Virus record (IMG/VR): IMGVR_UViG_3300025073_000042
Location: 15,952 to 79,951 of that record
Length of the DNA stretch: 64,000 nt
Direction: 5' to 3' (one strand)
From: a virus
Shown: in pieces, positions 1 through 64,000 of the stretch
How the letters are laid out: every line of letters begins with the position of its first letter
Position numbering within the stretch: the first letter of the stretch is position 1
The notes under the pieces: model-generated
Told to the model about the DNA's origin: nothing
Seen by the model: the letters and a program-made list of their open reading frames with translations, nothing else
The model's database searches: none
Made by a program: the position numbers and the translations under genes

Positions 1-1
1 C

Positions 2-454
2 TTCCAGGTCGCCGCCAGCTACGACGGCTACCAGTCGGCCCACAGCATTCAGATGCTGCGCCAAGCGCAGGTGCCCTGCAAGACCTACTCCGTCGATCGC
101 GGCACCCAAGCCTACGACACCCTGCTCGACCTCGTGACCCAGGGCCGCCTCAAGCTCCCCGAGTGCGACGTGCTGCTCGCCGAGCTGCTGGGTCTGGAGT
201 ACGACCAGGCCAAGGGCAAGGTCGATCACAGCCTCTCCGGGAGCAAGGATCTCGCAGACGCCCTCGCCGGTGCCGCGTTCCACGTCATCGCCTTGGGGAT
301 GCAGCGCGTCGAGACCGGCGCCTCCGCCTCGAAGATCAGCGCCCTGCCCGGGGGGCTCGACGAGCGTATCTCTGGACGCATGGCCGAGATCGAGCGCAAG
401 GCCCAGGAGGCCTTCGAGCGGATGCAAGAGCGGCTCGGGCAGAAGGCGTCGTAG
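2..454 (+). CDS. terL: Terminase large subunit, C-terminal RNase H-like nuclease part (5'-truncated by window edge)
   Basis: Frame open from nt 2. Motifs YDGYQS..IQ.L, LL.EL.GLE and KVDH..SGSKDLADA.AG are typical of TerL C-termini; lies upstream of portal. Confidence 0.85.
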   Translation, partial: FQVAASYDGYQSAHSIQMLRQAQVPCKTYSVDRGTQAYDTLLDLVTQGRLKLPECDVLLAELLGLEYDQAKGKVDHSLSGSKDLADALAGAAFHVIALGMQRVETGASASKISALPGGLDERISGRMAEIERKAQEAFERMQERLGQKAS

Positions 455-498
455 CAGCCGTGCCAGAAAGCCCCAAGAATGCGCGTTTGTTGGGCTTT

Positions 499-562
499 GC
501 AGTCAAGCAGTCAAGCACACAAGCAGTCAAGCACACAAGCAGTCAAGCACACAAGCAGTCAA
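499..562. repeat. Tandem 16-bp repeat GCAGTCAAGCACACAA x3 plus flanking GCAGTCAA half-units
   Basis: Units at 507-522, 523-538 and 539-554; half-units at 499-506 and 555-562. Confidence 0.95.
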
Positions 563-580
563 CAGAGAGGATCCACCCCC

Positions 581-1006
581 ATGCGACCCCTGCACATCTA
601 CATCGCCGGCCCCTACACTGCTCCGACTCCCGACGAGGTCGAAGCCAACGTCATGGCTGCCGACCTCATCGCCCGTGAGTTGGCGGCCAAAGGGCACTTC
701 CCGTTCTGCCCACATCGGCAATCGCACGGCTGGGAGCGCGACGGCCGCTTCGGCTACGAGGACTACCTGCGGATCGACCTCGCGTGGCTTGGACGCTGCG
801 ATGCGCTGTTCCTGGTGGGCCGGTCGCCAGGCGCAGATCGCGAGGTTACGGAAGCCGAACGCCTTGGGCTGGCTGTCTGGACCCGGATCGAGGACGTGCC
901 GCCGGCAGACGAAGAGCATGAGCCGTTGTTCGACTTGATGGAGGCAACGGCCAGCCGAATGCTGGCCTACGACGATGCTATGGCTCGTGAACATATCTTA
1001 GACTGA
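581..1006 (+). CDS. DUF4406/DUF1937-like (nucleoside 2-deoxyribosyltransferase-like fold) protein
   Basis: IYIAGPY...G.FP.CPH...D..WL..CDA.....SPGA..E pattern; SD AGAGAGG before ATG 581. Confidence 0.75.
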   Translation: MRPLHIYIAGPYTAPTPDEVEANVMAADLIARELAAKGHFPFCPHRQSHGWERDGRFGYEDYLRIDLAWLGRCDALFLVGRSPGADREVTEAERLGLAVWTRIEDVPPADEEHEPLFDLMEATASRMLAYDDAMAREHILD

Positions 1007-1829
1007 CCATGCGCGAGGCGTCTGTGATGCCGCCAGCGGGTTCGCTGAAGCCTCATTGAGCCTTGAAGTGGGGCAAGGAGGCCAAGGCGAGGTTCCAGGC
1101 CCGTAGAATGCCCCACAGACGCCTTGACGCGCGGGGCGGGATGTGGTAGGGTGATGGGCGATGGTCGGCGCAGCACGGACGGACCCCCGCAGAGCCTGAA
1201 AGGACGCTCCAGACACTTCGCGAAAACCCCATAAAGCCCCAAACGACAGCCTTTCCTGAAGCAGAGGAAAAGCGAGGAAACCTCGCGGAAACCTCATTTT
1301 GCCCGTAGGATAGCCTGCCTGCCGCACAGCGCAGGCATTCCTCGGCTCTTTAGGCGGGCGCGCGGGCGCGCGATCACGCGCGACCCCCACACTTAGCGGA
1401 AACCTATCTGCCAACCAACCGCGAATACCCCAAAAGCCCGTCGTTGCAACGAAAATGGCCTATATACATGAGGCGATTTTTGCGAAAACCAAGTTTTCTA
1501 GTTTGCCGCTACTGGTGTGGAATGCCGAGATTTGAACGCGGATCGGGTTTTCGTCATGGCGCCCGACTGTGGAGCCGTGCCACCAGCGCCCATCGGGGGT
1601 CATCGAACCGCTTGACGGCGCGTTGCCAGTGTGGTAGGATGGTCGGCGAACCCTCGCACGGGTCACACGCAGTACGTCGCTCGCGTCGTTGCCGGAGAAT
1701 CGATGAAGCTGTTCGTAGCCACCCAGCCGCGGCGCGGTGGTTTTCGATCTTCGGATGAGTCGTTCCCCGGCCGTGGCTCCATGCCACGCGCCGGGGAGCG
1801 GCGGGCGACGAACAGGGAGGAGCCTTGCC

Positions 1830-2027
1830 ATGATCGACGCGCGGCTGTTGCCGGCTGACGTGATAGCGCAGATGCAGGCGACGGTTAGTGCCTGCGGGAT
1901 CGCCTTTTCCGGGTCGGACGAGGAGCCGAACTCGGTGGAGGTTGTGTGCAACGCGGCGACCGAGGCGGCGGCCGAGGTGTTGAAGCTCTACGCGCAGGCG
2001 TGGCTCGATCACCTGCGGGGTGAGTGA
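1830..2027 (+). CDS. Hypothetical protein
   Basis: SD GGAGGAG upstream; overlaps start of next gene. Confidence 0.55.
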   Translation: MIDARLLPADVIAQMQATVSACGIAFSGSDEEPNSVEVVCNAATEAAAEVLKLYAQAWLDHLRGE

Positions 2028-2467
2028 TGATCCGCCCCCTCCTCGCCGCGCTCGACCGCCTGATCTTCGTGCAGCCGCTCCTGGCCCGCGATGCCGAGGG
2101 CCGCTACGTCTCCCCCGCTGGCCGGGCGTACCGCGTGACCGTCGAGCCCCAGCCTGGCGCGGAGGCCGTGATCCTGGTTATGCTGCACGGCGCTCCCTGC
2201 GTGCCGAATACGTTTATCAACCACTTGCAGGTCCGTGTGGAGGCGAAGCCCGCCGCGATCGATGCGGCAATCCGCGAACTGCTGTCGCGGGCCGACGCGG
2301 CTGAGGCGCGGTTCACGGCGGTGAAGGCGCAGTTCGACTGGGAGGCGTTGACGACGCCGCCGCCCGAAGAAGAGCCTTTGCCCGCGGGTCTGCGCGAGGC
2401 GGTCCTATCTGGCTCGCCGTGGTCGGAGGAGCCGGCCGACTTCGAGACGGAAGCGAGAGAGGAGTGA
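2024..2467 (+). CDS. Hypothetical protein
   Basis: Coupled ORF with GC3-rich codons. Confidence 0.6.
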   Translation: MMIRPLLAALDRLIFVQPLLARDAEGRYVSPAGRAYRVTVEPQPGAEAVILVMLHGAPCVPNTFINHLQVRVEAKPAAIDAAIRELLSRADAAEARFTAVKAQFDWEALTTPPPEEEPLPAGLREAVLSGSPWSEEPADFETEAREE

Positions 2468-2473
2468 TTCCAG

Positions 2474-3187
2474 ATGGCGATGGAAGTCTGGTTCGAGGTC
2501 GCGTCCGGCGAAGTGCAGCAGCAGGCGCAGGCGCTCATCGCCGAGCACTACGCGCACGCCTACGGCGAGCAGCACGTCACAGCCGTTTTCCGGCACGCCG
2601 CCTACAGCGATAAGGGCGTCTGCCAGGACTGGCAGGCGGGAGGCGTCCGGACCCTCGGCAAGTGGGTGAAGGTCTCCGAGCAGTGGAAATGCCTAATGGT
2701 CGAGCCTGCGCCGGACATCGTGATCCTGCTCAACTACGAGGCGTGGGAAGAACTGACCTCAGCCCAGCGCACGGCGCTGCTCGATCACGAGTTGTACCAC
2801 GGCGTCCAGCGCGCCCACGACATCGGGGAGTTCGGGGAGATCCTCGAACGGCGCGGCGACTACCTGAGCCACATCGCGCTACACTTGCCGGCCGACGCTG
2901 ACCTGCCGCTGAGCGACCCGGAGACCGGCGAGCCTCTCGCGCACGACGAAGTCGCGGCGGAGCGGGCGCGTGCCGCAGAGCGCCTCGCCGCCGATCCGGC
3001 CTTCCGCCGGGCGGCCCGTGACCTCTGCCCGCAGGACGGGGACGGCATCGAGTCGGTGACGCTCAGCTCGCCGGGGCACGAGCCCGTCGTGCTGACCGGC
3101 GAGACGCGGAAGAAGCTCGATCCGATCTTCGACCGTCCAGACTTGGTGGCTGACGCCAAGCGCAAACTTGGACGGGGGGTCGCGTGA
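2474..3187 (+). CDS. Putative phage metallopeptidase
   Basis: HEXXH motif in ALLDHELYH, followed by HDIGEFGEILER.G. Confidence 0.75.
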   Translation: MAMEVWFEVASGEVQQQAQALIAEHYAHAYGEQHVTAVFRHAAYSDKGVCQDWQAGGVRTLGKWVKVSEQWKCLMVEPAPDIVILLNYEAWEELTSAQRTALLDHELYHGVQRAHDIGEFGEILERRGDYLSHIALHLPADADLPLSDPETGEPLAHDEVAAERARAAERLAADPAFRRAARDLCPQDGDGIESVTLSSPGHEPVVLTGETRKKLDPIFDRPDLVADAKRKLGRGVA

Positions 3188-3262
3188 ATAGCGAGTGATC
3201 TCTTGACAATCCGCGCCCTGCGTAGCACAATCCTCGCCGATCCCTCCCTGAGGTGACGGCCC

Positions 3263-5107
3263 GTGAAGACCGCCTTGCCGATCCCCCGCTCGCACACGCC
3301 GACCGTCGAGCTGCTGTCCAAGGCCGCGCCGAGGCGCCGGGCCTTCCCAAGCGACCAGCGCATCTCCGGCAGCCGTCAGGCGCGCGCGCCCTCTGAACTC
3401 TCGCACCTCGCGCAGACTGGCAACGCGATGGTGCAGAGCCGCTTGTTCAGGACGCGGCGCAACGATCCGGATGTGTACGGGATGCTGAGCCGGCTGCGCT
3501 CGCGGGTCCCCGAGCACCGCATCGTGGAGTCCGAGGGCTTCGAGGGAAAGGGCGACGATGCGACGCGCGAGGGGCTGCTGCGGCTGTTCCACCGGCCTGA
3601 CGGACAGCATTCGTACCGCCAGCTTCTGTCGGTGAGCGTTGACCGGCTGAAGTGCATCGGTTCGGCGCACTGGTTGCTGCGCCGGGCCGAGGAGGTGCGC
3701 GAGCAGCTTGGGCAGCGGGTGGACGTGCTGGCGAAGGACCTGTTGGCCGAGTATCCCGGCCTGCCGACCGGCGTGCTGAGCGCGCTGTGCAACAGCTTTG
3801 CGCGGGAGCTGAGCAAGCAGGTCGAGACGCGCGGCGACTCGGACGTGGTGGGCTTCGAGGTCATGTACGGGTACGTCTGCCAGCATCCCAAGGACGAGAC
3901 GAAGTACGTGCAGACCGTCGGGAGCGGGATGCGCGGCACGCAGGAGTTCGAGGCGCGCGACGTAGTGGAGTTCATCCGGCTGGACCCGGAGACAGGTCGG
4001 CCGCTGGGGGCGCTCGCGACGCTGGAGGCCTGGAGCGACGCTTCGATCTGGGCGTTCTTGCTGAATCGCGACTCCGCGCGGACCGGGGCGATGGCTGATC
4101 GCATGATCGCCATCGAGGGTTTGAGCGACGCAGAGCGTTCGCGCATCGAGGGTCTCATGCTGTACCGCGCGGACCCGACGCAGACGGACAAGGGTTTCAT
4201 CCCGATGCTCTTGTCGCTGCAGGCGTCGTTCGAGGGGCGGGCCCCGGTGATCCACGATGTCGAGCTGTCGAACAAGTCTCGTGATGCGGGTTGGATCGAG
4301 TGGGACCGAGACGTTCTCAAGAAGCGCAAGGGCGCGGTGACGGGGGTGCCCCTGCCGCTCGTGGACGAGTGGCAGACGGTGAACCGGGCGTCGCTCGACG
4401 CTTACTACCAGCTCTTGATCGACTTCGAGTGGTGGCCGCTGTTCTGCGACCTGAACGACCCGATCAACGACCGCATCCTGCAGGACGAACTCGGCGTGCA
4501 GGACTGGATACACGAGTTCGTGGAGCCCGACCTACGGAGCAGCGAGGAGCGGTTTCGGCAGGACATGGAGCAGATGGGCGCGGGGCTGCGGACGCCCTAC
4601 GCGATGATCGCCGACGAGGAGGGAGCGCCCGAAGCAGACCGGATTATCGCCGACCTCGATGCCCGTGGTCTGGACGGCGGCGTTTTGAAGCTCCCGTGGT
4701 TCAAGACCGGCAAGGGCTGGCAGCCGATCACGGAGGTCGTTGGCCGCAAGGGCGAGCCGCCGCCGACGGTCGGGGCGCAGGACCTCGCGCGACAGATGCA
4801 GGGGAAGCCGGGCCCGTCGCTCAACGATCCGAACGCCGAGCCCGACGAAGAGCAACCTCCGCCCGAACTTGAGAAGCAACTCGCGGCGCTTGACGCCTGG
4901 CAGACGGCGTGCAACGAAGCTCTGAGCAAGGGCCTTGATCCGGGCACGGCGTGGCCGGACGAGGTGAGCGTGTATGACATCGAGGAGCGCCACCTGCGTG
5001 ATGTGGATGCACGGTTGACGGGCGCAGAAACGAAGCCCGAGGTGTCGGACGCCTTCGCGCCGGCGCGGCGGGCGCTGCGCGACGGGCTGAAGGCGGTGAC
5101 GGCATGA
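3263..5107 (+). CDS. Portal protein
   Basis: 614 aa; between terminase and head-morphogenesis genes; portal-like spacing of segments (EFEARDVVEFIR, GVPLPLV, FVEPDLR). Confidence 0.75.
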   Translation: MKTALPIPRSHTPTVELLSKAAPRRRAFPSDQRISGSRQARAPSELSHLAQTGNAMVQSRLFRTRRNDPDVYGMLSRLRSRVPEHRIVESEGFEGKGDDATREGLLRLFHRPDGQHSYRQLLSVSVDRLKCIGSAHWLLRRAEEVREQLGQRVDVLAKDLLAEYPGLPTGVLSALCNSFARELSKQVETRGDSDVVGFEVMYGYVCQHPKDETKYVQTVGSGMRGTQEFEARDVVEFIRLDPETGRPLGALATLEAWSDASIWAFLLNRDSARTGAMADRMIAIEGLSDAERSRIEGLMLYRADPTQTDKGFIPMLLSLQASFEGRAPVIHDVELSNKSRDAGWIEWDRDVLKKRKGAVTGVPLPLVDEWQTVNRASLDAYYQLLIDFEWWPLFCDLNDPINDRILQDELGVQDWIHEFVEPDLRSSEERFRQDMEQMGAGLRTPYAMIADEEGAPEADRIIADLDARGLDGGVLKLPWFKTGKGWQPITEVVGRKGEPPPTVGAQDLARQMQGKPGPSLNDPNAEPDEEQPPPELEKQLAALDAWQTACNEALSKGLDPGTAWPDEVSVYDIEERHLRDVDARLTGAETKPEVSDAFAPARRALRDGLKAVTA

Positions 5108-5301
5108 TGCTCAAACGCCGCCCAGGCGAGACGCGCGAAGCCTGGCAGGCGCGGGTCGCACGGCAGCGCGCGGACGACGTGAAGCCGGGGGACCTGGCGC
5201 AGGGCTACTACGACCTGACGACGCGCGTCGCAGCGCGGATGGTGCGCTTCGCGCGGCGGTTGGACCGCGAGCTACCGGCGCTGAAGCAGCCGGGGTCGTG
5301 A
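5104..5301 (+). CDS. Hypothetical protein
   Basis: ATGA overlap with portal stop. Confidence 0.5.
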   Translation: MMLKRRPGETREAWQARVARQRADDVKPGDLAQGYYDLTTRVAARMVRFARRLDRELPALKQPGS

Positions 5302-5325
5302 ACGACGGATCACAGAGAGGAGCAC

Positions 5326-5706
5326 ATGACACCCCAACCCGACCCCGACCCTCCCGAATTACTCGGCTCGATCACCGACCTTCGCGCCTCACGCGATCCG
5401 CTAACGCCCGAGGAACTGGAACTCCACGAGCTGCGCGAGTTGATCCGGCAGGCGTGCGCGAAGGGCCACGCGCAGACGGAGGCGATCCTGCAAGCCCTCG
5501 CTGAGGCGACGAACGCCTCGGTGCTGGTGGTGCGGCCGGTGGACTTCCAGGACGCCGAAGCCGCGACTCGCCTGCGCGACATGCTGGCGAAGGCGCTGGG
5601 CTGCGGGATCGTGCTGTTCCCCTCGCGGATGAACGAGGTCTTCATGCGGGCCGTAGAAGTGGCGCGCGCCGAGGTGCGCGAGGCAGCAGCCTCGAAAGTG
5701 AACTGA
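5326..5706 (+). CDS. Hypothetical protein
   Basis: SD AGAGAGGAG upstream. Confidence 0.6.
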   Translation: MTPQPDPDPPELLGSITDLRASRDPLTPEELELHELRELIRQACAKGHAQTEAILQALAEATNASVLVVRPVDFQDAEAATRLRDMLAKALGCGIVLFPSRMNEVFMRAVEVARAEVREAAASKVN

Positions 5707-5707
5707 C

Positions 5708-6625
5708 ATGCCCCGCGCCGTCCCCCTCCCCGGCCAGGGAACGCGCCGCGCCCTCGGCGCGGTGCAGCAGCGCGAGTTCCCCTGGCTGAACGCGGCGACC
5801 GAGAAGAAGCTGCGCGGGGCGACGACCCGCGAGCAGTGGATCGACCGGGTGGCGAACGCCACGAGCTACAACCAGCGGGACAGCGACGAGCTGGCCGAGC
5901 GCATCTTCAAGACCCGACTGCGCTGCTACGAGGATCGGGTGACGACCGAGCTGCGTCGGACGGGGGTCCTGAAGCCCGGCGACCGCTGGCGGCTCTCGCC
6001 GGATGCGAAGCTGCGCACGGAGCTGCTCGACGAGTCACATCAGCAGGTCGAGCGAATCTCGGCGACCTACGATCGCGACCGCGGCGCTTGGGCGAAGCGC
6101 ATGAAGGGCCAGCGCGTCCGTCAGAACCGCTACGGCGTGGCGAAGGACTTCGACGAGTGGAACGAGAGGCGGGCGGCGTGGAAGGCGAAGCAGATCGAGG
6201 ACACGGAGTCGATGCTCGCGGACATGCGGGCGGGCGATGACCTGTACTCGAAGAGCGGGATCGCGGACCCGAAGCGGGACAAGTCCTGGTACTGGCAGAC
6301 GACGGCCAGCCGGGCGGGGGGCCTCGTGCGCAAGACGCGAGCGAGAGGCGCGGGGAGAGGCCGGAAGTCCGGCAAGACGAAGGCGGCGGAGGGCCCCTGC
6401 GCGAGGTGCCTGCGCGTCCAGGCAGGCAACCCGTATACCCGGAAGGCGCTGATCCAGCGGGCGAAGGACCTCGGCGCCATCGACCCCAAGCACTTCGTGA
6501 TGCACCCGAACGAACGCTGCACGGTCCTCTTCAAGCCGGGCGGCCAGGCGCTGCGGACGAAGGCCAACCGGGCAAAGGCAGAGAAGTGGGCGGCGCGGTA
6601 CGGCGAGATCGAGAGGGCGGCCTAA
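5708..6625 (+). CDS. Head morphogenesis / minor capsid protein (Mu gpF / SPP1 gp7-like)
   Basis: W.W...CxxC...HPNERC motif; basic protein after portal. Confidence 0.7.
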   Translation: MPRAVPLPGQGTRRALGAVQQREFPWLNAATEKKLRGATTREQWIDRVANATSYNQRDSDELAERIFKTRLRCYEDRVTTELRRTGVLKPGDRWRLSPDAKLRTELLDESHQQVERISATYDRDRGAWAKRMKGQRVRQNRYGVAKDFDEWNERRAAWKAKQIEDTESMLADMRAGDDLYSKSGIADPKRDKSWYWQTTASRAGGLVRKTRARGAGRGRKSGKTKAAEGPCARCLRVQAGNPYTRKALIQRAKDLGAIDPKHFVMHPNERCTVLFKPGGQALRTKANRAKAEKWAARYGEIERAA

Positions 6626-6643
6626 CAGAGAGGAGCATCGAGC

Positions 6644-6934
6644 ATGTACTGCCACTGCCTGGCCTGTCGCAAGCATCCGCGACACGGGGGCCTCAACAGC
6701 AAAGACGAAGACGAAGCGGTAGCGATGTACGTTCAGTGCTTTGATCGAAGCGAACATCCCGTCAAGCTCAGCGATGACGTCCGCAACCTTGTGTGCTATG
6801 GGGAAAGTGGCCCCCTGGTACACGGTCCTCGTGTGGATGCAGAGTTCACCTGCGCTGCCTACGACGAATGCTCCGGCTGCCCGGTTTGCCAGCCGTTGCC
6901 GACGTGGGCGAAGGAGAGGTACGGGGAGCCATGA
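6644..6934 (+). CDS. Cys-rich hypothetical protein
   Basis: SD AGAGAGGAG; several CxxC motifs. Confidence 0.55.
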   Translation: MYCHCLACRKHPRHGGLNSKDEDEAVAMYVQCFDRSEHPVKLSDDVRNLVCYGESGPLVHGPRVDAEFTCAAYDECSGCPVCQPLPTWAKERYGEP

Positions 6935-7107
6935 CCCGCGAGCAGGCTGACCAAAACATGCGTCGGATGATCCATCGGTCCCTTACGAATCCCGAGCGGC
7001 GTCCGCTCGTTATCGGACCAACAGCCGCCCGCGAGTTCGCTCGGCAATTCGGGAAGCTGCCGAGTGGGATAGTCGTTGCGCAGAGGGTACGGGAGGCGGC
7101 CCCATGA
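6931..7107 (+). CDS. Hypothetical protein
   Basis: ATGA overlaps on both sides. Confidence 0.5.
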   Translation: MTREQADQNMRRMIHRSLTNPERRPLVIGPTAAREFARQFGKLPSGIVVAQRVREAAP

Positions 7108-7448
7108 CCCGCATCCTCGTCCCCGACACCAAGCTCGCCGAGGCCGACCTCGCGCACATCGCCGACTGGCCGGCGGACCTCATCGACATCGACGCGACGG
7201 CGACCGTCCGGCGCGCTGACGGCGAACTGCGGACGGGGGTCGTCTGGTTCTACTCGGAGGACCGCGAGTGGTGCGTGGCTTTCACCTTAGAGCAGGTGCA
7301 GGCGCATCGCCTCCACGACCGCGGCTCGCCGCTCAACTTCCGCCGCCTCGTCGAAGCCGAGATCGAATCTTCCCGCCGCTCGCACATGCAGGGCGGCGCA
7401 TGGGTGAGGCCGGGATGCAGCCCCAGGTCCACGATCCTCCAGCCGTGA
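7104..7448 (+). CDS. Hypothetical protein
   Basis: Coupled ORF with GGAGG SD. Confidence 0.6.
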   Translation: MTRILVPDTKLAEADLAHIADWPADLIDIDATATVRRADGELRTGVVWFYSEDREWCVAFTLEQVQAHRLHDRGSPLNFRRLVEAEIESSRRSHMQGGAWVRPGCSPRSTILQP

Positions 7449-7648
7449 CCGCCGAACTGCTTCCGCGCGGCGGGGACGAGGTGTGCGTCGTCTGTGGGGC
7501 CTCGGGCTGCGCGGGGCGGCCCTACGCGCGCCCCCGGGTGCTGGCGCTCACGCGCGTCGAGCGGCTGTTGGGGGGCGAGTTGCAGCGGGCGGCGGGCCGT
7601 GCGTTCGAGGCGACGTGCCCGAGGTGCGGGGCGACGAATCAGCTGTGA
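7445..7648 (+). CDS. Small zinc-ribbon protein (Com-like C-terminus)
   Basis: CVVC...CPRCGATN; GTGA overlap with upstream stop. Confidence 0.5.
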   Translation: MTAELLPRGGDEVCVVCGASGCAGRPYARPRVLALTRVERLLGGELQRAAGRAFEATCPRCGATNQL

Positions 7649-7652
7649 TGGC

Positions 7653-7681
7653 TTGACGCGATAGGGTGTTCGCAGTATGCT
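7653..7681 (+). promoter_or_regulatory. Sigma70-type promoter
   Basis: TTGACG-17 bp-TATGCT. Confidence 0.75.
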
Positions 7682-7687
7682 GACCTC

Positions 7688-7908
7688 GCTCGTCCCAGGT
7701 AATGACCTCGCGAGGGGTCAGGTGAGCAGCCGCGGTGGGGAATCCGCCCCGTCCCGGAGCGGCACCCCCGGTCCCGTTTGAGGAGCGTGTACCCGGACTC
7801 AATCCCGTGGCCACGGGGAGTTCGGGGGCGCCGGCCATAACCTGGCTAAACCCGCCCATGTCTTCACATGGGCTGAAGGCCGCTCCGCGAGGGGCGGCCT
7901 TCGCTTTG
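7688..7908 (+). ncRNA. Putative ~220-nt structured ncRNA (unassigned family)
   Basis: Between promoter and terminal hairpin; closing stem CCAGGT(A)ATG / CAT(A)ACCTGG; several internal hairpins, two with GCGA tetraloops; no SD-led ORF. Confidence 0.6.
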
Positions 7909-7912
7909 GGGG

Positions 7913-7941
7913 TTGACATCATCGACGGCTCTAGGTATACT
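7913..7941 (+). promoter_or_regulatory. Near-consensus sigma70 promoter driving the GGY-NN array and RAMP-like gene
   Basis: TTGACA (7913-7918)-17 bp-TATACT (7936-7941). Confidence 0.85.
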
Positions 7942-8060
7942 GAAAGCACTTCGAGAGCTGTGCGGGTTTTGCGTTTTCGGACAACCTCTTCGGCCCCGGC
8001 AGCCCGCGCAGCTCTCGAAGGCAGCGCAAGCAGTCGGGGCCGATTTGTGTTTCAATGAGA

Positions 8061-8420
8061 GGCGAGGCGTGGTACGGTACGGCGGGCTCGGGTTTGGTTG
8101 GGCGGGGCAAGGCAGGGCGAGGGTCGTTTGCTATCATCCGCTTCCATTGGCGTGGTGTGGCCGGGTGATGTGTGTTTTGGTGGGTCCTGGCGGGGTGAGG
8201 TTGGGCGAGGCGAGGCGAGGGCTGTAACCGCCATTCTACCTCTTCACGAGGTGAGGCGCGGTCCGGCTTGGTCCGGCTTGGTAAGGTAGGGTAGGGGTCG
8301 TTCGCCATCATCCATCTTCTCACGGTGAGGCAAGGTCAGGTGCGGCAAGGTCAGGTGAGGTGCGGTCTGGTCTGGTGCGGCAAGGTTTGGTCCGGCGAGG
8401 CGAGGCAGGGCGAGGGTCGT
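8061..8420 (+). repeat. Four-unit array of phased GGY-NN pentamer tracts (putative guide-RNA array, VIPR-like)
   Basis: Tracts 8061-8120 (12 pentamers), 8149-8218 (14), 8250-8294 (9) and 8324-8413 (18). Each ends in GGGTCGT or GGGCTGT; tracts are separated by 21-24 nt C/T-rich linkers. Confidence 0.9.
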
Positions 8421-8449
8421 ACCAATCACATCCCAAGGAGGGAGCAGAC

Positions 8450-9007
8450 ATGCAGACGTTCAGGGCAAGGATCGAGGGACTGTCGCCGCTGTTGATGCAC
8501 CGCTTCAGCGAGGAAGCGGAGAAGGCCGTTGAGGAGCAGATCAAGACGAAGAAGGCCGATCACGGGACACCGGAGGAGGAGGCCGAACGCGCCGCATATC
8601 GGATCGACGGCCTGAACAGCGAGCTGTACCTGCCGGGCGAGGCGGTCTACCAGTCGCTCGTGAAGGCTGGTGTCGGCTTCGCCGTCCCTGGCGCGCGGGG
8701 GAAGACCTACAAGGATTCTGTGAAGGGCATGGTCGTCATCCAGCCGGAGTGCATTCCGCTCGGCACTGATGAGTACGTCCTCGACTCGCGCCGGGTACGC
8801 ATCCAGCGCGGAACGTGCATGAGGAAGCGCCCTCGCCTCGATCAGTGGGCGGCGGAGTTCGAGGTTATGATCTTGGACGAGGAGGCGTTGCCACCTGCGA
8901 CGCTACTCGCCATCCTGCAGCGCGCCGGTCAGATGGTCGGGGTGCTCGACTATCGTCCGCGCTTCGGGCGCTTCCAGGTGACGCTGTGGGAGCAGGTCGC
9001 GTCGTAG
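8450..9007 (+). CDS. Solo Cas7/RAMP-like RRM-fold protein (Vipr-like)
   Basis: 185 aa with SD AAGGAGG. IEGLSPLLMH (beta1 + His), LYLPGEAVYQSL (PG...L helix) and C-terminal G-rich loop AGQMVGVLDYRPRFGRFQV are RAMP/Cas7 hallmarks. Confidence 0.8.
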   Translation: MQTFRARIEGLSPLLMHRFSEEAEKAVEEQIKTKKADHGTPEEEAERAAYRIDGLNSELYLPGEAVYQSLVKAGVGFAVPGARGKTYKDSVKGMVVIQPECIPLGTDEYVLDSRRVRIQRGTCMRKRPRLDQWAAEFEVMILDEEALPPATLLAILQRAGQMVGVLDYRPRFGRFQVTLWEQVAS

Positions 9008-9042
9008 GTGTTCGATGGTTGCGGCCAAAGCACGGTCGGACG

Positions 9043-9067
9043 AGACCCGCATTCGTGCGGGTCTTTC
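9043..9067 (+). terminator. Intrinsic terminator closing the array/RAMP cassette
   Basis: AGACCCGCA-TTCG-TGCGGGTCT followed by a short T run. Confidence 0.65.
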
Positions 9068-9294
9068 GTCGTCTGGCCCTTGACAAGCCTCGCCCGCCTG
9101 TGCTAAGAGAAGACCGTCGCACCACAACAGAAGCTCGACGGTCCATCGTGTGTCGTGCCTGAAACGTTGCCCTCAGCGGGGGCAGCGTCTCGTCGGAGGC
9201 CCCGGAGGATCGCCGCGTCAAGCGCGTAGGGCTCAACCCCCTGCGCCTCGACGTTCGGCGACCCCGGGGCCGCCGTCATTTCAGGAGGCACGCA

Positions 9295-9795
9295 ATGGAC
9301 AGCACGGCGCTCCGCCCGAAGATCGCCCCGGTCGGCTTGTTCCGCACCGTTACCACCGACGACGACACCCAGAACCTGCCCGCCGTGAACACGTTCGCGC
9401 GCAACCCCGATGGTGCCTACGACTGGTGCCGGGTCTTCGCGCGCGTCTACTTCCACGGCGACGCGGATGCGACGGTCAATCTGCGCTTCGCGACCGGCGT
9501 GCAGGACGGGGTGAACGGCGTCTCCTCGTCCGTGGAGCTGAAGGGTTGGCTCGTCGAGCCCATCGGCGCGTTCGGCGTCGCAGCGGACCTCACGCCGGAT
9601 ACGCCGGTTGTGGCCGACGGCAGCCACCAGCACCAGACGCCCTCGCTGACCGAGGGCTGCTACGCGATCGACGTGCCGGTGTACGGCATGGACCTGTGGG
9701 TCGCGGTGAGCGGGTTCGCGGGCTACCCGACGGCCTACGATCCCGACTCGCAGGTAGAGTTGGCCGGGTGCTTCTTCAACAAGGCTGGTACCTGA
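9295..9795 (+). CDS. Hypothetical virion protein
   Basis: SD AGGAGG; acidic, beta-rich ORF in the head module. Confidence 0.6.
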   Translation: MDSTALRPKIAPVGLFRTVTTDDDTQNLPAVNTFARNPDGAYDWCRVFARVYFHGDADATVNLRFATGVQDGVNGVSSSVELKGWLVEPIGAFGVAADLTPDTPVVADGSHQHQTPSLTEGCYAIDVPVYGMDLWVAVSGFAGYPTAYDPDSQVELAGCFFNKAGT

Positions 9796-9917
9796 TAGGC
9801 TCGCGGGTCTATCGGCAGGGCCGACCCACCGGCCCATAGAGATGGCCTCATGCGATAGAGGCATGATCGGCCTACTCAACTCGTGCGAATGCGCGAGGAG
9901 TGGGGGAGCGGTGAACG

Positions 9918-11912
9918 ATGCCCTGGGCGAGCTACGCAGAAGCGAAGCAGGCGGCACCGGGCTTGGTCTCGGTGCGCCCGAATGCACAGAGCAAACCGCA
10001 GCCCGTCAAGAACAAGGCGGCGCTCGACGCGCTGGCCGCGATGTACGACGCGGTGCAGGCGCGGGGCGGAGTGGACAATCCGGCGGCCGTCGCGAAGGCG
10101 ACGTTCGTCAAGGCCTGGCGGCACAATGGCAAGGGCGTTTGGGCGAAGCACGTCCCGCTGAGCAAGGAGGTCGCCGTGAGCGAGGTACAGGTTCCGTTCG
10201 AGAGTTACGGCCCACTCGTCAAGGCCTACGAAGAGGGCGGCAAGCGGTACGTGGTCATCTCTTGCGCGGACGACGGGCCGGACCTACAGAAGGGCGAGGT
10301 GCGCGGGCAGCGGACCATCGCCGACGTGATCGATCTGACGTTCCTCGAGAAGATGGCGCAGGAGAACGTCGCGAAGGCCGTGCCCCTCGTCGCCACGCAC
10401 GAGGACCCGTTCCAGAACGAGTGCCCGTTGGGCAAGGCGGTGGAGTCCTGGGTCGAGCCCGCCGGTTCGACGCGCTTCGGGAAGAAGCTGGCGCACAACA
10501 CCCTCCTGACGAAGTTCGAGCTGACGGACGGCGACCCCCGCACTGAGGTCCTGTGGAAACAGGGTGCGACGGGTAGCGACGCGCGAGGCACGAGCGTCCA
10601 CGGCGGCATTACGCGGATCGCCGTCGAGCTGGCGAAGAATGCGGCGGGCTACGTGCGTCGCATTCTGGACGGGCACGTCGATCACCACGCCGTCCTCGTC
10701 CCGGGGCGCGCGGCGAATCCACGCATGGGCATGGTGGCTGCCATGAGCAAGGCGCTGCAGGAGTCGGGCGCGGAGATCGCCGTGCCGGACGGGCTAGACA
10801 AGGCCGAGGTGAAGCTCTGGGGGGGCGATGAGTGCATGACTGGCTACGTCAAGACCGAAGATGATGCCTACACGGACCCCTGGCCGGTCGGCTCGAGCTT
10901 CAACGAGACGATAGCGGCCATTCGGATCAAGGTCGAGGCCCCGCGCCTGGCCGGCGTCTTCCGGGCCGTCGTGGATCGTATCATCGCGGCTGACGCGGAC
11001 GACGTGCCGAACAAGGGCGCGGCGCTGGCGAAGGCCGCCGACGAGTACCAGGCGGCGCTCGACCGGCTGATGGCGCAGGGCGACCTGAGCAAGGCGCAGG
11101 CCGACGAACTTGCGGACGAAGCGGCGGCGCTCGTCGAGACCGCCGAGCCGACGACAGAGACCGACGCACAGACCGCGACGGGCTCGCTCGTCGCAGAAGA
11201 CGGCGGCACGGCCGCCAAGGAGGCTACACCGATGGCCGAGCAGACGCTGGAGAAGGCCCTCGACCCGAAGGCGGTTGGGGCCGTGTTCGCGAAGTTCGCC
11301 CGAGCGGTCAACCCGCTGCTGAAGTTGATGGGGGGCGGCGACGAAGACGCGCTGCCCGAGGGGGACGGCGAGGCGACCGTCGAGACGGTCGAGAAGTCGC
11401 TGCAGGAGATGGACGCGGGAGCGGGCCGCTTCGCTCTGCTGTCGAAGGGCTTCATGGCGCAGATGTCGATGGACCCGGCGAGCAAGGCCAAGGCCGACGC
11501 GGAATGCCGGATGAACGAAACGGGTCAGACGCCGCACAAGGGTGCGATGGGCATGGCTCCCGGGGCGATGAGCAAGGAGCAGATCGACGAGTTCGCCGAG
11601 GCGCTCAAGGCGCAGGGCTACGTGCTTGCGAAGGCCGAGGCGCCACCGGTCGTCGCGCCGGTTGTCGCCGATCCCCCCGCCGACGAGATCGAGCGGGTGG
11701 CGAAGCTCCTGGCGAACGAGGGGCTGGTCAAGGCGGCCCTCGGCAAGCTGGATGGCGCGACTCGCGAGGCGCTGAACAAGGCGCTGGGCCCGCAGTCCGC
11801 GCAGCCGCCGGCGGATGCCGGGGCCGAGGACCCGTTCGCCGCGCTGAAGGCGTCGCCCAGGTCGGACGCGGACTTCTACGCGCAGTTCCTGCGGAGCAAG
11901 CAGCCGCAGTAG
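9918..11912 (+). CDS. Prohead protease-scaffold fusion
   Basis: H...GTSVHGG...HHAVLVPGRAANP resembles HK97/XkdF-type protease; acidic Ala-rich helical C-terminus; directly before capsid gene. Confidence 0.7.
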   Translation: MPWASYAEAKQAAPGLVSVRPNAQSKPQPVKNKAALDALAAMYDAVQARGGVDNPAAVAKATFVKAWRHNGKGVWAKHVPLSKEVAVSEVQVPFESYGPLVKAYEEGGKRYVVISCADDGPDLQKGEVRGQRTIADVIDLTFLEKMAQENVAKAVPLVATHEDPFQNECPLGKAVESWVEPAGSTRFGKKLAHNTLLTKFELTDGDPRTEVLWKQGATGSDARGTSVHGGITRIAVELAKNAAGYVRRILDGHVDHHAVLVPGRAANPRMGMVAAMSKALQESGAEIAVPDGLDKAEVKLWGGDECMTGYVKTEDDAYTDPWPVGSSFNETIAAIRIKVEAPRLAGVFRAVVDRIIAADADDVPNKGAALAKAADEYQAALDRLMAQGDLSKAQADELADEAAALVETAEPTTETDAQTATGSLVAEDGGTAAKEATPMAEQTLEKALDPKAVGAVFAKFARAVNPLLKLMGGGDEDALPEGDGEATVETVEKSLQEMDAGAGRFALLSKGFMAQMSMDPASKAKADAECRMNETGQTPHKGAMGMAPGAMSKEQIDEFAEALKAQGYVLAKAEAPPVVAPVVADPPADEIERVAKLLANEGLVKAALGKLDGATREALNKALGPQSAQPPADAGAEDPFAALKASPRSDADFYAQFLRSKQPQ

Positions 11913-12024
11913 CCGTACAGCGGGTCGGACTCACCCTTCGCGGCAACGACGCAGCCTGCGACGCAGCAACGACGGTCCCGCGCGGCGGGACGACCCGACA
12001 CTCGACGCACCTGGAGGGAGACCC

Positions 12025-13431
12025 GTGGACGCAGGCCTCTATGATGCACTGCTGAACAAGGCGCTGACCAGCGCCTCCGACTCGGGTGGAGCGTGGCAGG
12101 ACCACATCTTCAACCCGATCTTGACGGACGCGGCCAAGAAGAAGCGGCCGATCCTGGAGTACCTCAACATCCGCCCGGCGAACGGCAACCCGCACGTCTT
12201 CCGGCGGCGCGACTCGATGCCCTACATGCACTGGCAGGGCGCGGCTGGCACGCCGGTCGCGACGCAGAGCGGCGTCTCCGGCCCGTCGGTCAACCTGAAG
12301 GTCTGCACGGGCAGTGGCGCCGTGGAGAGCTTCCTCATCTCCACCATCGGTCCCGACAACTTCGACGTGGCTTTGGCCGAGGTCATGGGCTTCATCGAGG
12401 GGACCGCGATGCAGGTGTCGGCCTCGGTGCTGTGGGGCGACGCGGGGCTGAGTGCCACGGGCGTTGAGACCTCCGGCAACGGGAACATCTACATGCCCCC
12501 CGGCCTCGATGCGGACACCGGCATCATGCGGATCAACGGGGCCGGGGCGGCGCTCACGGATGCGCTGTTCCAGAAGCTGCTGGACACGACCAACGTTGCG
12601 GGCATGACCGGCAAGCGGTTCGCGATCATGTCCTCGATGATGGCCTCGCGCCTGGAGGCTGTCACGCAGTCGCTCGGCGCGCGGTACATGGTCGATGAGG
12701 AGGGCCTCTACGGCCGCCGGATCAAGAAGTACCGGGACTGCTACATCCTGGAGAGCGACCAGACCCGCCCGCGGGCGGTCATGGGCGCGATCTCCTGCGC
12801 GGGCAGCGACGGAAGCGGCACGCTCTCGAATGGCACGTACTACTACTACGTGGCGCCCGTCACCGCCGAGGGCGAGCAGCTTCGCCAGGCCGCTGAGGCG
12901 GACGTCACCCTCGCCGCCGGCACGGCGACGCAGAAGGTGACGATCACCATCACCGCCTTCCAGTTCTCCGACACCAACGCGTTGTATGCCGATGCCGTGT
13001 ACTACAAGATCTATCGCGGCACGGGTACTGGCGCGGAGGTGCTCGTCGCGACGGTTCCGGCGCTGTCCTACAGCTCGGGCACCGTGAGCGGCGCAGACAC
13101 GACGCTTGTGGATGACGGCACCGCTGACACGCGCGGCGGCGTGACGGGTTCGCTGCCGGGCGGTGTGTCCTCGGCCGACGACGAGCTGACTGGTACGGTG
13201 ACGGCGCCCGAGGAGTGCATCTTCCTCGTGAACGCCGATCCGGCCGACGGCATCGAGATCGCGGCCAGCGCCAACAAGTCGGCGCAGGCCATCGGCGACA
13301 ACGACCTGTTCGGCCTCGTGCGCCTGGGCAAGTCGGCGCTCAACGAGCCGTTCGCGGTGGGGTCGTTCGTCGCTCCGGTCATCAAGCGCGGCGCGTGCCA
13401 CGGTGTCCTGCGGCGCGTGCTCGCGGCGTAG
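12025..13431 (+). CDS. Major capsid protein (HK97 fold) with inserted Ig/FN3-like domain
   Basis: Position after scaffold; SD GGAGG; VLWGD..., IKKYRDCYILESD; insert GTYYYYVAPV...YKIYRGT. Confidence 0.8.
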   Translation: MDAGLYDALLNKALTSASDSGGAWQDHIFNPILTDAAKKKRPILEYLNIRPANGNPHVFRRRDSMPYMHWQGAAGTPVATQSGVSGPSVNLKVCTGSGAVESFLISTIGPDNFDVALAEVMGFIEGTAMQVSASVLWGDAGLSATGVETSGNGNIYMPPGLDADTGIMRINGAGAALTDALFQKLLDTTNVAGMTGKRFAIMSSMMASRLEAVTQSLGARYMVDEEGLYGRRIKKYRDCYILESDQTRPRAVMGAISCAGSDGSGTLSNGTYYYYVAPVTAEGEQLRQAAEADVTLAAGTATQKVTITITAFQFSDTNALYADAVYYKIYRGTGTGAEVLVATVPALSYSSGTVSGADTTLVDDGTADTRGGVTGSLPGGVSSADDELTGTVTAPEECIFLVNADPADGIEIAASANKSAQAIGDNDLFGLVRLGKSALNEPFAVGSFVAPVIKRGACHGVLRRVLAA

Positions 13432-13468
13432 GGTTTCCGGTCCCCCCGACCGGCGCCAGCCAGGGCCA

Positions 13469-13503
13469 GGCCCGGAGCCGAGATGTCGGTCTCGGCTCCG
13501 GGC
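13469..13503 (+). terminator. Strong hairpin after the capsid gene
   Basis: GCCCGGAGCCGAGA / TCTCGGCTCCGGGC inverted repeat; no clear U-tract. Confidence 0.45.
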
Positions 13504-13527
13504 ACACATAACAGAGAGGGGCATGAC

Positions 13528-13887
13528 ATGGAACTCGTGTGGCTGCGCAACAAGCAAGGCGAGATGAGCGGCACCGTCGCCGTCGGCTTCACCGAAGAGG
13601 ACCCCATCGGTCAGCCCGGCGGCGGGCTGGCTTATCGGAACTACCAGATCAAGTACGACTTCAACGGGACCGACGGAGTAGCGATCATCGGCGTGCCGAA
13701 GGAGGCCGTTCCGATGGTCCTCATGATCGGCCCGACCTCGGTTGACATGAAAGCGCGGTCGCTGCGCACGGCGGGCCGCGCCCCTGACTGCGGGAGCATC
13801 TGGGCGGTGTGCGAGAACCAGGCCCCGCCGGCAGCGGTACGCAAGCGCAGCTTCGTGGAGATCGACGGCGTGAGGCAGACGCTCTGA
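13528..13887 (+). CDS. Hypothetical protein
   Basis: SD-like AGAGAGGGG; TGATG coupling to next gene. Confidence 0.6.
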   Translation: MELVWLRNKQGEMSGTVAVGFTEEDPIGQPGGGLAYRNYQIKYDFNGTDGVAIIGVPKEAVPMVLMIGPTSVDMKARSLRTAGRAPDCGSIWAVCENQAPPAAVRKRSFVEIDGVRQTL

Positions 13888-14579
13888 TGGGCAACCTCTG
13901 CTCTGAGGCCGACGTGAGGCAGCGTGTCCAACGGTGGGTCCTCGCCGCCTTCCTGGCGACAGACCTGCAGGACAATGCCGCCTACCTCGTCGGCGCGGGG
14001 GGAAGCACGGGACTCGGCCTCATCGTGCGCTGGTCGGCGCAATTCGAGTTCGATTGTGGGCGCACCATAGACGACGCCAGCGAGACGATCACGCTAGACG
14101 GCACGGGGACCAACGAGATCATCCTGCCGAAGAAGTACACGCCCATCATCTCCATCTCGGGGATCGTGTACTCCGGAATCGGGACGGCGGTCACGAACTA
14201 CGGCTACGACGCGGCATCGGGGCGCATCTGGCTGAAGGAGGACATCTTCACCCAGTTGACCGACGCCACGCAGTTCGGCGTGCTGCGTCCGGACTTGCCG
14301 CGCTGGCCGGCGGGCCGTAGTAACATCACGATCACGCTCAGCTACGGGCACGCCTCTATCCCGGTCGTCGTGCGGGGAGCCGTGGCGGATCGTGTCGCGG
14401 CGGACGTCCTGATCGAGGATCGGGCTCGCCGCGACCGTGGCTTGACGAGCAAGGCCCTTGGGGACCGCTCCGAGTCCTACGGGAAGGGCCGCTGGAACGA
14501 CGAGGTGGACAAGCTGGTGCGGAACTACGAGCAGGCCGTGCGCGGTTACATGAGTCTCGTAACGGCGGGGGTGGCCTAA
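13887..14579 (+). CDS. Head-tail connector/adaptor protein
   Basis: ETITLDG.G, P.GR.NI.IT..YG...IP..V and SK.LGD.SESY, typical of adaptors. Confidence 0.75.
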   Translation: MGNLCSEADVRQRVQRWVLAAFLATDLQDNAAYLVGAGGSTGLGLIVRWSAQFEFDCGRTIDDASETITLDGTGTNEIILPKKYTPIISISGIVYSGIGTAVTNYGYDAASGRIWLKEDIFTQLTDATQFGVLRPDLPRWPAGRSNITITLSYGHASIPVVVRGAVADRVAADVLIEDRARRDRGLTSKALGDRSESYGKGRWNDEVDKLVRNYEQAVRGYMSLVTAGVA

Positions 14580-14580
14580 C

Positions 14581-14976
14581 GTGGCGACTGACTGGAGCGG
14601 CTACTCGGGCGACTGGCAGTTCGCCGACTGGGAGAACGAGGTCTTGGCGGTCAGCGCCCGGCCAGCGACGGGCCACACGCTCACGTCGCTGGCGACGGGC
14701 GTCGCCGCGAAGGCGGACGGAGAGAAGCAGGGCCTGGGGCTCAGCGGGGCGGGGACGGCGTTCGGGGCCTATGAGCGGAAGTTCTTCTTCGCGGCGGCGT
14801 ACCGCAACGCGGCGGGATCGACGCTCAACCCGCGCAGCGATTCGGGAAACGACCTGCTGGCGCTGGGCAACGTCCTCACCGACGCGGACGGGCGCGAGTG
14901 GGGGATCACGTCGGTCGTCGATCCGGGCGGGGCGGCGGAGCACTACGAAGTCACGGCCACGAGGCGCATGAGCTGA
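14581..14976 (+). CDS. Putative head-closure (stopper) protein
   Basis: Synteny; C-terminal G..LTD.DG.EW.ITSV. Confidence 0.55.
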   Translation: MATDWSGYSGDWQFADWENEVLAVSARPATGHTLTSLATGVAAKADGEKQGLGLSGAGTAFGAYERKFFFAAAYRNAAGSTLNPRSDSGNDLLALGNVLTDADGREWGITSVVDPGGAAEHYEVTATRRMS

Positions 14977-15557
14977 TGCCCTACACGCCGACGCGACAAC
15001 TGTTGAGCGGGGGAAGCGGGCTGGCGGGGAGCCGTTGGGGCTACCTCGCGCGGCGCGGCTTCGAGCTGCGGGTGGCGAGTAACCTGCGCAGCATCGAAAG
15101 CAAGCAGCGCGTCGTGAGTAAGGTCGCCGCCGACCTGCCGAAGGACGTGCTCAACGAGGTCGCCGACTGGGAACTGCAGCGCGCGATTCAGTATAGCAGC
15201 GGCGGACGGACCTACGCCGAACTGCGCCAGTACCGCCCGGGGCTTTACTCGGTGCGGCGGCCGGCGCGGCGGGATGACCACATTATCAACACCCACACGG
15301 GCACGTTCCGCGCGGGATGGCGCAAGCGCCCGGTGCGACGAACCGGGGACACCTTCACGATCAGCCTGTTCAATGTCGGCATGAAGGTCGCGGCGTGGCT
15401 CTTGCTGGGGACGCGCAAGATGCGCGAGCGGCCGTTGCTGCGCAAGGTCGCCGACGAGGCGCGGCCTCAGATCAACAAGGCGATGACCCGCGCGCGGATG
15501 CGCCTGCTGCGCGCGGCGCGCAGGTCGGGCTTCGGCTACATGGAGCGGTTCAACTGA
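14976..15557 (+). CDS. Neck protein (HK97 gp10-like)
   Basis: TGTFRAGW...GTRKMRERPLL motif. Confidence 0.7.
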   Translation: MPYTPTRQLLSGGSGLAGSRWGYLARRGFELRVASNLRSIESKQRVVSKVAADLPKDVLNEVADWELQRAIQYSSGGRTYAELRQYRPGLYSVRRPARRDDHIINTHTGTFRAGWRKRPVRRTGDTFTISLFNVGMKVAAWLLLGTRKMRERPLLRKVADEARPQINKAMTRARMRLLRAARRSGFGYMERFN

Positions 15558-16021
15558 TGGCACGTCGCTGGGCGCCGGTCCCCATCGGGACGTATCTGGA
15601 GAACCTGCAGTCGATCCTGCAGGCTCAGATGCCGGGGCGGCTGGTGACGGCGGGACTACCGGCGGTCGTGACCTGGACGTACCAGGACGTGATGTTCGAT
15701 TCGGACGACAAGCTGCCCCAGGTCTGCGTAGGCGCGAAGTGGGTGCATCGCCCGAAGGGCGGCGGGGGCAGCTTCGAGCCCATCTACTCGACGGAGATCA
15801 TCTGCGCGTTCCCTTGGCTGGGGACGGGCGACGGCTACAAGGACGGGGCGGCGATGGCGTCGATTGCCGAGGCGCTCGTATACTACAACATCGGCAACGG
15901 CTACGAGGACGTGGTGGAGCGCACGGGGGTCGGCATGGCGGCGGGCTGGCGCGAGAGTCCTCCGCTGTGGCAGGGCGGGGTGTGGCGCGGCGAAGTGGTC
16001 GGCAGCCTGCTGTACTTCTGA
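15557..16021 (+). CDS. Putative tail terminator
   Basis: Synteny before tail tube; size. Confidence 0.55.
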   Translation: MARRWAPVPIGTYLENLQSILQAQMPGRLVTAGLPAVVTWTYQDVMFDSDDKLPQVCVGAKWVHRPKGGGGSFEPIYSTEIICAFPWLGTGDGYKDGAAMASIAEALVYYNIGNGYEDVVERTGVGMAAGWRESPPLWQGGVWRGEVVGSLLYF

Positions 16022-16030
16022 GAGGGCATC

Positions 16031-16483
16031 ATGCGGAAGTACAAGACGGTCGAGGAACCGGAAACGCTGATGGCCGATGAGGACGCGCTCGCCGAAGAGC
16101 CCGTCTCCGAAGCGCCGTCGTCCGTCGCGTCTGAAGCGCCGGTCGAGGTTGTCCCGGATCTCCCGCAGCCCGACCTGCGCCCGAAGCCGCGACTCGACTT
16201 GGCCTTCGTGGCGGCCGAGATCGCGGCGGGTCGCACGCCGTACTGCCCCCAGTGCGGCGAGGCGCTCACGACGGTTCCGATCCCCGGGGCGCTGTTGGCG
16301 CGCGGCTTCGAGCGGCCTGACCCGGAGGACCATCGCTGCGACCCGGCGCGTCTCGCGCGGTTGACGCGGGCGAGGTCATTCCAGACGCGGCCCGGCGAGA
16401 CGTCGCTGGAAGCTCGTCGGCGGAAAGCGGCGGCTACAGAGACCTACACCCGGCCGGCCCCTGAAGAGGCCGAGCTGTTCTAA
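16031..16483 (+). CDS. Hypothetical protein with CxxC
   Basis: YCPQCG; SD-like GAGAGGG. Confidence 0.55.
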   Translation: MRKYKTVEEPETLMADEDALAEEPVSEAPSSVASEAPVEVVPDLPQPDLRPKPRLDLAFVAAEIAAGRTPYCPQCGEALTTVPIPGALLARGFERPDPEDHRCDPARLARLTRARSFQTRPGETSLEARRRKAAATETYTRPAPEEAELF

Positions 16484-16499
16484 ACCGGAGGCCTGAGAC

Positions 16500-17372
16500 A
16501 TGGCACACGAACGCGGGCACAAGGGGCTGCTGTACTACGCGACGCAGAGCGGGAAGGGCACTCCGACCGCTCCGACGCTGCCCGTCGGGGTGTGGGAGAA
16601 CCTCCGCGCCCGAACCATCGGCGGGCTGCGGGCGGTGCGCAGCGCCGGCGCGCGCCGGATCGTGGACTTGGTGGAGGACATGACGGGCGTCGAACTGTCC
16701 TTCGACATTCCGAACGTCCAGGCGTCCACCGAGCAGGCGGCGCTGCTCAACCTTGGGATCGCGCTGGGCAGCGGCGGGACCACGGCGCTGACCTACCTGA
16801 CCGTGGGCTTCGGAACGGCGACCGCCGACAAGCATGTCGAGGACACGAAGATCGACTCCATCAGCCTGTCCGGCGACAACGAGGGCGCGTTCAGCGCCTC
16901 GGTTACGGCGATGGGCGGAAAGGTCGGGGAGCCGACGTTGACCTCGCCGCAGACGTACCTGAGCGACGCCTTCCTACAGATGCACGAGGCGGTCTACTCA
17001 CGCTTCGAGCTGGCGTCGTTCCGCTGTGAGCTGCGCAACAACCTCGTGATGAAGCCGGTCATCGCCGGACCGGCCACGACCCGCGACCCGGGGAGAGTCT
17101 GGGACTACCTCACCGAGGGGCCCGAGGACATCAGCGGCAGCTACGGCGTCTACAACACCTCGGGCGAGGATCTGCAGGCGAACGAGATTACGGCGGTCTC
17201 GCCGACGCTGCGCTTTGTGGACAAGGGCGCGGCGGTCGATGAGCTGCTCATCACGATCACCACGCAGAAGTCGGGCGACGAGACGGAGACCATCCCCGGC
17301 GCCGACGGCGACGTGGAGCGCGAGGTGACGTGGATCGGGACGAGCCTGGCAATCGCGGCGACCGAGTATTGA
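16500..17372 (+). CDS. Major tail tube protein
   Basis: 290 aa, acidic and Thr-rich; IDSISLSG and ELRNNL motifs; position before chaperones and tape measure. Confidence 0.75.
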   Translation: MAHERGHKGLLYYATQSGKGTPTAPTLPVGVWENLRARTIGGLRAVRSAGARRIVDLVEDMTGVELSFDIPNVQASTEQAALLNLGIALGSGGTTALTYLTVGFGTATADKHVEDTKIDSISLSGDNEGAFSASVTAMGGKVGEPTLTSPQTYLSDAFLQMHEAVYSRFELASFRCELRNNLVMKPVIAGPATTRDPGRVWDYLTEGPEDISGSYGVYNTSGEDLQANEITAVSPTLRFVDKGAAVDELLITITTQKSGDETETIPGADGDVEREVTWIGTSLAIAATEY

Positions 17373-17384
17373 GTCTCCTGACGA

Positions 17385-17404
17385 CCTGCCTGCCGGCAGG
17401 CAGG
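17385..17404. repeat. 20-bp palindrome CCTGCCTGCCGGCAGGCAGG (copy 1)
   Basis: Perfect palindrome; identical copy at 50448-50467. Confidence 0.9.
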
Positions 17405-17437
17405 CGGGCGGCGCACACAGAGAGGAGCATCGACATC

Positions 17438-17737
17438 ATGGCTGAGAACAACGGACGCGGCAAGCGTTGGAGCACGAACGACGCAGGCCGCGTCGTCTTT
17501 CTTCTGGACGAGGGCTTTCTGCCCCTCGAATGGGAGATCACGGGGAAGGGGCGGGGGCTGCGGGCGACGGCGGTTTACGAGAACACGTCGGAGCTGCAGG
17601 CGGCGCTCGACCGCTACTTCGACACCGACAACTGCTGCCGAGTGTTCGTGGAACGCTATCGCAAGACGCTGTACCAGATGCAGAATGCGGCCGACACGGG
17701 CGACGCGCGCTGCATCGACCTTCAGCCGACGCGCTGA
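17438..17737 (+). CDS. Hypothetical protein
   Basis: SD AGAGAGGAG. Confidence 0.55.
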   Translation: MAENNGRGKRWSTNDAGRVVFLLDEGFLPLEWEITGKGRGLRATAVYENTSELQAALDRYFDTDNCCRVFVERYRKTLYQMQNAADTGDARCIDLQPTR

Positions 17738-17765
17738 GGCGCGAAACAGAAAGAGAGGTCCTACT

Positions 17766-18374
17766 GTGGGAGACCCCGAGACCGTAGATGAGGTTCGCGA
17801 CGACCGAGACCCGCAGCCGACGCCGTATGCCTTCATCGCCGGGCTGTCGGAGCGCGAGGCTGAGAAGCTGGCGGAGTTGGAGCAGGCGGCGGCCCTGGAG
17901 CCGCTGTTCGCAGCGGAGGTCGAGAAGCCGCGGGTCGCATTCCCCGGGCACCCGGATGAGTACGTGATCCTGCGGAGGCTGGACGCCTTCCAGGCTCGCA
18001 AGTGGCGGAACATTTCCTCGAGGATGAGCGCGGAGTTCCCCGACGAGGAGAGCGGCAAGCCGGCCGAGGGTCACATGCGAGCGGACCTGGGCGAGGCGTA
18101 CCTGTACCTGTGCATGGTCGGGATCGAGGAGTACAAGCTAACCCGGCCCGGCGAGGCGCAGGCGTCGCGCGGCGGGTGGAGCCGGAAGTTCGAGGGGCAG
18201 GCGGAGCGCGGGGAGATCGCCAAGGAGACGCGGGCGACGTTCGGCGCGCTGAGCCCGAAGGCCTCCGATTGGCTGGAGCGGGTGCTGATGGGCTTCAACG
18301 GCCTGACGCCGGAGCAGCGCCGCGCAAAAGCGCCTGCGTCCGACTTCTCGGCGAGTGGGGAGCCGGACGCCTGA
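17766..18374 (+). CDS. Tail assembly chaperone (G-like)
   Basis: Between tube and tape measure; GTG start after AGAGG. Confidence 0.6.
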   Translation: MGDPETVDEVRDDRDPQPTPYAFIAGLSEREAEKLAELEQAAALEPLFAAEVEKPRVAFPGHPDEYVILRRLDAFQARKWRNISSRMSAEFPDEESGKPAEGHMRADLGEAYLYLCMVGIEEYKLTRPGEAQASRGGWSRKFEGQAERGEIAKETRATFGALSPKASDWLERVLMGFNGLTPEQRRAKAPASDFSASGEPDA

Positions 18375-18691
18375 AGGACGTTCCGGCGCGTCGGCTGCCG
18401 GGCTGGTGGGAGGACGTGGCGTTGGCGGGGGCGGCGTGGGAGCAGGGGGTGCCGCCGGTCGGCACGAGCGTCGCCGACCAGAACCCGGACTTCCTGGAGG
18501 CGTTGTTCGCCTATCGGCGCGGGGTGAACGAGCGGTCGCTGCCGAAGGACCCGGACGGTAAGGCGATGCCGGAGCCTCCGCGAGACGCTGACCCGCTGGC
18601 GCAGCTCGACGAGATACAGAGAGCGCAGGAAGCCCAGGCCGCGCCCGTGAAGATCGCTCGGGCGACGGGCCGCAGGCGGAAGCCGAAGTGA
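18326..18691 (+). CDS. Tail assembly chaperone -1 frameshift extension (GT-like)
   Basis: The -1 frame is open up to the tape measure start; GVPP.G.SVADQ.P.FLEA motif; no own SD/start. Confidence 0.55.
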   Translation, partial: KSACVRLLGEWGAGRLKDVPARRLPGWWEDVALAGAAWEQGVPPVGTSVADQNPDFLEALFAYRRGVNERSLPKDPDGKAMPEPPRDADPLAQLDEIQRAQEAQAAPVKIARATGRRRKPK

Positions 18692-21600
18692 ACCCCGAAG
18701 AGTCCATGCAGATCATGTTGGAGGCCGTCGATCGCTTTGGGCCGACCTTCAACGAGTTCCAGCGCGGGATGCGACAGTTGCAGACCGGGATGCGGGCCAT
18801 GAGCGGCGGCGCCCAGCAGTCGGGTGCCGCCGTCTCGTCGTCGATGGCGCGGAGCGCGGCGGCAACGGACCGGGCGCGGGATGCGCTGGGGAAGTTCGTC
18901 TCAGGTGGGGCCAAGGCGCAGTCTACGTGGACGGCCTTTGCGGCGGGAGCCAAGAAGGGAGAACAGGCCGCCGACGCCTTTCGCGCTAAGATGTCGGGGG
19001 TACAGGAACTGGCGACCGGGCTTGATCAAGTCGCCAACAAGATGCTGATGGTCGGCGCGGCGGGCGTTGCGGGCGCGGGGCTGGCGGTAAAGTCGTTTCA
19101 GTCGTTCGACACCCCCATGCGCAACGTGAACTCCCTCGCGCAGTTGAGCGAGTCGGCGTTCGCTGACCTGGAGGAGCAGGTCCTCAAGATCGCCCAGGAC
19201 CCCCGGATCAAGGATGGGCCAGCGAGTCTAGCCGAGGGCCTGTACCAGATTCAGTCCTCAGGGTTGTCGGGGCAGGTCGCGCTGGACACGTTGCGGATTT
19301 CGTCGATGGGCGCTTCGGCAGGGCTGAGTGATACGTTCACCTCTGCCTCAGCCCTCGTCGGAATCATGAACGCCTACAACACGAAGACCGGCCCCGACGC
19401 GCAGCACATCATGGACGTGCTGTTCAAGACGGTCGATCAGGGTGTCATCACCTTCGAGCAGTTGGCCTCCTCCATCGGGCCCCTCACGTCGATGTCGGCG
19501 CAGTTGGAGATGCCGTTGGAACAGGTCGCCGCGGCCATCGTGACGTTGACGAGGGTCGGCATTCCGGTCGAGCAGGTGATGATCTCGCTGCAGGCGCTGC
19601 TCCGCGCGTTCATGTCGGCGACGCCCGACTCGGGACTCGGCAAGGCGATTGAGAACCTCACCGGGCAATCCGCCTCGGCGCTCATCAAGACGCAGGGGCT
19701 GGCCGGGGCAATCAAGGCGCTGGCGACCATCGCGGATCAACAGGGCGAGGAAGCCCTGGCGCAGATGGGTCTCGACGTGCGGACGCTGCGCGCGGTGTTC
19801 CCGCTGGCGGGGAAGTCGCTCGCCGACTTCAACGCGCAGTTGGAGGGCATGGGCGTCACGGCCGGCTGGACGGAGCGCGCCCTGTCGCAGCAGATGCAGG
19901 CTTCGTCCTGGCAGACGGCGCAGTTCAAGAAGCAGATGGAGATTCTCGGGGTGCAGTTTGGGAAGTTCATCGACGAGGGGCTCATGCCCCTCATCAAGGG
20001 CGTCAACAACCTGTTGGCTGTCTTCATCGGTTTGCCGGATTGGGCGAAGAAGCTCATCGCCCGGCTCGCGGGGACCGGCGGGTTGATCTTCCTGTTCGCC
20101 GCGTTGGCCGTGAAGCTCGTCGCAACCGCGATCAACACCGGGCTTGCCATCGTTGCCGGCTGGAAGTACATCGCAACCCTGAAGACCGAGGCAATGGCGG
20201 CGCTCAAGACGGCGGCGGCCAACAAGGCCCTCGCAGCGGCCCGTGCTCAGGCAGCTCAGGCCGCTGCAGCGCACGCGGGATCATCGGCAGCGGCGACAAC
20301 CTCCAAAACCGGGGGCGCCGGGCTGGGAGCCGGCATGGGCTTTGGGGGAGTAGCGACCATCGGCTTGACAGCCTTCGCGGTGAGCATGGCAGGGATGTGG
20401 GAGGCGACGGTTGGGAAGGACATCGAGCAGCTCGACAAGTCGATCCAGAATCTCGATAGTGCTATCAGTGAGGCCTCCGCTCGCGGGTTGCAGACAAGTG
20501 GAATTGAGGCTGGGGAAAACGCCTCGCCCAACTTCTGGAATACGCTGTTCGGTCCCTGGACAGATGTCTGGCGGCGCGGCCCGTTCCGAGAAAGTGAGAC
20601 TTCGAGCACCGGCCCCATCACGCGGGGCGCTGCTCCGGAAACTGCGAAGGACATGCGCGAACGGGTGAAGGCCGCCTCGGAGAAGGCGACCCAGCAGGAG
20701 ATGGCGCTCCTGCAAGCACAGGTGCGAGCGGGCGCCGTAGACGCGCTGAAGATCGACGAGAAGCGCGCGCAGATGCTCGAATCCATGCGCACACAGTGGG
20801 TGGCGATGACCGACGAGCAGCGCAAGTCGGAAGATGGCATGAAGCTCCAGATCGACGCCTGGGGGTTGTACGGCGACAACCTCGAGGCGACGAAGAAGCG
20901 GACGGAGGCGCTCGCCGCGGCAGAGCAAAAGCGCCACGAAGAGGCCGTCAAGGCCCTGAACGACGAACTCGCCCTGATGTCCGGGCGGATCAACGTCATG
21001 TCGGCATACACGGATATGCTGGAGGCCGCCGGGGCCTCGAAGACGACCATTGGCCAGGCGAAGGCCGGGATCGAGCGCGGTTACTGGCAGCAGGCCCAGC
21101 AGTTGCAGGCCGCCGCGCGTTCGCCGTTGCTGAGCCCCGTCGAGCGGCTCGAAAAGCAGTCTGGCGCGTGGCAGGCCGTGACGAACGCGATCAACGTCTT
21201 CAAGCAGGAGCGCGAGGCCCTGCAAGACGCCGAAGAGAAGCTGATGGAGCAGGTCTCCGACCCGACCTTCTATCTGGGGGAGCAACTCGAAGCCTCCCGC
21301 CGGTCGATCGACGCGCTGACGCAAGCAGACCAAGATCAGACGGCGGCGATGAACGAGAGCATCGACGCCTACCAGCAGGCGATGGATGTCTGGTTCGGCA
21401 AGCAACCCATCATGGGCAACGTCATGCAGATGGCGCAGGCGCAGCAGGCGCGGAACATCGCTGGCGGGATGGACGTGTCGCAGCTTCGAGCCTACGGAGC
21501 CAATCCACAGATGCAGTCCACCGAGCAGATGATCCAGACCGCCTCGGAGCATCCTGGTATTCGGGCACGAGCGCAGGGCAGCATGTACGGGATGTCGGTT

Positions 21601-22011
21601 ACTGACATCGACCGTCTCGCGCGTCAGCGGATGCAAGAGGGAATCGTCGCCCCCAACGTGCAGGCCGCCCAGGAGCGCCAGAAGACCTTCGAGTCCTGGG
21701 CGCAGGCCCGCGAGGCGGAGGCGGCGCAAAGCGCCAACCTCATCCAGGCCAAGATCGATGAGGCGAACGCAAGCAAGGCCCTGGCTGCGTACCTGATGCA
21801 GCTTCAGGACTACATGACTGCTCGCACCGGGCTCGCCGCCGCGGGCAAGCCTGCCGGGCCTCAGCCGCCGGGCATGACCGAGGGGGCGCAGGCGATGGCG
21901 TGGGCGCTGATGCAGGGCGTCTACGCAGCGCAGCAGGCGCGTGCTTACGAGGAGTCCCGCACCGGCGCCCTGGCCGGCGTCGGCCAGCCGTCGAGCATGG
22001 GGCGGCAGTGA
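18688..22011 (+). CDS. Tape measure protein (TP901-like core)
   Basis: 1107 aa helical, Ala-rich; FDT.MRNV.SL, LAEGLYQIQSSG and DVLFKTVD.G.ITFEQLA. Confidence 0.9.
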   Translation: MNPEESMQIMLEAVDRFGPTFNEFQRGMRQLQTGMRAMSGGAQQSGAAVSSSMARSAAATDRARDALGKFVSGGAKAQSTWTAFAAGAKKGEQAADAFRAKMSGVQELATGLDQVANKMLMVGAAGVAGAGLAVKSFQSFDTPMRNVNSLAQLSESAFADLEEQVLKIAQDPRIKDGPASLAEGLYQIQSSGLSGQVALDTLRISSMGASAGLSDTFTSASALVGIMNAYNTKTGPDAQHIMDVLFKTVDQGVITFEQLASSIGPLTSMSAQLEMPLEQVAAAIVTLTRVGIPVEQVMISLQALLRAFMSATPDSGLGKAIENLTGQSASALIKTQGLAGAIKALATIADQQGEEALAQMGLDVRTLRAVFPLAGKSLADFNAQLEGMGVTAGWTERALSQQMQASSWQTAQFKKQMEILGVQFGKFIDEGLMPLIKGVNNLLAVFIGLPDWAKKLIARLAGTGGLIFLFAALAVKLVATAINTGLAIVAGWKYIATLKTEAMAALKTAAANKALAAARAQAAQAAAAHAGSSAAATTSKTGGAGLGAGMGFGGVATIGLTAFAVSMAGMWEATVGKDIEQLDKSIQNLDSAISEASARGLQTSGIEAGENASPNFWNTLFGPWTDVWRRGPFRESETSSTGPITRGAAPETAKDMRERVKAASEKATQQEMALLQAQVRAGAVDALKIDEKRAQMLESMRTQWVAMTDEQRKSEDGMKLQIDAWGLYGDNLEATKKRTEALAAAEQKRHEEAVKALNDELALMSGRINVMSAYTDMLEAAGASKTTIGQAKAGIERGYWQQAQQLQAAARSPLLSPVERLEKQSGAWQAVTNAINVFKQEREALQDAEEKLMEQVSDPTFYLGEQLEASRRSIDALTQADQDQTAAMNESIDAYQQAMDVWFGKQPIMGNVMQMAQAQQARNIAGGMDVSQLRAYGANPQMQSTEQMIQTASEHPGIRARAQGSMYGMSVTDIDRLARQRMQEGIVAPNVQAAQERQKTFESWAQAREAEAAQSANLIQAKIDEANASKALAAYLMQLQDYMTARTGLAAAGKPAGPQPPGMTEGAQAMAWALMQGVYAAQQARAYEESRTGALAGVGQPSSMGRQ

Positions 22012-22157
22012 GCGGGGCAGGTCCTCGGGACCTTCATAACCGCCTCGGGCCTGTGGGCGCTGCTGATCCACAAGAGTACGTCGGCGGCGAACGAGGCTGC
22101 GAAGCCGCAACCGGAGTAGCCGCCCGGCTGCACGGGCGGGATGGAGGAGGGAGTAGT

Positions 22158-22508
22158 ATGGCACAGTGGCACACAGCGGAAGCGACGCGGGCGGGGCTCA
22201 ACGTGGTCATCCACTTCCTCGTGCCCGCCGGGAACAATGCGGTCGGCGTCTCGTGGAAGACGGCGGCCCTGAAGGCCGGGCTGTCGGGCGGAACGCCGTC
22301 GAAGTGGGCCGACGCGGGGGAGGCGGCGGCTATCGCGGACGGGTCGGTGATCGAGCTGCGGATCGAGGTGCAGCTTGATCGCAGCCAGACGATGGCGGTG
22401 CAGAAGGCAGCGGTCCAGGCAGCCGTGACCCGCGCGATTGCTGCGCGGAAGGCCGAGTGGACGGAGACGCTGAAGCACGCTGGTTTCGCAGAAGGGACGG
22501 TGGTCTAG
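22158..22508 (+). CDS. Hypothetical virion protein
   Basis: SD GGAGGAGG. Confidence 0.6.
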   Translation: MAQWHTAEATRAGLNVVIHFLVPAGNNAVGVSWKTAALKAGLSGGTPSKWADAGEAAAIADGSVIELRIEVQLDRSQTMAVQKAAVQAAVTRAIAARKAEWTETLKHAGFAEGTVV

Positions 22509-23108
22509 GTGGCAAAGACGACCACGACGACGCTGCTGCAGGAGTGGACGCAAGTCGCCGCGCAGGCCATTGTGCACAGCGGCGAGGCGGCAATCGATGC
22601 CGCCTACGATAACTGGCTGCACTTGCAGGTGGGTCTCGACTCCGCAACCCCCCATGCCGGCACGAAGTTTGTCGTGCAGGTCTCCAGCGCAGCCGAAGGT
22701 GATGAGGACTGGCATGAATTGTTCCCACTCCCCATCCTGTGCGTCGGCACGGCGGCGGCCGAGGCGTTGGCGGCAACAGAGCCACAGGGCGAGACCGTCA
22801 TCGCGGTCGCGGACACGACGGGCTTCACGACCTACGGCATCTTCCTGTTCCTCAAGGACAACGTGATCGCCGACTCGGAGATTGTGGAGCAGAAGTCGCA
22901 CGTCGCCAACACCAGCATTACGCTCCTGGACGGGCTGACCAACGAGCACACGGCGGCGGATGCGCTTTGGAACATCGCCGACTCGCGGGCTTGGCTGATC
23001 GGCGGCGGGTGCGGGAAGCGCGTGCGCGTCGTCGTGGACAACAACTACGACTCGGGCGCGAGCACGTTCTGCTACCGCGCTCAACTCGTGCAGGTGCCGA
23101 CACTGTGA
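22509..23108 (+). CDS. Hypothetical virion protein
   Basis: Abuts previous stop; beta-rich and acidic. Confidence 0.6.
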   Translation: MAKTTTTTLLQEWTQVAAQAIVHSGEAAIDAAYDNWLHLQVGLDSATPHAGTKFVVQVSSAAEGDEDWHELFPLPILCVGTAAAEALAATEPQGETVIAVADTTGFTTYGIFLFLKDNVIADSEIVEQKSHVANTSITLLDGLTNEHTAADALWNIADSRAWLIGGGCGKRVRVVVDNNYDSGASTFCYRAQLVQVPTL

Positions 23109-23905
23109 TCTATCGCCCCTGGACCGGCCAGAACAAGCCGCCGCGAGGCGCGCGCCCGATACCGGGGCACGCGCTGACGCCTACGGCTGCGTGGCTGTGC
23201 AATGAGAGGTCAGGGCCTCTCGTCGCGGATGCGATGCGGACTGGTAGCGATGGGGCGGCTACGGCGGGGTATTCATGGGATGCCGATAGTCTCTACCTGA
23301 ACCAAAAGTACGTCGATGTCGGAAATGGGTGGCCGTTTGCCTGGACAGGTAGCATCTCGTTGGTGCTGTTTGCCCAGCGTCAATGGGACTCCTCGAGGTG
23401 GCTGTTCGGGAAATGCGGCACGATCGGGGAGAGATCGTTTGGCCTGTTAAACGCATCAGCCACAAGCGTCGCAATGTACGTGGCTCCCAACGCCACTGCA
23501 CTTACATTTCGCACATCGGGGACGGGCGGGTCGCTTGGCGCATGGGAGCACATCGTAGGAGTTTACAATGCAGTGGCGCGGACGTTGGACGTTTACCGGA
23601 ATGGGGTGCTGGACAACGGTAGTCTGTCGGGTACAGTCCCGGCTGCTCAGTACGTTGCCAATGGGCGCAACGTATGCCTCGGAGCCGGGGGATCGGGATA
23701 TAGCCCGAGCGTGATGTATTTGGGCCACGCGGCGTATGTCCAAAGAGCCCTGTCGGCGACCGAAATTGCTGCTATGGCCGCCCAACCCTACTCCTGGCTC
23801 GGCGTCCCTGACCTCGCGAGCATGGGGAAGGCGATACCGGCGGCAGCAGGCGTCTACCCGATCTTCGGCGGAGAACATGTCATTCAAGGAGCGTGGCAGC
23901 TATGA
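23105..23905 (+). CDS. LamG / concanavalin A-like lectin-domain tail protein
   Basis: WEHIVGVYN......DVYRNG and YVQRALSATEI..MA. Confidence 0.8.
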   Translation: MIYRPWTGQNKPPRGARPIPGHALTPTAAWLCNERSGPLVADAMRTGSDGAATAGYSWDADSLYLNQKYVDVGNGWPFAWTGSISLVLFAQRQWDSSRWLFGKCGTIGERSFGLLNASATSVAMYVAPNATALTFRTSGTGGSLGAWEHIVGVYNAVARTLDVYRNGVLDNGSLSGTVPAAQYVANGRNVCLGAGGSGYSPSVMYLGHAAYVQRALSATEIAAMAAQPYSWLGVPDLASMGKAIPAAAGVYPIFGGEHVIQGAWQL

Positions 23906-24231
23906 ACGGTGTGCCGAAACTAGGGAACACGCTCTACTTCTCATTCACGACGCGCCACCCGGACACGGGGGCAATGAGAGACTCCGATCCCCCGCCGACG
24001 TGCAAAGTCTACGAGGGCACAACCAACATTGCGATCTTGAACCCAACCGTTGTCAGGGTGGCTGCGGGTCACTACTGTGTTCCAGTCGAAGCGACAGCAG
24101 ACAACGGGTTCGGTGTCGGGAGGTCCTACAACGTGCTGGCGGAGGCGGCGGTCAAGCTCACCGCGCGAGGAATTGTGGGGCAGTTCGCGCTGGTAGCGGA
24201 TGGAGCGTCTACCGCGCAAGGAGCGTGTTAA
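23902..24231 (+). CDS. Small virion protein, paralog of the next gene's N-terminal domain
   Basis: MNG.PKLGNTLY..F.T..P.TGA..D.D..PTC.VYE shared with the 24234 gene. Confidence 0.7.
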   Translation: MNGVPKLGNTLYFSFTTRHPDTGAMRDSDPPPTCKVYEGTTNIAILNPTVVRVAAGHYCVPVEATADNGFGVGRSYNVLAEAAVKLTARGIVGQFALVADGASTAQGAC

Positions 24232-24233
24232 CC

Positions 24234-25388
24234 ATGAACGGGATACCAAAGCTAGGGAACACGCTCTATCTCTTCTTCGCCACGCACAATCCGAGTACGG
24301 GTGCGGTGAGCGACGCTGACTCCACACCGACCTGCGATGTCTACGAGGACGCGACTGACGTTGCGATTCTGAGCCCAACGGTAGTCAAGGTGGCTACGGG
24401 CCGCTACCGTGTTCCGATTGCAGCGACGGAGGGAAACGGGTTCGAGGCCGAGAAGTCCTACAACGCGGTCGCGGCGGCGACGGTCAACAGCATCACTGCG
24501 AATGCGGTTGTGGGGCAGTTCACGTTGGCGGCGGCGGATACGGATGACATTGTGACGCAGGGAGACGCGGCGTGGATCACGGCTACCGGGTTCGAGCCTG
24601 CGGGTGCGGCGGCAGCAGCGGTCGCGACGTTGAACAATCTCTCATCTCAGGGAGCCCGCGACGCCATGAAGCTCGCCCCGACCGCAGGCGACCCCGAGGC
24701 AGGCAGCGTGGACAAGCACCTGGATGACATCCTGGAAGACACCAGCACTACCCTCCCCGCACTCATCAACGCCCTCGGCCCCGGCACCGGCGACAAGACG
24801 GTCAACGTGACGGTGACTGCCGGAGCCCTGGCCGCGGGCGCCACGGTCTCGATCTCAGCTACAGCCACAGGTGCTGTGATCGCACGCGCCACGGCCAACA
24901 GCCTTGGCGTCGCGACTCTGCACCTCAACGCCGGCTCCTACTTCTACCACGCGCACGGCGTCGTGGGCTACACGCACACTCCTGCGGCGTTCACGGTCGC
25001 GGCGAGCCCGACCGTGCAAGCCTTCGCGATCACAATGACGGAGTTCGTGGTCGCCGCGGCGACGGACCCGTCGCTCCGCCGCGTGTGGATGCGTATCTGG
25101 CGAGCGGATGGCGAGTACGTCACGGGAACTCCGGCGTTCACGGTTCACCTGGACGTAGCGTGCAAGTACGAGGACGGTCGGCTCGGCGATCGACGAACGG
25201 TCGGATCGACCGACGCGGCGGATCACTCCTATGCCTACGCGGACCTGCTGCCCACGGACGCGCTGACGCCGGTCACTGCCGGGGACACGGTGGTGTATCG
25301 CGTGCAGATTCACGAGACGGGCGAGGAGGAGACGTTCGCCTTGCCGACGGGCGACCTGTCATCCGTCGAGTTGGCCTCGCTGATCTGA
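24234..25388 (+). CDS. Tail/adsorption-related structural protein
   Basis: Ala/Thr-rich, Ig-like/carboxypeptidase-regulatory-like segments. Confidence 0.65.
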   Translation: MNGIPKLGNTLYLFFATHNPSTGAVSDADSTPTCDVYEDATDVAILSPTVVKVATGRYRVPIAATEGNGFEAEKSYNAVAAATVNSITANAVVGQFTLAAADTDDIVTQGDAAWITATGFEPAGAAAAAVATLNNLSSQGARDAMKLAPTAGDPEAGSVDKHLDDILEDTSTTLPALINALGPGTGDKTVNVTVTAGALAAGATVSISATATGAVIARATANSLGVATLHLNAGSYFYHAHGVVGYTHTPAAFTVAASPTVQAFAITMTEFVVAAATDPSLRRVWMRIWRADGEYVTGTPAFTVHLDVACKYEDGRLGDRRTVGSTDAADHSYAYADLLPTDALTPVTAGDTVVYRVQIHETGEEETFALPTGDLSSVELASLI

Positions 25389-25641
25389 GCGCGCGGAAGC
25401 CGCGCACAGCCATTCTACGGGGCGTTTCTGAGCCGAGGGCGTCCTTGGGCCACTTAGGGGCCGGAAGCGGCGCGGCAGGGCTCCCGGGCCGAACCAGATA
25501 GTTTACAGGGAGAGGATGCGGGGTATACTATGGATGCCCTGGCAGGCGCGCCTCAGAATCGTACAACCGGCCCCATCCCTCCGCGGCGCGCCTGCCAGGG
25601 CCGCCGAGCGGGGATGGGGCCTGCCGATTCTGAGGAGGTGT

Positions 25642-26004
25642 ATGATGCAGACGCGCGGACGTTCGTCCTACGTGACGCTGAACGTGGTGTGGCTGTTGGC
25701 GGTGGTGTTCGCGGGGTTCCTGGCGGGGATGGCGTTCCAGTCGTTCGGGGACTCGCGGGCGGCGGCTGACGATGAGGTCTTCACCTGCGTGAAGTGCGGC
25801 GAGGTCGTCACGGAGCAGGCGGTGGTACTGCACACGAAGTGCCGTTCCGACGAAAAGCGCGCACTTGGGATGAGCGAAGCTGGTAAGCAACTAACGAAGA
25901 CACTGCGAGCTCAGATGGATCAGGAGTTGAGCCGTGGCGGCCAGAACAGCAATCACGCTGGGGGGCGCATGGAGCGCGACTCTGGAGGTCCTAAACCAGA
26001 GTGA
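25642..26004 (+). CDS. Membrane-anchored small protein with CxxC..H..C (moron-like)
   Basis: N-terminal TM segment; SD GAGGAGG; upstream TTTACA-16-TATACT (25502-25529). Confidence 0.55.
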   Translation: MMQTRGRSSYVTLNVVWLLAVVFAGFLAGMAFQSFGDSRAAADDEVFTCVKCGEVVTEQAVVLHTKCRSDEKRALGMSEAGKQLTKTLRAQMDQELSRGGQNSNHAGGRMERDSGGPKPE

Positions 26005-29000
26005 CGCGGCGGCAGTAGCACCCCCTCCAGCACAATCAGTAGGTCTTGCAGCGGTTGGGTGCGCTGCTGCGATTACCGCCAACTCGACGCCCGTTGGTGT
26101 TTATGCTCCGCTCACATCGGCCCCTGGTTCCGAGTACCCCGGGCACTACTGGGGATCGTACTGGTATACCTTCAGGGTTTCGGCTTCTGCCCCGTCTGAC
26201 GGTCCATACACGGTAGACTATCAAGTGTGGCTGGGTGACGGTTGGGTCGTACTCGGCTCCCCTCCGACTGGTTCCCCTCCGAATCCGATCACCGGAGACC
26301 TCGCTGTCACCGTCGCCATCACCCTCACCGGCGTCTACCCCAAGGCCTGGGCCACCGACGCAGCCCCCGCCGCCCGGGGCTTCCTCTGGTTCGGCGATAG
26401 GTCCTCGGGCTACTCCTGGTACGCCGATGCGGACTCGGTCGTCACCATCACCGCAACCGGCCCCGACTCCACGGTCCTGACCGCCTCGGGCGCGCTCGCG
26501 GGCGCGGGAGGAGAACTCAACCTCGGCATCGCCCCGTGGCTGCTCTCTTGTACCCTCGCCTGCAACCGCTTCCCGTCGGGCGATACCACCTACGCGCGGG
26601 TCTCGGACCTGAAGTGGGGGACGCACTCGCTGCAGGCCATCGCCGACCTCTACAACCCCGGCAGCGGAGACGAACCCAACCCCGTCAACAACCCTGACTG
26701 GACACGGGCCGGCAGCGCGGGCACGGACTTCCGCGTCGGCCCCGACGGGAGCATGGGGATGTGGTGTGAGGCGGCTTCGGCGAGCCCCTCGTCCTGCCTG
26801 TGGATTCTCGGCCCGCCGAGGCGCGTGACTTTCAAGCCTGCGACGGGCTTCTTCGATGACAACGTGGCCGCCGAACCGCCCATCGAAGTGAGTGGAACGC
26901 CCGTCGCGTGGGCGGGTAGCCCACCCGCCGCCTCGCCCGATCCGTTCACCGGGACTGAGACCTTCGAGGAGACGGGCGGGGATACGTCTAGATTCTTGTT
27001 CGAGTGGTCCAGGTTCAGTGGCCCGACGATGGCCCTCTCCGTCACCGACGCTTGGCGCACGGACAACGGGGAGGACGTTGACCGGGGGGACCCTGATGAC
27101 CCGGACAATCCAACCACTGACCAGGACGACAAGAAGTGCGCCCTCTACCTGCACCCCATCGACGTGACGAACCTCAACGGCATCCCCTGGGACGAGTGGG
27201 GGACGTTCCTCACGATCACGCCCGAGGGGAACCTCGGCGTCGTCAAGCCCGCCGGAGTGAGCCGTCCCGCGAACTGGGTTGGCAGTGGAGGCCTGACGCC
27301 AGACGAGACGACCAACGATCTCTGGCATGTGGCTGCCGCGTCCTCCGCGCCGAAGGCGACGCTGACCATCGCCGAACGCTTCACCAGCCGCATGACCCGC
27401 ATGTTCGATCACGCCGACGACGACCCGTGGCCGTACCACTGGGAGTGGGGGTTCCAGTACAACCGCGCCAACCCTCCGACGGCCATCGAGGAACTGCTCG
27501 ACCCCGAGGCGTACCGCTTCCCTGAGAACATCTGGCACTGGAAGAATCGCGGCGCAGGTCGCCTGGACATCACGGCCCCTCGCGCGGGGACCGTCGTCCT
27601 GACCGTGAACTACAAGATTCCGGTCTTCGACTTCCCGTTCTACGCGGGCGGCGAGTGGAACTGGGGGCCGGACAGCCCTTCGTCGCTGAGTTGGGTGACG
27701 GGCACGGTCTCGTGGAACGTGGCCGTCGAGGTAGGCGCGAACACCGTCACTTTCGACCTCGCGCTGCCGAACACGGGAGACTACGACCCGCAGCTCCACG
27801 TTGTCACGAGCATCGAGGTGCTGTTGCCCGCCGCGACCGAGGCCGAAGACTGGACCCTCTCTGAAATCACGCTGCTCCCTCGCGACCCGAACGCGCTCTC
27901 GCGCAACGAGGGCGAGAACTACCACCACGTCTGGTCGATGTTCGACCCCTACAACTGGGCGGCGGACTTCACGGGATTCAGGGGCCTACTCTCCGGCAGG
28001 CGCATCCTGGCGATACCGTCGGGGCAGGATGGTATGGTCGGCGTCGAGACCGCGCTGATGATCCGGCAGAAGCGGAGACATGACCCGGACTCCGAGGCGA
28101 CCGGCGTCCTTGACTACGCGAAGGCGGCCAGCACGACGGCTGCTGAGATCGGCTACCAGGAAGGTCTGCTCTGCGAATACGCGGACCCGACGCCGGAAGT
28201 CGGGGCGCACAACCGGGACGCCGACTTGAACCAGTTCGTGGCCTCGTTCCGCGCCTTCGACCTGCGGCACACGCACGAGTTCCAGGGCGACGGCGCGGTG
28301 AACATCACGGGCTGCCCCAAGGTCGTGAGCATCGCCGTACCCTACGGGCTCTGCGGGCTCGACGGGGACGATGCGGACGAAGGCGTGGTCGTCTACTACG
28401 ACAAGTACCCACGCGGGCGCGAACAGGGGTTGGGGTTCAGCGGACGGTCGGGGCGGGCTCGACGAACGGGGACAGTCTACCTCTGGAAACGCCCTCTCGC
28501 GGGCGGCGCATGGGAACTCACGACATTCTCTGCCGTGCCTGACAGGTTTGGTCGCTGGAACCTCGGGCCGGACAAGGAGAAGGGCTGGGAGTACGGGGTC
28601 ACGGACAGTTCAACCACGTCCCCGGACTCGGGAAGCGAGTTCCGCAACCGCGAGTACGTCTGGTTCACGATCACCCTCGCCGGCGCCAAGTCCCTCGACC
28701 ACCTCCGTGATCTCGAGGGTCGCATCCAGGTGTACTACGAGAATACGGACGGGCAGCTCGTGCGCCGCTGGTACACGCCGACCGAGGACGCCTACGCCGA
28801 GACCATCCTCTGGCCGGCGCAGACCACGGACAGCCATCCGAACATCATGCGGACGGCCGGCAGCTCGGCGCTCACGCTGCTGTTCATTCGCGACGCGGAT
28901 GCGGTGCTGGTCGTAGAGAGCCTTGACAACGGGCGGACTTGGGGTGATCCTCTGAGCATCGCAACCGGCTACACCATCGCCGAGGCCGAGATCGACGGGC

Positions 29001-29251
29001 CGCGCAACTTGATCTGCGCCCTGCTCTACGACGGGACGGACTGGAAGCGCGCGGTGCTGGAGTGGGTGCCCGCGACGGCGCAGTGGCAGGTTCACGGGAG
29101 CGTCGCGCAGCTCGTGGCGGGCGCCGAACAGCGGGGGTCGCTGCGCCGCGAGTCGGACGGTTCCTTTAGCTTTGTCTACGTGGACGCGGACGACGCGGTT
29201 CAGCTTATTCGAGGGATGCTGGACCAAGGCAACACGCTGGCTTGGAGTTGA
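25934..29251 (+). CDS. Large tail/virion protein (1105 aa)
   Basis: Long acidic, Trp/Pro-rich ORF in tail module; Asp-box-like SLDNGRTWG near C-terminus. Confidence 0.7.
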   Translation: MAARTAITLGGAWSATLEVLNQSDAAAVAPPPAQSVGLAAVGCAAAITANSTPVGVYAPLTSAPGSEYPGHYWGSYWYTFRVSASAPSDGPYTVDYQVWLGDGWVVLGSPPTGSPPNPITGDLAVTVAITLTGVYPKAWATDAAPAARGFLWFGDRSSGYSWYADADSVVTITATGPDSTVLTASGALAGAGGELNLGIAPWLLSCTLACNRFPSGDTTYARVSDLKWGTHSLQAIADLYNPGSGDEPNPVNNPDWTRAGSAGTDFRVGPDGSMGMWCEAASASPSSCLWILGPPRRVTFKPATGFFDDNVAAEPPIEVSGTPVAWAGSPPAASPDPFTGTETFEETGGDTSRFLFEWSRFSGPTMALSVTDAWRTDNGEDVDRGDPDDPDNPTTDQDDKKCALYLHPIDVTNLNGIPWDEWGTFLTITPEGNLGVVKPAGVSRPANWVGSGGLTPDETTNDLWHVAAASSAPKATLTIAERFTSRMTRMFDHADDDPWPYHWEWGFQYNRANPPTAIEELLDPEAYRFPENIWHWKNRGAGRLDITAPRAGTVVLTVNYKIPVFDFPFYAGGEWNWGPDSPSSLSWVTGTVSWNVAVEVGANTVTFDLALPNTGDYDPQLHVVTSIEVLLPAATEAEDWTLSEITLLPRDPNALSRNEGENYHHVWSMFDPYNWAADFTGFRGLLSGRRILAIPSGQDGMVGVETALMIRQKRRHDPDSEATGVLDYAKAASTTAAEIGYQEGLLCEYADPTPEVGAHNRDADLNQFVASFRAFDLRHTHEFQGDGAVNITGCPKVVSIAVPYGLCGLDGDDADEGVVVYYDKYPRGREQGLGFSGRSGRARRTGTVYLWKRPLAGGAWELTTFSAVPDRFGRWNLGPDKEKGWEYGVTDSSTTSPDSGSEFRNREYVWFTITLAGAKSLDHLRDLEGRIQVYYENTDGQLVRRWYTPTEDAYAETILWPAQTTDSHPNIMRTAGSSALTLLFIRDADAVLVVESLDNGRTWGDPLSIATGYTIAEAEIDGPRNLICALLYDGTDWKRAVLEWVPATAQWQVHGSVAQLVAGAEQRGSLRRESDGSFSFVYVDADDAVQLIRGMLDQGNTLAWS

Positions 29252-29255
29252 TGGC

Positions 29256-29507
29256 ATGGAGATCGACCCGAGATCGACGGTCTATTCGGGGGGGGAAGTC
29301 GAGTTGCCGCGTACCCTGCTTGGCTACGTTGCGCGCGCCCTCCTGTGGTTGGCTCGCTGGTCGCCGTGGCTGGAGCGGTACGCTTGGCGTGTCGTATTGC
29401 GAGCGGCACTCCCCAATGCGAGCATCGAGTGGAAGACGATGCAGGTTGATGATTCGGCCTTGACGGATAAGCAGAAGGCCCTCCTGAAATCTATCAGCAT
29501 GGACTAA
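29256..29507 (+). CDS. Hypothetical protein
   Basis: Short ORF between tail genes. Confidence 0.4.
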   Translation: MEIDPRSTVYSGGEVELPRTLLGYVARALLWLARWSPWLERYAWRVVLRAALPNASIEWKTMQVDDSALTDKQKALLKSISMD

Positions 29508-29511
29508 GCCC

Positions 29512-31722
29512 GTGGCCTCCACGCGCCTCCATCCGCTGTCCTCTGTCCGGCTCTTCGACGCCGGTGCCGATGGCTACGCGAGCGACCGCGGCTTCTACGT
29601 CCACGACATTCTCTCGCAGTCCTGGCCCTCGTGCCGACCGACCTGGGCGGTCGGCGAGGACAGCTACCAGTACCCGACGACCTTCCTGCTCGCCGAGCTG
29701 GGCGTCGTACTGCCCGCCTTCGAGATTGTGCCCCGCGACGCGAGCCTCGATCACTGGTCGGGGTGGACGAACGTCATCGGCGGGGGTACCTGGGAGACCT
29801 CGTTGGCGCAGGCCGCCGGCGGCAAGCTCTTCATCTACCACATCTACACGACGCCCGGCGCTACCTACGCGCTGACCTCGGACTTCGATCTGCCGGACGA
29901 CCCCTGGTTCTGCTTCAGCCTCGCCGTCGAGACGCCGCTGCGGACCAACGCCTCCGGCAACACCGAGGCCGCGTTCGTGGACGTGGTGTTCGGCGGGGGA
30001 GGCTGGGCGATTCAGTTCCGGCCGCAGGGGAGCCCCGCGCTCTTCAAAGCGGACGGCGGGGAGTGGGTGCAGGTCGCGGAGCTGCCCAGCCCCGAGACGC
30101 GCCCGTGGCGCCCCTTCGGGAGCAACGACTTCCCGGCGGTCTTCGATGTCGTGGTGGGCGTCGTGCGCGGCGCGCTCGCCATCAGCTTCGACCGCGGCGC
30201 GTCGTGGGCGACCTACACCGAGCCCGGAGGGATCATCGTGCAACAGGGGCCCGTGGTCGTCGGGGGCTACGGACAGGGCTGCTTCTGGTGGTGGCACGAG
30301 GTTCGGCCGCTGCTCCATGAGAACGCCCCCTCGCCCGCCTTCGCGTCGATGCTACACCCGATCTTCGATGATCGGCCCTCGGAGACGGACCCGGCCACGC
30401 TGCTCGTGACGGCGGGCTATCACGCCTTCGTACCCGAAGGCACGGCAGTCGCCGTCGAGCAGAACGAGACGGACGCCGGAGATCCCGGCGTCTTTTCATA
30501 CACGGCGACGTTCATGACGGCGCAGGCGACGATGGGCGGCGCGCCCTTCGACTCCTGGCGCTTCCCCGCCCTCTGCGCGGTGGACGCCTACTGGACGCCG
30601 ACGCTCGTCGCGCCCGCCCCGGGGGCCTACGCGGAACTGACCGTGCCCGGCGGGGCGTCGTTCGGCGTGGACGGCATCCACGTCGAGCTTCCGCAGGACC
30701 TCGCGGCCAACTCGGCGACCCTCGAACTGAGCCTGCGCCCCAACATCACCTTCACCGGCGAGTACCGCTGGCGGTACGTCGAGATCGACCTCGGCTTCCG
30801 GCACGAGGATGACAGCTACGCCATGTGGCCGGTCTTCGCGGGCTACGTGCAGGAGTGCGAGACCCGTCAGACGCCGGAGTGGAACCAGGGCCACAAGCTG
30901 ACCCTGCGCCTCGCCGACGCGACGTGGCGCTTCAAGACCTCCGAGGTAGACGAAGGCTTCCCCTGCCTGGACTTCGCCAACGGCAACGAGGCCCTGCTGT
31001 CCGTCGCGGCGCGCGCGGGATGGAGCCCGACGCGCTGCTCGTTCGTGGCGACGACCATCGCCCTATCCGGCGGCACGGCGGATGCGCCGGTCTGGCATTG
31101 GGCGGGCTCGCGCGCGGAGTTGCGCCTGGGGCAGGGCCTGTGGGAGGTCATGGCACGGATCGCCGACTACCTCGGCGTCGAGTTGTTCATCGGCGGCGAC
31201 GGCGTGCTGTACACGCGCGTCCGGAACGTCGTGCTGCCGGCCTTGCACACCTTCGACGGAAGCCAGTCCTCGGACCTGGACGACGCCATTGAGTCCATCG
31301 AGTACGCGGCCCGGTCTTCGGACCTCGGGACGGCGGTCATCGTGCGCGGCGAGGACGACTCCTCCCGCGGCGTCGCCGTCTACGCCATCGACTTCAGCCG
31401 GGAACGGGTGCCGGGCAACGACCCCTTCATCTCCTGGCGACAGACGCGGCGCGTGGACGGGCGCGAGTACACGGAGATCGACGAGTGCGCGCGCGTGGCG
31501 CTGCTGGAGTACGCGCAGATGCACGAGTCGGGCTTCACCTTGGGCTTCGAGTCGCACGGGAACCCCGAGGTAGACCGGCGCGAGCAGGTGCAGATCACGA
31601 ACGTCGCCGTGGGGACGGGGGTAGCCCAGCGGTTTATCGTGATGGAAGTGGGCCACGACTGGGGGGCGGTGCTCTCGAACTGCAGAAGCGAGTTCGTTTG
31701 CCGGAGGATTGAGGACGCATGA
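29512..31722 (+). CDS. Tail tip / baseplate hub-like protein
   Basis: VFAGYV, LW.VM..IA..LG.ELF...DG.L and GNP.....EQVQI are typical of hub proteins. Confidence 0.65.
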   Translation: MASTRLHPLSSVRLFDAGADGYASDRGFYVHDILSQSWPSCRPTWAVGEDSYQYPTTFLLAELGVVLPAFEIVPRDASLDHWSGWTNVIGGGTWETSLAQAAGGKLFIYHIYTTPGATYALTSDFDLPDDPWFCFSLAVETPLRTNASGNTEAAFVDVVFGGGGWAIQFRPQGSPALFKADGGEWVQVAELPSPETRPWRPFGSNDFPAVFDVVVGVVRGALAISFDRGASWATYTEPGGIIVQQGPVVVGGYGQGCFWWWHEVRPLLHENAPSPAFASMLHPIFDDRPSETDPATLLVTAGYHAFVPEGTAVAVEQNETDAGDPGVFSYTATFMTAQATMGGAPFDSWRFPALCAVDAYWTPTLVAPAPGAYAELTVPGGASFGVDGIHVELPQDLAANSATLELSLRPNITFTGEYRWRYVEIDLGFRHEDDSYAMWPVFAGYVQECETRQTPEWNQGHKLTLRLADATWRFKTSEVDEGFPCLDFANGNEALLSVAARAGWSPTRCSFVATTIALSGGTADAPVWHWAGSRAELRLGQGLWEVMARIADYLGVELFIGGDGVLYTRVRNVVLPALHTFDGSQSSDLDDAIESIEYAARSSDLGTAVIVRGEDDSSRGVAVYAIDFSRERVPGNDPFISWRQTRRVDGREYTEIDECARVALLEYAQMHESGFTLGFESHGNPEVDRREQVQITNVAVGTGVAQRFIVMEVGHDWGAVLSNCRSEFVCRRIEDA

Positions 31723-31949
31723 AGATCATCGGTCGCCACGCCTCACAGGTCCGCGCCGCCGTCCGCGAAGCGGTGCGCGTCACGAGCCGACGGAACCCCG
31801 GCCTCAGCGAACGGATGCTGGGGGCCATGCACTCCTCCGGCGGAATCTGCCTGACGTTCGCCGACGGCACGGCGACGCGGACGAAGTTCACGCTGGGGGC
31901 TCCGCTGCAGGACTTCCCTTACGTGGGAGCCTCGCCCACGCTACGCTAA
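31719..31949 (+). CDS. Hypothetical protein
   Basis: ATGA overlap with previous stop. Confidence 0.5.
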   Translation: MKIIGRHASQVRAAVREAVRVTSRRNPGLSERMLGAMHSSGGICLTFADGTATRTKFTLGAPLQDFPYVGASPTLR

Positions 31950-32003
31950 GACGCCTTGACGCTATGACGCTACAGCGTTATGCTGTCAGGAAGGCAAAAC
32001 GCC

Positions 32004-32774
32004 ATGCTCCGACAACCCTTCTCCCAGCTCCCCGATGATGTCGGCTACGCAGACTCCTTCCCGATCTCGAACTGGGAGCGCCTCTTCGACGGGCTCGACC
32101 TGCAACTCTCCGCCGCCCTGAAGTACGCCTGCGGAGAGGGGGTCATCGCCGGCGGCACGATTCAGACCGACAAGACCGTGACGCCCATCGAGTGCGTCAC
32201 CGGCGGCGGCGCGCAGGGGACCTGGTACGGCAAGACCACGGCCAACACCGACCTCTCGGCCCTGCTCACCAACAGCCTCGAGAACGTCGTCTGGGTCTGC
32301 CTGGTCCGAATGCCGACGACCGGCGCGGATGCGTGGCCGGGGTACAGCTCGACGTTCAACGCCGGGACCCTCCAGTTCAAGGTACAGCCGACCGCGCCGC
32401 CGAACTCCTTCAAGCTGGGATCGATCACGCTCGACGGCGCGGGCGCCGTGACCGCCGTGGACAACAGCCCCATCGAGCGGCCGGAGATCTACGCGCCGAG
32501 CTTCCGCCCTTGGACGGGCAGCGTGACCTTCACGCCAGCGGGGGCGGACGCTGAGTGGGTGGAGTGCGATCACTCCGCCGACATTCAGTTCGCCGTGCCG
32601 GGACAGGTGACGTACTGGAACCCGAAGGCCGGCGGCTTCGAGGTGGGGCCGATCGCGAACGGCGAGCCCGGCGGCGTGTGGCTCCTGGTGACGCCCCCAG
32701 CGTCTGGTGATCCGTACTACGGCAGCGCCAGCGTGCGGCTGTACGTGACGCGCATCGGCATCCAGCAGAAGTGA
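32004..32774 (+). CDS. Tail-associated structural protein
   Basis: GEGVIAGG...PPNSFKLGSITLDGAGAVTAVDN, a fibre-attachment-like pattern. Confidence 0.6.
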   Translation: MLRQPFSQLPDDVGYADSFPISNWERLFDGLDLQLSAALKYACGEGVIAGGTIQTDKTVTPIECVTGGGAQGTWYGKTTANTDLSALLTNSLENVVWVCLVRMPTTGADAWPGYSSTFNAGTLQFKVQPTAPPNSFKLGSITLDGAGAVTAVDNSPIERPEIYAPSFRPWTGSVTFTPAGADAEWVECDHSADIQFAVPGQVTYWNPKAGGFEVGPIANGEPGGVWLLVTPPASGDPYYGSASVRLYVTRIGIQQK

Positions 32775-32783
32775 GCCCGCCAC

Positions 32784-34427
32784 ATGGCCGTCCATCGTGG
32801 GCACGCCGTCACGCGCAACGCACAGCACGTCGTCGTCGGGGCCAGCCAGACGACCCCCGCCGGCCGTAAAGGCGGAGGGCACGCGAAGCGGCGTCCGGCG
32901 AAGCTCGCCTGGCGGGAGGCGGTCGAGGACATGCCCCTGACGATCTCGGTGGTGATCCCCACTCGCAACCTGCCGGACTCCCACGTTCGGCGTTGCGTCG
33001 CCGCGCTGCCCGAGGACGTGGAGGCCGTGCTGGTCCTCACCGACGCCGGGCACACGGATGTCTCCTGGCTCGCCGGACGCCCCCACACGAAGGTCGCCCA
33101 GGACTTCGCGCCCTTCGTCTTCGCCCGCGCCTCGAACCTCGGCGCCCGAGCGGCAAGCGGCGAGGCGCTGCTGTTCCTGAACGATGACTGCTTCTTCCGC
33201 GACCCGAGCGACGTTCACGCGCTCTGCTCCGCGCTCAACGATCCCTCGTGCGGCGCCGTTGCGCCGCTCGCCACCTACGCGGGGAACCCCGACATGCGCG
33301 GGCAGTCTGCGACCGGAGAGGTGCGGCGCACCTTCCGACCGCTCAACGGTTTCTGCGTCGCCCTGCGTCGGGGCACGTTCTACGGGGTCGGCGGCTGGGA
33401 CGAACGTTACCGCGGCTACGGCACCGACGACGACGACCTCGCCACGCAGCTCATGCAGCGACACTACCGGCTCCGGGTGAACGGCGCGGTCTGTGTGGAT
33501 CACGTCGGTCACGCCAGCTTCGGGCGCGATTGGGAGCACATCCATTCCGAGATCGAGAAGTGGGGCGCGGTCTTCGCCGAGAAGTGGGGCTTCCCGCGCG
33601 AGGGCCTGGCGTCACGGTTCACCGATCCGGAGGTCTCGGTCGTCATCCCCTGCTACAACGCCGAGGAGTGGATCGCCGAGTGCGTCGCGTCGTGCTTTGC
33701 GCAGGAGAGCGCGCCGAGCTTGGAGGTCGTGGTCGTCAACGACGGTTCCACGGATGGCAGCCTCGAAGTGCTGCGGGCGCTGAAGGCGCGGTATGGCGAA
33801 TCGCTGATCGTGATGACTCAGCCGAACGCCGGTCCCTCCGCCGCGCGCAACAAGGGCGTCCGACGGTCCCTCGGGCAGACCATCGTGTTCCAGGACGCCG
33901 ATGACCTCATGCCGCCGACGCGGGTCCGAGACTCGGTGGCGGCGCTCGCCGACCTCGATCTCGTGTACGGGCAGTGCTGGTACTTCGAGCCCGGCCAGCC
34001 GGTCGAGTCGGGCTACCTCATCGAAGGGATCGTCAGCCCACATCCCGACCTCATTGCCCAGGGCAACGGCTTCCGCATCGGGGCCTCCGCTGCACGGCGG
34101 AGCCTCTTCGAGGAGCACGGCGTCTGGCTCGACGAGGCGATGGCCGGCGCGGAGGACTGGGAACTCATGGTTCACGCCGTCGCGAAGGGTTTGCGGGTCG
34201 CCGCCCACGGAGTCGGCGCGGCGCAGGCGCACTTCGCGGCTGGGAAGCAGGGCGACGTTCCGGTGATGCTCTGGCGCCGGATGGTCAAGGGCTCGCTGCG
34301 TTGGCGTGTGGACTACGAGCAGCTTCGTGCCCACGGTTGCCGGAAGCACGCGCGGTTCTTCGGGTACGTGCAGGAGCACGGCGCGCTGCCCCCACGCGGA
34401 GAGGATTGGACGGGCGGGATTTCGTGA
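32784..34427 (+). CDS. Tandem GT2 glycosyltransferase (two GT-A domains)
   Basis: Domain 1: ISVVIP...FLNDD...GGWDE..YG.DD.D. Domain 2: VSVVIPCYN..VNDGSTD..FQDADD..EDWE. Confidence 0.9.
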   Translation: MAVHRGHAVTRNAQHVVVGASQTTPAGRKGGGHAKRRPAKLAWREAVEDMPLTISVVIPTRNLPDSHVRRCVAALPEDVEAVLVLTDAGHTDVSWLAGRPHTKVAQDFAPFVFARASNLGARAASGEALLFLNDDCFFRDPSDVHALCSALNDPSCGAVAPLATYAGNPDMRGQSATGEVRRTFRPLNGFCVALRRGTFYGVGGWDERYRGYGTDDDDLATQLMQRHYRLRVNGAVCVDHVGHASFGRDWEHIHSEIEKWGAVFAEKWGFPREGLASRFTDPEVSVVIPCYNAEEWIAECVASCFAQESAPSLEVVVVNDGSTDGSLEVLRALKARYGESLIVMTQPNAGPSAARNKGVRRSLGQTIVFQDADDLMPPTRVRDSVAALADLDLVYGQCWYFEPGQPVESGYLIEGIVSPHPDLIAQGNGFRIGASAARRSLFEEHGVWLDEAMAGAEDWELMVHAVAKGLRVAAHGVGAAQAHFAAGKQGDVPVMLWRRMVKGSLRWRVDYEQLRAHGCRKHARFFGYVQEHGALPPRGEDWTGGIS

Positions 34428-34521
34428 TTTCCTTGTGTCACGTGCGTGCGCCTGCGCGCCCTCGTGCGCGCGAGGTTTGCGGAAACCACATTCGCCAACC
34501 AACCGCGCAACGGCAAAAGGC

Positions 34522-34550
34522 TTGACGTTCTGGCAGTTTTGGCTTATATA
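34522..34550 (+). promoter_or_regulatory. Sigma70-type promoter of the accessory operon
   Basis: TTGACG-17 bp-TATATA. Confidence 0.7.
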
Positions 34551-34614
34551 TAGGAGGTGATTCCTCGGGAATCGGTTAGCGGAAACCAGCCCCGAGAGGA
34601 GTTGTGTGGACCAT

Positions 34615-35898
34615 AAGAAAAGCGGCAGGGGACCGTCGTCTTTAGGCGACGGTGGAATGCCGCAACCTCCCTCCTGGTTTGACTTGCTCTGCCCTATATG
34701 GTATGATACCAACGTGAACCGAACGGTGCGTCTCATGCTCCAACCTACCCCTGAGCAGGCCTCTGCGCTGGCTGAGACCTCTCGCCAGTTCACGGAGGTC
34801 TTCAACGTTGTCTGCGCCTGGGGTTGGGCCAACACCGAACGCAACGGCGTCCGACTGCATCATGCTACCTACCGGGACCTGAAGACGCGCCTCCCCGCCC
34901 TGGTCTCCGACCTCCACTGCCAAGCCAGAGTCAAGGCGACCGAGGCCCTGAAGTCTGCCTTCGCCCTGCGGCTGAAAGGGCAGAAGGTCAACGCCCCTCA
35001 TTCCGACGCTTGTCCATCTCGCCTGAACATCCACACCTTCAAACTGGATTGGTCGGCCTCCGCCGTTCGCCTCTCGACGACGGATGGCCGGATGACCGTG
35101 CCCTTCTCGGCCCCGCAGTTCTCCGAGAAGTGGACGGGCGAAACTCCGCTGACCGCCGACCTCATCGAACGCAACGGTCGTTGGTGGTTGCACGTCGCGG
35201 TTGACGTACCCGCGCCGGTTGTCATGCCCTCGGCAGAGGTCGTCGGCGTTGACCTTGGGATCGCTCGGCCCGCCGTCATCTCCAACAACTGCTTCCTCGG
35301 GAAGCGCGGTTGGCGCAAGATCGAAGACCGCAACCTCCGTCTTCGTCGTGCCCTTCAGACGGCGGGCACCAAGTCCGCCAAACGGCATCTGAAGAAGATG
35401 CGCCGCCGACAGGCCCGATTTCGAAGAGACTGTGATCACGTCCTCTCGAAGCAGATCGTGGCCGCCGTCCAACCCGGCGGGACCGTCGTCCTCGAAGACC
35501 TGAAGAACATCCGCTCCTGCGCCCGTCAACGACGCGGAGGGCAGTCCCGTCGCCTGCACGGATGGTCGTTCGCGCAACTGAAGTCCTTCGTCCAGTACAA
35601 GGCCGAGGAGGTTGGGGTAACGGTGGCGCTGGTCAATCCGGCGCATACCTCTCAGACCTGCTCCTCCTGTGGACACAAAGCCCGCAACAATCGCCGGTCG
35701 CAGTCGGCGTTCGTCTGTCGTCAGTGCGGCTTCACGCTGAATGCCGACCTCAACGCGGCCCGCAACATCGCGGCCAAGTACCTCACCGCCTCCGGCATGA
35801 CCGGAGCGGATGGGCTGTCTATCAAGCAGCCTGATGTGGGGAGTCATGCTCTGCATGGTTCACTCACAAGCCGTCTGCTTTAGCTGGCGGTACTTGAC
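34615..35898 (+). mobile_element. IS200/IS605 family, solo-TnpB (IS1341-like) element
   Basis: Left-end hairpin ACCGTCGTC-TTTAG-GCGACGGT after CCAT; right end ...GCCGTCTGCTTTAGCTGGCGGTACTTGAC; no tnpA. Confidence 0.8.
34714..35883 (+). CDS. tnpB: RNA-guided endonuclease TnpB
   Basis: RuvC D-E-D intact (VGVDLG, VVLEDL, NADLNAA); Zn finger CSSC..CRQC; GTG start just after TTGACT-17-TATGAT (likely leaderless). Confidence 0.93.
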   Translation: MNRTVRLMLQPTPEQASALAETSRQFTEVFNVVCAWGWANTERNGVRLHHATYRDLKTRLPALVSDLHCQARVKATEALKSAFALRLKGQKVNAPHSDACPSRLNIHTFKLDWSASAVRLSTTDGRMTVPFSAPQFSEKWTGETPLTADLIERNGRWWLHVAVDVPAPVVMPSAEVVGVDLGIARPAVISNNCFLGKRGWRKIEDRNLRLRRALQTAGTKSAKRHLKKMRRRQARFRRDCDHVLSKQIVAAVQPGGTVVLEDLKNIRSCARQRRGGQSRRLHGWSFAQLKSFVQYKAEEVGVTVALVNPAHTSQTCSSCGHKARNNRRSQSAFVCRQCGFTLNADLNAARNIAAKYLTASGMTGADGLSIKQPDVGSHALHGSLTSRLL

Positions 35899-35964
35899 AT
35901 ATAGAAGGCGATTCTTCAGGAATCGGTTAGCGCAAACCAGACCCCGAGAGGAGCCGTGGAGACC

Positions 35965-36642
35965 ATGAGACGAGGCGCACGAGGCTTCACCCTGATCGAG
36001 CTGTTGGTGGTCATTGCGATCATCGCCATCCTGGCGGCGATCCTGTTCCCTGTCTTCGCCCGCGCTCGTGAGAAGGCGAAGTCGGCAAGCTGTCTGAGCA
36101 ACGTCAAGCAACTTACGCTTGGTCTGATGATGTACGTCGGTGACTACAACGACACGATTCCGATGACCGGCGCGGGCTTCTGGGATGGCGGCGGGAACTG
36201 GACAGGCTGTTGTAACCTGCGGTGGTATACGAGCATCTTCCCCTATCTGAAGAACCAGGAAATCCTCGCCTGCCCCTCCGTGCGCGGACAGTTGGGCTAT
36301 GTGGCCGTCTGTCGCACGCAGGCCTCCATCCTCAGCGAGCTATCATCGCCAGCCACGACCGGGATCATCACCGACGCATACCGCCCGCAGCCCAGACTGG
36401 ACTCGGGACAGGACTATGCGGACGGTAGTCCGGTGTACGCTCCGGCGAAGCTCCAACAGCCCACCAACGCGCCGTGGGGCGGTCCCCCGCCCTGCTCGGG
36501 AGGCCTGGCGAATGCGCTGCCCGCCGACCGGCACAATCGAGGGGTCAACGTGGGGTATCTCGACGGACATGCTAAATGGCAGGGAGTGGTGGTCTTCTCT
36601 GGTGATCGAGCCATCATCCCGGCCTCCAAGTGGGACCCGTAA
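35965..36642 (+). CDS. Prepilin-type N-terminal cleavage/methylation protein with H-X9-DG motif (DUF1559-like)
   Basis: [39 protein letters not shown] and [16 protein letters not shown]. Confidence 0.92.
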
Positions 36643-36653
36643 GGGGATTGGTT

Positions 36654-38309
36654 ATGAGACGCACCCTGACGATAGTCCTGCTGGCCGTGTTGGCATCGGT
36701 TGGCGTGTGCCAAGACTTCACCTTGGCCGCCCTGCGAATGAGCGACAAACTGACCAATCACTCGCGTCCCCGCGCCCCTCTTCGAGGGCTGAGTCTCGCG
36801 GGGGCTCGCGGGGAGACGGTCGCGGCACAGTTCGCGGTCATCGCAGGACCCGGTTGCGAGTCCGTCAACCTCAGCACCCTTTGGTTCCAGGGCCTCATGC
36901 CAGCCGCTCACCCGATACAGTTCCTGACGCTCAAAGATGGGGAGTTGCGGGCCGAGGTCATCAGCAATAGCTGGACTGCCAGTTTTACGCCCGAGCGGAG
37001 AGTCGTGCCTATCTGGGTGACGGTGCGGATACCGGATGGCACGGCTGCGGGGCAGTATCGGGGAACGGTCACGGTCACTGGTTCGGAGCAGAAGGAGCGC
37101 ATTCCGGTAGCGGTGCGTGTCTACGACTTCGACCTTCCGAAGCAGCAGCACCTCCCCACGGACTTCGCCTTTCGGCCGGGGAAGGTCTGGGCCTACTTCA
37201 ACGATACCCCCGGCAACGACGACCGCTGGTGGGAGCACATGACCTTCGAGCGGTACTCCCGCTGGCGGGCGAAGCTGATGGAGTATCGCATCACTCCGCA
37301 GCCCTACATGGATTCCCCGCCGGCGAAGGGCCTGGATTCAATGGCCTATCAGTGCTGGCTCGATGGGTCGTGGGATGGCGAAACCTCGATGCCGGACTGG
37401 GGTCTGTTCGACCAGCAGGTAGAGGACCAGTTTGCGAATGGGGCAGCGATGGCGCGGCTCGGGTATACGAGCGCGCCGGACCCCGACTCCGACCGTTGGC
37501 GCTTCTGGCGAACGTGGTTGCCTCAGTTGGAGCGGCACGTTCGAGACGAGGGCTGGGAGCGGCGCTGCTTCATCTATCAGACGGACGAGGTGGTGCCCGA
37601 TCAGTTCCCCGGCTTCATGCAGCGCGGGGAAGCCATCGGACGCCTCGCTCCTTCGGTGAAGAGGCTGACGGTCATTCAGCATCCATACCCCGAGGAGATC
37701 AACGCCGTCACCGACATCTGGGTGACGACGATGGGCGTCTTCAGCAGCAACCAACAGCGGGCGCACGACCTCCAGGCGCAGGGGGATGAAGTTTGGGTCT
37801 ACGTGTGCTGCTCGGGAGCCCCGCCCTTCAGCGAACTCTACATCCATGAGGACGGCCTCAACCATCGGCTGCTCCCGTGGATTATCCGCAAGCATGGACT
37901 CCAGGGGTTGCTCTACTATGGGTGCTGCTTCTGGACGGATCAATACCGGGCGCGTTTGGCCGATGTGGAGGAGGATGGGACCCTCTCGCCTGTCTGGGGG
38001 CTGACGAACGGGCAGTATGATGGCGGGGGCGTCCTGCTCTACCCCGGCGGCAAGCGCATCGAGGACGAACCGCAGGTCAGCCTGCGCCTCGCGCTCCTCG
38101 GGCAGGGCCTGCAGGACTGGGAGTACTTCTGGCTGCTGGACGACCTTGTGAGGCGGGGGCGCGGGACTGAGCGGCAGAGGATGCAGGCGCGGGCACTGCT
38201 GGAGGTGCCCAATTCAGTAGTCAAGGGTTGCGGGGAGTTCACAACCGATGAGAGGCGGCTTGACGGGCATAAGGCGAAGCTGGCGCGGCTGATCGAAGCG
38301 ATGGACTGA
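36654..38309 (+). CDS. Secreted DUF4091 / GH123-like glycoside hydrolase
   Basis: Signal peptide; IWVTV.IP.GT.AG.Y.G.V.V; V.V.DF.LP; DE dyad; W.Y.C; G.L.YPG...SLRL..L.QG.QD.EY. Confidence 0.75.
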   Translation: MRRTLTIVLLAVLASVGVCQDFTLAALRMSDKLTNHSRPRAPLRGLSLAGARGETVAAQFAVIAGPGCESVNLSTLWFQGLMPAAHPIQFLTLKDGELRAEVISNSWTASFTPERRVVPIWVTVRIPDGTAAGQYRGTVTVTGSEQKERIPVAVRVYDFDLPKQQHLPTDFAFRPGKVWAYFNDTPGNDDRWWEHMTFERYSRWRAKLMEYRITPQPYMDSPPAKGLDSMAYQCWLDGSWDGETSMPDWGLFDQQVEDQFANGAAMARLGYTSAPDPDSDRWRFWRTWLPQLERHVRDEGWERRCFIYQTDEVVPDQFPGFMQRGEAIGRLAPSVKRLTVIQHPYPEEINAVTDIWVTTMGVFSSNQQRAHDLQAQGDEVWVYVCCSGAPPFSELYIHEDGLNHRLLPWIIRKHGLQGLLYYGCCFWTDQYRARLADVEEDGTLSPVWGLTNGQYDGGGVLLYPGGKRIEDEPQVSLRLALLGQGLQDWEYFWLLDDLVRRGRGTERQRMQARALLEVPNSVVKGCGEFTTDERRLDGHKAKLARLIEAMD

Positions 38310-38320
38310 GAAGGGTTGCC

Positions 38321-39103
38321 ATGTACTCTCGTGCCCGCGTCGCTCTCACCCTGTCGCATGTGTTCCCCACGTTGGGGATGCCGGACGCGGTGAACCTCAC
38401 CCCTATTCATGTTGGGCACGCGCGGACGTTACTGCTGGGCAGCCTCGTGGCGCAGCACTACGGTTGCCCCTTCCACATTCGGCTCGACGGGCCTTACCGT
38501 GATCCGAACCAAGTTCCTCCGCTGATCGTCGATCGCGGCGATGCGATCCTGGAACTGCTCGGCTGCCTGCGCGCTATGGGGGTGTCGTGGGATCAACTCT
38601 ACTGGTGCCCACAGGAGCCGACATCGCTCTTGTTGGCGAAGCGCGAGGGTCTGGCGCGGATCAAGGCCGGCTGGGCGATGGGAGACATTCACCTCGCACA
38701 GATCCTCGATGATGCAGTGGACCACGCGCCATCGCTGATCGTGCGTGGCGGGGAGTTCGCGCTTGACGGCGACACCACATTCGCGGGTGTCGCGCACCTC
38801 GGGCAATTCGTGGCGACCGAGGAGATGGTGTACTGCGCCCTCGGCGAGCAGAAGCATGAGTTCACGGCGCCGATGGTCTTCCTCGGGCCGGGCAAGATGT
38901 CGAAGTCAAAGCTGACCGTTGTCCCCTGGCAAGTTCTCACCTCGCTCCCACCTGAAGGAGTGAGGCGCTTCCTACTGGCGACAGCTATGCGACCCGACGA
39001 TCCGTTAGCCGCATTCGATGATCCGTTCAGCCTCGACCATCTTGATCCACGTCCCTATCGTTGGGACTGGAAGCAGTGGGCGCAGGCAGTGAAAAGGGGC
39101 TGA
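38321..39103 (+). CDS. Minimal class I aminoacyl-tRNA synthetase-like (GluRS/GluQ-like) catalytic domain
   Basis: HIGH-like IHVGHART, HIRLD, IVRGGE and KMSKS; only 260 aa, no anticodon-binding domain. Confidence 0.7.
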   Translation: MYSRARVALTLSHVFPTLGMPDAVNLTPIHVGHARTLLLGSLVAQHYGCPFHIRLDGPYRDPNQVPPLIVDRGDAILELLGCLRAMGVSWDQLYWCPQEPTSLLLAKREGLARIKAGWAMGDIHLAQILDDAVDHAPSLIVRGGEFALDGDTTFAGVAHLGQFVATEEMVYCALGEQKHEFTAPMVFLGPGKMSKSKLTVVPWQVLTSLPPEGVRRFLLATAMRPDDPLAAFDDPFSLDHLDPRPYRWDWKQWAQAVKRG

Positions 39104-39104
39104 C

Positions 39105-40010
39105 ATGCCGCTCGTGCGACACGATCCTGACTTGAGGTTCGGGCCGTCTCGCGAGGAGAGGATACCCGACGAGCCTTGCATTCTGACCGATGCAGATTAC
39201 GAAACCGTCATCGGTCGAAAGCCGGCTCTGCCGTTGTACTTCTCACCGACTGAGCTATTGACGACGGACTCAACCGTCGGCTACCTGCCGGGGCGCGTCG
39301 TGCTACAAAGCATGAGCGGCGAGGAGCATCTATTCAGGTCCGACCTCTTCGACTTGGTCTGTCCGCAGGATGTGCTGTTCTCCTTCCTCTTCCAGCCCTG
39401 CGAGTCGGCAGACCCCGTGCCGCTCGTGCCCATGTGGAAACGTCTGCGACGGGCGATCCGTGACGTTGGGCCGCAGGTGTACGCTGTGCTTGTCGGCAAT
39501 GTCCATGCTGAGACCCGCTTCGACCGGATGCTCCGCGCCGAGACCGACGAGTGTCGCACGGAGTCCGTCCGGCGCCTCGTCGAGTTCGTGAAGCGCGCGG
39601 GTGGGATGCTGCGCGACTGGGGCGCGCGGCCGGCCTTTGGGATCGTCTCGCCGCAGATCATCCTGCACGCCTACTGGGCCGACCAACACCTGCCGGGCGG
39701 GGATCCGCTCCTGCCGGTGTTGCGGGACATGGGCGCGCTGGTGATCTCCTTCTCGGGCTGCCCCGAGTGGTGGGCCAGCCGCGAGGAGTTCTGGCCGCAG
39801 CACGGCAAGCAGCGGACGTATCAGTGGTACGCGCAGAACGAGGACCTCGACGAGTGGCCGTTCCAGCGAATCATCAACTGGGTGAGCGCCGTCGAGTGTT
39901 GGGCAGGGGTGGAGTACCTCGCCGGGCTGCAGGCGGGCAACGACCTCAAGCTCGCGGCCGGAGGTTTCCGAGCTGGGGTCATCGGCGAGCTGCCGGACGG
40001 CTCGCGATGA
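39105..40010 (+). CDS. Hypothetical protein
   Basis: 301-aa coupled ORF. Confidence 0.6.
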   Translation: MPLVRHDPDLRFGPSREERIPDEPCILTDADYETVIGRKPALPLYFSPTELLTTDSTVGYLPGRVVLQSMSGEEHLFRSDLFDLVCPQDVLFSFLFQPCESADPVPLVPMWKRLRRAIRDVGPQVYAVLVGNVHAETRFDRMLRAETDECRTESVRRLVEFVKRAGGMLRDWGARPAFGIVSPQIILHAYWADQHLPGGDPLLPVLRDMGALVISFSGCPEWWASREEFWPQHGKQRTYQWYAQNEDLDEWPFQRIINWVSAVECWAGVEYLAGLQAGNDLKLAAGGFRAGVIGELPDGSR

Positions 40011-40026
40011 GAGAGAGGAGCACAAG

Positions 40027-40857
40027 ATGAGTCAACCGAAGGTGGCCGTGATTTGCCGGTTCTGGAACGGCGAGGACCTCGTTGGCGATTGGTTGGCGGC
40101 GATTGAGCCGTGGGCCGTCAACGTGTTCCTTCTGGACGCGGGCTCCTCGGACGACACCTGGCGGTCTCTGCAGGAGATGACGGAACTCCACTGGCTGAAC
40201 TTCCCCGGCGGCCTGTACCGCCTCCCGCCCTCGGCGCCGATGCTCAGCGGTTTCTACACGAACCTGCTCTTGCGGATGCTCGACGACGCGCAGCCGGAGC
40301 TGGTCGTCCATCTGGACCAGGACGAGTTCCTCGAGCCGGAGATCGTGGACTGGTTCCCGCGCATGGTCGCCGACCCGGAGCACGACGCATGGAGCATCGT
40401 CCGCCGCAACTTCGTCTTCGGGCGGGAGCGGTACGAGACGACCGCGAAGGTCATGCGGTTCCGCGAGCACTTCTGTTACCGCTGGGCGCCGGGCCTCCGG
40501 CACCCGTCGCCGCTGCCGAACGGCAAGCCTCGCCAGCAGGGCATTCACCACCTGGAGCGCATCCCGCTCGGGCACCCCGCGCGCGAGGACACCGAGCCCG
40601 ACGGCGCGAACGGCTACGTGCCTCAGCTCAACGCGCGCCTCGGGGCCTTGCCCAACGCGGGGCCGTGGATGCTGCACTACAACTTCCGCAACGAGGCCCG
40701 CAACCGTCTGCACTACAACCGCCTGAGGTCGCAGGCGCATGAGGACCGCCCAAACCTGCTCGCGACCCGGGAGACGCTGAACTGCCCGACGGAGCAGTAC
40801 GTGCCGTTTGCGGAGCGGCTGACCGCCGCGCAGCGAGAGGAGTTGACCCTCGCATGA
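40027..40857 (+). CDS. GT2-like glycosyltransferase
   Basis: LLDAGSSDDT, HLDQDE and LHY motifs. Confidence 0.8.
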   Translation: MSQPKVAVICRFWNGEDLVGDWLAAIEPWAVNVFLLDAGSSDDTWRSLQEMTELHWLNFPGGLYRLPPSAPMLSGFYTNLLLRMLDDAQPELVVHLDQDEFLEPEIVDWFPRMVADPEHDAWSIVRRNFVFGRERYETTAKVMRFREHFCYRWAPGLRHPSPLPNGKPRQQGIHHLERIPLGHPAREDTEPDGANGYVPQLNARLGALPNAGPWMLHYNFRNEARNRLHYNRLRSQAHEDRPNLLATRETLNCPTEQYVPFAERLTAAQREELTLA

Positions 40858-41657
40858 TCGCTCCCCAGACCGTCGTGGTCGGCTGCGGCTGTGTGGGCGA
40901 GGCGACGGCGCGTGTGTTGGAGGCGTCGGGCATTGAGGTGGGGCGCCATGACCCCGCGCGGAAGCTCGATCTCTCGGCTGTCTCCGGACCGCGCACGCAG
41001 GACGTCATTATCTGCCTACCCACACCGGGCACGACCGACGCGACGCCCGCGGCGTTGGACTGCTCCTTGGTCGAGGCGGCGCTGCGCGAGTGGGCGGAGC
41101 GTTGTCCCGAGGCGCGGATCGTCGTGCGCAGCACGGTCCCGCCGGACTTCTGGGCGGGGCTCCCCTGGCCCCTGCGCGCCCGCTGTGTGCACTGGCCCTG
41201 CTTCGCGGAGCACTGGCGGCTGGAGGAGTTCGAGACGCGGCCGCCGTTCGTGGTCTTCGGTGTGGATCAACCTGAAGTGGTCGCCCGGATGGGTTGGGAT
41301 GAGGTGGCTCCGTACCTGCCCGACGGTCAGATTCTTGCCTGTTCCCTGGAGTGCGCCTCGTGGATCAAGCTCTCCACTAACGCCCTCTACGCGGCGAACG
41401 TCGTGCTCGCCAACGAACTCGCCGCGTTGGGCGCATCCTACGGCGTAGAGTGGGACGAGGTGCGAAAGGCCCTTGACGCGAATCCACGTTTGGGGGATAC
41501 TTTCGCCGTCAGCCTGGTCGGCGGCTACGGGGGCGCGTGCCTGACGAAGGATGTGGGGCACATCGCCCGGCTCGCCGACGAGCACGCAGCCGGCCGGGTC
41601 GGTCTGTTGCGGTTCCTGGGGCTCGCCAACGAGGAGTGCCGACGCCATGCCGGGTGA
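40854..41657 (+). CDS. UDP-glucose/GDP-mannose dehydrogenase-like protein (short form)
   Basis: VGCGCVG, ICLPTP, VRSTVPP, KL..N, ANE and GYGGACLTKD. Confidence 0.85.
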   Translation: MIAPQTVVVGCGCVGEATARVLEASGIEVGRHDPARKLDLSAVSGPRTQDVIICLPTPGTTDATPAALDCSLVEAALREWAERCPEARIVVRSTVPPDFWAGLPWPLRARCVHWPCFAEHWRLEEFETRPPFVVFGVDQPEVVARMGWDEVAPYLPDGQILACSLECASWIKLSTNALYAANVVLANELAALGASYGVEWDEVRKALDANPRLGDTFAVSLVGGYGGACLTKDVGHIARLADEHAAGRVGLLRFLGLANEECRRHAG

Positions 41658-42492
41658 AGCGATCGTCGTCGCCGGCGTCCGCGCGAAGAACGAGGCCTCG
41701 ATCCTCGGCGAGACCTTGCCCCTTTTGCTTCGCCACTGCGATGCGGTCGTCGTGCTGGATAACGGCTCCACGGACGACACGGCGGCCGTCGCCGCGCAGT
41801 GTGGATGTCACGTCCTCTGCTACCGTCCGCCCTTCTACCACGAGGCGCTGGAGCGAACGATCCTCAACCACCTCTGTCAGTTCGTCGCCGCGGGACTTGC
41901 CGAGGGCGACCTCTCCCGCTGTTACGAACTGTCCGCCGACGCCGACGAGGTGTGGGACGGCGACCTGCGGGCGGAGGTCGAGGCAGTCCACGCGGGGCAT
42001 GATTCCGGCGCGTTCGCCTGGAGCTTCCCGCTCTACGACCTGCGGCTGTGCAGCGCGGCGCCCGAGGAGCATCTGGTCGTTTCGCCGCTCTACCCGCATC
42101 GGTGCTGGGCGGAGCCCTTCTTCCGGCGCATCCCGCGCTTGTGGCGACTCGACGGTCCGCTGGTGGTTTTCCCGTTCCGCGAGCACCACACGACGCTGCC
42201 GAACTTCCCGGCGGGTTCCGTCCGGCAAGCGACGACGCCGGTGCGGCATTACGGCCTGTGCCGGTCAGTCGCCGACTTCGAGGCGAAGCGCGAACGCTAC
42301 TCGACGGGGCAGCACGCTGGTCAGGCGTACTCCCGCGAGTGGGAGTTGGCGCACGCCGTGATCGACAGGGAGCACCTCGTGCGCTGGGAGCCGGGCGCTC
42401 CGCCGCCGGCGGGGGTTGAGTGTCACCTCGGCAGCAACGTCGCCAAGCGCGACCCCGACAACAGAGACCGCATCATCAGCGCCGTCTGGTAG
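41647..42492 (+). CDS. GT2-like glycosyltransferase
   Basis: KNEA, VLDNGSTDDT, DADE and RHYG motifs. Confidence 0.8.
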   Translation: MPGEAIVVAGVRAKNEASILGETLPLLLRHCDAVVVLDNGSTDDTAAVAAQCGCHVLCYRPPFYHEALERTILNHLCQFVAAGLAEGDLSRCYELSADADEVWDGDLRAEVEAVHAGHDSGAFAWSFPLYDLRLCSAAPEEHLVVSPLYPHRCWAEPFFRRIPRLWRLDGPLVVFPFREHHTTLPNFPAGSVRQATTPVRHYGLCRSVADFEAKRERYSTGQHAGQAYSREWELAHAVIDREHLVRWEPGAPPPAGVECHLGSNVAKRDPDNRDRIISAVW

Positions 42493-42930
42493 GTGGCGAC
42501 AATGGCGAGCTTCAACGAGACGGACCCGACCCTTGGCCGGGGCATGGCCGACTCCCTGCGCGCCGGGGACTTCGCGCCGAGCCACTACGCGCGGATGCGC
42601 GTGATCGCCGTCACGGCGACGCCGACGCGGCTCAACGACCTCCTCGGATTGGCGGAGGCGGGCGCCGATCCCGGCCCCTCGCGCGGCGTGACGAAGGTTC
42701 GCCTGTGGCCGCGCGGGGAGAAGTTCTGGTTGAAGCGGGACCCGGCGGAGACGTTGACGCACGGCGAGTTCGAGGCCGACGGCGAGTACCTGATCGTGGG
42801 CGAGGACGCGGACCTCGGGGCGACGGACGTGGCGGTGGCGGTGCTGATCCTGCCCGACAACCCGTGGCTGATGCTGGCGCAAGGCTACGGCTATGGGGCG
42901 GATTCGACGGTGCTGGTCGAGGAGCTGTGA
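42493..42930 (+). CDS. Hypothetical protein
   Basis: Coupled ORF. Confidence 0.55.
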   Translation: MATMASFNETDPTLGRGMADSLRAGDFAPSHYARMRVIAVTATPTRLNDLLGLAEAGADPGPSRGVTKVRLWPRGEKFWLKRDPAETLTHGEFEADGEYLIVGEDADLGATDVAVAVLILPDNPWLMLAQGYGYGADSTVLVEEL

Positions 42931-42981
42931 GCCGCGCCGAACCCGATCCCAAGGCGGAGTAGCGCCGGGTGGAGCTTTGCG

Positions 42982-43407
42982 ATGACCTTCGACTCGACCG
43001 TGACTCTCGGCAACCTGCTGACGATTCTCACCCTCGCGCTGGGCCTCCTGGCGGCTATCATCAGTTCGCGGGTTGAGCAGGCCAAGGCCGGAGCCCGCAT
43101 CGATGCGTTGGAGAAGGGCAAGGTCGCGACGGTTGACTGTCTTCGGAGCCACGGAGAGACCGTCACCACAGGCTTCTGCCGGCAACAGCACGAGCGGTCC
43201 AACTCCGTCATCGAGAGGCTATCTGAGGAGTTCGGTGGGCTGGGGTTGCAGGTCCGGGAGTTGGTGACGAACCAACACTGGGTGATGGACTCGCTGAAGC
43301 TGATGAACGCGCATGGGGTCAAGACCGCGAACCCGCGACCGGCGGAGTTACCGCCGGACCCGCGCGACCGCCCGCAGGACGGGTGGGACCCGAAGGAGGC
43401 CGAGTAG
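42982..43407 (+). CDS. Membrane-anchored coiled-coil protein (lysis-module, holin/XhlA-like)
   Basis: N-terminal TM TLGNLLTILTLALGLLAAII; immediately before endolysin. Confidence 0.5.
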   Translation: MTFDSTVTLGNLLTILTLALGLLAAIISSRVEQAKAGARIDALEKGKVATVDCLRSHGETVTTGFCRQQHERSNSVIERLSEEFGGLGLQVRELVTNQHWVMDSLKLMNAHGVKTANPRPAELPPDPRDRPQDGWDPKEAE

Positions 43408-43409
43408 CC

Positions 43410-44204
43410 ATGAGCGAGTGGAATGAGCTACATCCCGCCGACCAGCAGGTGTACACGTCGTTGGGCGTGACGCCAGGCGATATGACGCAGGTCGTTGGAA
43501 CCGCCACTGCCTCGGCGGGCTATCACCTCGCTGAGGGCTACATCGACGGGCGGCCCTACACATCCTGTGCCGACCTCGCGGCGCACGACAGGTTTCTGAC
43601 CCGCGCCTGGGCCTCGCGCGCCTATGCGGCGAAGCGCATCGCCTTCTTCCGCGACTACCAGGATCACATGAGCCAGCATATCCATGTGGTCTCCGTCGGC
43701 CTTCGCGACCAGTGGGGTCGGACGCGCATCCAGCCCGGTCCCCGAATGCAGATCATCGACTTCATCCGAGGGCTGAACGGGCTGGTCAACCATCGGGCAA
43801 TCCGCCAACCGTTCACGCCGACCGTCGCCGAGTGCGCCGCCGTCTCCGCCGCCTACAACGTGTGGGCCCCGGGGGTGCGGACGAAGGTCTACGCCGAGGA
43901 CGGGCGCTGGATTCCCTGCTACGCGTTCGGCGAGAACGGCACGACGCGCTGCGAGGTCCGCGCCCTCGTGGAGGGCATCGAGCCGGGGCGCTTCGCGGTC
44001 GGTTTCGAGGAGGGCCATGTAGTCGTGCGCGATACGCAGTCCGGCGACACCCTCCCCCTCGTCAACGCCCGCCCGGTGCTGGAGGGCGGCTTCACGCGCG
44101 CCAACGTGCGGGGGATCGTGGAAGCACTACCCGGTTGGGGGATCAAGAGCTTCGAGTTGTTCGACGACGGGGAGTGGGCGAAGATCGTGGTAGCCCACGC
44201 CTGA
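43410..44204 (+). CDS. Endolysin, Zn-peptidase (M15/LAS-like) with C-terminal binding repeats
   Basis: SAGYH...CADL...HIHVV; two C-terminal G.T...VR..VE repeats. Confidence 0.65.
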   Translation: MSEWNELHPADQQVYTSLGVTPGDMTQVVGTATASAGYHLAEGYIDGRPYTSCADLAAHDRFLTRAWASRAYAAKRIAFFRDYQDHMSQHIHVVSVGLRDQWGRTRIQPGPRMQIIDFIRGLNGLVNHRAIRQPFTPTVAECAAVSAAYNVWAPGVRTKVYAEDGRWIPCYAFGENGTTRCEVRALVEGIEPGRFAVGFEEGHVVVRDTQSGDTLPLVNARPVLEGGFTRANVRGIVEALPGWGIKSFELFDDGEWAKIVVAHA

Positions 44205-44311
44205 CGCATCCCACGGCCCTCCGCCGCCGCGAGGGCCGCCTTACCCACAAACTCGCCGGAAGGCCGCCGGGGCGCGCGAGGGGCGGCCTACTGAACGGAG
44301 GAACGGAACCG

Positions 44312-44620
44312 ATGGATGCACTGCTCAAGGAGTTCGTCGCGAACGCCGCGCTCCAGGCGGCCGTGATCGGCGCGGTCGTCTGGGTCGTCATCGCCGGCCT
44401 GAAGAAGGGCGGCATCCTGCCGGCCGAAGGCGCCGATCTCACGAAGCGAATCACGGCGGCGGTCGGCTGCGTCCTGCTGGGTGCCGCGCAGACCTGGCTG
44501 ACGTGGCAGGCGTCGGGGCTCCCGCCGGACTGGGGCAAGCTCGTCGCGGCCGTGATCGTCGCCTGGTTCGCGGCGGCCGGCGCGCACACCGTCACCAAGA
44601 AGAAAGGAGCCACCCCATGA
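44312..44620 (+). CDS. Holin
   Basis: About 100 aa, three TM segments, basic C-terminus; follows endolysin. Confidence 0.7.
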   Translation: MDALLKEFVANAALQAAVIGAVVWVVIAGLKKGGILPAEGADLTKRITAAVGCVLLGAAQTWLTWQASGLPPDWGKLVAAVIVAWFAAAGAHTVTKKKGATP

Positions 44621-44967
44621 AGCGAGTCCTGTTGCCGTTCGTGCTGTTCGCCCTGGCCGCGGCGGCCGTCGCCGACGGGGCGATTGAGGTGTCCGTCGTT
44701 CAGTCCACGTTCGTCGGTAGGCCATTCGTCGGGACGGTCGGGAGCATCCGGCTCTGTACGCTGGAGGCCCCGAACCCGTTCGGCGAGCTTGCCTGCTACG
44801 CGGACGGTGGCGTGCGTCTCAGCGAGACGACTGAGAACAGCATTGCGGGTTTCCTCGTCGGCGCATCGGTAGGCCAACGCGGGAGTGCACTAAGGTTCGG
44901 AGCGGGGTACATTTACCCAGACTCCAGCCTGACGGTATACACAAGGGCAGTTCTCATGCGGTGGTGA
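44617..44967 (+). CDS. Secreted beta-strand-rich protein in the lysis cassette
   Basis: Signal peptide MKRVLLPFVLFALAAAAVA; amphipathic strands; ends in W. Confidence 0.55.
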   Translation: MKRVLLPFVLFALAAAAVADGAIEVSVVQSTFVGRPFVGTVGSIRLCTLEAPNPFGELACYADGGVRLSETTENSIAGFLVGASVGQRGSALRFGAGYIYPDSSLTVYTRAVLMRW

Positions 44968-44970
44968 TTG

Positions 44971-44999
44971 TTGACTTCGCGGTCTCGACATGGTACTAT
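44971..44999 (+). promoter_or_regulatory. Sigma70-type promoter
   Basis: TTGACT-17 bp-TACTAT. Confidence 0.7.
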
Positions 45000-45205
45000 G
45001 TAAAGGCCTGCGGAGGCTACCACAACTGACCTAAGATCACCTCGCCCGACTTCGACCCGCCTCCGCAGGCACGGTCGGAGTCGGGCGTTGTGTTTCCGGC
45101 GAGGGTGGGGCGGGATCGAGACCTGCCAGTTCTGGCGTTGGCCCGCCAGACCGCCTTAGGACATAGGGGAGGCTCACCCTCGGCCAGCCGGATGGGAGGA
45201 ATTGG

Positions 45206-45883
45206 ATGACGGGACAATCTGGGGCAGGGATGGTAGCTTGCGCCTGCGGCTGCGGGAAGATGCGATCAGCATTCGATAAGAAGGGAAGACCACGCGCCTA
45301 CATCAAAGGGCATGGACAGCAGGAGCATTACCCGCTGGCATCGGAGGAACTCCCGGACTTACCAAACGAAGTCTGGAAATCCTGCCGTGACTTTCCGCGA
45401 TATGAGGTTTCTTCGCTTGGCCGCGTTCGGCGCCGGCCCCCTGTCAGGTCTTCGCATGGTCCTGTCATCATGGACTCGCACCCAGACCCATGCGGATACC
45501 CTCTGGTGAATATCTACGCGGACGGCACCGCTGCAAACAAGAAGGTACATCAGCTTGTCGCCGCTGCGTTCATCGGGAAGGTCCCCGAGGGATTGGAATG
45601 CCACCACCTCAACGGGGTAAAAACCGACAACCGCGCGCGGAACCTAGGGTACATATCCCACGCAGCCAACGTCGCTCACGCATTCCAGACCGGACTCGCC
45701 GACGGTGAGCATTGTCGCGGCAGTAAGCAACACCTGTCGAAGTTGACGGAAAGCGAAGTACTCCGTATCCGTGAACTGCTATCAAACGGAAAGCGCGTCT
45801 ACGAGGTAGCCGAACTGTTCGGAGTGAATTGGAGTACCATCGACCGCATTCTAAAGCGGGAGACGTGGGGATGGCTTGACTAG
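45206..45883 (+). CDS. NUMOD4-HNH homing endonuclease with C-terminal HTH
   Basis: EVWK....YEVSSLGRVR; VHQLVA.AF; HLNG.KTDN...NL....H..N; KLTE.EV..IR. Confidence 0.9.
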   Translation: MTGQSGAGMVACACGCGKMRSAFDKKGRPRAYIKGHGQQEHYPLASEELPDLPNEVWKSCRDFPRYEVSSLGRVRRRPPVRSSHGPVIMDSHPDPCGYPLVNIYADGTAANKKVHQLVAAAFIGKVPEGLECHHLNGVKTDNRARNLGYISHAANVAHAFQTGLADGEHCRGSKQHLSKLTESEVLRIRELLSNGKRVYEVAELFGVNWSTIDRILKRETWGWLD

Positions 45884-46063
45884 AGCAACCCGCCCGCGCA
45901 ATGGCGCGGGCTGGAGGCCGGTGCGCAACGGCCTCCGCTTCTACCACGGGGCAGTGGGTGCCCGACCCTCAACGCGCGCCTCCGGGAGGCTTCCGGAGGC
46001 GCGCTGCGATTCTGGATTGGCGGTACGGGGACGGCAGGGGACTCTATAGCCGAAAAATACTTC

Positions 46064-46092
46064 TTGACAGAAGGCTTTATCTCCTGTATGAT
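46064..46092 (+). promoter_or_regulatory. Strong early-type promoter
   Basis: TTGACA-17 bp-TATGAT with extended TG and A-rich upstream tract. Confidence 0.8.
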
Positions 46093-46131
46093 ACCCTACA
46101 GTAGACCGAACAACAGACCAGGAGGCCCGAG

Positions 46132-46350
46132 ATGACCCGCAACGAACAGACGACGCCGATCAAGTACCGGGCGACGATCAAGCAGGATGGCCGCGAATGC
46201 GTTGTCCTCCCGCGGAGCAAGAAGACCGGGCTCTTCCGCACCGTCCAGGCCGCATTCAATGCGCTGGAGAAGGCGGGCCGCAACCTGACGCACGACGCGC
46301 AGGGCTGGGTCAGGGGCACGGACGGAAGCTCCAACACTATTGCGCTGTGA
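46132..46350 (+). CDS. Hypothetical early protein
   Basis: SD AGGAGG. Confidence 0.6.
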   Translation: MTRNEQTTPIKYRATIKQDGRECVVLPRSKKTGLFRTVQAAFNALEKAGRNLTHDAQGWVRGTDGSSNTIAL

Positions 46351-46437
46351 AGCCTCACCGGGGCGCCCGCCCCGTCTGCCGACTGAGAGGGCAGACCGGA
46401 TGGACGAGCCGAACACACAGAGAGAGGAACCAATCCG

Positions 46438-46743
46438 ATGACCCAGACCACCGAGCAGATCCTCCAGCAGGAAGAGACGGAGCGCCAGGAGTGGGAGGCG
46501 CAGACCGAGGCCTTCCGTCTGCACGACGGACAGTCCCTCACAGTGGCCGACGCGCGCAAGCTCTTTGACGCCGTGGCCGACCCTCAGAACTGGAAGGCGC
46601 CCTGCGCCGCGTTCGTTCCCGCTCCCGCCGCGGAGGCCGTCTGCAAGGCCATTGAGTTCTACCACGGCGCGCGGGCGACGGTGGCCGGCATCCAGCCGCT
46701 CACCGGCAAGGTCCTCGTTGAGAGTACGGGATACGCCTGCTGA
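46438..46743 (+). CDS. Hypothetical early protein
   Basis: SD GAGAGGA. Confidence 0.65.
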   Translation: MTQTTEQILQQEETERQEWEAQTEAFRLHDGQSLTVADARKLFDAVADPQNWKAPCAAFVPAPAAEAVCKAIEFYHGARATVAGIQPLTGKVLVESTGYAC

Positions 46744-46791
46744 AGCTTCACCGGGGCGCGCATGGTACACGCGCAGGAAGCGAGGCCCATC

Positions 46792-46998
46792 ATGCCGAAG
46801 CCTAAGACCCTGACCTACCCCGAAGCCGCCGAGGCCCTGGGCGTGACGCCTACCCGCGTGGGGCAGCTCGTGCGAGCCGGTCGCCTGCCGGGCGCGGGGT
46901 ACGACGCTGAGACGGGCCGCCGCCTCGTGGAGCGGGCTGCGGTCCTCCGCCGCAAGCGCCGCCCGCCGAAGGCCGGCCGCCCGCCGAAACGCGCTTGA
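46792..46998 (+). CDS. Excisionase-like HTH (HTH_17) DNA-binding protein
   Basis: LT..EAAE.LGV...RV.QL.R.G.L; basic GRP tail. Confidence 0.75.
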   Translation: MPKPKTLTYPEAAEALGVTPTRVGQLVRAGRLPGAGYDAETGRRLVERAAVLRRKRRPPKAGRPPKRA

Positions 46999-47023
46999 CA
47001 GGCCGTCAATGCCATGCTATATA
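46995..47023 (+). promoter_or_regulatory. Promoter with TTGAC-N5-GTCAA operator-like palindrome
   Basis: TTGACA-17-TATATA; -35 box lies within TTGACAGGCCGTCAA. Confidence 0.7.
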
Positions 47024-47072
47024 GTACTCGCTGTACGGATTCCCTTGGCAGACCAAGAGCCTATGTAATAGG

Positions 47073-47109
47073 AGACGCGCCTCCAGTGCGGGGCGCGTCA
47101 TTGTTTTTG
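47073..47109 (+). terminator. Intrinsic terminator
   Basis: GACGCGCCTC..GGGGCGCGTC followed by ATTGTTTTT. Confidence 0.7.
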
Positions 47110-47120
47110 ATCCGGCCCGC

Positions 47121-47149
47121 TTGACAGGCCGTTGACGCCGTGCTATAGT
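47121..47149 (+). promoter_or_regulatory. Promoter of the same family
   Basis: TTGACAGGCCGTTGAC; TTGACA-17-TATAGT. Confidence 0.7.
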
Positions 47150-47183
47150 GACTGCCGACGGACCTGATAGAGAGGAGCGGAGA

Positions 47184-47819
47184 ATGCTGATTGACACTGG
47201 TGGGCTGTGGATCAACCCGCAGTACATCATAGCGGTTGAGGATGCGGGAGAAGCAGCGCGGCTTCTCGGCCTTCGCACTCGTTTCTGGACGAGCAAGCCG
47301 TTTGGCCCGCAGGATAGCTGTGGTGCGTTTGAGAGTGAGTTGGAGCCTCGGGAGTTCGTGGCGCGCATGGAACGACGAGGAAAGGAGCGATCCTGTGGAA
47401 CATCCGAAGCCGGTCCCCCTGACCCTCGCCCCTCGAGTCCGTGGGCTTGGTTGTGCGAGTTCTGCTTCCGCGTGATCGCTGAGGGGCCGCTTCCCTCCAG
47501 TTGGGAACTGGTTTGGCAATCGGCGGTCTGTCCCGAGTGTCAGAAGCGCGTAGCAGAGCGGGGAGGGTACGCGGTAGTGCCCGGTGGCGCCTTCGCACAG
47601 GGGCCTGATCCGCGCGAGAACAACTACATGGCGCGGTTCCTCGATCTACGGGCACAGGCGCCCGCCGAACCCCGCCTCACCCTCGCCCTCTCCCGCGACG
47701 GCGACTCCTGGTGCGCGCTTCTGGGGACGAATCTCCAGGAGGGCACGGCCGGGTTCGGCGCGACGCGGGGCGAGGCCCTGCGGGCGTTGGCGCAGGCGCT
47801 GGAGGGTGAGTCGGCATGA
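47184..47819 (+). CDS. Hypothetical protein with CxxC pairs
   Basis: SD AGAGGAG; C-terminal DG..WCAL.G.NLQEG.AGFG.T..EAL segment. Confidence 0.55.
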   Translation: MLIDTGGLWINPQYIIAVEDAGEAARLLGLRTRFWTSKPFGPQDSCGAFESELEPREFVARMERRGKERSCGTSEAGPPDPRPSSPWAWLCEFCFRVIAEGPLPSSWELVWQSAVCPECQKRVAERGGYAVVPGGAFAQGPDPRENNYMARFLDLRAQAPAEPRLTLALSRDGDSWCALLGTNLQEGTAGFGATRGEALRALAQALEGESA

Positions 47820-48091
47820 TCGTCGCCCACACCGCCTCGGCGAGCACCGTCCACCTCTACGGGTGCGACCGCCGCGAGCCGATCTACCATCCGCGCCTGC
47901 CGAACTTCGTGCGGCGATACGCGCTCCAGGTGCGCGGCGGCAACTACCAGGCTGCCGGCGGCGACCTGCTGATCGCACTGGCGTGGGCGCGGCGCATCGC
48001 GGAGGGCGAGGGGTTGAGCCTGACCGTGACGCGCCCGGTAGCAGACGAGTTGGCTGAGCACGGCATTCATGCTGAACCGAGAGAGGAGTGA
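47816..48091 (+). CDS. Hypothetical protein
   Basis: ATGA overlap with previous stop. Confidence 0.5.
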   Translation: MIVAHTASASTVHLYGCDRREPIYHPRLPNFVRRYALQVRGGNYQAAGGDLLIALAWARRIAEGEGLSLTVTRPVADELAEHGIHAEPREE

Positions 48092-48097
48092 TCCGCC

Positions 48098-49405
48098 ATG
48101 CCCGACGAGCCCGGCCGCATCATCGGATTGCAGGTCGAGAACTTCAAGGGCGTCCGCGCCGTGGAGCTGGCCTTCGACGAGGCCGACCCGTTGACGCTGA
48201 TCGTGGGCGCCAACGACGCGGGGAAAACCTCCGTGATCGACGCCCTGGCCGCCGCGATCGGCGGGGAGCGCCTCTGCCCGGCGGAGCCCATTCGCCGCGG
48301 CGAGGACTCCGCGCAGGCCGTCGTGACCACGGAGCGGTACGTCATCACCCGTCGCTGGTGGCGCAACCGGAAGACGAAGGGCCTGGAGACGGACCTGCGC
48401 GTGACGGGCGCGGACGGCGCGCGCTTCCCATCGCCGCAGGCGCTGCTGGACTCGTTCCTCGGCGACCTGACCTTCGACCCGCTACGGTTCATGGGCCAGA
48501 AGGACGGCGAGCAGCGGGACCGGCTCCTGGAACTGACCGGCCTGGGCGAGCAGCTCGGCGCCTTGGACGCCGCCCGCGAGGCGACGTTCGCCGAGCGCAC
48601 GGAGACGAGCCGCGAAGCGAAGCGGCTGCAGGCCACGCTCGACTCCGAGTACGCCGGGCTGCCCGACGCGAAGCCCGAGGTGCCCGACTCGGCGGCCCTG
48701 GCCGCCAATCAGCGGGCGAACGTGGATGCGCGCGAGGCGCATGGGGCCAAGCAACGGGCGGCGGAGGACGCGCGGGAGCGGCTCGAGGAACGGATCCGGC
48801 AGGTCGTTTCCATCGAGCGACAGATCACCGACCTGGAGGAGGCGCGGCAGAAGGCGGTTGAGGCGCAGGCCTCCGCGAGCGAGGTGTTGACCGCCGCCGA
48901 GGAGTCCGTCGAAGCCTCTACCCTCCCGCCGGTCGAGGACCTCACCTACCAGATCGAAGCGGCGACGGCGGCGCAGGCGACCGCCGACCGCTGGGCGCGG
49001 CGCGAGGCTACACGCGCGGCGCACGCCGCGAAGGCCGCCGAGGCCGATGCGCTCACCGATAAGCTCGAAGAGATCGCTGCCTCGAAGAAGTCGCTCCTGG
49101 CCGGCGCGGACTTTCCCGTGCCGGGTCTGGAGTTCGACGAGGACGGGGTCGTGCGCTTCGAGGGAGTGCCGCTGAAGCAGTGCTCGTCCTCGCAGCAGCT
49201 CCGCGTGAGCATGGCCGTGGGGATGCGGGCGAACCCCGCGCTGAAGATCATGCTCGTGGACGAAGGCGAGAAGCTCGACGCTTCGCGGAAGGCGATCATC
49301 CGCGAACTCGCGGCGGCCGAGGGCTACCAGGTGCTGATGACCTGTGTGGATGAGTCCGCCGGCGCGGTTGGCGTCGTGATCGAAGACGGCACGACAAAGG
49401 CGTGA
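48098..49405 (+). CDS. SMC/Rad50-like AAA ATPase
   Basis: VENFKGV, Walker A GANDAGKTS, coiled coil, signature-like SSSQQ and Walker B MLVDEGE. Confidence 0.85.
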   Translation: MPDEPGRIIGLQVENFKGVRAVELAFDEADPLTLIVGANDAGKTSVIDALAAAIGGERLCPAEPIRRGEDSAQAVVTTERYVITRRWWRNRKTKGLETDLRVTGADGARFPSPQALLDSFLGDLTFDPLRFMGQKDGEQRDRLLELTGLGEQLGALDAAREATFAERTETSREAKRLQATLDSEYAGLPDAKPEVPDSAALAANQRANVDAREAHGAKQRAAEDARERLEERIRQVVSIERQITDLEEARQKAVEAQASASEVLTAAEESVEASTLPPVEDLTYQIEAATAAQATADRWARREATRAAHAAKAAEADALTDKLEEIAASKKSLLAGADFPVPGLEFDEDGVVRFEGVPLKQCSSSQQLRVSMAVGMRANPALKIMLVDEGEKLDASRKAIIRELAAAEGYQVLMTCVDESAGAVGVVIEDGTTKA

Positions 49406-49449
49406 TAATGAATCGAGGGGCGCGACTCCAAACGCGCGGGAGGAAGAAC

Positions 49450-49971
49450 ATGGGCAAGCTGCAAGGGTTGACAGAGGCGCTTACCAATGCGAGGACTGGT
49501 CTCGCTGAGGAATTGAAGCGCCACGAGCAAGAGGTCCGACGTATACGTGGTGACATCGCCACCCTGGAGTCCGGTATCACGATGGAAGCGGGCGGCCTGA
49601 ACTTGGCGCGCGTGTCGCGCGGATCGGCTATCGTCTACGTGGAGGGGACGATCACCGACGCCCGGCTACCGTTACTCCGCGAGGCAATGGCCGAGGTCGC
49701 AAAGCCGAACTGCGGTGAACTGCAACATCAGTACATCGGCCTTAAGAACTACGACCGATTCGTTGGGCAGCGCGAGGATCACAGGTACGGTATGGCTCCG
49801 CGTCACGGTTCTACCGTCTTCTGCATTGGCCTGAAACGCGCCGCTCGGGAACGCGACCTCACCGAGCAGGAGGTCGAAGATGCTCTCTACTGGCTGGCGA
49901 ACGCTCAGAAGATCAAGGCGGCGGAGTGCTCCGGTCGGGAGAGTGCCAGCATCCCAGCAATGAAGGCGTAA
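49450..49971 (+). CDS. Hypothetical protein
   Basis: SD GGAGG. Confidence 0.6.
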   Translation: MGKLQGLTEALTNARTGLAEELKRHEQEVRRIRGDIATLESGITMEAGGLNLARVSRGSAIVYVEGTITDARLPLLREAMAEVAKPNCGELQHQYIGLKNYDRFVGQREDHRYGMAPRHGSTVFCIGLKRAARERDLTEQEVEDALYWLANAQKIKAAECSGRESASIPAMKA

Positions 49972-50115
49972 GTCTTCCCGCCTCGATGCTGAGGCGAGAG
50001 CCCGGCAGGGGATGGGAACGGAGTTAGGCCCTCCGCAGGTGGTTTCTCAGGGAGATCACCGACCCATCCCCCGGCCAGCCGGGCCGACTGAAACCACAAG
50101 AAGGGCGGTAGACAC

Positions 50116-50388
50116 ATGAGCAAGACCAAGCAGCCGGAGTACCCGAAGACGCCAGTCATGGAGGCCTGGGAGATCAAGTGCCTCGGTGGTCGCGACCTGC
50201 GCGAGTACCTGCGCGAGGCGCGCTTCGGGCGCGGCATGGGCCGCGTGGCGATTGCGCGTGAGCTACAGGCGAAGGCCCGCGTGGCCGGGCACAAGGACTT
50301 CAGCGTGTCTGACTCCACGGTGGGCTTCGCGCTCAACCACCTCGGCCTCCAGTCCAGCAAGCGGTACGAGCCGGTCAACGCCGGCTAA
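50116..50388 (+). CDS. Small HTH-like protein
   Basis: MGRVAIARELQ....VSDSTV..AL..LGL. Confidence 0.55.
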   Translation: MSKTKQPEYPKTPVMEAWEIKCLGGRDLREYLREARFGRGMGRVAIARELQAKARVAGHKDFSVSDSTVGFALNHLGLQSSKRYEPVNAG

Positions 50389-50447
50389 GCCGATCCGAGA
50401 GAGAGGTGATCCACTGTGCCCGCATCCAAGCCTGTTTCCGCCGGTGC

Positions 50448-50467
50448 CCTGCCTGCCGGCAGGCAGG
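50448..50467. repeat. 20-bp palindrome CCTGCCTGCCGGCAGGCAGG (copy 2)
   Basis: Identical to 17385-17404. Confidence 0.9.
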
Positions 50468-50902
50468 CCCTTCCCACGCTCAGACCTGAGGACGTGTCGC
50501 TGCATTCTCCCCTGCGCCTGAGCGTCGGAGCCTCGTTCGTCGTGGGGTCCCCTAACAGCGACGGCCTCGTGCGCATCCACTCGCAGCATCGTTCCGAGCG
50601 CACGGCGCAGGCCGTGCGGCTCGCCGACCATCGGGGGAAGCCCGAGGTGCAGGTGTATCGGGTGGAGAGGGGAGAGGGGCAATGATCCTTACTGGAGACA
50701 TTTACCCCGGATTGCATATCCGGAACATCAGAGGTTGGGGGGCCGACAATCTGGTCAATGCTGTGTCCTGCGGAGAGTGGGTAGCGCAACGCTCGAAGCG
50801 TGGGTGGTCCTTTGGCAGCGCCCATCCTCAACCGGGGGAGAAACGTGCGCGTGGCGCTACTCTGGAGGCCGCTATTCAGGCTCGGGCTTGGGAGGTCGCC
50901 CG

Positions 50903-52603
50903 ATGACCTCCCTCTGGCAGCATCAACGCGAGGCGGTCGAGTTCCTGGAGGACAAGCCCGCCGCCATGTGGCAGATGAAGATGCGAACGGGGAAGACCCT
51001 CGCCGCCCTTGTCGGCCTCGCAGCTCGCGGCTGCCGGAACGTCCTCGTGATCTGCCCGAAGTCCGTTGTACCCGTCTGGCCGGAGCAGGCCGAGAAGCAC
51101 CTGCCTGGGCAGTGGCATTGCGTCGGCCTCAGCGCGAAGCTCTCCATCGCAAAGAGAGCGAAGCGCCTCGAAGCCGAGCGAGCGATGGCCGCGCAGATCG
51201 GCAAGCCTCTCCTGGTCTCCACGCTGTACCAGTCGATCATCCACGAGCCTCTGGAGTCGCTCCTGACCCGGGGCGGATGGGATGCGCTTATACTCGATGA
51301 GAGCCACCATGCAAAGGCGCCCGACGGCCGCATCAGCAAGGTCTGCTGGGACATCGCACGACAGACGCCGAACCGCCTCGCCCTTACCGGCACGATGATG
51401 CCGCACTCTCCGCTCGATGCTTTCGCGCAGTTCCGTTGCCTTGACGAGTCGATCTTCGGTACGAGTTTCGCCCTGCACCGCGCCCGGTACGCTAAGCTGG
51501 CCGACGGCTACCGCAAGACGAACGATCAACCGGCCTGGGGCGATCCCTGGCCTAACGATGTGCGTAGCGCGGTCGCAGACGCGCGGGCGTGCGTATGGGC
51601 TCCGCGCGTCGTTCCGAGCCGCTTGCAGAAGTGGTCGCGGCTCTGCGCAGTCGAGGCGGCGCTCGGCGTCCCGCTGCGCGTGTGGCTCACGCGGCAAGCC
51701 TTCGGCGAGAAGCGAACCATCGAGGAATGCGCCCAAGACCTGAAGGTCCCCGTCTGGGAACTCATCAAGGGCTGGCTCCCTGAGTTGGGCCTCGCGCACT
51801 TCCGCAGCACGGACGGCTTCAAGGACTTGGATGAACACGGCGAACGCCTGAGCCGGATCACCTTCCGCTGCGATACGGAGGACGTGTTTGACCTGCCGCC
51901 CGAGGAGACGGTCCTGCGGTACTGCACATTGGGGCGCGAGGGGCGGCGGTTGTACGACGACATGGAGCAGAACCTCGCGGCCGAGATCCGGGAGGGGAAG
52001 GTTACGGCATCCAACGGGCTCTCCAGGCTTGTGCGTTTGCAGCAGATCGCGAACGGATGGCTGCCCATCGAGGGAGCACCGCAGCGCGTGGATCGCGCGA
52101 AGGCAGAACTGTTCTCCGAGGTCATGGAGGACTTCCAGCCTCCTACGGATTGGCAAGCGGGGGAGCCGGTCGTTGTTTTTGGTCAACTGCACCGCGACCT
52201 GGACGACATGCACGAAGAGGCGCGGAAGCTGGGGCACCTGACCGACGAACTCTCGGGCCGCGCAGACATCGACTCCGGGGGATGCGCTGCCTGGAAGGCC
52301 GGCCGGTCGAACGTGCTCGTGTCGCATCCGCAGTCTGGCGGAGAAGGCATCGACTTGTCTCGTTCTTGCTATGCCGTATACTACACGCTGGGGTGGAAGT
52401 GGGGAGAGCAGGATCAGTCGCGGTGGCGCATCTATGGGCCGGATCAGACTCGTCCGGTGACGTACTACTACCTGCTCGCCGAGAATACCATCGACGAGAT
52501 CAAACTCGAAGCCTTGGAGAAGAAGGAAGACGTGGTGAGCTACGCGCTCGACAAGATCGCAAACCGTGCGACGAAGACGGCCCCGGCCAGACGCGGCCCG
52601 TGA
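50903..52603 (+). CDS. SNF2-family (SF2) helicase
   Basis: LWQHQ, RTGKT, DESHH, LTGT, LVRLQQI, GGEGIDL and QSRWRI. Confidence 0.9.
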   Translation: MTSLWQHQREAVEFLEDKPAAMWQMKMRTGKTLAALVGLAARGCRNVLVICPKSVVPVWPEQAEKHLPGQWHCVGLSAKLSIAKRAKRLEAERAMAAQIGKPLLVSTLYQSIIHEPLESLLTRGGWDALILDESHHAKAPDGRISKVCWDIARQTPNRLALTGTMMPHSPLDAFAQFRCLDESIFGTSFALHRARYAKLADGYRKTNDQPAWGDPWPNDVRSAVADARACVWAPRVVPSRLQKWSRLCAVEAALGVPLRVWLTRQAFGEKRTIEECAQDLKVPVWELIKGWLPELGLAHFRSTDGFKDLDEHGERLSRITFRCDTEDVFDLPPEETVLRYCTLGREGRRLYDDMEQNLAAEIREGKVTASNGLSRLVRLQQIANGWLPIEGAPQRVDRAKAELFSEVMEDFQPPTDWQAGEPVVVFGQLHRDLDDMHEEARKLGHLTDELSGRADIDSGGCAAWKAGRSNVLVSHPQSGGEGIDLSRSCYAVYYTLGWKWGEQDQSRWRIYGPDQTRPVTYYYLLAENTIDEIKLEALEKKEDVVSYALDKIANRATKTAPARRGP

Positions 52604-52712
52604 CCTACATCCACCTCGTCGCCGAGGGCACCGTGGACGAAACGATCCTCGAAGCCCTAGCAGCGAAGGAAGACGTGGTGCGGTACGTGGTCGATGGGTT
52701 GCGGAGGAAGCC

Positions 52713-52741
52713 TTGACGCTCTGTCAACATTGTGCTATACT
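52713..52741 (+). promoter_or_regulatory. Promoter with TTGAC-N5-GTCAA palindrome
   Basis: TTGACG-17-TATACT; TTGACGCTCTGTCAA. Confidence 0.7.
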
Positions 52742-52777
52742 GAGCCGACGCCGAACGAGAGAGGAGCGTGATCCGCT

Positions 52778-52960
52778 GTGGCCCGCAAGGAAGTGCAGAT
52801 GACCCCGCGTTGCCCCTCGTGCCGTAGGCCGATGAACGATCAGTATGACACCGAGGCCGAGGAACCCTTCTGGTGGTGCGAGCACTGCGACCTTACCTTC
52901 GAGATCGGCGGACAGGATGAAACGGTCTATATGACCAGCGTCGTAGAGAGAGGAGCGTGA
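52778..52960 (+). CDS. Small zinc-ribbon protein
   Basis: CPSC...CEHC. Confidence 0.55.
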   Translation: MARKEVQMTPRCPSCRRPMNDQYDTEAEEPFWWCEHCDLTFEIGGQDETVYMTSVVERGA

Positions 52961-52964
52961 TCCT

Positions 52965-53639
52965 GTGGGAGACGAAGATACCATCCGAGACGAGCCGCAA
53001 GCCCCGAGCCGCGCAACGGCGATCATCCGGGCGCTGGCCGAGGACCCCGAACTGCGGGCGTCGGTGAAGCAAGCCCTGGCCGCCGAGCCAGGCGGGCTGG
53101 ACACGGGCCTGCTGCGAGCCTACAAGGACGCGGCGCTCGCGTACCGCGAGGCGTCGGCGGTAGCGAAGGCCGCCGGCGAGGTGAAGGCCGGGCTGGAGCA
53201 GGAGGTTGGCGACCACATGGCCCTGGACGGGTCCTGGAAGTGGTCGGACGGGGAGGTCACGCTGTCCTGCAACGAGTTCCGCTTCGCCGCCTTCCCTGAG
53301 GGGAAGGAAGAGGCGGTCCACCGGCTGCGGAAGACGGACTGGGATGCGATCCGTCGGATCGCGCTCGCCATCGGCACCCTCCCGATGGACGAGAAGCAGG
53401 CCTTCGAGCAACTCATCCTCGCCCTCGTCGGCGATGAAACGGGCGCGTTCCTGAAGCTCGACTTCAACGCCGCCTCCCTCTCCGCCTACATCCGCGAGCG
53501 CGTGGAGCGGGCCGAGGCGGAGGCGAAGCGCGCGGGCCGGGTCTTGGCCGACGAGCAGGATGCGCTGCCAGCTGATTGGAAGGGGGTGATCGATGTCGGC
53601 TCGAAGTGGCGCGTCGGCGTTACGGCGAGCAAACGGTAG
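52965..53639 (+). CDS. Hypothetical replication-module protein
   Basis: SD AGAGGAG; helical. Confidence 0.6.
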   Translation: MGDEDTIRDEPQAPSRATAIIRALAEDPELRASVKQALAAEPGGLDTGLLRAYKDAALAYREASAVAKAAGEVKAGLEQEVGDHMALDGSWKWSDGEVTLSCNEFRFAAFPEGKEEAVHRLRKTDWDAIRRIALAIGTLPMDEKQAFEQLILALVGDETGAFLKLDFNAASLSAYIRERVERAEAEAKRAGRVLADEQDALPADWKGVIDVGSKWRVGVTASKR

Positions 53640-53764
53640 TCATACCCCGCCGGGGCGGCGAGCGGGGACTCCTCGCACGGAGAGGCCCTCCCCCAAAGCG
53701 CCAACCCTGCCGAGACCCGCTTCGGCGGGACCCAACACCACAACCCGAGAGAGAGGTGCTCCAC

Positions 53765-54607
53765 ATGCCGAAGACGACCGAGACAGCCCTGGCAAAGCCC
53801 GAGGAGTTCGGCCCCCTGACGCAGATCGCGGAGGCCGTGGACGACCTGCAGGAGAGTTTCGCGGAGAACGTCGGCGGGGGGATCACGCTGTTCGACCTGG
53901 ACCAGCTCCAGGTGCCCGCCGGCGGAGGTCAGACGTGGGCGGTCGAGACGTTGACGGGCGTCGAGGCAGTCACGAAGCTGCGCGGGGTTCTGCTCCACGT
54001 TCAGCAGGCCCGGCAGTTCTACCAGTCCAGCGATGCCACGGAGGGGACCCCGCCGGACTGCGCGAGCGCGGACGGCGCGAACGGCCTCGGGGATCGCGGC
54101 CTGCCGAACGATGGCGAGGGGCCCTTCGACTGCGCCACCTGCCCCCGCGCGCAGTGGGGCAGTTCCGAAGGCAAGGGCGGGGAGCCGGGACGCGGGCAGG
54201 CGTGCAAGCAGCGCCTTCACGTCCTGTTCCTCCACGAGCTGGGCGGGTCGATGCCGTCGTTCCTCTCCGTGCCGCCGACGAGCCTCAAGCCCCTGAAGCG
54301 GTACCTTATCAAGCTGGCTGGCAGCGGCAAGCGGCTCTACGCGGTCCTGACCGAGATCGGCCTGGAGAAGGCGACCTCCGGTTCCGGGATCGGATACTCG
54401 CGCTGCACGTTCGCGTATGCGGGCGACCTGGCCCCCTCGGAGGCCGTCGTATCCGGCAAGCTGCGCGCCTCGCTGATGAGCGTCGTGACGCGCGGGGTGC
54501 CCACGGCCCCACAGGTCGCTCCCGAGGAGTCGGCTCCCGAGACCATCGATGCGCCGCCCGCCTCCGTGCCCGCCGACCCGGACACCGACCCCGACGCCCC
54601 TGAGTAG
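53765..54607 (+). CDS. Putative ssDNA-binding/annealing protein
   Basis: P.C.S.DG..G...C.TCP..QWGS...G.GQACK, VPPTSLK and acidic tail; in replication module. Confidence 0.65.
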   Translation: MPKTTETALAKPEEFGPLTQIAEAVDDLQESFAENVGGGITLFDLDQLQVPAGGGQTWAVETLTGVEAVTKLRGVLLHVQQARQFYQSSDATEGTPPDCASADGANGLGDRGLPNDGEGPFDCATCPRAQWGSSEGKGGEPGRGQACKQRLHVLFLHELGGSMPSFLSVPPTSLKPLKRYLIKLAGSGKRLYAVLTEIGLEKATSGSGIGYSRCTFAYAGDLAPSEAVVSGKLRASLMSVVTRGVPTAPQVAPEESAPETIDAPPASVPADPDTDPDAPE

Positions 54608-54687
54608 GCGGCGCCTCCACCCGCCCCGCGCGGGGGTCCTCGGCCGGGGACCCCCGCGCTTCCCACCCCACTAACGGAGGCGCCCGA

Positions 54688-56487
54688 GTGGACCCACAGC
54701 AACAGTGTCAGCACTTCCTCCGCACCTTGTACGGCGACCTGCCCGAGGGCATGTGGTTTCACCTCTGGGCGCCGGACAAGCGCACGCGCTGGTTCCGCTC
54801 GGCGGACGAGGCAGCGGCCTGGGCGCTCGCCGAGGCGGAGCGCCAGGACGTGTACTGTGGCGTCGCTCTGGCGGAGCATCCCATCGGCGAGGTGCTCAAC
54901 CCCGGCGGTTCGCCCGTCGAGACGCAGCGGCGCATCACGATCAAGGCCTCGGCGGCCGTCGTCGGGATGATCGCCGATCTCGACTTCGCGAGCGAGGAGC
55001 ACCCCGACCGCCCGCCGGACGAGGCGGCGGCGCTCGAATGGCTCGCGGGCTGCGTCCTGCGGCCGACGGCCATCGTGCGGAGCGGGCACGGGCTACATGT
55101 GTGGTGGTTGCACAAGGAGCCGTGGGTGTTCGGCTCCGACGAGGAGCGGGCCCACGCCATCGCCCTGCGGCGCGGCTGGCACAACGCCCTGCTCCTGAAG
55201 CTCGACGAGCACGGCTGGGGCGCGGACTCGGTACACGATCTCTCGCGTGTCCTGCGGGTCGCGGGTACGGCGAACCACAAGCAGCCCCCGCCGGTCCCGG
55301 TCAAGCTGCTGGATCTGGACGACGCGGCGCGCTACGAACCGGAGGACTTCGAGGAGTTCGCCCTCGGCGACGAGTATGTGCCCAAGCGCGTCCTGAGCAA
55401 GCCGCCCGCACTCCCGCGGGAGCGCCCGACGCGCGGCTGGAAGTGGGAGGACGTGGCTCCGCTCCTGAAGCTCAACGAGCCGTTCCCTCACGGTCTGCAC
55501 GAAGCGCTATGCGCGAACAGCCCGGAGTACAAGGCCACCTGGGATCACAAGCGCACGGACATGACCAACCGGAGCCTGTCGCAGTGGGACCTGGCCCTGG
55601 CGAACTTCGTGGCCGTCGCCGGCTGGAGCCCCTCGGAGATCGGAGCGCTGCTCCGGGATCATCGCACGCGGCACGGCGACCCGAAGGAGAAGGGTGGGCG
55701 CGCCGACTACCTCGCGCGGACCATCGCGACGGCGCTCAACGGCGTGGAGGACGACGAGGTTGATTCCGAGCTGCAACGCTTCTCTCAGGACCCCCCGGAG
55801 CGCAAGGACGTGGACGAGCGGGCGAAGGCCATCGCGATGATCGGTAAGAAGCTCGACATCGGCCTGGAGAACATCCAGCGCGTGTCGGGCACGCCGCCGG
55901 TATACCTGTTCTGGGCCGAGGGGAAGTGCGCGCCGCTCAAGGCCGAGCAGGTCGTTCAGCAGAGCACCGTCCAGGGGGCGCTGTTCACGATCTGCGGGCG
56001 TCTGCCGCGCAGCGTGGATAAGACCGAGAAGCCCTCATGGCGCGACCTCGTGAACCTGATCGCGAAGGTCGCCGAGGAGCTGGACGCCGGGGAGGACGCG
56101 ACGTTCCTGGGCGAGTTGGGCGGGCTGCTGAACCACGTTGTCGAGGTCATGGGCGGGATGCGCCGCCAGGAGTCGGGGGCTCCGGTCGAAGAGCCGCACC
56201 GGCCCTTCATCCGCGACGGCCGGACGTGGTTCCGCACGGCGGGATTGATGAACCATCTGCCGGCCATCGGGCTGCGACTGACGCAGCGCGAACTCTGCCA
56301 GCGGCTCAAGGCGATGGGGGCGGTCTACACCTCACACCACTGCAAGCCGCCGGGGGCGAAGGGCGCGGACGGGAAGACGGAGTGCCTGAAGTTCTGGGGC
56401 ATCGCAGCGGTGAAGCAGGCGGACGTGGTGGACGCCCTTCCGACTGGATCGGGAGCCGACCAGGCAGCGATGCTCGAAGGGAGGTGA
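54688..56487 (+). CDS. AEP / RepB-like DNA primase
   Basis: ADLD, SGHGLHVWW and DLSRVLRVAGT.N.K. Confidence 0.8.
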   Translation: MDPQQQCQHFLRTLYGDLPEGMWFHLWAPDKRTRWFRSADEAAAWALAEAERQDVYCGVALAEHPIGEVLNPGGSPVETQRRITIKASAAVVGMIADLDFASEEHPDRPPDEAAALEWLAGCVLRPTAIVRSGHGLHVWWLHKEPWVFGSDEERAHAIALRRGWHNALLLKLDEHGWGADSVHDLSRVLRVAGTANHKQPPPVPVKLLDLDDAARYEPEDFEEFALGDEYVPKRVLSKPPALPRERPTRGWKWEDVAPLLKLNEPFPHGLHEALCANSPEYKATWDHKRTDMTNRSLSQWDLALANFVAVAGWSPSEIGALLRDHRTRHGDPKEKGGRADYLARTIATALNGVEDDEVDSELQRFSQDPPERKDVDERAKAIAMIGKKLDIGLENIQRVSGTPPVYLFWAEGKCAPLKAEQVVQQSTVQGALFTICGRLPRSVDKTEKPSWRDLVNLIAKVAEELDAGEDATFLGELGGLLNHVVEVMGGMRRQESGAPVEEPHRPFIRDGRTWFRTAGLMNHLPAIGLRLTQRELCQRLKAMGAVYTSHHCKPPGAKGADGKTECLKFWGIAAVKQADVVDALPTGSGADQAAMLEGR

Positions 56488-56611
56488 GGGGAACGATGGA
56501 GCCGTTCGCGACGGTTGACGAAGCGACGCTCTACGGGGGGGGACGCCCGGGAAGCTCCACGTCGCCGCCGCGAGAGCCGGGTAGGGGACGCTGAACTTGG
56601 AGGTGTGACCC

Positions 56612-56833
56612 GTGAGCTATCCCGGCCAGATCGCCAGCCGCCGCAAGCGCGAGCAGTGGGCGTCGTTCGTCGCCGAGTTCCGCCGCCGGCAGGCCGAGGC
56701 CCTGCGCCCGCCGGAGCGACCGCAGGCGACCGACGCCATCTGGAGCAAGACCAGCCATCCGCGCGCCCGTGCCCCAGAAGCCGGACTCGAAGCCTTCCTC
56801 GTCGGGGCGGGCTGCCGAGTGGAGGGGTACTGA
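56612..56833 (+). CDS. Hypothetical protein
   Basis: SD GGAGGTG. Confidence 0.45.
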   Translation: MSYPGQIASRRKREQWASFVAEFRRRQAEALRPPERPQATDAIWSKTSHPRARAPEAGLEAFLVGAGCRVEGY

Positions 56834-56836
56834 CCC

Positions 56837-57211
56837 ATGCCCCATACCTGGCGGCTCGAAGACGGCCGGTTCGTGCTGCATGGGCGCGGCTCGCTGACCG
56901 AGGCGGAGTTCGGCGCCCTGGCCGAGGACCTCGCCCGGCGCCAGGCGGCGCACGGGCGGGGGCTGAGGTCTACGACAGGGCTGGCCGAGACCGTCGCACG
57001 GCGGGACCGGCGCTGCGTGGAGAAGCTGGCGGAGGTGTTCGGGAAGGCCAGGGAGCAGGAGCACTCCTTCGCGGTAACAGGCCTGCTGTACGACGCCCTG
57101 AAGGCCCTGCGCCTCGGGCGGTTGGCGCAGAGCGCGGAACGACGGGCGAGGGCCACGCAAACTGTCTCGCCGCCCGCTGCGGGCCCGTCCTGCGCCCTCC
57201 GGGCGAGGTAG
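56837..57211 (+). CDS. Hypothetical protein
   Basis: SD GGAGG. Confidence 0.45.
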   Translation: MPHTWRLEDGRFVLHGRGSLTEAEFGALAEDLARRQAAHGRGLRSTTGLAETVARRDRRCVEKLAEVFGKAREQEHSFAVTGLLYDALKALRLGRLAQSAERRARATQTVSPPAAGPSCALRAR

Positions 57212-57284
57212 GCGGGGTTTGGGGGCGTAGGCGAGGCGGAGGGGCGTAGAATCGATCTACGGGGCGAGAAGGGGGGTGATTGGC

Positions 57285-58937
57285 ATGGGTGAGAGTCTGT
57301 TCGACTTGATTGGGGACTGTCGGGTGATCGGCCCCCCGGGGACCGGGAAGACGAGCTTCTTGACGAAGCAGATCGCCCGCGACGCTGATGTTCACGGAGC
57401 CAGCTCCGTCCTCGTCTGCTCCTTCACCCGCGCCGCGGCGGCCGAGATCGCGGGGCGTGACCTGCCGATCCCGGACGAAAACGTCGGCACCCTCCACGCC
57501 TTCGCCTACCGCGCCATCGGGCATTCCGAGATCGCCGAGACGCGCAAGCGTCTGAAGGAGTTCTCCGAGGCTCATCCGCATTACGCCATCGGCGCGGCGA
57601 AGTCCGCCGCCGACCTGGAGGACCTTGGCGGGGACTTCGACGGGCAAGCCCCGGGCGACGAGCTGCTGGCCGAGTACAGCCGCCTGCGGAACCTCATGCT
57701 GGATCGCGCGGCGTGGCCGCTCCACGTCGTGCGGTTCGCCGACGCCTGGGAGGCCTTCAAGCGCGAGACAGACACCATCGACTTCACGGACATGCTGGAG
57801 GTAGCCTACCACGACGCGGACTGCGCGCCGGGGAACCCGGCGGTGCTGATCGTGGACGAGGCGCAGGACCTCAGCCGCCTGCAACTCTCCCTTGTGTGGC
57901 GCTGGGCGAAGGCCGCTGAGAAGGTTGTCTTCGGCGCCGACCCGGATCAGAGCATCTACACCTGGGCCGGCGTCTCGCCGGAAGTCTGGGTCGAGGTCAA
58001 GCCCAAGCACCTCAAGGTCCTGGCCCAGAGCTACCGCGTCCCGCGCGCCGTCCACGCGCTTGCGCGGGGCTGGATTCAGCGGCTGACCGATCGCGAGGAC
58101 TTCGAGTACCACCCGCGCCTCGAAGCGGACGGGTCCGTCGCCGAGGGCCTCGTGCGCCAGGAACCGTATCAGTGGACGGAGCCTGAACTCCTCGTCGAAG
58201 ACGCCGCGCGGCAGGTCGCCGAGGGGCGGAGCGTGATGGTCATGGCTGCCTGCGGGTACATGCTGGAGCCCCTGGTCCGGGCCCTGCGGGCCGCGGCCGT
58301 CCCCTTCTCTAATCCCTGGCGGAGGAAGCGGAGCGACTGGAACCCCCTGTACCGCGCCGGAGAGGGCACGACGATGGACGCCATGAAGGCGTTCCTCGCC
58401 CCACACCTGCCGGATGCGCAGGAGGCCTTCTGGACGCCGCGCCAGCTCGCCGCCTGGGCGAAGTTGACCCGGGGCGCTTTCAAGCGCGGCACGAAGATGA
58501 AGCTCACGGCGCTCGAAGACTGGACTCCGCAAGCGGAAATCGTCCTGCGGGTCGCTGAGTCGATGAGCGACGAGGACTTCGCCGGCGCGACGGCCCCGTT
58601 CCCCGACTGCTTGAGGTGGCTGCACGCGAAACTGGCCGAGGTCCGCAAGCGCCCGGCGGAGTACGCCCTGCGGGTGGCGGAGGCCGCCGACCGACCTGAC
58701 GCGCTCGACGAGGAGCCGAAGCTCTGGGTCGGGACGATCCACAGCTTCAAGGGGGGAGAAGCCTCGTGCTGCTACGTTTTCCCGGATACGAGCCGCAAGG
58801 GCTTCGACGGGTTCCTCCGGGATCCAGGCCCGACGGTCCGGCAGTTCTACGTGGCGTTCACGCGGGCACGGGAGGAACTCGTGCTCTGCGACGGGGCGAC
58901 GCCGCTGAGGGTGGCGTGGCCGAAGACCGAGGAGTGA
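57285..58937 (+). CDS. UvrD/Rep-like SF1 helicase
   Basis: GPPGTGKT, FTR.AA.E, TLH, DEAQD, D.DQSIY, QSYR, TIHSFKGGE and YVAFTRAR. Confidence 0.92.
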   Translation: MGESLFDLIGDCRVIGPPGTGKTSFLTKQIARDADVHGASSVLVCSFTRAAAAEIAGRDLPIPDENVGTLHAFAYRAIGHSEIAETRKRLKEFSEAHPHYAIGAAKSAADLEDLGGDFDGQAPGDELLAEYSRLRNLMLDRAAWPLHVVRFADAWEAFKRETDTIDFTDMLEVAYHDADCAPGNPAVLIVDEAQDLSRLQLSLVWRWAKAAEKVVFGADPDQSIYTWAGVSPEVWVEVKPKHLKVLAQSYRVPRAVHALARGWIQRLTDREDFEYHPRLEADGSVAEGLVRQEPYQWTEPELLVEDAARQVAEGRSVMVMAACGYMLEPLVRALRAAAVPFSNPWRRKRSDWNPLYRAGEGTTMDAMKAFLAPHLPDAQEAFWTPRQLAAWAKLTRGAFKRGTKMKLTALEDWTPQAEIVLRVAESMSDEDFAGATAPFPDCLRWLHAKLAEVRKRPAEYALRVAEAADRPDALDEEPKLWVGTIHSFKGGEASCCYVFPDTSRKGFDGFLRDPGPTVRQFYVAFTRAREELVLCDGATPLRVAWPKTEE

Positions 58938-58979
58938 ATGAAGAGGAGTAATGAGTGAGAGACGGCGAGAGGGGACGCG

Positions 58980-60089
58980 ATGAGTAGTCTTGCAGCTCCC
59001 ATGCCCTACTTCGGCGGAAAGTCCCGCATCGCTCCCTACGTCTGGTCGCGCCTCGGGGATACGCCCAACTACTGCGAGCCATTCCTGGGTTCGGCGGCTA
59101 TGCTGCTCGCGCGACCCGACGAGCATGAGTGGTGGGACCGTACCGAGACGGTGAACGACGCCGACTCGTTCCTCGCGAACACGTGGCGGGCCATCCAGCA
59201 GGCCCCCGAGGAGGTCGCCCGTTGGGCCGATAGTCCGGTCATCGAGCAGGACCTCCATGCCCGACACGTCTGGCTGCGCGGGGAACGGTCGGAGTTGACG
59301 CGCAAGCTCGAAGGTGACCCGGACTTCTACGATCCGAAGGCCGCGGGCTGGTGGCTGTGGGGGATGTGCTGTTGGATCGGCGGAGGTTGGTGCGGACCCT
59401 CGGGCAACGGTCCCTGGGAGTCCATTGACGGGGAGTTCGTGAAGACCTCGGGTGCCGGGCAGAAACGCAAGCTCCCGCACCTCGGGGACGCGGGGATGGG
59501 CGTGCTCCGCAAGCGCCCGCACCTCGGGGACGCGGGGAGGGGCGTGCACCGCCAGCGCCCACACCTCGGGGACGCGGGGAGGGACTCCGCCGATACCGTC
59601 TGCGAGGACTGGGCCGAACACCTCGGCGACTACATGCGCAGCCTCGCCAACCGCCTCCGCCGCGTCCGCATCTGCTGCGGGGATTGGTCGCGCATCATGG
59701 GGCCGACGCCGACGGTGAAGTTGGGCTTGACAGGCGTCTTCCTCGACCCTCCCTACGACCTCGCCGAACGCGACGAGGGCTGCTACTCGACAGACTCCGA
59801 GGGCGTTGCGCGGGATGTGCGGCAGTGGTGCGTGGAGCACGGCTCCGACCCGAAGCTCCGCATCGCGCTCTGCGGCTACCGGGGCGAGGGCCACGAGGAA
59901 CTCGAAGACCTGGGCTGGGAGCCCTGGTACTGGAAAGCGAGAGGCGGCTACGGGTCGCAGGCCGACGAGAACGGGAGGGGACGCGCGAACTCGGCGAGGG
60001 AGTGCGCGTGGTTCAGCCCGCACTGCCAGCCAGACGCGGCGAAGATGCCGGAGCCAGACCTGTTGACGTGGAAGGACCGCACGCCGTGA
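58980..60089 (+). CDS. DNA adenine methyltransferase (Dam/D12-like)
   Basis: PYFGGKS, EPFLGS, VND and FLDPPY. Confidence 0.88.
   Translation: MSSLAAPMPYFGGKSRIAPYVWSRLGDTPNYCEPFLGSAAMLLARPDEHEWWDRTETVNDADSFLANTWRAIQQAPEEVARWADSPVIEQDLHARHVWLRGERSELTRKLEGDPDFYDPKAAGWWLWGMCCWIGGGWCGPSGNGPWESIDGEFVKTSGAGQKRKLPHLGDAGMGVLRKRPHLGDAGRGVHRQRPHLGDAGRDSADTVCEDWAEHLGDYMRSLANRLRRVRICCGDWSRIMGPTPTVKLGLTGVFLDPPYDLAERDEGCYSTDSEGVARDVRQWCVEHGSDPKLRIALCGYRGEGHEELEDLGWEPWYWKARGGYGSQADENGRGRANSARECAWFSPHCQPDAAKMPEPDLLTWKDRTP
59475..59583 (+). repeat. In-frame 42-bp tandem repeat (PHLGDAG x3)
   Basis: Units start at 59475, 59517 and 59559. Confidence 0.9.
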
Positions 60090-60153
60090 CCTCCCCGCCT
60101 TCCGGCGGGGCCAGTCCCGCTGACGCGGGATACAGAAAGGAGCCGTGAGACAC

Positions 60154-60471
60154 ATGGGCCAGGACCCGATGGGATGTGGCGGGAGCCGGATGGAGGAGGG
60201 AGCCGCGATCGCCGGGGAGCGCGTCAAGCTCGGCGGACTGGTGGCGGACGGTTTGGAGCACGTCGCGACGTTGGGCTATTCCACGCCGTTGACGCAGGCG
60301 CTGGGGCAGGCCGCGAACGAGGCGCATGAGGCCCTGGACGCCGTGCCGCCCTCCGGCTACGCCGAGACGCCCTCGCAGCGCCGGAAGCTCGACGGCATGA
60401 TCGGCGAGGTGATGGACGCCCTCCGCGCGGCGCGCGCGGCGCTGAAGGCGAAGCCCGAACCCGGGGCTTGA
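60154..60471 (+). CDS. Hypothetical protein
   Basis: SD AAAGGAG upstream; exact start uncertain. Confidence 0.45.
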   Translation: MGQDPMGCGGSRMEEGAAIAGERVKLGGLVADGLEHVATLGYSTPLTQALGQAANEAHEALDAVPPSGYAETPSQRRKLDGMIGEVMDALRAARAALKAKPEPGA

Positions 60472-60496
60472 CAGGCCGTTGACGTTGCGCTATACT
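60468..60496 (+). promoter_or_regulatory. Promoter of the same family
   Basis: TTGACAGGCCGTTGAC; TTGACA-17-TATACT, followed by GTCAA. Confidence 0.7.
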
Positions 60497-60582
60497 GTCA
60501 AGCATAAGGCCCGACAGAGCGGGCGGCGGAGGACGAGAACCCCAGCCCCGCCGCCCGCCCCAACAGAGAGGAGTGATCCGCC

Positions 60583-61746
60583 GTGCTCGTGAATCCGCAG
60601 ACGTTCGCTCAGACGATCAAGGCCGCGCTCGCGGCTGTCCGGCCGTTGGGCGAGCAGTTTCCGCAGTACCTCGGCAAGGGGCATTTCCGGACCGGCGGCA
60701 AGCGGTCCTGCGCGCTGGCCGCCGTGGACGGCGAGCTGCGCGTCCTCGCCGAGGGCGAAGACCGCCTGGCCTGGGGCGTCGTGCCGCTGGAGGGCGAGCC
60801 GCCCATCGGGAACGCGACCTTGAGGATCGACCTCCCGCTTCTGCGTTCCGCATTGGAGTCCTTGAGCTACGAGCCGCAGGTCGATGTGGCCCTCGCCGAC
60901 GGCCGCCTACATATCGCCGCCCCGACCGCGAACCTCGTCTTGCCCGCTCCCGAGATCGACGCGCCCAACCTCCCGACGCTGGCCGCCGCGCAGGCCCTGC
61001 CGGACGGCGCCCTGCGAGCGGCGCACGTCCTGCTTCCGTATCTCTCGAGGGACGATACGCGGGCGGTGCTGATGCACGTCCAGTTCGCGCATTCCGCCGG
61101 GCAGTGGTCCGTCGCGGCGACCGACACGCATCGCCTCGGGGTCGTGCGACTGGACGGGCCAGGCGAGGCGCCCGAGGCCTTTCGCGAGGTCCTGATCCCG
61201 CTCGACGTGCTGAAGTCGGCTCCGACCTTCCTTGGCGAGGGCGCGCAGATGTACACGACGAGCGATCCGGCCTGGGTCGCGCTCGCTTCGCCGCGGGCGA
61301 CGGTCCTCTGGCGGAAGCACGTCGGCGCGTTCCCCGACTGGCAGAAGGTCCTCGATTATGAGAAGTCGCCCGTCGGCCATGCCGAACTGCCCATCGCCGC
61401 GACGCTCCGCGCGCTGAAGACGGCGGACGTTGTGGGACGCGACGACGCAGATCGTGTGAGGATCTTGGATGCGGGCGATAGAACGACGATCGTCGCCGAG
61501 TACCGCGATGAGCAGGCCCGTGCCGAGGCAGCCGTCGAAGGCGCGACCTGGGTCGGCACTCAGCGGGAGGTCAACCTCAACGGCGCGTACCTCGCGCAGA
61601 TACTCCGCGCGCATCGCGGACTCGGGGCGAAGACGGCGCGGATCACGCTGCACGGCGCGCTGAACCAGGTGCAGATCGAGGGCGTCGAGCCGCCGGCCGC
61701 GTCGGCGCTCAGCTTCAAGAGTGTCGTCATGCCGATGCAGAAGTAG
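60583..61746 (+). CDS. dnaN: DNA polymerase III beta-clamp-like protein
   Basis: SRDDTRAVL..V, AATDTHRL, G.FPDW.KV, LNG.YL..IL and C-terminal VVMPM. Confidence 0.85.
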   Translation: MLVNPQTFAQTIKAALAAVRPLGEQFPQYLGKGHFRTGGKRSCALAAVDGELRVLAEGEDRLAWGVVPLEGEPPIGNATLRIDLPLLRSALESLSYEPQVDVALADGRLHIAAPTANLVLPAPEIDAPNLPTLAAAQALPDGALRAAHVLLPYLSRDDTRAVLMHVQFAHSAGQWSVAATDTHRLGVVRLDGPGEAPEAFREVLIPLDVLKSAPTFLGEGAQMYTTSDPAWVALASPRATVLWRKHVGAFPDWQKVLDYEKSPVGHAELPIAATLRALKTADVVGRDDADRVRILDAGDRTTIVAEYRDEQARAEAAVEGATWVGTQREVNLNGAYLAQILRAHRGLGAKTARITLHGALNQVQIEGVEPPAASALSFKSVVMPMQK

Positions 61747-61776
61747 CCGCGTCGCTGGAACTACTGGAGGGGAGCC

Positions 61777-62763
61777 ATGAGTGACGTACCGTGGAGCCGT
61801 GGAGCCGTGGAGGCGCTTCGGGATACGATGTCCAGGTTCCGCATCGGCGACACAGAGGACGGGCGGGCGCTGACGGCCCTGCTTGAATGCCTGCGCTCCG
61901 ACCTCGCCCGCGCTGAACAGGCGGAGCCCGATGCCTCGGACTGCCGGTGCGGAGAGTGTGGTCTGTGCGGCAATCCCAAGCCGAAGGGGGACGCTCCCAA
62001 TCAGACCTCACTGCCCCTGTCGCCGCTGGTCGCCGAGGCGGTCTCGCGGGCCATTGGGGATCCGGCCGACTGGAAGGCGCTCGCGCCGGATGGGGAGTGC
62101 CAGCACTGCCACTTCACCAGCGGGCGCGTGATACCACCTCCGTGCTTCCAGTGCAGCATCACCCTCGACCCGTGTCCCCATTACCGCGAGAGCGAGTCGG
62201 AGCGCCGCCGATTGCAGTCCGCCTGTCGACTCGGCGCCCTCGCCGCCGAGAACGCGCGGCTGCGGGAGCGGGCGGCGGACCGCGATTACTGGGCGGACAG
62301 ATGCAAGTCCGCCGAGACGGAGCGCGGAGAGCAGTACCGCCTAGCGGAGCAAGCCGAGGCCCGCGTCGCGGGACTGGAGGCCGCGCTCGCCGAGGCTAAC
62401 CGTCGCGCCGAGGCAGCGGAGGCGAAGCTGAAGCGGGCGTACCTGCTGCCTGTCGTGAACCCCGATGTTCCGCGCCCCGAATGGGCAAGCCGAAACTACT
62501 ACGTGCAGGCCCTGAAACAGGCAGCCTACTGGGCGACCGAACATCGGCACTTCAGCGGGCCTCCGTTCCGCGAACTCGCCGCCTCCATCGAGCGTGGCCC
62601 CGAGGGCGGCCCCGGCTGGTGGGTGACGACTGAGAAGGTGCGGGAGGCGCTGCTCAATACCGCGCCCAAGCATATCGTTGCGGTGCGGAGTGTGCTCGCA
62701 GCCATCGGCATCCCCGCCGCGTGGCCGGAGTACGAGCAGGAGGCCTCCGATGGCAAAACCTAA
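61777..62763 (+). CDS. Hypothetical protein (Cys clusters, coiled coil)
   Basis: 328-aa ORF with SD. Confidence 0.55.
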   Translation: MSDVPWSRGAVEALRDTMSRFRIGDTEDGRALTALLECLRSDLARAEQAEPDASDCRCGECGLCGNPKPKGDAPNQTSLPLSPLVAEAVSRAIGDPADWKALAPDGECQHCHFTSGRVIPPPCFQCSITLDPCPHYRESESERRRLQSACRLGALAAENARLRERAADRDYWADRCKSAETERGEQYRLAEQAEARVAGLEAALAEANRRAEAAEAKLKRAYLLPVVNPDVPRPEWASRNYYVQALKQAAYWATEHRHFSGPPFRELAASIERGPEGGPGWWVTTEKVREALLNTAPKHIVAVRSVLAAIGIPAAWPEYEQEASDGKT

Positions 62764-62968
62764 GACCTTCGCGGTGCTGGGGCCGGGGGGTATCACCGTG
62801 CACTACGAGTCATCCTACCAGCCGGCGGATGGTCGCCGGAATGCCATGTGCGCGAGGATGTGGCCGCTGGCGAAGACGCGAAGCGGGAAGCCCGCGGCCG
62901 GGACGCTCTGCGAGGGCTGCGCCCGCGCGCAGAAGTTGAGTGTCGTCGGACTGGAGCAGCACGGTTAG
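62750..62968 (+). CDS. Hypothetical small Zn-binding protein
   Basis: H...C...CEGC; SD AGGAGG. Confidence 0.45.
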   Translation: MAKPKTFAVLGPGGITVHYESSYQPADGRRNAMCARMWPLAKTRSGKPAAGTLCEGCARAQKLSVVGLEQHG

Positions 62969-63235
62969 TCAGGATGCAGGCGGCATTTCTGAAGGATGAG
63001 TGGCCGCAAAGGTTGCAGGAGATGAAGGCGGTCCTCGAAGCCCTCGGCCTCTCGGCCCTGCTCGAAGCGCCGGGAGAGATGGACTGAGCCTTGCCGGTCG
63101 GCCCCGTGTCGGCGGGGGCGAAGTCGGGCGGGGTCTGGCGGCCTCGTTATCGCGAATGAGCGGTCGCTGCTCCCGACGCTGTAGGCGACCTTGACCGGCA
63201 CACTTTCGCGGGAGACCGCAGAGAGGACGTTGAGT

Positions 63236-63370
63236 ATGGCCCACTGGTACACATGCGAGGAGTGCGAATGGCACGGGAGTACGTCGCTCCACGAGGGCGG
63301 GATGGTCTGCCCCGAATGTGGAGGTCATCTGATCTACGATGGCGGGGAGGACGACGACGAGGACGAGTGA
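63236..63370 (+). CDS. 44-aa zinc-ribbon peptide with acidic tail
   Basis: MAHWYTCEEC...VCPECGG...EDDDEDE; SD AGAGG; below ORF-track cutoff. Confidence 0.55.
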   Translation: MAHWYTCEECEWHGSTSLHEGGMVCPECGGHLIYDGGEDDDEDE

Positions 63371-63499
63371 GCTTTCGCGGGCGACCGCGAGCCCGGACGG
63401 TAGGCCCCCAGCGGTCCTCCAATGGAGACCAAGGGCATGGTACCGGGGCCGCTCCTTCAACGGGGCCTACCGGCCAATCGGGCGAACATAGGAGGCGAC

Positions 63500-63730
63500 A
63501 TGAGCAGGCTTTCGTACTTTGATGATTACCCCCCACACGGCCAGTGGTTCCGCCTGTCAACCGAGGGGAGCGGGGACCAAGAGCGAGTGCTTGTCGAGTG
63601 TCTCGCGCTGCCGAGTCCGGTATTCGACGGGTACATGTCCTGCATGGCATTCCTGAGCGACGTAACCTGCGAGGAGTGCCCTGTCGGGCGATTGGCCGAG
63701 AGGGCGGATACAGAGCCCCCGAGCCGATAG
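63500..63730 (+). CDS. Hypothetical protein
   Basis: SD AGGAGG. Confidence 0.5.
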   Translation: MSRLSYFDDYPPHGQWFRLSTEGSGDQERVLVECLALPSPVFDGYMSCMAFLSDVTCEECPVGRLAERADTEPPSR

Positions 63731-63758
63731 CCGCGATCCTGCGACGGGAGGGGAAGGC

Positions 63759-64000
63759 ATGAACCAGGACCGAGAACCTACTTGGCAGGACCGGCTTCGC
63801 GACTCGCTGCTCGAATGGGCGGACGGGGCATTCAACGATGAGGGGACCTTCAACTTCGCACTCGGCTCCCGAGAGACAGAGGACTGTCCGGTTCGGTACT
63901 ACGGCTTCTGCGCGTTGCAGGAAGGGCCGACCCAGACGGACTGCGAGACGTGCGAGATGAGCGACTGTTTCAAGGGTGGAGGGCCTCCACTCGAAAGCGG
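63759..64000 (+). CDS. Hypothetical protein (3'-truncated by window edge)
   Basis: ATG after GGAGGGG; frame open to window end. Confidence 0.45.
   Translation, partial: MNQDREPTWQDRLRDSLLEWADGAFNDEGTFNFALGSRETEDCPVRYYGFCALQEGPTQTDCETCEMSDCFKGGGPPLES

Follow-up and report, generated by a model that had tools for sequence, protein, structure and literature searches.

The element at positions 7653 to 7908 of the window, by which we mean the whole 64,000-nucleotide (nt) stretch of phage DNA that was analyzed, is most likely an orphan unit of promoter, leader and hairpins that stands before a known VIPR cassette and serves as a conditional terminator. An earlier note on this DNA had presented it as a stand-alone, highly structured noncoding RNA (ncRNA) of about 220 nt; the features listed there are real, and that headline overstated them. 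The explanation that we favor, with a confidence that stops somewhat short of even, is a cis-acting leader or attenuator that possibly also yields a short terminated RNA.

The window corresponds to bases 15952 to 79951 of a 79,951-bp IMG/VR virus record of about 96% completeness. The phage is lytic and has a GC content of about 67%, with all of its credible genes on the + strand. Searches for related phages with the proteins that neighbor the element gave the capsid protein as the best case, at about 26 to 27.7% identity; among isolated phages, this protein comes closest to those of Leptospira phages (27.7% identity), and none of 401 sampled Chloroflexota genomes held a related prophage. By these comparisons, the phage is very isolated and would belong to a deeply divergent lineage. 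The sole clue to its host is the phage TnpB (34606 to 35883), whose best genome match, at 62% identity, is in Chloroflexales bacterium ZM16-3 and points weakly to Chloroflexota.

Most proteins neighboring the element have no Pfam or PHROG match, and Pfam gave no terminase or portal match across the genome. Pfam, PHROGs and PDB sequence searches were blank for the products of 3263 to 5107 and 9918 to 11912. Language-model look-alikes indicated that the former is portal-like (score of 0.95, with portal families as 10 of the 10 best matches) and that the latter is prohead protease or scaffold-like (DUF2213, S78, Mu-like); the major head protein is encoded at 12025 to 13431. The element therefore lies within the head-gene region, downstream of the portal-like gene, rather than at a boundary between early and late genes. 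The gene immediately upstream (7415 to 7648, + strand) encodes a 77-amino-acid (aa) orphan protein with a zinc-ribbon-like CxxC...CxxC pattern. It shows a third-position GC signal in frame, the database gene call is also 77 aa, and the protein has no Pfam, PHROG or PDB match. This protein and the Vipr-like protein of the cassette each have one relative, 86% identical, on short ENA contigs, and identical copies of both proteins neighboring the element occur on 13 further contigs. The stop codon of the 77-aa gene lies 5 nt upstream of the −35 hexamer of the element's promoter.

This promoter, P1 (7653 to 7681, + strand), had been claimed as TTGACG-17-TATGCT, and our promoter scan called it with a score of 9/12, with the −35 hexamer at 7653, the −10 hexamer at 7676 and a 17-nt spacer; transcription from it would start at about 7688. 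A second promoter, P2 (7913 to 7941, + strand; TTGACA-17-TATACT, 11/12), belongs to the VIPR cassette and bounds the element from outside. In the 3.5-kb stretch in which P1 and P2 were called, the chance expectation from shuffled sequences was 0.4 ± 0.6 promoter sites. Across the window, 16 sigma70-like sites with a good −35 hexamer lie on the + strand versus 2 on the − strand, and this asymmetry makes it unlikely that P1 is a chance site. The spacer is 17 nt in nearly all of these sigma70-like sites, most of which lie in gaps upstream of ribosome-binding sites, and the promoter at 31956 has hexamers identical to both of those of P1. The + strand set includes sites at 1612, 3203, 7653, 7913, 25502, 31956, 34679, 41473, 44971, 46064, 47121, 52713 and 60468. 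With near-consensus hexamers, a spacer within 16 to 18 nt, a noncoding position and placement on the coding strand, P1 is a credible candidate for a sigma70-type promoter. The window-wide scan found no good promoter between 7941 and 25502, and the downstream structural genes therefore depend on transcription that crosses the element region and two further hairpins. The 17-kb head-tail block can be reached only by read-through of the hairpins at 9042 and 13470.

The folding signal of the element lies in a tandem hairpin at its 3' end. A perfect 8-bp hairpin with a CUUC loop (7854 to 7873, + strand; ensemble probability of 0.97) is followed by T1, a terminator-like 12-bp GC-rich hairpin with a GCGA loop (7875 to 7902, + strand; 0.98) and then GCUUUGGGGG. 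The 58 nt from 7851 to 7908 that contain these two perfect hairpins fold with a z-score of −6.7, and the stability excess of the element sits here; the tandem hairpin far exceeds any other local structure in stability. Like an intrinsic terminator, T1 has a GC-rich hairpin; it lacks the U-rich tract, with only 3 U in its tail, and was not called by our terminator scan, whose rule was at least 5 T in 8. The U tract is also missing from most other intergenic hairpins of this phage, so the efficiency of its hairpins as terminators, T1 included, is uncertain, and T1 may terminate poorly. The arrangement of a GC hairpin followed by a promoter recurs in the phage, at 45974 before 46064 and at 47074 before 47121, and further strong GC intergenic hairpins lie at 13470 (after the capsid gene), 54628 and 9042. 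An intergenic hairpin at 44259 to 44290, between two genes, has about 25 nt (GAAGGCCGC...CGCGAGGGGCGGCCT) in common with the hairpin at 7875 to 7902, a likeness that suggests a reused terminator-like module.

Taken whole, the element has folding z-scores of −4.0 (+ strand) and −3.5 (− strand), and the 220-nt window from 7701 ranks 1 of 290 by z-score and 2 of 290 by minimum free energy (MFE) among such windows across the phage. The description of the entire RNA as highly structured did not hold for the noncoding leader body (7688 to 7850, + strand). This 163-nt core has a z-score of −1.14, close to the −1.08 of its − strand, 25 of 200 shuffles fold as well, and the stability excess is confined to the 3' hairpins. 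Every motif that had been named is present where it was placed, including the hairpins at 7703 to 7720, 7854 to 7873 and 7875 to 7902 and the GCGA loops. The nested model built from these motifs has an energy of −78.4 kcal/mol versus −118.9 kcal/mol for the MFE and thus costs 40 kcal/mol. Its long-range stem, between 7695 to 7704 and 7836 to 7845, is complementary at 9 of 10 positions (CCAGGTAATG at 7695 and CATAACCTGG at 7836), but the stem has an ensemble probability of at most 0.04. Among the inner helices, the hairpin at 7703 to 7720, with its GCGA loop, is robust (0.79), whereas the GCCGC, CCCCCG and TTGAG helices again have probabilities of at most 0.04 each. A further robust hairpin of the body lies at 7792 to 7826 (0.97), and the remaining fold is ambiguous. 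The multi-helix junction is what a sequence of 70% GC yields by chance, and the real signal is the tandem 3' hairpin. In DNA of 67 to 70% GC, long nested helices found by eye are to be expected by chance, and two ordinary terminal hairpins gave the impression of a highly structured RNA here. G·U pairs in three hairpins and the two GNRA (GCGA) loops favor the + strand as the RNA strand.

The tandem hairpin has a competitor within the leader. A candidate antiterminator segment at 7734 to 7795 (+ strand) is complementary to 7850 to 7906, with a core pairing between 7756 to 7763 and 7879 to 7886. The duplex of these two segments has an energy of −67.0 kcal/mol versus −44.9 ± 4.9 kcal/mol for dinucleotide shuffles, none of 300 of which reached −67.0, and only 1 of 302 natural 62-mers of the phage was as complementary to 7850 to 7906. 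This test is partly post hoc, since the segment was noticed after folding. With no segment chosen, the whole 160 nt upstream gave a z-score of −4.0 against the hairpin pair. Overall, the complementarity of upstream sequence to the pair has z-scores of −4.0 to −4.5, and nine control hairpins of the phage gave −1.7 to +1.5 in the same test and showed no comparable competitor. In stepwise folding, an RNA that ends at 7890 pairs 7756 to 7763 with 7879 to 7886 at a probability of 0.96, and this pairing sequesters the 5' arm of T1, the last hairpin. The full-length fold forced into the antiterminator has an energy of −117.0 kcal/mol versus −118.9 kcal/mol for the terminator fold, which is the MFE, a gap of 1.9 kcal/mol. 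These predicted, near-isoenergetic terminator and antiterminator folds are a new, computational observation. The feature by which an attenuator is recognized, an upstream segment that sequesters the 5' arm of the terminator beyond chance, is thus present by energy computation only. The complementary segment resembles an inverted, degenerate copy of the hairpin, and it is possible that it is a duplication relic.

We found no coding signal in the element. Over the roughly 800 bases from 7650 to 8449, third-position GC is about 0.6 to 0.7 in all frames versus 0.85 to 0.93 in genes, and this flat profile argues that there is no open reading frame (ORF) there, as the earlier note had held in denying a credible ORF led by a Shine-Dalgarno sequence. 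A small ORF or leader peptide was rejected, with no Shine-Dalgarno sequence at the proper spacing and no third-position GC signal, and so was a − strand gene at 7548 to 7949, in which codon-position GC is flat. We searched the whole window with the Rfam 15 covariance models, which include 6S, SRP, RNase P, tmRNA, pRNA, ribozymes and riboswitches, and no family reached its gathering threshold. The best match in E-value mode over 7500 to 8400 was P26, at 20.9 bits against a gathering score of 36 (E of 0.096), and this subthreshold match covers only the two 3' hairpins. ARAGORN found no tRNA or tmRNA. The statement that the element is not a tRNA, tmRNA, SRP, RNase P or 6S RNA is supported by these searches, and its description as an unclassified, promoter-led, noncoding unit on the + strand was borne out. 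The suggested ribozyme or packaging role was not, since ribozyme and pRNA families gave no match even when E values up to 10 were allowed. We also rejected a cos or pac site, as no terminase was recognized and the locus has no packaging-site indications, and an attP site, as the genome yielded no integrase or resolvase.

The element has no detectable relatives. A blastn search found no homolog in phage and plasmid collections, four exact or gapped DNA patterns found none in IMG/VR, and blastn and nhmmer gave no match in 83 fetched loci. A single-sequence covariance model found no homolog in the same loci (379 kb) or in 151 Chloroflexota genomes; its only match (E = 0.077 per genome) is noise. 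Across the 79.9-kb phage genome, there is no complementarity of at least 15 nt to the element beyond chance. As judged by these searches, the element is a single orphan sequence.

The neighbor on the 3' side is a VIPR cassette (7913 to 9075), whose P2 begins 10 nt past T1. The cassette protein (8450 to 9007) has 185 aa and belongs to phrog_4652, and its confident structure model (pLDDT of 90.8) shows a Cas7/RAMP fold, with type VII Cas7, Csm3 and Csf2, each a backbone subunit of the Cas7 type, as its best Foldseek matches (probability of 1.00, TM of 0.5 to 0.6). GGY/NN pentamer tracts precede this gene at 8061 to 8125, 8179 to 8223, 8250 to 8299 and 8324 to 8418. VIPR systems pair the RAMP protein Vipr with vrRNAs, made of GGY/NN repeats, that skip one base in recognizing DNA; vipr, vap and the vrRNAs are the only components published, and hammerhead ribozymes are reported in some VIPR arrays (bioRxiv 10.64898/2026.04.26.720920). 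The cassette is such a known system. It lay partly behind the earlier reading of the element, and its family was already described in 2026 (bioRxiv 10.64898/2026.04.26.720920). The cassette has no obvious vap gene; the 77-aa zinc-ribbon protein is a candidate.

In 70 of 81 other loci, the Vipr-like homolog has same-strand, GG-phased arrays of 5-nt units beside it, either on one side (upstream or downstream) or on both, and the third repeat position is a pyrimidine in 92% of 2,481 units from 65 loci of 40 to 70% GC. None of the fetched loci shares neighboring genes with this phage. On L002, a distant viral contig with a Vipr-like protein of 35% identity, a small ribbon-helix-helix-like ORF (2860 to 3000) precedes the homolog and five pentamer arrays follow it; this ORF may encode a vap-type DNA-binding partner. 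When the phage's own vrRNAs were compared with its genome, the element included, under the published 1-nt-skip rule, their best matches equaled those of shuffled controls, and a self-target was accordingly rejected. A tracr-like partner of the vrRNAs was rejected as well, with a pairing energy of −208 kcal/mol versus −210 ± 8 kcal/mol for shuffles. The element itself has no GGY/NN pentamer periodicity.

How the parts might work together can be stated as a model, in which we infer that P1 fires, that the hairpins terminate and that the alternative pairing is used. A noncoding leader would start near 7688 from P1 (7653 to 7681), and the tandem hairpin (7854 to 7873 and 7875 to 7902) would stop most transcripts, whether begun at P1 or arriving from the portal-side genes, short of P2 and the VIPR cassette. 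By pairing with both hairpins, the leader segment at about 7741 to 7790 would occupy the 5' arm of the terminator. Where this antiterminator persisted, transcription would read through; where it was displaced, a discrete RNA of about 215 nt would result. We favor a cis-acting leader because the hairpin pair alone has an upstream competitor of nearly equal energy, because the structural genes need read-through in a region where no good promoter lies between 7941 and 25502, and because a promoter that runs into a terminator without a gene follows the logic of lambdoid late leaders, in which a short RNA is released (PMC7547250). Against it stand the body at 7688 to 7850, which is no more structured than chance (z of −1.14), and the mere 3 U of T1. 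With so strong a promoter as P2 lying 10 nt past T1, moreover, regulated read-through from P1 would add little to expression of the cassette. No antiterminator family (Q, Antiterm or ANTAR) was found in the genome, and the lambdoid Q families PF06530 and PF03589 are absent from all 79.9 kb of it; a nonhomologous Q analogue is possible. No sensor was recognizable in the element, and no known aptamer matched in Rfam.

A bolder form of this model has the element as a new cis-acting RNA switch, either an antiterminator that senses a factor or a put-like RNA by which polymerase gains resistance to terminators. Such a switch would gate whether transcription from the portal-side genes and P1 passes three hairpins and enters the VIPR cassette and the 17-kb structural operon. 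We regard this form as improbable. If the conditional switch as such is real, in this form or the plainer one, it would reveal how the structural genes are timed in a lytic phage that uses host-type promoters and has many internal hairpins, and how the VIPR cassette, an inter-phage weapon, is kept insulated from their transcription. Unless expression or comparative data demonstrate use of the switch, the element is of modest significance.

Among known systems, the lambdoid PR'-tR' leader (the lambda "6S" RNA; StxS) is similar in having a sigma70-type promoter, a terminator about 200 nt downstream and no gene between them, in preceding structural or late genes that need read-through, and in giving a short ncRNA as a by-product. 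It differs in that this phage has no detected Q-family protein, carries the element inside the head module after a portal-like gene rather than at the early/late boundary, and has a second strong promoter after the terminator; RNA antiterminator pairing is predicted here, whereas the Q mechanism uses none. The mutually exclusive folds of near-equal energy and the upstream segment that sequesters the 5' arm of the terminator recall attenuators and the expression platforms of riboswitches. Unlike those, the element has no recognizable aptamer, leader peptide, T-box, protein-binding repeat or Rfam match, its body is unstructured beyond chance, and the unit downstream has its own promoter. The HK022 put RNAs, which act in cis in processive antitermination, are about 70 nt long with two defined stem-loops and have no terminator directly after them. 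Like them, the element is a hairpin RNA close to its promoter and ahead of an operon that contains internal terminators, but it is followed at once by a terminator-like hairpin. As a self-contained promoter-to-hairpin unit between head genes, the element also resembles moron-type insertions, and it lies beside a true moron, the VIPR cassette; unlike promoter-gene-terminator units of that type, it has no protein gene. Like the vrRNAs of VIPR systems, it would be a phage noncoding transcript from intergenic DNA that flanks a vipr gene, but it has no GGY/NN pentamer tract or conserved tail and is not found beside other Vipr-like homologs.

The favored cis-acting leader has to be weighed against simpler and more elaborate explanations. 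Plain punctuation, in which the tandem hairpin insulates the VIPR cassette, the spacer holds a weak or incidental promoter-like site and GC-rich DNA folds by default, strikes us as rather unlikely, while agreeing with several of the results: the core folds at chance level on both strands (−1.14 and −1.08), P1 scores only 9/12, the T1-like hairpin motif appears again at intergenic positions 44259 to 44290, hairpin-then-promoter pairs are common in the phage, and none of the 81 other loci fetched via homologs of the cassette protein contains the element. This explanation does not account for about 190 noncoding nt between promoter and hairpin in a compact phage, and both the strand asymmetry of promoter sites (16 versus 2), which speaks against a chance site, and the complementarity of upstream sequence to the hairpin pair, which none of the other hairpins among the 10 tested shows, run counter to it. 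That P1 and T1 bound a stand-alone RNA gene of about 215 nt acting in trans on transcripts or proteins of the host or of a competitor phage is, in our estimate, unlikely. The element's own promoter and strong 3' hairpin with no ORF between them are what such a gene would have, the G·U pairs and GNRA loops fit transcription of the + strand, and terminated phage leaders such as StxS are known as small RNAs (PMC7547250). The absence of complementarity of at least 15 nt beyond chance in the phage genome, the pairing with the vrRNA region that is no better than shuffles, the chance-level folding of the body and the lack of homologs in the collections, loci and genomes searched all argue against a trans-acting function.

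The remaining explanation, proposed in the earlier note, makes the element an accessory RNA of the VIPR system. It could then be a ribozyme for processing, a partner of the tracr type or the leader of an array. Its position directly upstream of the cassette and the hammerhead ribozymes of some VIPR arrays (bioRxiv 10.64898/2026.04.26.720920) would suit this role, which our results largely exclude and to which we give very little credence. The proposed check, co-occurrence with the RAMP-like gene, came out negative, as blastn, nhmmer and the covariance model found no match to the element in the 81 other homolog loci. In the 54 loci tested, moreover, a median of 8 nt separates the stop of the preceding ORF from the first array, too little space for such an element. 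Ribozyme families gave no match at E up to 10, vrRNA pairing was not in excess and GGY/NN periodicity was lacking, the cassette has its own promoter past T1, and the published components comprise no such RNA (bioRxiv 10.64898/2026.04.26.720920).

Other strongly folding 220-nt windows in this phage lie at 44881 to 45100 (z of −5.4), 17381 to 17600 (−5.3), 63581 to 63800 (−4.8) and 45761 to 45980 (−4.25). The first of these, which follows closely on the promoter at 44971, is part of the roughly 200-nt leader that precedes the gene at 45206.

What the first reader, a model, noticed from the sequence alone, without database searches (positions are those of the whole stretch)
8061..8435. The array has CRISPR-like unit structure: four tracts with a conserved 3' end and pyrimidine-rich linkers
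Seen: each tract (12, 14, 9 and 18 pentamers) ends in three or four purine-only NNs (GG/AA/AG/GA), then GGGTCGT (x3) or GGGCTGT, then a C/T-rich segment. These segments are TTGCTATCATCCGCTTCCATT, AACCGCCATTCTACCTCTTCACGA, TCGCCATCATCCATCTTCTCAC and ACCAATCACATCCCA. This is not random microsatellite slippage, because the NN content differs per unit while the boundaries are conserved. Inference: four separate guide RNAs of about 75-115 nt, with the G-rich tract end pairing imperfectly with the linker to make a 3' handle or processing signal.
Basis: partly seen in the sequence, partly recalled or inferred. Interest (0 to 1): 0.85.

Follow-up and report, generated by a model that had tools for sequence, protein, structure and literature searches.

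The report
Phage VIPR guide-RNA array
The four five-letter-repeat tracts are the guide-RNA array of a VIPR system, a CRISPR-related, phage-borne RNA-guided DNA silencer first described in 2026 preprints, so this is a genuine new example of a kind that is already known.

Summary
Window 8061-8435 holds four tracts of GGY-NN pentamers (12, 14, 9 and 18 units). Each ends in 3-4 purine-only NN units, then GGGTCGT or GGGCTGT, then a G-poor C/T-rich linker.

This is the vrRNA array of a VIPR system (bioRxiv 10.64898/2026.04.26.720920 and .720927). The gene 30 nt downstream (8450-9007) is a homologue of the experimentally studied SUSP1 Vipr protein. It keeps the residues that grip GGY and is predicted to fold as a Cas7/Csm3-type RAMP. 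Of 166 homologous loci, 151 carry such tracts on the vipr strand and only 2 on the other strand.

The proposed pairing of tract end with linker is not supported, because these segments fold no better than shuffled sequence.

- Across the family the last unit usually ends GGR, and the units before it are purine-rich.
- This locus has no vap1 homologue and no structured tail.
- No convincing target was found.

This scan has met VIPR before on other DNA: 430 notes in at least 329 genomes.

The parts
7913..7941 (+). sigma-70-type promoter-like site (TTGACA, 17 nt spacer, TATACT) that would drive the array and vipr as one transcript
   Evidence: 11 of 12 consensus matches. Only 2 sites were found in 1.8 kb, against 0.1 expected from shuffles. 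No + strand terminator-like site lies between it and 9007. Function is inferred, not shown.
7945..8053 (+). Strongly structured leader: a long hairpin plus a second stem, ending in TTGTGTTTC
   Evidence: MFE -55.5 kcal/mol, z = -3.56, and 0 of 200 shuffles fold as well. TTGTGTTTC recurs once, at 45088, behind another promoter-like site. Role unknown.
8061..8148 (+). vrRNA unit 1: 12 GGY-NN pentamers, then GGGTCGT, then a 21-nt C/T-rich tail. NN string: GA GT AC AC GG CG TT TG GG AA AG GA
8149..8249 (+). vrRNA unit 2: 14 pentamers, then GGGCTGT, then a 24-nt tail. Units 5, 6 and 8 have a degenerate GG (TGT, GTT, GTC)
8250..8323 (+). vrRNA unit 3: 9 pentamers, then GGGTCGT, then a 22-nt tail
8324..8435 (+). 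vrRNA unit 4: 18 pentamers, then GGGTCGT, then a 15-nt tail that runs straight into the vipr ribosome-binding site
8436..8441 (+). Shine-Dalgarno sequence AGGAGG, 8 nt before the vipr ATG
   Evidence: Read directly
8450..9007 (+). vipr gene: a 185-aa stand-alone Cas7-like RAMP protein (P0001)

Best explanation
Window 7913-9007 is a compact VIPR (Viral Interference Programmable Repeat) cassette of an uncultured phage of about 80 kb and 67% G+C. It consists of one promoter, a structured leader, four vrRNA units and the vipr gene.

What the literature shows for the homologous SUSP1 system:
- One Vipr protomer binds each pentamer.
- Two neighbouring protomers lock G1, G2 and Y3 away, and the filament presents the NN dinucleotides.
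- The NN bases pair with double-stranded DNA while skipping every third target base (xNN).
- This forms an R-loop triplex that silences transcription of competing mobile elements.

What is inferred here:
- The four tracts are four guides with 12, 14, 9 and 18 coding units.
- The terminal GGG places a purine where the next protomer's pocket admits only a pyrimidine. Together with the G-poor, GG-free C/U-rich linker, it ends each filament.
- The bare linkers are probably cut by host RNases, since no ribozyme, tRNA or stable hairpin is present.

The targets of these four guides are unknown.
For: 1. Protein homology.
- P0001 aligns over 97% of its length with the experimentally characterised SUSP1 Vipr.
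- A profile of its relatives hits the PDB chain named 'SUSP1 Vipr protein' at E 6.1e-25.

2. Functional residues. The residues the structure paper names for GGY and skip-base binding are conserved in the alignment:
- H17 = H17
- K33 = K25
- E71 = E64
- R138 = R127
- D177 / W178 / R179 = D167 / Y168 / R169
- R127, R169 and G173 are invariant in 47 relatives. H17 is not listed among the invariant or nearly invariant columns there.

4. RNA. 49 of 53 internal units are GGY with variable NN, on the vipr strand, 30 nt upstream of its ATG.

5. Association across the family.
- 151 of 166 loci encoding relatives have a tract of at least 7 units on the vipr strand, against 2 on the opposite strand; 443 tracts against 5.
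- Among 57 non-redundant full loci, 27 have arrays upstream only, 18 downstream only, 9 on both sides and 3 none. Median tract length is 12 units, range 7-26.

6. Conserved tract ends. In 343 unique tracts the last unit carries a purine at position 3 in 46% (close clade) to 84% (other loci), against 10% or less at most internal positions (up to about 15% at a few). Units -2 to -4 are purine-purine in 40-60%, against about 30% further upstream.

7. [quoted passage not shown] The paper reports the same for its systems.

8. Phage context. The major head protein lies at 12025-13431, and the record is a virus record.
Against: - No RNA data are available for this locus, so transcription, processing into four RNAs and binding by Vipr are all inferred from homology at 26% identity.
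- No natural target reached a convincing score. The best is vr2, which matches 10 consecutive units (20 of 20 bases) in a large polyvalent protein gene of two IMG/VR contigs.
  - There the skipped base falls on codon position 1, not the wobble position.
  - The extension beyond the 8-unit seed has roughly a 0.05-0.1 chance probability (my estimate).
  - No other guide hits those records.
- No vap1 homologue is present anywhere in the genome, and the tails show no predicted structure. In these respects the locus departs from the characterised type II systems.
- vr2 has three degenerate units.
Confidence: 0.9

Rival explanations
1. The tracts act mainly in cis as an autoregulatory leader. Vipr coats its own 5' untranslated region, as TRAP does on the trp leader, and throttles translation of vipr. 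The tracts would not be released as separate guides.
For: - The array lies between the promoter and the vipr start with no terminator between them.
- The tract of unit 4 ends 15 nt before the Shine-Dalgarno sequence.
- In close relatives the last upstream tract also ends 24-45 nt before the ATG.
Against: - In 18 of 57 relatives the tracts lie only downstream of vipr, where they cannot regulate its translation.
- The hypervariable NN against the fixed GGY has no purpose in a pure operator.
- The homologous SUSP1 upstream vrRNA1 is a working guide.
- This reading could still hold as an extra function.
Confidence: 0.05
2. This is a CRISPR-style array in which each G-rich tract end pairs with its pyrimidine-rich linker. 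The resulting hairpin handle would be recognised and cut by a dedicated nuclease.
For: - G-rich and C/U-rich segments lie side by side.
- The boundaries GGGTCGT or GGGCTGT recur four times.
Against: - Folding energies of tract end plus linker are no better than shuffles (z -0.89 to +0.83).
- No Cas6-like or other nuclease gene is in the cassette.
- The tail motif is not found next to arrays elsewhere in IMG/VR: 5 exact hits, none beside an array.
- Tails of close relatives are very diverse.
- In the published structure the GG bases are held by protein and are not free to pair.
Confidence: 0.04
3. These are decoy or sponge vrRNAs that soak up or redirect a rival phage's Vipr, rather than arming this phage's own protein.
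For: The October 2026 preprint reports satellite-borne and phage-borne solo vrRNAs that redirect a rival's VIPR. Earlier scan notes describe orphan guides.
Against: Here the array is co-transcribed with an intact vipr gene that keeps all the RNA-binding residues. The simplest reading is that it serves its own protein.
Confidence: 0.01

Closest known systems
Type II VIPR system of Escherichia phage SUSP1 (Vipr + vap1 + vrRNAs; bioRxiv 10.64898/2026.04.26.720920, 10.64898/2026.04.26.720927, 10.64898/2026.10.15.759431)
   Same: - Homologous small RAMP protein with the same GGY-binding residues.
- GGY-NN pentamer tracts on the same strand beside the gene.
- A terminal GGG unit.
- Variable NN with a constant 3' end.
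- Phage-borne, with no cas genes and no self-target.
   Different: - Only 26% protein identity.
- All four guides sit in one tight array inside the vipr 5' leader. SUSP1 has one guide upstream and three downstream.
- No vap1 homologue in the genome.
- Tails are 15-24 nt, C/U-rich and without predicted structure, instead of a roughly 40-nt pseudoknot.
- One guide has 18 coding units, beyond the 9-16 quoted in the paper but inside the 7-26 range I see in relatives.
- The VIPR type (I-VII) could not be assigned, because the paper's tables are not held.
Class 1 CRISPR-Cas backbone subunits (Csm3, Cmr4, Cas7, Csf2)
   Same: - Same RAMP fold: RRM core, beta-hairpin thumb, and a glycine-rich loop before the last strand.
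- The protein polymerises along a guide RNA and flips out bases at a fixed period.
   Different: - No CRISPR repeat-spacer array, no Cas1/Cas2, Cas6 or large subunit.
- The period is 5 nt, with three guide bases sequestered and one target base skipped. CRISPR backbones have a 6-nt period with one flipped base.
- No Pfam, NCBIfam or PADLOC Cas profile matches.
TRAP on the Bacillus trp leader (from general knowledge, not tested here)
   Same: A protein oligomer reads a short G-containing triplet repeated about every 5 nt in an mRNA leader.
   Different: TRAP has an unrelated fold and forms a closed 11-mer ring. It regulates in cis, and its spacers carry no guide information.

Membership tests
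VIPR system | A Vipr protein homologous to the characterised SUSP1 Vipr | tested here: met
   BLASTP gives 26% identity over residues 1-182, E 8e-17. tblastn finds SUSP1 and 129 other phage records. The profile hits PDB 36pp_D 'SUSP1 Vipr protein' at E 6.1e-25.
VIPR system | Residues that bind G1, G2, Y3 and the skipped base (SUSP1 H17, R138, D177, W178, R179, E71, K33) | tested here: met
   They align to H17, R127, D167, Y168 (aromatic for aromatic), R169, E64 and K25. R127 and R169 are invariant and D167 is nearly invariant in 47 relatives.
VIPR system | vrRNA: at least 4 (typically 9-16) tandem GGY/NN pentamers beside vipr, with GGY conserved and NN variable | tested here: met
   There are four tracts of 12, 14, 9 and 18 units plus a terminal unit each. 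49 of 53 internal units are GGY, and NN takes 13 values.
VIPR system | An invariant 3' tail after the repeat tract (a pseudoknot in the SUSP1 clade) | tested here: inconclusive
   A constant end is present: GGGTCGT or GGGCTGT followed by (T)YGCYATCATCC-like C/U-rich sequence. No structure beyond shuffles is predicted, and tails differ widely among relatives.
VIPR system | An accessory vap gene next to vipr (types II-VII) | tested here: not met
   tblastn of six vap1-type neighbours of vipr, SUSP1 vap1 included, against the whole 80-kb genome gives a best E of 0.04. No flanking gene is shared with any of 166 loci. The paper calls vap 'typical', not defining, and vipr plus vrRNA alone silenced the reporter. 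Other vap families could not be tested.
VIPR system | vrRNAs expressed as RNAs of about 100 nt that co-purify with Vipr | not testable with these tools
No wet-lab data exist for this locus.
VIPR system | A natural DNA target matching at least 80% of NN under the 1-nt-skip rule, with none in the own genome | tested here: inconclusive
   The own genome has no hit of 80% or more. Exact 8-9-unit seeds were scanned in IMG/VR and in GTDB genomes. Extensions were chance-like, apart from one borderline vr2 candidate. A mismatch-tolerant scan of whole collections was not possible.
CRISPR-Cas (class 1) | A repeat-spacer array with identical direct repeats of 25-40 nt, plus cas operon genes | tested here: not met
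   The only repeats are 5-nt and 15-nt periods. P0001 and its neighbours match no Cas profile in Pfam, NCBIfam or PADLOC.

The most novel reading that the evidence does not exclude
This locus may represent a stripped-down VIPR layout not characterised in the preprints: a polycistronic leader array with no vap gene, no ribozyme, no tRNA and no structured tail. In this reading:
- Filament ends are set purely by sequence. A terminal GGR unit blocks the next protomer's pyrimidine pocket, and a GG-free C/U-rich insulator follows.
- The 3-4 purine-only units before the end are a constant assembly or capping segment, not part of the targeting code.
- The last guide's filament, ending 15 nt from the Shine-Dalgarno sequence, feeds back on vipr translation.
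Probability: 0.3. Interest if true: 0.5.

Novelty: new member of a known kind. Interest (0 to 1): 0.35.

Why it matters
VIPR is a very recent class of programmable RNA-guided DNA binders, described only in 2026 preprints and proposed to be older than CRISPR. This locus adds a high-G+C environmental phage example with a very compact layout: promoter, leader, four guides and one 185-aa protein in 1.1 kb, with no accessory gene.

The family-wide survey made here gives simple sequence rules for where a guide ends:
- a terminal GGR unit;
- purine-rich units just before it;
- G-poor linkers in this locus.

These rules could help annotate vrRNAs and design minimal arrays. The profile search also shows the protein family is very large, with 8,949 cluster representatives at E up to 0.001. 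None of this changes the known picture of the system.

Tried and rejected
Rejected readings:
- **Coding sequence or pentapeptide repeat.** No conserved frame. The tracts vary in length and lie in intergenic gaps in annotated phages.
- **Microsatellite slippage.** NN varies while GGY is fixed.
- **Known RNA family.** Rfam at E up to 10 over 7000-9500 gives only weak unrelated hits. ARAGORN finds no tRNA or tmRNA in the window.
- **Tract end pairing with linker.** Folding is no better than shuffles.

Target searches:
- Exact seeds of 8-9 units were scanned for all four guides: IMG/VR, and GTDB genomes.
- The hits are what a codon-like pattern finds by chance. Examples are the peptide [DE]ALLA[KN]FP in unrelated proteins, and extensions of at most 6/10 plus 3/8 bases.
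- vr1 matches 9 of 9 variable units in a tail gene of one IMG/VR contig. The skipped base is at codon position 2, and the one-unit extension is not significant.
- vr2 matches 10 units in a large polyvalent protein gene of two contigs. The skipped base is at codon position 1, no other guide hits those records, and they show no kinship to this phage.

Searches that led nowhere:
- The tail motif GGGTCGTTNGCNATCATCC in IMG/VR gave five hits, none beside an array.
- The first related-loci runs with the single protein chose variable peptides and found little. The large alignment had no usable conserved stretch.

Tools unavailable:
- The paper's supplementary tables are not held, so the VIPR type was not assigned.

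Full report
**What is there**

Searches show four runs of five-base units at 8061-8420 on the + strand. Read in one register, they hold 12, 14, 9 and 18 units of the form GG-pyrimidine-N-N.

- Each run closes with GGGTC or GGGCT plus GT, then a linker of 21, 24, 22 or 15 nt.
- 53 of 57 units start with GG. All 53 internal units have C or T at position 3, and NN takes 13 values.
- The 3-4 units before each end carry only purines at NN: 14 of 16 against 12 of 37 elsewhere, p = 2.7e-4.
- The linkers are 71% pyrimidine and 6% G on a strand that is 35% G, and they contain no GG.
- Nothing comparable occurs elsewhere in the 80-kb genome. Shuffled windows give 0.26 tracts of 8 or more units.

**Context**

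- A near-consensus promoter (TTGACA-17-TATACT) lies at 7913-7941.
- A very stable leader structure follows at 7945-8053 (z = -3.56).
- The array comes next, then AGGAGG at 8436 and an ATG at 8450. This opens a 185-aa ORF ending at 9007.
- No terminator-like site separates the promoter from the ORF.
- The window is phage DNA. A major head protein gene lies at 12025-13431, and the source is a virus record of 79,951 bases.

**The protein**

- P0001 matches no Pfam, NCBIfam or PADLOC model. It does match phrog_4652 of unknown function.
- tblastn finds relatives in 130 phage records: Felix O1-like coliphages, Gordonia, Mycobacterium and Pseudomonas phages.
- The AlphaFold model is confident, with pLDDT 93.7.

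**The link between protein and repeats**

- In all five annotated phage loci fetched first, GG-period-5 tracts lie beside the homologue on its strand.
- The set was enlarged to 166 loci from IMG/VR and metagenomes.
- 151 of them have a tract of at least 7 units on the gene's strand and 2 on the other strand; 443 tracts against 5.
- Among 57 non-redundant loci with full flanks, arrays lie upstream only in 27, downstream only in 18 and on both sides in 9. Median tract length is 12 units.

**Identification**

[quoted passage not shown] Two companion preprints turned up.

These papers describe VIPR systems:
- A roughly 20-kDa RAMP protein, Vipr, and vrRNAs of 9-16 GGY/NN repeats followed by an invariant 3' tail.
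- The NN bases pair with double-stranded DNA while every third target base is skipped.
- The system silences competing phages and satellites.

The structure paper shows:
- One protomer sits on each repeat.
- G1 is held by H17 and D177. G2 is held by R138 and W178.
- Y3 sits in a pocket of the next protomer that excludes purines.
- K33 contacts the target backbone.

SUSP1 is among my tblastn hits. The direct alignment places H17, K25, E64, R127 and D167-Y168-R169 of P0001 opposite those residues. The PDB sequence library holds a chain named 'SUSP1 Vipr protein', which the profile of P0001's relatives hits at E 6.1e-25. The membership tests that could be run are met.

**How this locus differs from the characterised type II systems**

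- All four guides sit in one tight array in the vipr leader.
- No vap1 homologue exists in the genome, and no flanking gene is shared with any other locus.
- The tails are short, C/U-rich and without predicted structure (z between -0.89 and +0.85). There is no hammerhead and no tRNA.
- The four ends resemble each other. They resemble a few relatives loosely, for example L011 and L007, but tails vary widely in the clade.
- The exact motif is absent beside arrays elsewhere in IMG/VR.

**What the conserved ends may mean (inference)**

- Across 343 unique tracts, the last in-register unit has a purine at position 3 in 46% (close clade) to 84% (other loci) of cases, against 10% or less at most internal positions (up to about 15% at a few).
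- The three units before it are purine-purine in 40-60% of cases, against about 30% further upstream.
- The pyrimidine pocket belongs to the next protomer. A terminal GGR should therefore stop filament growth, and a GG-free linker offers no new binding site.
I read it as a filament stop, not a hairpin handle.
- Cutting of the bare linkers by host RNases is a guess.

**Targets**

- Under the published rule, none of the four guides matches its own genome at 80% or more. The papers report the same for their systems.
- Exact seeds of 8-9 units were scanned in IMG/VR and in GTDB genomes. Extensions were chance-like.
- Two hits match every variable unit and none of the purine-only units.
  - vr1 hits a tail gene.
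  - vr2 hits a large polyvalent protein gene with 20 of 20 bases.
- In both, the skipped base is not the wobble position. The guides do not converge on one record, and those contigs are unrelated to this phage.
- I treat both as unproven.

**Limits**

- No RNA data could be reached.
- The sister contigs with the identical protein could not be fetched.
- The VIPR type could not be assigned.

**Verdict**

This is a genuine VIPR vrRNA array and a new member of a kind already in print. This scan has met the kind often: 430 notes in at least 329 genomes. Its pairing mechanism is not supported.

Noticed in passing
window 7653-7908: Just upstream of the cassette lies a weaker promoter-like site (TTGACG-17-TATGCT, 9 of 12 matches). 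It is followed by about 220 nt that fold well beyond shuffles (z = -3.04) and end in a strong terminator hairpin. There is no convincing ORF, and the only Rfam hit is a sub-threshold one to the terminator part. This may be an independent small RNA.
   Followed up: partly
That motif occurs only twice in the window, against 0.12 expected. They share a few short blocks, and the overall alignment is weak. Possibly a shared regulatory leader.
   Followed up: partly
L003 3560-3860 (Gordonia phage Trine) and L004 2660-2930, 4160-4470 (Mycobacterium phage LittleE): In these actinophage VIPR loci the pentamer tracts are separated by tRNA-like minihelices with a GGTTCGAnTCC T-loop and an acceptor-like stem. 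In metagenome locus L090 a full tRNA (Rfam 52 bits) starts 13 nt after a tract. This suggests that tRNA-processing enzymes cut these arrays. The main preprint text mentions hammerhead and staggered arrays, not tRNA-like spacers.
   Followed up: partly
L003 3585-4388 (Gordonia phage Trine gene 40): The annotated CDS runs across two vrRNA tracts. Its similarity to the vap-type neighbours of vipr begins only at residue 106, so the true start is probably the ATG near 3882.
   Followed up: partly
L001 2905-3522 (Phage DSL-LC04): The Vipr homologue is annotated as 'helix-turn-helix transcriptional regulator', which looks like a mislabel. A long pentamer array lies in the 320-nt gap upstream of it.
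   Followed up: no
L010, L093, L094, L096, L098, L117: Close relatives carry arrays in which tracts follow each other after only about 8 nt (GGCTGAGG or GGCTGATG). These look like the 'staggered' arrays mentioned in the preprint.
   Followed up: no

What the first reader, a model, noticed from the sequence alone, without database searches (positions are those of the whole stretch)
8061..8413. The NN dinucleotide strings may spell gapped targets, possibly codon positions 1-2 with the wobble base skipped
Seen NN strings. T1: GA GT AC AC GG CG TT TG GG AA AG GA. T2: GT GT CG GA GT TT GG CT GG GA TG GA GA GA. T3: GA GC CC TT CC TT AA AG AG. T4: GA AA CA GC AA CA GA GC CT CT GC AA TT CC GA GA AG GA. 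There is no TA, AT or TC, and 25 of 53 start with G. Inference: read as NNx triplets they give protein-like patterns (T4: [DE][KN][QH]A[KN][QH][DE]ALLA[KN][FL]P; T2: VVR[DE]V[FL]GLG[DE][WC]). This is what one would expect if the target is NN-x-NN-x in a coding region, which would make targeting insensitive to synonymous escape. I found no matching target in this window by eye.
Basis: inference. Interest (0 to 1): 0.8.

Follow-up and report, generated by a model that had tools for sequence, protein, structure and literature searches.

The report
Phage VIPR guide-RNA array with Vipr gene
The five-base GGY-NN repeats are four guide-RNA genes of a VIPR system, a CRISPR-like phage weapon first described in 2026 preprints, so this is a clear new example of a known kind, and what its guides target remains unknown.

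Summary
At 8061-8413 there are 53 GGY-NN pentamers in four tracts, on the + strand only, with exactly the NN strings listed. The pattern gives 42 matches against about 1 expected by chance.

A blind DNA-pattern scan of IMG/VR returned 120 or more such arrays. Of these, 87 have a Vipr homolog alongside.

The locus is therefore a VIPR system (bioRxiv 10.64898/2026.04.26.720920, .720927 and 2026.10.15.759431).

I found no target for these four guides. Nothing exceeded shuffled controls in the phage's own genome or in 1.1 Mb of other VIPR-bearing loci. Eight exact-seed scans of IMG/VR and JGI metagenomes gave only chance-level hits. Host genomes could not be reached.

NN composition in high-GC loci fits codon positions 1-2.

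This scan has noted VIPR loci before, in at least 340 other genomes. The verdict is a new member of a known kind, of modest interest.

The parts
7913..7941 (+). Sigma-70-type promoter (TTGACA, 17 nt, TATACT) that most likely drives the array and vipr as one transcript
   Evidence: It matches 11 of 12 consensus positions; 2 such sites were found in 7000-9500 against 0.3 expected. Its role as the operon promoter is inferred from position only.
7948..8053 (+). Structured 5' leader: a long hairpin, then a short hairpin ending in TTGTGTTTC
   Evidence: RNA fold gives -52.8 kcal/mol, z -3.5, and 0 of 200 shuffles fold as well. A second copy of this promoter-plus-leader design lies at 44970-45096.
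8061..8148 (+). vrRNA1 (T1): 12 GGY-NN units (8061-8120; NN = GA GT AC AC GG CG TT TG GG AA AG GA) plus a 3' tail starting GGGTCGTTTGCTATCATCC
   Evidence: One unit is degenerate (GCT). The ends of the mature RNA are inferred, not measured.
8149..8249 (+). vrRNA2 (T2): 14 units (8149-8218; NN = GT GT CG GA GT TT GG CT GG GA TG GA GA GA) plus a divergent tail starting GGGCTGTAACCGCC
   Evidence: Three units depart from GGY (TGT, GTT, GTC), so this guide may be impaired.
8250..8323 (+). vrRNA3 (T3): 9 perfect units (8250-8294; NN = GA GC CC TT CC TT AA AG AG) plus a tail starting GGGTCGTTCGCCATCATCC
8324..8440 (+). vrRNA4 (T4): 18 perfect units (8324-8413; NN = GA AA CA GC AA CA GA GC CT CT GC AA TT CC GA GA AG GA) plus a tail starting GGGTCGTACCAATCACATCC that runs into the vipr ribosome-binding site
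   Evidence: An internal 15-nt (3-unit) duplication was seen by TRF.
8450..9007 (+). vipr gene: a 185-aa minimal RAMP (Cas7-like) protein, with AAGGAGG about 7 nt before the ATG

Best explanation
This is a VIPR (Viral Interference Programmable Repeat) locus of an uncultured high-GC tailed phage. One promoter transcribes a structured leader, four vrRNA genes and the vipr gene.

Each vrRNA is a run of GGY-NN pentamers capped by a short conserved 3' tail. By homology with the SUSP1 system, one Vipr protomer binds each pentamer, and the protomers form a helical filament. The filament buries the two G and the pyrimidine and presents the two N bases.

The presented dinucleotides pair with double-stranded DNA that reads NN-x-NN-x, skipping every third base. 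The skipped base usually falls on the codon wobble position. Binding silences transcription of the bound gene, most likely in a competing phage, satellite or prophage of the same host.

Shown here:
- the repeat anatomy
- the strand bias
- the promoter
- the RAMP fold
- homology to SUSP1 Vipr
- conservation of the GGY-binding residues
- the family-wide linkage of array and gene

Taken from the preprints on homologous systems: the filament, the 1-nt skip rule and the silencing.

Inferred for this locus: expression, RNA processing, activity and the kind of target. The targets themselves are unknown.
For: 1. Repeat anatomy. There are 53 GGY-NN units in 4 tracts on the + strand only, far above chance.
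2. Linkage. 87 of these carry a homolog of the window's 185-aa protein, 85 on the same strand, at a median 60 nt from the nearest tract. It is the only recurrent partner gene.
3. Link to the type system. The window protein hits the Vipr gene of Escherichia phage SUSP1 (E 2e-9, 26% identity, 97% coverage; reciprocal E 2e-13). The SUSP1 locus shows the one upstream and three downstream GGYNN tracts that the paper describes.
5. Contact residues. The residues that hold G1, G2 and Y3 in the cryo-EM structure (H17, R138, D177, W178, R179, E71) align to H17, R127, D167, Y168, R169 and E64. All are invariant or nearly so in 26 relatives.
6. No self-target. No match in the phage's own genome exceeds shuffled guides, as the paper reports for VIPR.
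7. No CRISPR. There is no CRISPR-like array and no Cas1 in the record.
8. Composition. In high-GC loci, 125 of 148 tracts fit codon positions 1-2 best. TA frequency is 0.020 against 0.022 predicted by that model and 0.043 under independence.
Against: - No natural target was found for any of the four guides.
- The 3' tails do not fold better than shuffled sequence (z -1.35 to +0.47). This contrasts with the pseudoknot tail of the SUSP1 clade.
- No vap accessory gene was recognised. The phage has no vap1 homolog, and the downstream gene looks like a beta-sandwich virion protein.
- T2 has three units that break GGY. The cryo-EM contacts predict these should weaken binding.
- The last three NN of all four guides are purine-only (AA/GA, AG/GA, GA/AG). 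This looks like scaffold rather than free guide positions.
- Transcription, processing and RNP formation were not observed.
- The composition test is ambiguous in low-GC loci and could partly reflect an intrinsic A/T preference at the NN positions.
Confidence: 0.9

Rival explanations
1. It is a genuine VIPR locus, but the array is not used against competitors in the published way. The guides could be decaying or inactive. Alternatively they could regulate the phage's own or the host's genes through imperfect sites, or act as decoys that soak up a rival's Vipr.
For: No target was found. T1 and T2 carry degenerate units. T4 contains a 15-nt internal duplication that looks like slippage rather than target-derived sequence. 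The October 2026 preprint shows that vrRNAs can serve to redirect VIPR to decoy sites.
Against: T3 and T4 are perfect GGY over 9 and 18 units. The promoter is near consensus. The vipr gene is intact with all contact residues. A negative target search in databases that lack the host says little. In the paper only about half of the SUSP1-clade guides (20 of 41) had identifiable targets, even with a host pangenome.
Confidence: 0.06
2. The repeats are only a periodic binding platform for the RAMP-like protein, with no sequence-specific guiding. Examples would be an RNA scaffold, a translational or transcriptional leader of the late genes, or a G-quadruplex-forming 5' region. On this reading the NN positions are simply unconstrained.
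For: The array lies in the 5' untranslated region of vipr, just before the head genes. GG-N3 repeats could in principle form two-tetrad quadruplexes (inference). The NN positions show some intrinsic bias: A is over-represented at N1 in all GC classes.
Against: In homologous systems, changing only the NN bases reprograms DNA binding and silencing. Arrays lie downstream of vipr in most loci (53 downstream only, 12 upstream only), so they are not a leader as such. In high-GC loci NN composition tracks codon positions 1-2.
Confidence: 0.03
3. The repeats are a DNA-level element such as a packaging (pac/cos) site or terminase-binding repeats, or a meaningless microsatellite.
For: The position lies between the terminase gene (before and at the window start) and the head genes.
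Against: The pattern is strictly strand-specific and always on the coding strand of the adjacent RAMP gene. It is linked to that gene in phages of unrelated types and GC contents. In SUSP1 the tracts are transcribed and co-purify with the protein.
Confidence: 0.01

Closest known systems
VIPR system of Escherichia phage SUSP1 (type II; Vipr + vap1 + vrRNAs). bioRxiv 10.64898/2026.04.26.720920, 10.64898/2026.04.26.720927, 10.64898/2026.10.15.759431
   Same: - A homologous single small RAMP protein (E 2e-9; the GGY-contact residues H, R, D, aromatic, R and E are conserved).
- Guide genes built of GGY-NN pentamers that end in GGGT and a tail.
- Several guides per locus, on the same strand as vipr.
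- A phage-borne locus with no CRISPR array, no Cas1 and no self-target.
   Different: - Only 26% protein identity.
- All four guides lie upstream of vipr in one tight array behind one promoter and a structured leader; SUSP1 has one upstream and three downstream.
- T4 has 18 units; 9-16 are reported for the studied clades.
- The tail is short and pyrimidine-rich, without a predicted hairpin or pseudoknot.
- The last three NN are purine-only in all four guides.
- No vap1 homolog or other recognisable accessory gene.
- The host is unknown (a 67% GC phage).
- The VIPR type (I-VII) could not be assigned, because the paper's tree and tables are not available here.
Cas7 backbone subunits of class 1 CRISPR effectors (Csm3 of type III-A, Cas7 of type VII, Csf2 of type IV-A)
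   Different: - 8-17% sequence identity.
- No partner Cas5, Cas6, Cas8, Cas10 or Cas11, no CRISPR repeats or spacers, and no Cas1 or other adaptation genes.
- The period is 5 nt, with 3 buried and 2 pairing bases, rather than 6 nt with 5 pairing and 1 flipped.
- The guide is itself the repeat.
Orphan ('solo') vrRNAs of phages and satellites (bioRxiv 10.64898/2026.10.15.759431)
   Same: The same pentamer guide format. These elements show that vrRNA tracts can act apart from a linked vipr gene.
   Different: Here the array is linked to an intact vipr gene. 33 of the 120 IMG/VR loci found by pattern had no recognisable Vipr and may include such solo guides, divergent Vipr types or cut contigs.

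Membership tests
VIPR system | The Vipr protein is homologous to an experimentally characterised Vipr | tested here: met
   tblastn of the window protein hits the SUSP1 vipr gene (NC_028808.2 28495-29061) at E 2e-9, 26% identity and 97% coverage. The reverse search gives E 2e-13. The annotated gene and its flanking tracts match the paper's locus description.
VIPR system | Conservation of the residues that read G1, G2 and Y3 of each repeat | tested here: met
   SUSP1 H17, R138, D177, W178, R179 and E71 align to window H17, R127, D167, Y168, R169 and E64. In A1 these columns read H 22/26, R 26/26, D 26/26, Y 25/26, R 26/26 and E 25/26. K33, which contacts the skip-base backbone, did not align to a conserved lysine.
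VIPR system | vrRNA genes: tandem GGY-NN (YNNGG) pentamers, at least 4 units, flanking vipr on its strand | tested here: met
   The four tracts have 12, 14, 9 and 18 units, and 49 of 53 units are perfect GGY. They lie 37 nt upstream of vipr on the same strand.
VIPR system | A conserved, structured 3' tail after each repeat tract | tested here: inconclusive
   A shared motif GGG(TC)GT...ATCATCC is present in T1, T3 and partly T4, while T2 diverges. No fold better than shuffles was predicted. Four sequences are too few for covariation analysis.
VIPR system | An accessory vap gene beside vipr (typical, varies by type) | tested here: inconclusive
   The whole phage has no vap1 homolog (best E 0.52). 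No neighbouring gene recurs among the 120 loci. The neighbours have no Pfam or PADLOC match. The downstream 166-aa protein resembles beta-sandwich virion proteins. An unrecognised vap cannot be excluded.
VIPR system | vrRNAs are expressed as RNAs of about 100 nt and co-purify with Vipr | not testable with these tools
Only a promoter prediction is available.
VIPR system | Natural targets under the 1-nt skip rule (at least 80% NN match, above nulls) | tested here: inconclusive
   No match exceeded shuffled guides in the phage's own genome or in 1.1 Mb of other loci at any skip length. Eight exact-seed scans gave 0-5 hits each, and none extended beyond the seed. Host and sample-matched sequences could not be searched.
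VIPR system | No self-targeting | tested here: met
   The best identity to the phage's own genome is 0.61-0.78 at skip 1, which is within the range of shuffled guides.
Class 1 CRISPR-Cas effector (Cas7 as a subunit) | A CRISPR array of direct repeats and spacers, and partner cas genes | tested here: not met
   TRF finds no CRISPR-like array in the window. The record has no Cas1. Vipr is the only gene that recurs beside the arrays in the IMG/VR loci, and the four genes nearest the array have no PADLOC (defence/cas) match. The other cas families were not searched across the phage. The locus shares the fold and the logic of Cas7 but is not a CRISPR-Cas system.

The most novel reading that the evidence does not exclude
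This locus may represent a VIPR variant that differs from the characterised type II systems. It has no vap gene. Its guide array sits in the leader of the vipr transcript, behind a promoter-plus-hairpin module reused elsewhere in the phage. Its tail is short and unstructured, and the last three repeats (purine-only NN in all four guides) belong to the constant handle. If so, not every NN is a guide position, and the effective guides are 9, 11, 6 and 14-15 units long. That would modify the published statement that specificity lies entirely in the NN bases of all repeats, and it would change how targets should be searched.
Probability: 0.2. Interest if true: 0.45.

Novelty: new member of a known kind. 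Interest (0 to 1): 0.3.

Why it matters
VIPR is a newly described way of recognising DNA with RNA, and a proposed ancestor of CRISPR effectors. This locus adds a well-preserved example from a high-GC, uncultured phage far from the E. coli and Pseudomonas systems studied so far (26% protein identity), with the GGY-reading residues intact.

Two results may be useful beyond this window:
- A bare DNA pattern recovers VIPR loci from IMG/VR with about 70% of hits next to a Vipr gene. Arrays can therefore be found without the protein.
- In high-GC phages the NN composition follows codon positions 1-2. This supports wobble skipping without needing known targets.

The purine-only 3' units suggest that target searches should not assume every NN pairs.

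Tried and rejected
**Targets in the phage's own genome.** I scanned skip lengths 0-3 against 100 shuffled guides each. Nothing exceeded the shuffles.

**Targets in other loci.** I scanned 272 tracts from all fetched loci against 2.27 Mb (both strands), with reversed-guide controls. No skip length stood out. The window's four guides against 128 loci gave the same result. This data set is too small to reproduce the published skip rule.

| Guide, units | Collection | Hits |
|---|---|---|
| T4, 2-10 | IMG/VR | 5 |
| T1, 2-10 | IMG/VR | 0 |
| T2, 2-10 | IMG/VR | 5 |
| T3, 1-9 | IMG/VR | 0 |
| T4, 9-17 | IMG/VR | 2 |
| T2, 6-14 | IMG/VR | 1 |
| T4, 2-11 | JGI metagenomes | 0 |
| T1, 3-12 | JGI metagenomes | 5 |

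- The hits fall in unrelated genes: a large unknown protein, an intein-bearing terminase and a MazG-like protein.
- Others fall in non-coding or shadow frames. Some contigs have 37-55% GC.
- None extends beyond the forced seed.
- About 2 hits per 18-base seed are expected by chance, on my own rough guess of the collection's size. I therefore reject these hits as targets.
- The best overall matches were 23/28 for T2 in L139 and L150, and 26/36 for T4 in L134. At this database size these are not significant.
- Half of the seeds include the semi-constant 3' units, which may not pair. This weakens those negative results.

**MazG lead.** The phage has no MazG homolog, and the match breaks before the conserved EExGE motif.

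**Host identification.**
- The genome-contig scan with the Vipr alignment gave only 7 distant loci, at 42% identity or less, in archaea, Chloroflexota and Verrucomicrobiota.
- A host-like glycosidase gene finds at most about 33% identity over long matches in 201 Verrucomicrobiota genomes.
- The Armatimonadota suggestion could not be tested.

**Other checks.**
- Rfam finds no family for the array, the leader or the upstream RNA.
- Pfam and PADLOC find nothing for Vipr or its neighbours.
- Tail folds are not better than shuffles.

**Tools unavailable.**
I therefore could not compare the arrays of the 14 contigs that encode the identical Vipr.

**Early ideas dropped.** I first considered a TRAP-like ring-binding site, a CsrA-type sponge, Shine-Dalgarno-like standby sites, a Rho utilisation site on the other strand, telomere-like repeats and a pentapeptide-coding repeat. 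All were dropped once the linkage to the RAMP gene and the literature were found.

Full report
**The observation**

The stretch 8061-8413 is a strikingly regular series of five-base units, GG, a pyrimidine, then two free bases. The four tracts are:

| Tract | Coordinates | Units |
|---|---|---|
| T1 | 8061-8120 | 12 |
| T2 | 8149-8218 | 14 |
| T3 | 8250-8294 | 9 |
| T4 | 8324-8413 | 18 |

- 49 of 53 units are perfect GGY, and the third base is a pyrimidine in all 53.
- A five-unit pattern with one mismatch allowed matches 42 times in the window, against 1.03 expected from shuffles. 36 of these matches lie in this array.
- In the whole virus record (79,951 b, estimated 96% complete; the window is bases 15952-79951) a seven-unit pattern matches 27 times forward and never in reverse. 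All matches are here.
- Every tract ends in GGG(TC/CT)GT followed by a pyrimidine-rich stretch of 25-30 nt.

**Surroundings**

- A near-consensus promoter (TTGACA, 17 nt, TATACT; 7913-7941) precedes the array.
- The first 105 nt of the predicted transcript fold into a strong hairpin (-52.8 kcal/mol, z -3.5).
- The last tail runs into AAGGAGG and the ATG at 8450 of a 185-aa gene. That gene matches phrog_4652 (unknown function, E 1e-22) and has no Pfam family.
- The window is phage DNA. The large terminase gene ends at the window start. A phage metallopeptidase lies at 2474-3187, and a major-head-like gene at 12025-13431.
- Rfam has no family for any of this region.

**Linkage of array and gene**

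I scanned IMG/VR with nothing but nine GGYNN units.

- A profile of the window protein's relatives finds a homolog in 87 of the 120 loci.
- 85 of these are on the strand of the array, at a median 60 nt from the nearest tract.
- Arrays lie downstream only in 53 loci, on both sides in 19 and upstream only in 12.
- All-against-all clustering shows no other recurrent neighbour.
- A more distant homolog (35% identity, L001) has no array within the 1 kb upstream that I read.

Array and protein therefore form a two-part module found in many kinds of phage.

**What it is**

A literature search found three 2026 preprints from one laboratory describing exactly this module as VIPR.

- Vipr is a minimal RAMP of about 20 kDa.
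- vrRNAs consist of 9-16 YNNGG repeats with a 3' tail.
- One protomer binds each repeat in a helical filament. The filament buries GGY and presents NN.
- The NN bases pair with double-stranded DNA, skipping every third base. The skipped base falls mostly at codon position 3.
- Binding silences transcription of genes in competing phages, satellites and prophages.
- There is no PAM and no self-targeting.

**Membership tests**

- The window protein hits the SUSP1 vipr gene directly (E 2e-9, 97% coverage; reciprocal E 2e-13).
- The SUSP1 locus shows the one upstream and three downstream tracts that the paper reports.
- The residues that hold G1, G2 and Y3 in the cryo-EM structure (H17, R138, D177, W178, R179, E71) align to H17, R127, D167, Y168, R169 and E64. 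These are invariant or nearly so in 26 relatives.
- The record has no CRISPR-like array and no Cas1.

I therefore file the locus as a VIPR system with high confidence.

This is the published 1-nt skip rule, so for the family it is established by others' experiments.

- Against the phage's own genome, no skip length (0-3) beats shuffled guides. This also fits the reported absence of self-targets.
- Against 1.1 Mb of other VIPR-bearing viral loci, neither the window's guides nor 272 tracts taken together show any excess at any skip length. This database is too small to be informative.
- The public collections accept only exact patterns. I therefore used seeds of 9-10 units at skip 1 and checked whether hits extend over the rest of the guide.
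- Six IMG/VR scans and two JGI metagenome scans gave 0-5 hits each.
- The hits lie in unrelated genes or non-coding frames, some in contigs of 37-55% GC. None extends beyond the seed.
- On my own rough guess of the collection's size, about two chance hits are expected per 18-base seed in IMG/VR. I read all hits as chance.

The host could not be identified. The relevant search, against host genomes and co-occurring phages, therefore remains undone.

**An indirect test of codon phase**

If NN pairs with codon positions 1-2 on either strand, NN composition should resemble those positions and not position 3. This is easiest to see in high-GC phages.

- In 62 loci of at least 60% GC (148 tracts, 1757 NN), 125 tracts fit the position 1-2 model best: 76 sense and 49 antisense. 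17 fit other phases and 6 fit background.
- After strand symmetrisation the correlation with positions 1-2 is 0.58, against 0.18 and -0.07 for the other phases.
- TA occurs at 0.020, against 0.022 predicted by codon 1-2 and 0.043 under independence.
- For this window, T4 favours the sense 1-2 model by 3.9 log units over background. T1 and T3 favour it only marginally.
- In low-GC loci the test does not discriminate, and A is over-represented at N1 everywhere.

This is supportive evidence, not proof.

**Differences from the studied systems**

- All four guides sit upstream of vipr, in one tight array behind one promoter.
- T4 has 18 units. Longer tracts, up to 42 units, are common in IMG/VR.
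- The tails are short, pyrimidine-rich and not predicted to fold.
- The last three NN of all four guides are purine-only, and the first NN is GA in three of the four. This suggests that the constant handle extends into the repeats.
- T2 has three non-GGY units.
- No vap gene was recognised.
- The VIPR type could not be assigned without the paper's tree.

**Verdict**

The targets remain unknown.

The kind of system is already described, and this scan has noted it in at least 340 other genomes. This locus is a new member of a known kind.

Noticed in passing
window 8101-8120, 8204-8218, 8280-8294, 8394-8413: The last three NN of all four guides are purine-only (T1 AA AG GA; T2 GA GA GA; T3 AA AG AG; T4 GA AG GA), and the first NN is GA in three of the four. 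Related IMG/VR loci also show semi-constant last units within a locus (L120, L010). The constant 3' handle may extend into the repeats, so not every NN need be a guide position.
   Followed up: partly
window 44970-45120: There is a second copy of the promoter-plus-leader design: TTGACT, 17 nt, TACTAT, then a long hairpin and a short hairpin ending in TTGTGTTTC. It is followed by GGCGAGGGTG, which resembles the last unit and tail start of a vrRNA. It may be a shared regulatory module or a remnant of a guide.
   Followed up: partly
window 7653-7908: A possible stand-alone structured RNA of about 220 nt lies just upstream of the VIPR promoter. It has its own weaker promoter (TTGACG, 17 nt, TATGCT) and ends in a GC-rich hairpin followed by a T-containing run (read by eye; the terminator scan did not flag it). 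Rfam gives only a sub-threshold match to its terminal hairpin (P26, E 0.12).
   Followed up: partly
L134:2758-2783 (IMGVR_UViG_3300036761_000069): T4 units 2-10 match exactly, and in frame, the codons for NQAKHDALL of a MazG-like pyrophosphatase gene (26 of 36 bases over the whole guide). The match breaks before the conserved EExGE motif, and this phage has no MazG. I read it as chance. It is recorded because another note of this scan reported a VIPR guide on a phage MazG.
   Followed up: partly
L058:62-312 and L081:3920-4170: Two IMG/VR loci carry compact arrays of GGC-NN units in which successive guides are separated only by GGTAC plus two bases, with no tail. This is probably the 'staggered' array type mentioned in the VIPR preprint.
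   Followed up: no
33 of the 120 loci L010-L129 (for example L025, L016, L110, L072): Pattern-found GGYNN arrays, some with 7-10 tracts, have no Vipr homolog detectable with my profile within 4 kb. About ten sit within about 700 nt of a locus end. The rest may be solo vrRNA loci or carry very divergent Vipr types.
   Followed up: partly
L133:6003-6028 and L135:4613-4638: A 971-aa terminase large subunit, homologous to this phage's own terminase, appears to carry an intein inserted just before the Walker A GKS motif. It was seen only because a chance seed hit fell next to the insertion point.
   Followed up: no
window 499-562 and 59466-59583: Two other tandem repeats are present: an 8/16-nt unit (GCAGTCAA, 8 copies) just after the terminase gene, and a 42-nt unit (2.8 copies, 93% matches).
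   Followed up: no
window 9295-9795: The gene after vipr encodes a 166-aa protein whose nearest protein-atlas clusters are viral, with a weak lead to the Bbp16 family and beta-sandwich structural matches. It is probably a virion protein rather than a VIPR accessory protein.
   Followed up: partly
window 15964-15996: A short run of 6-7 GGYNN-like units lies inside a likely coding region. It is probably chance in a G+C-rich gene.
   Followed up: no
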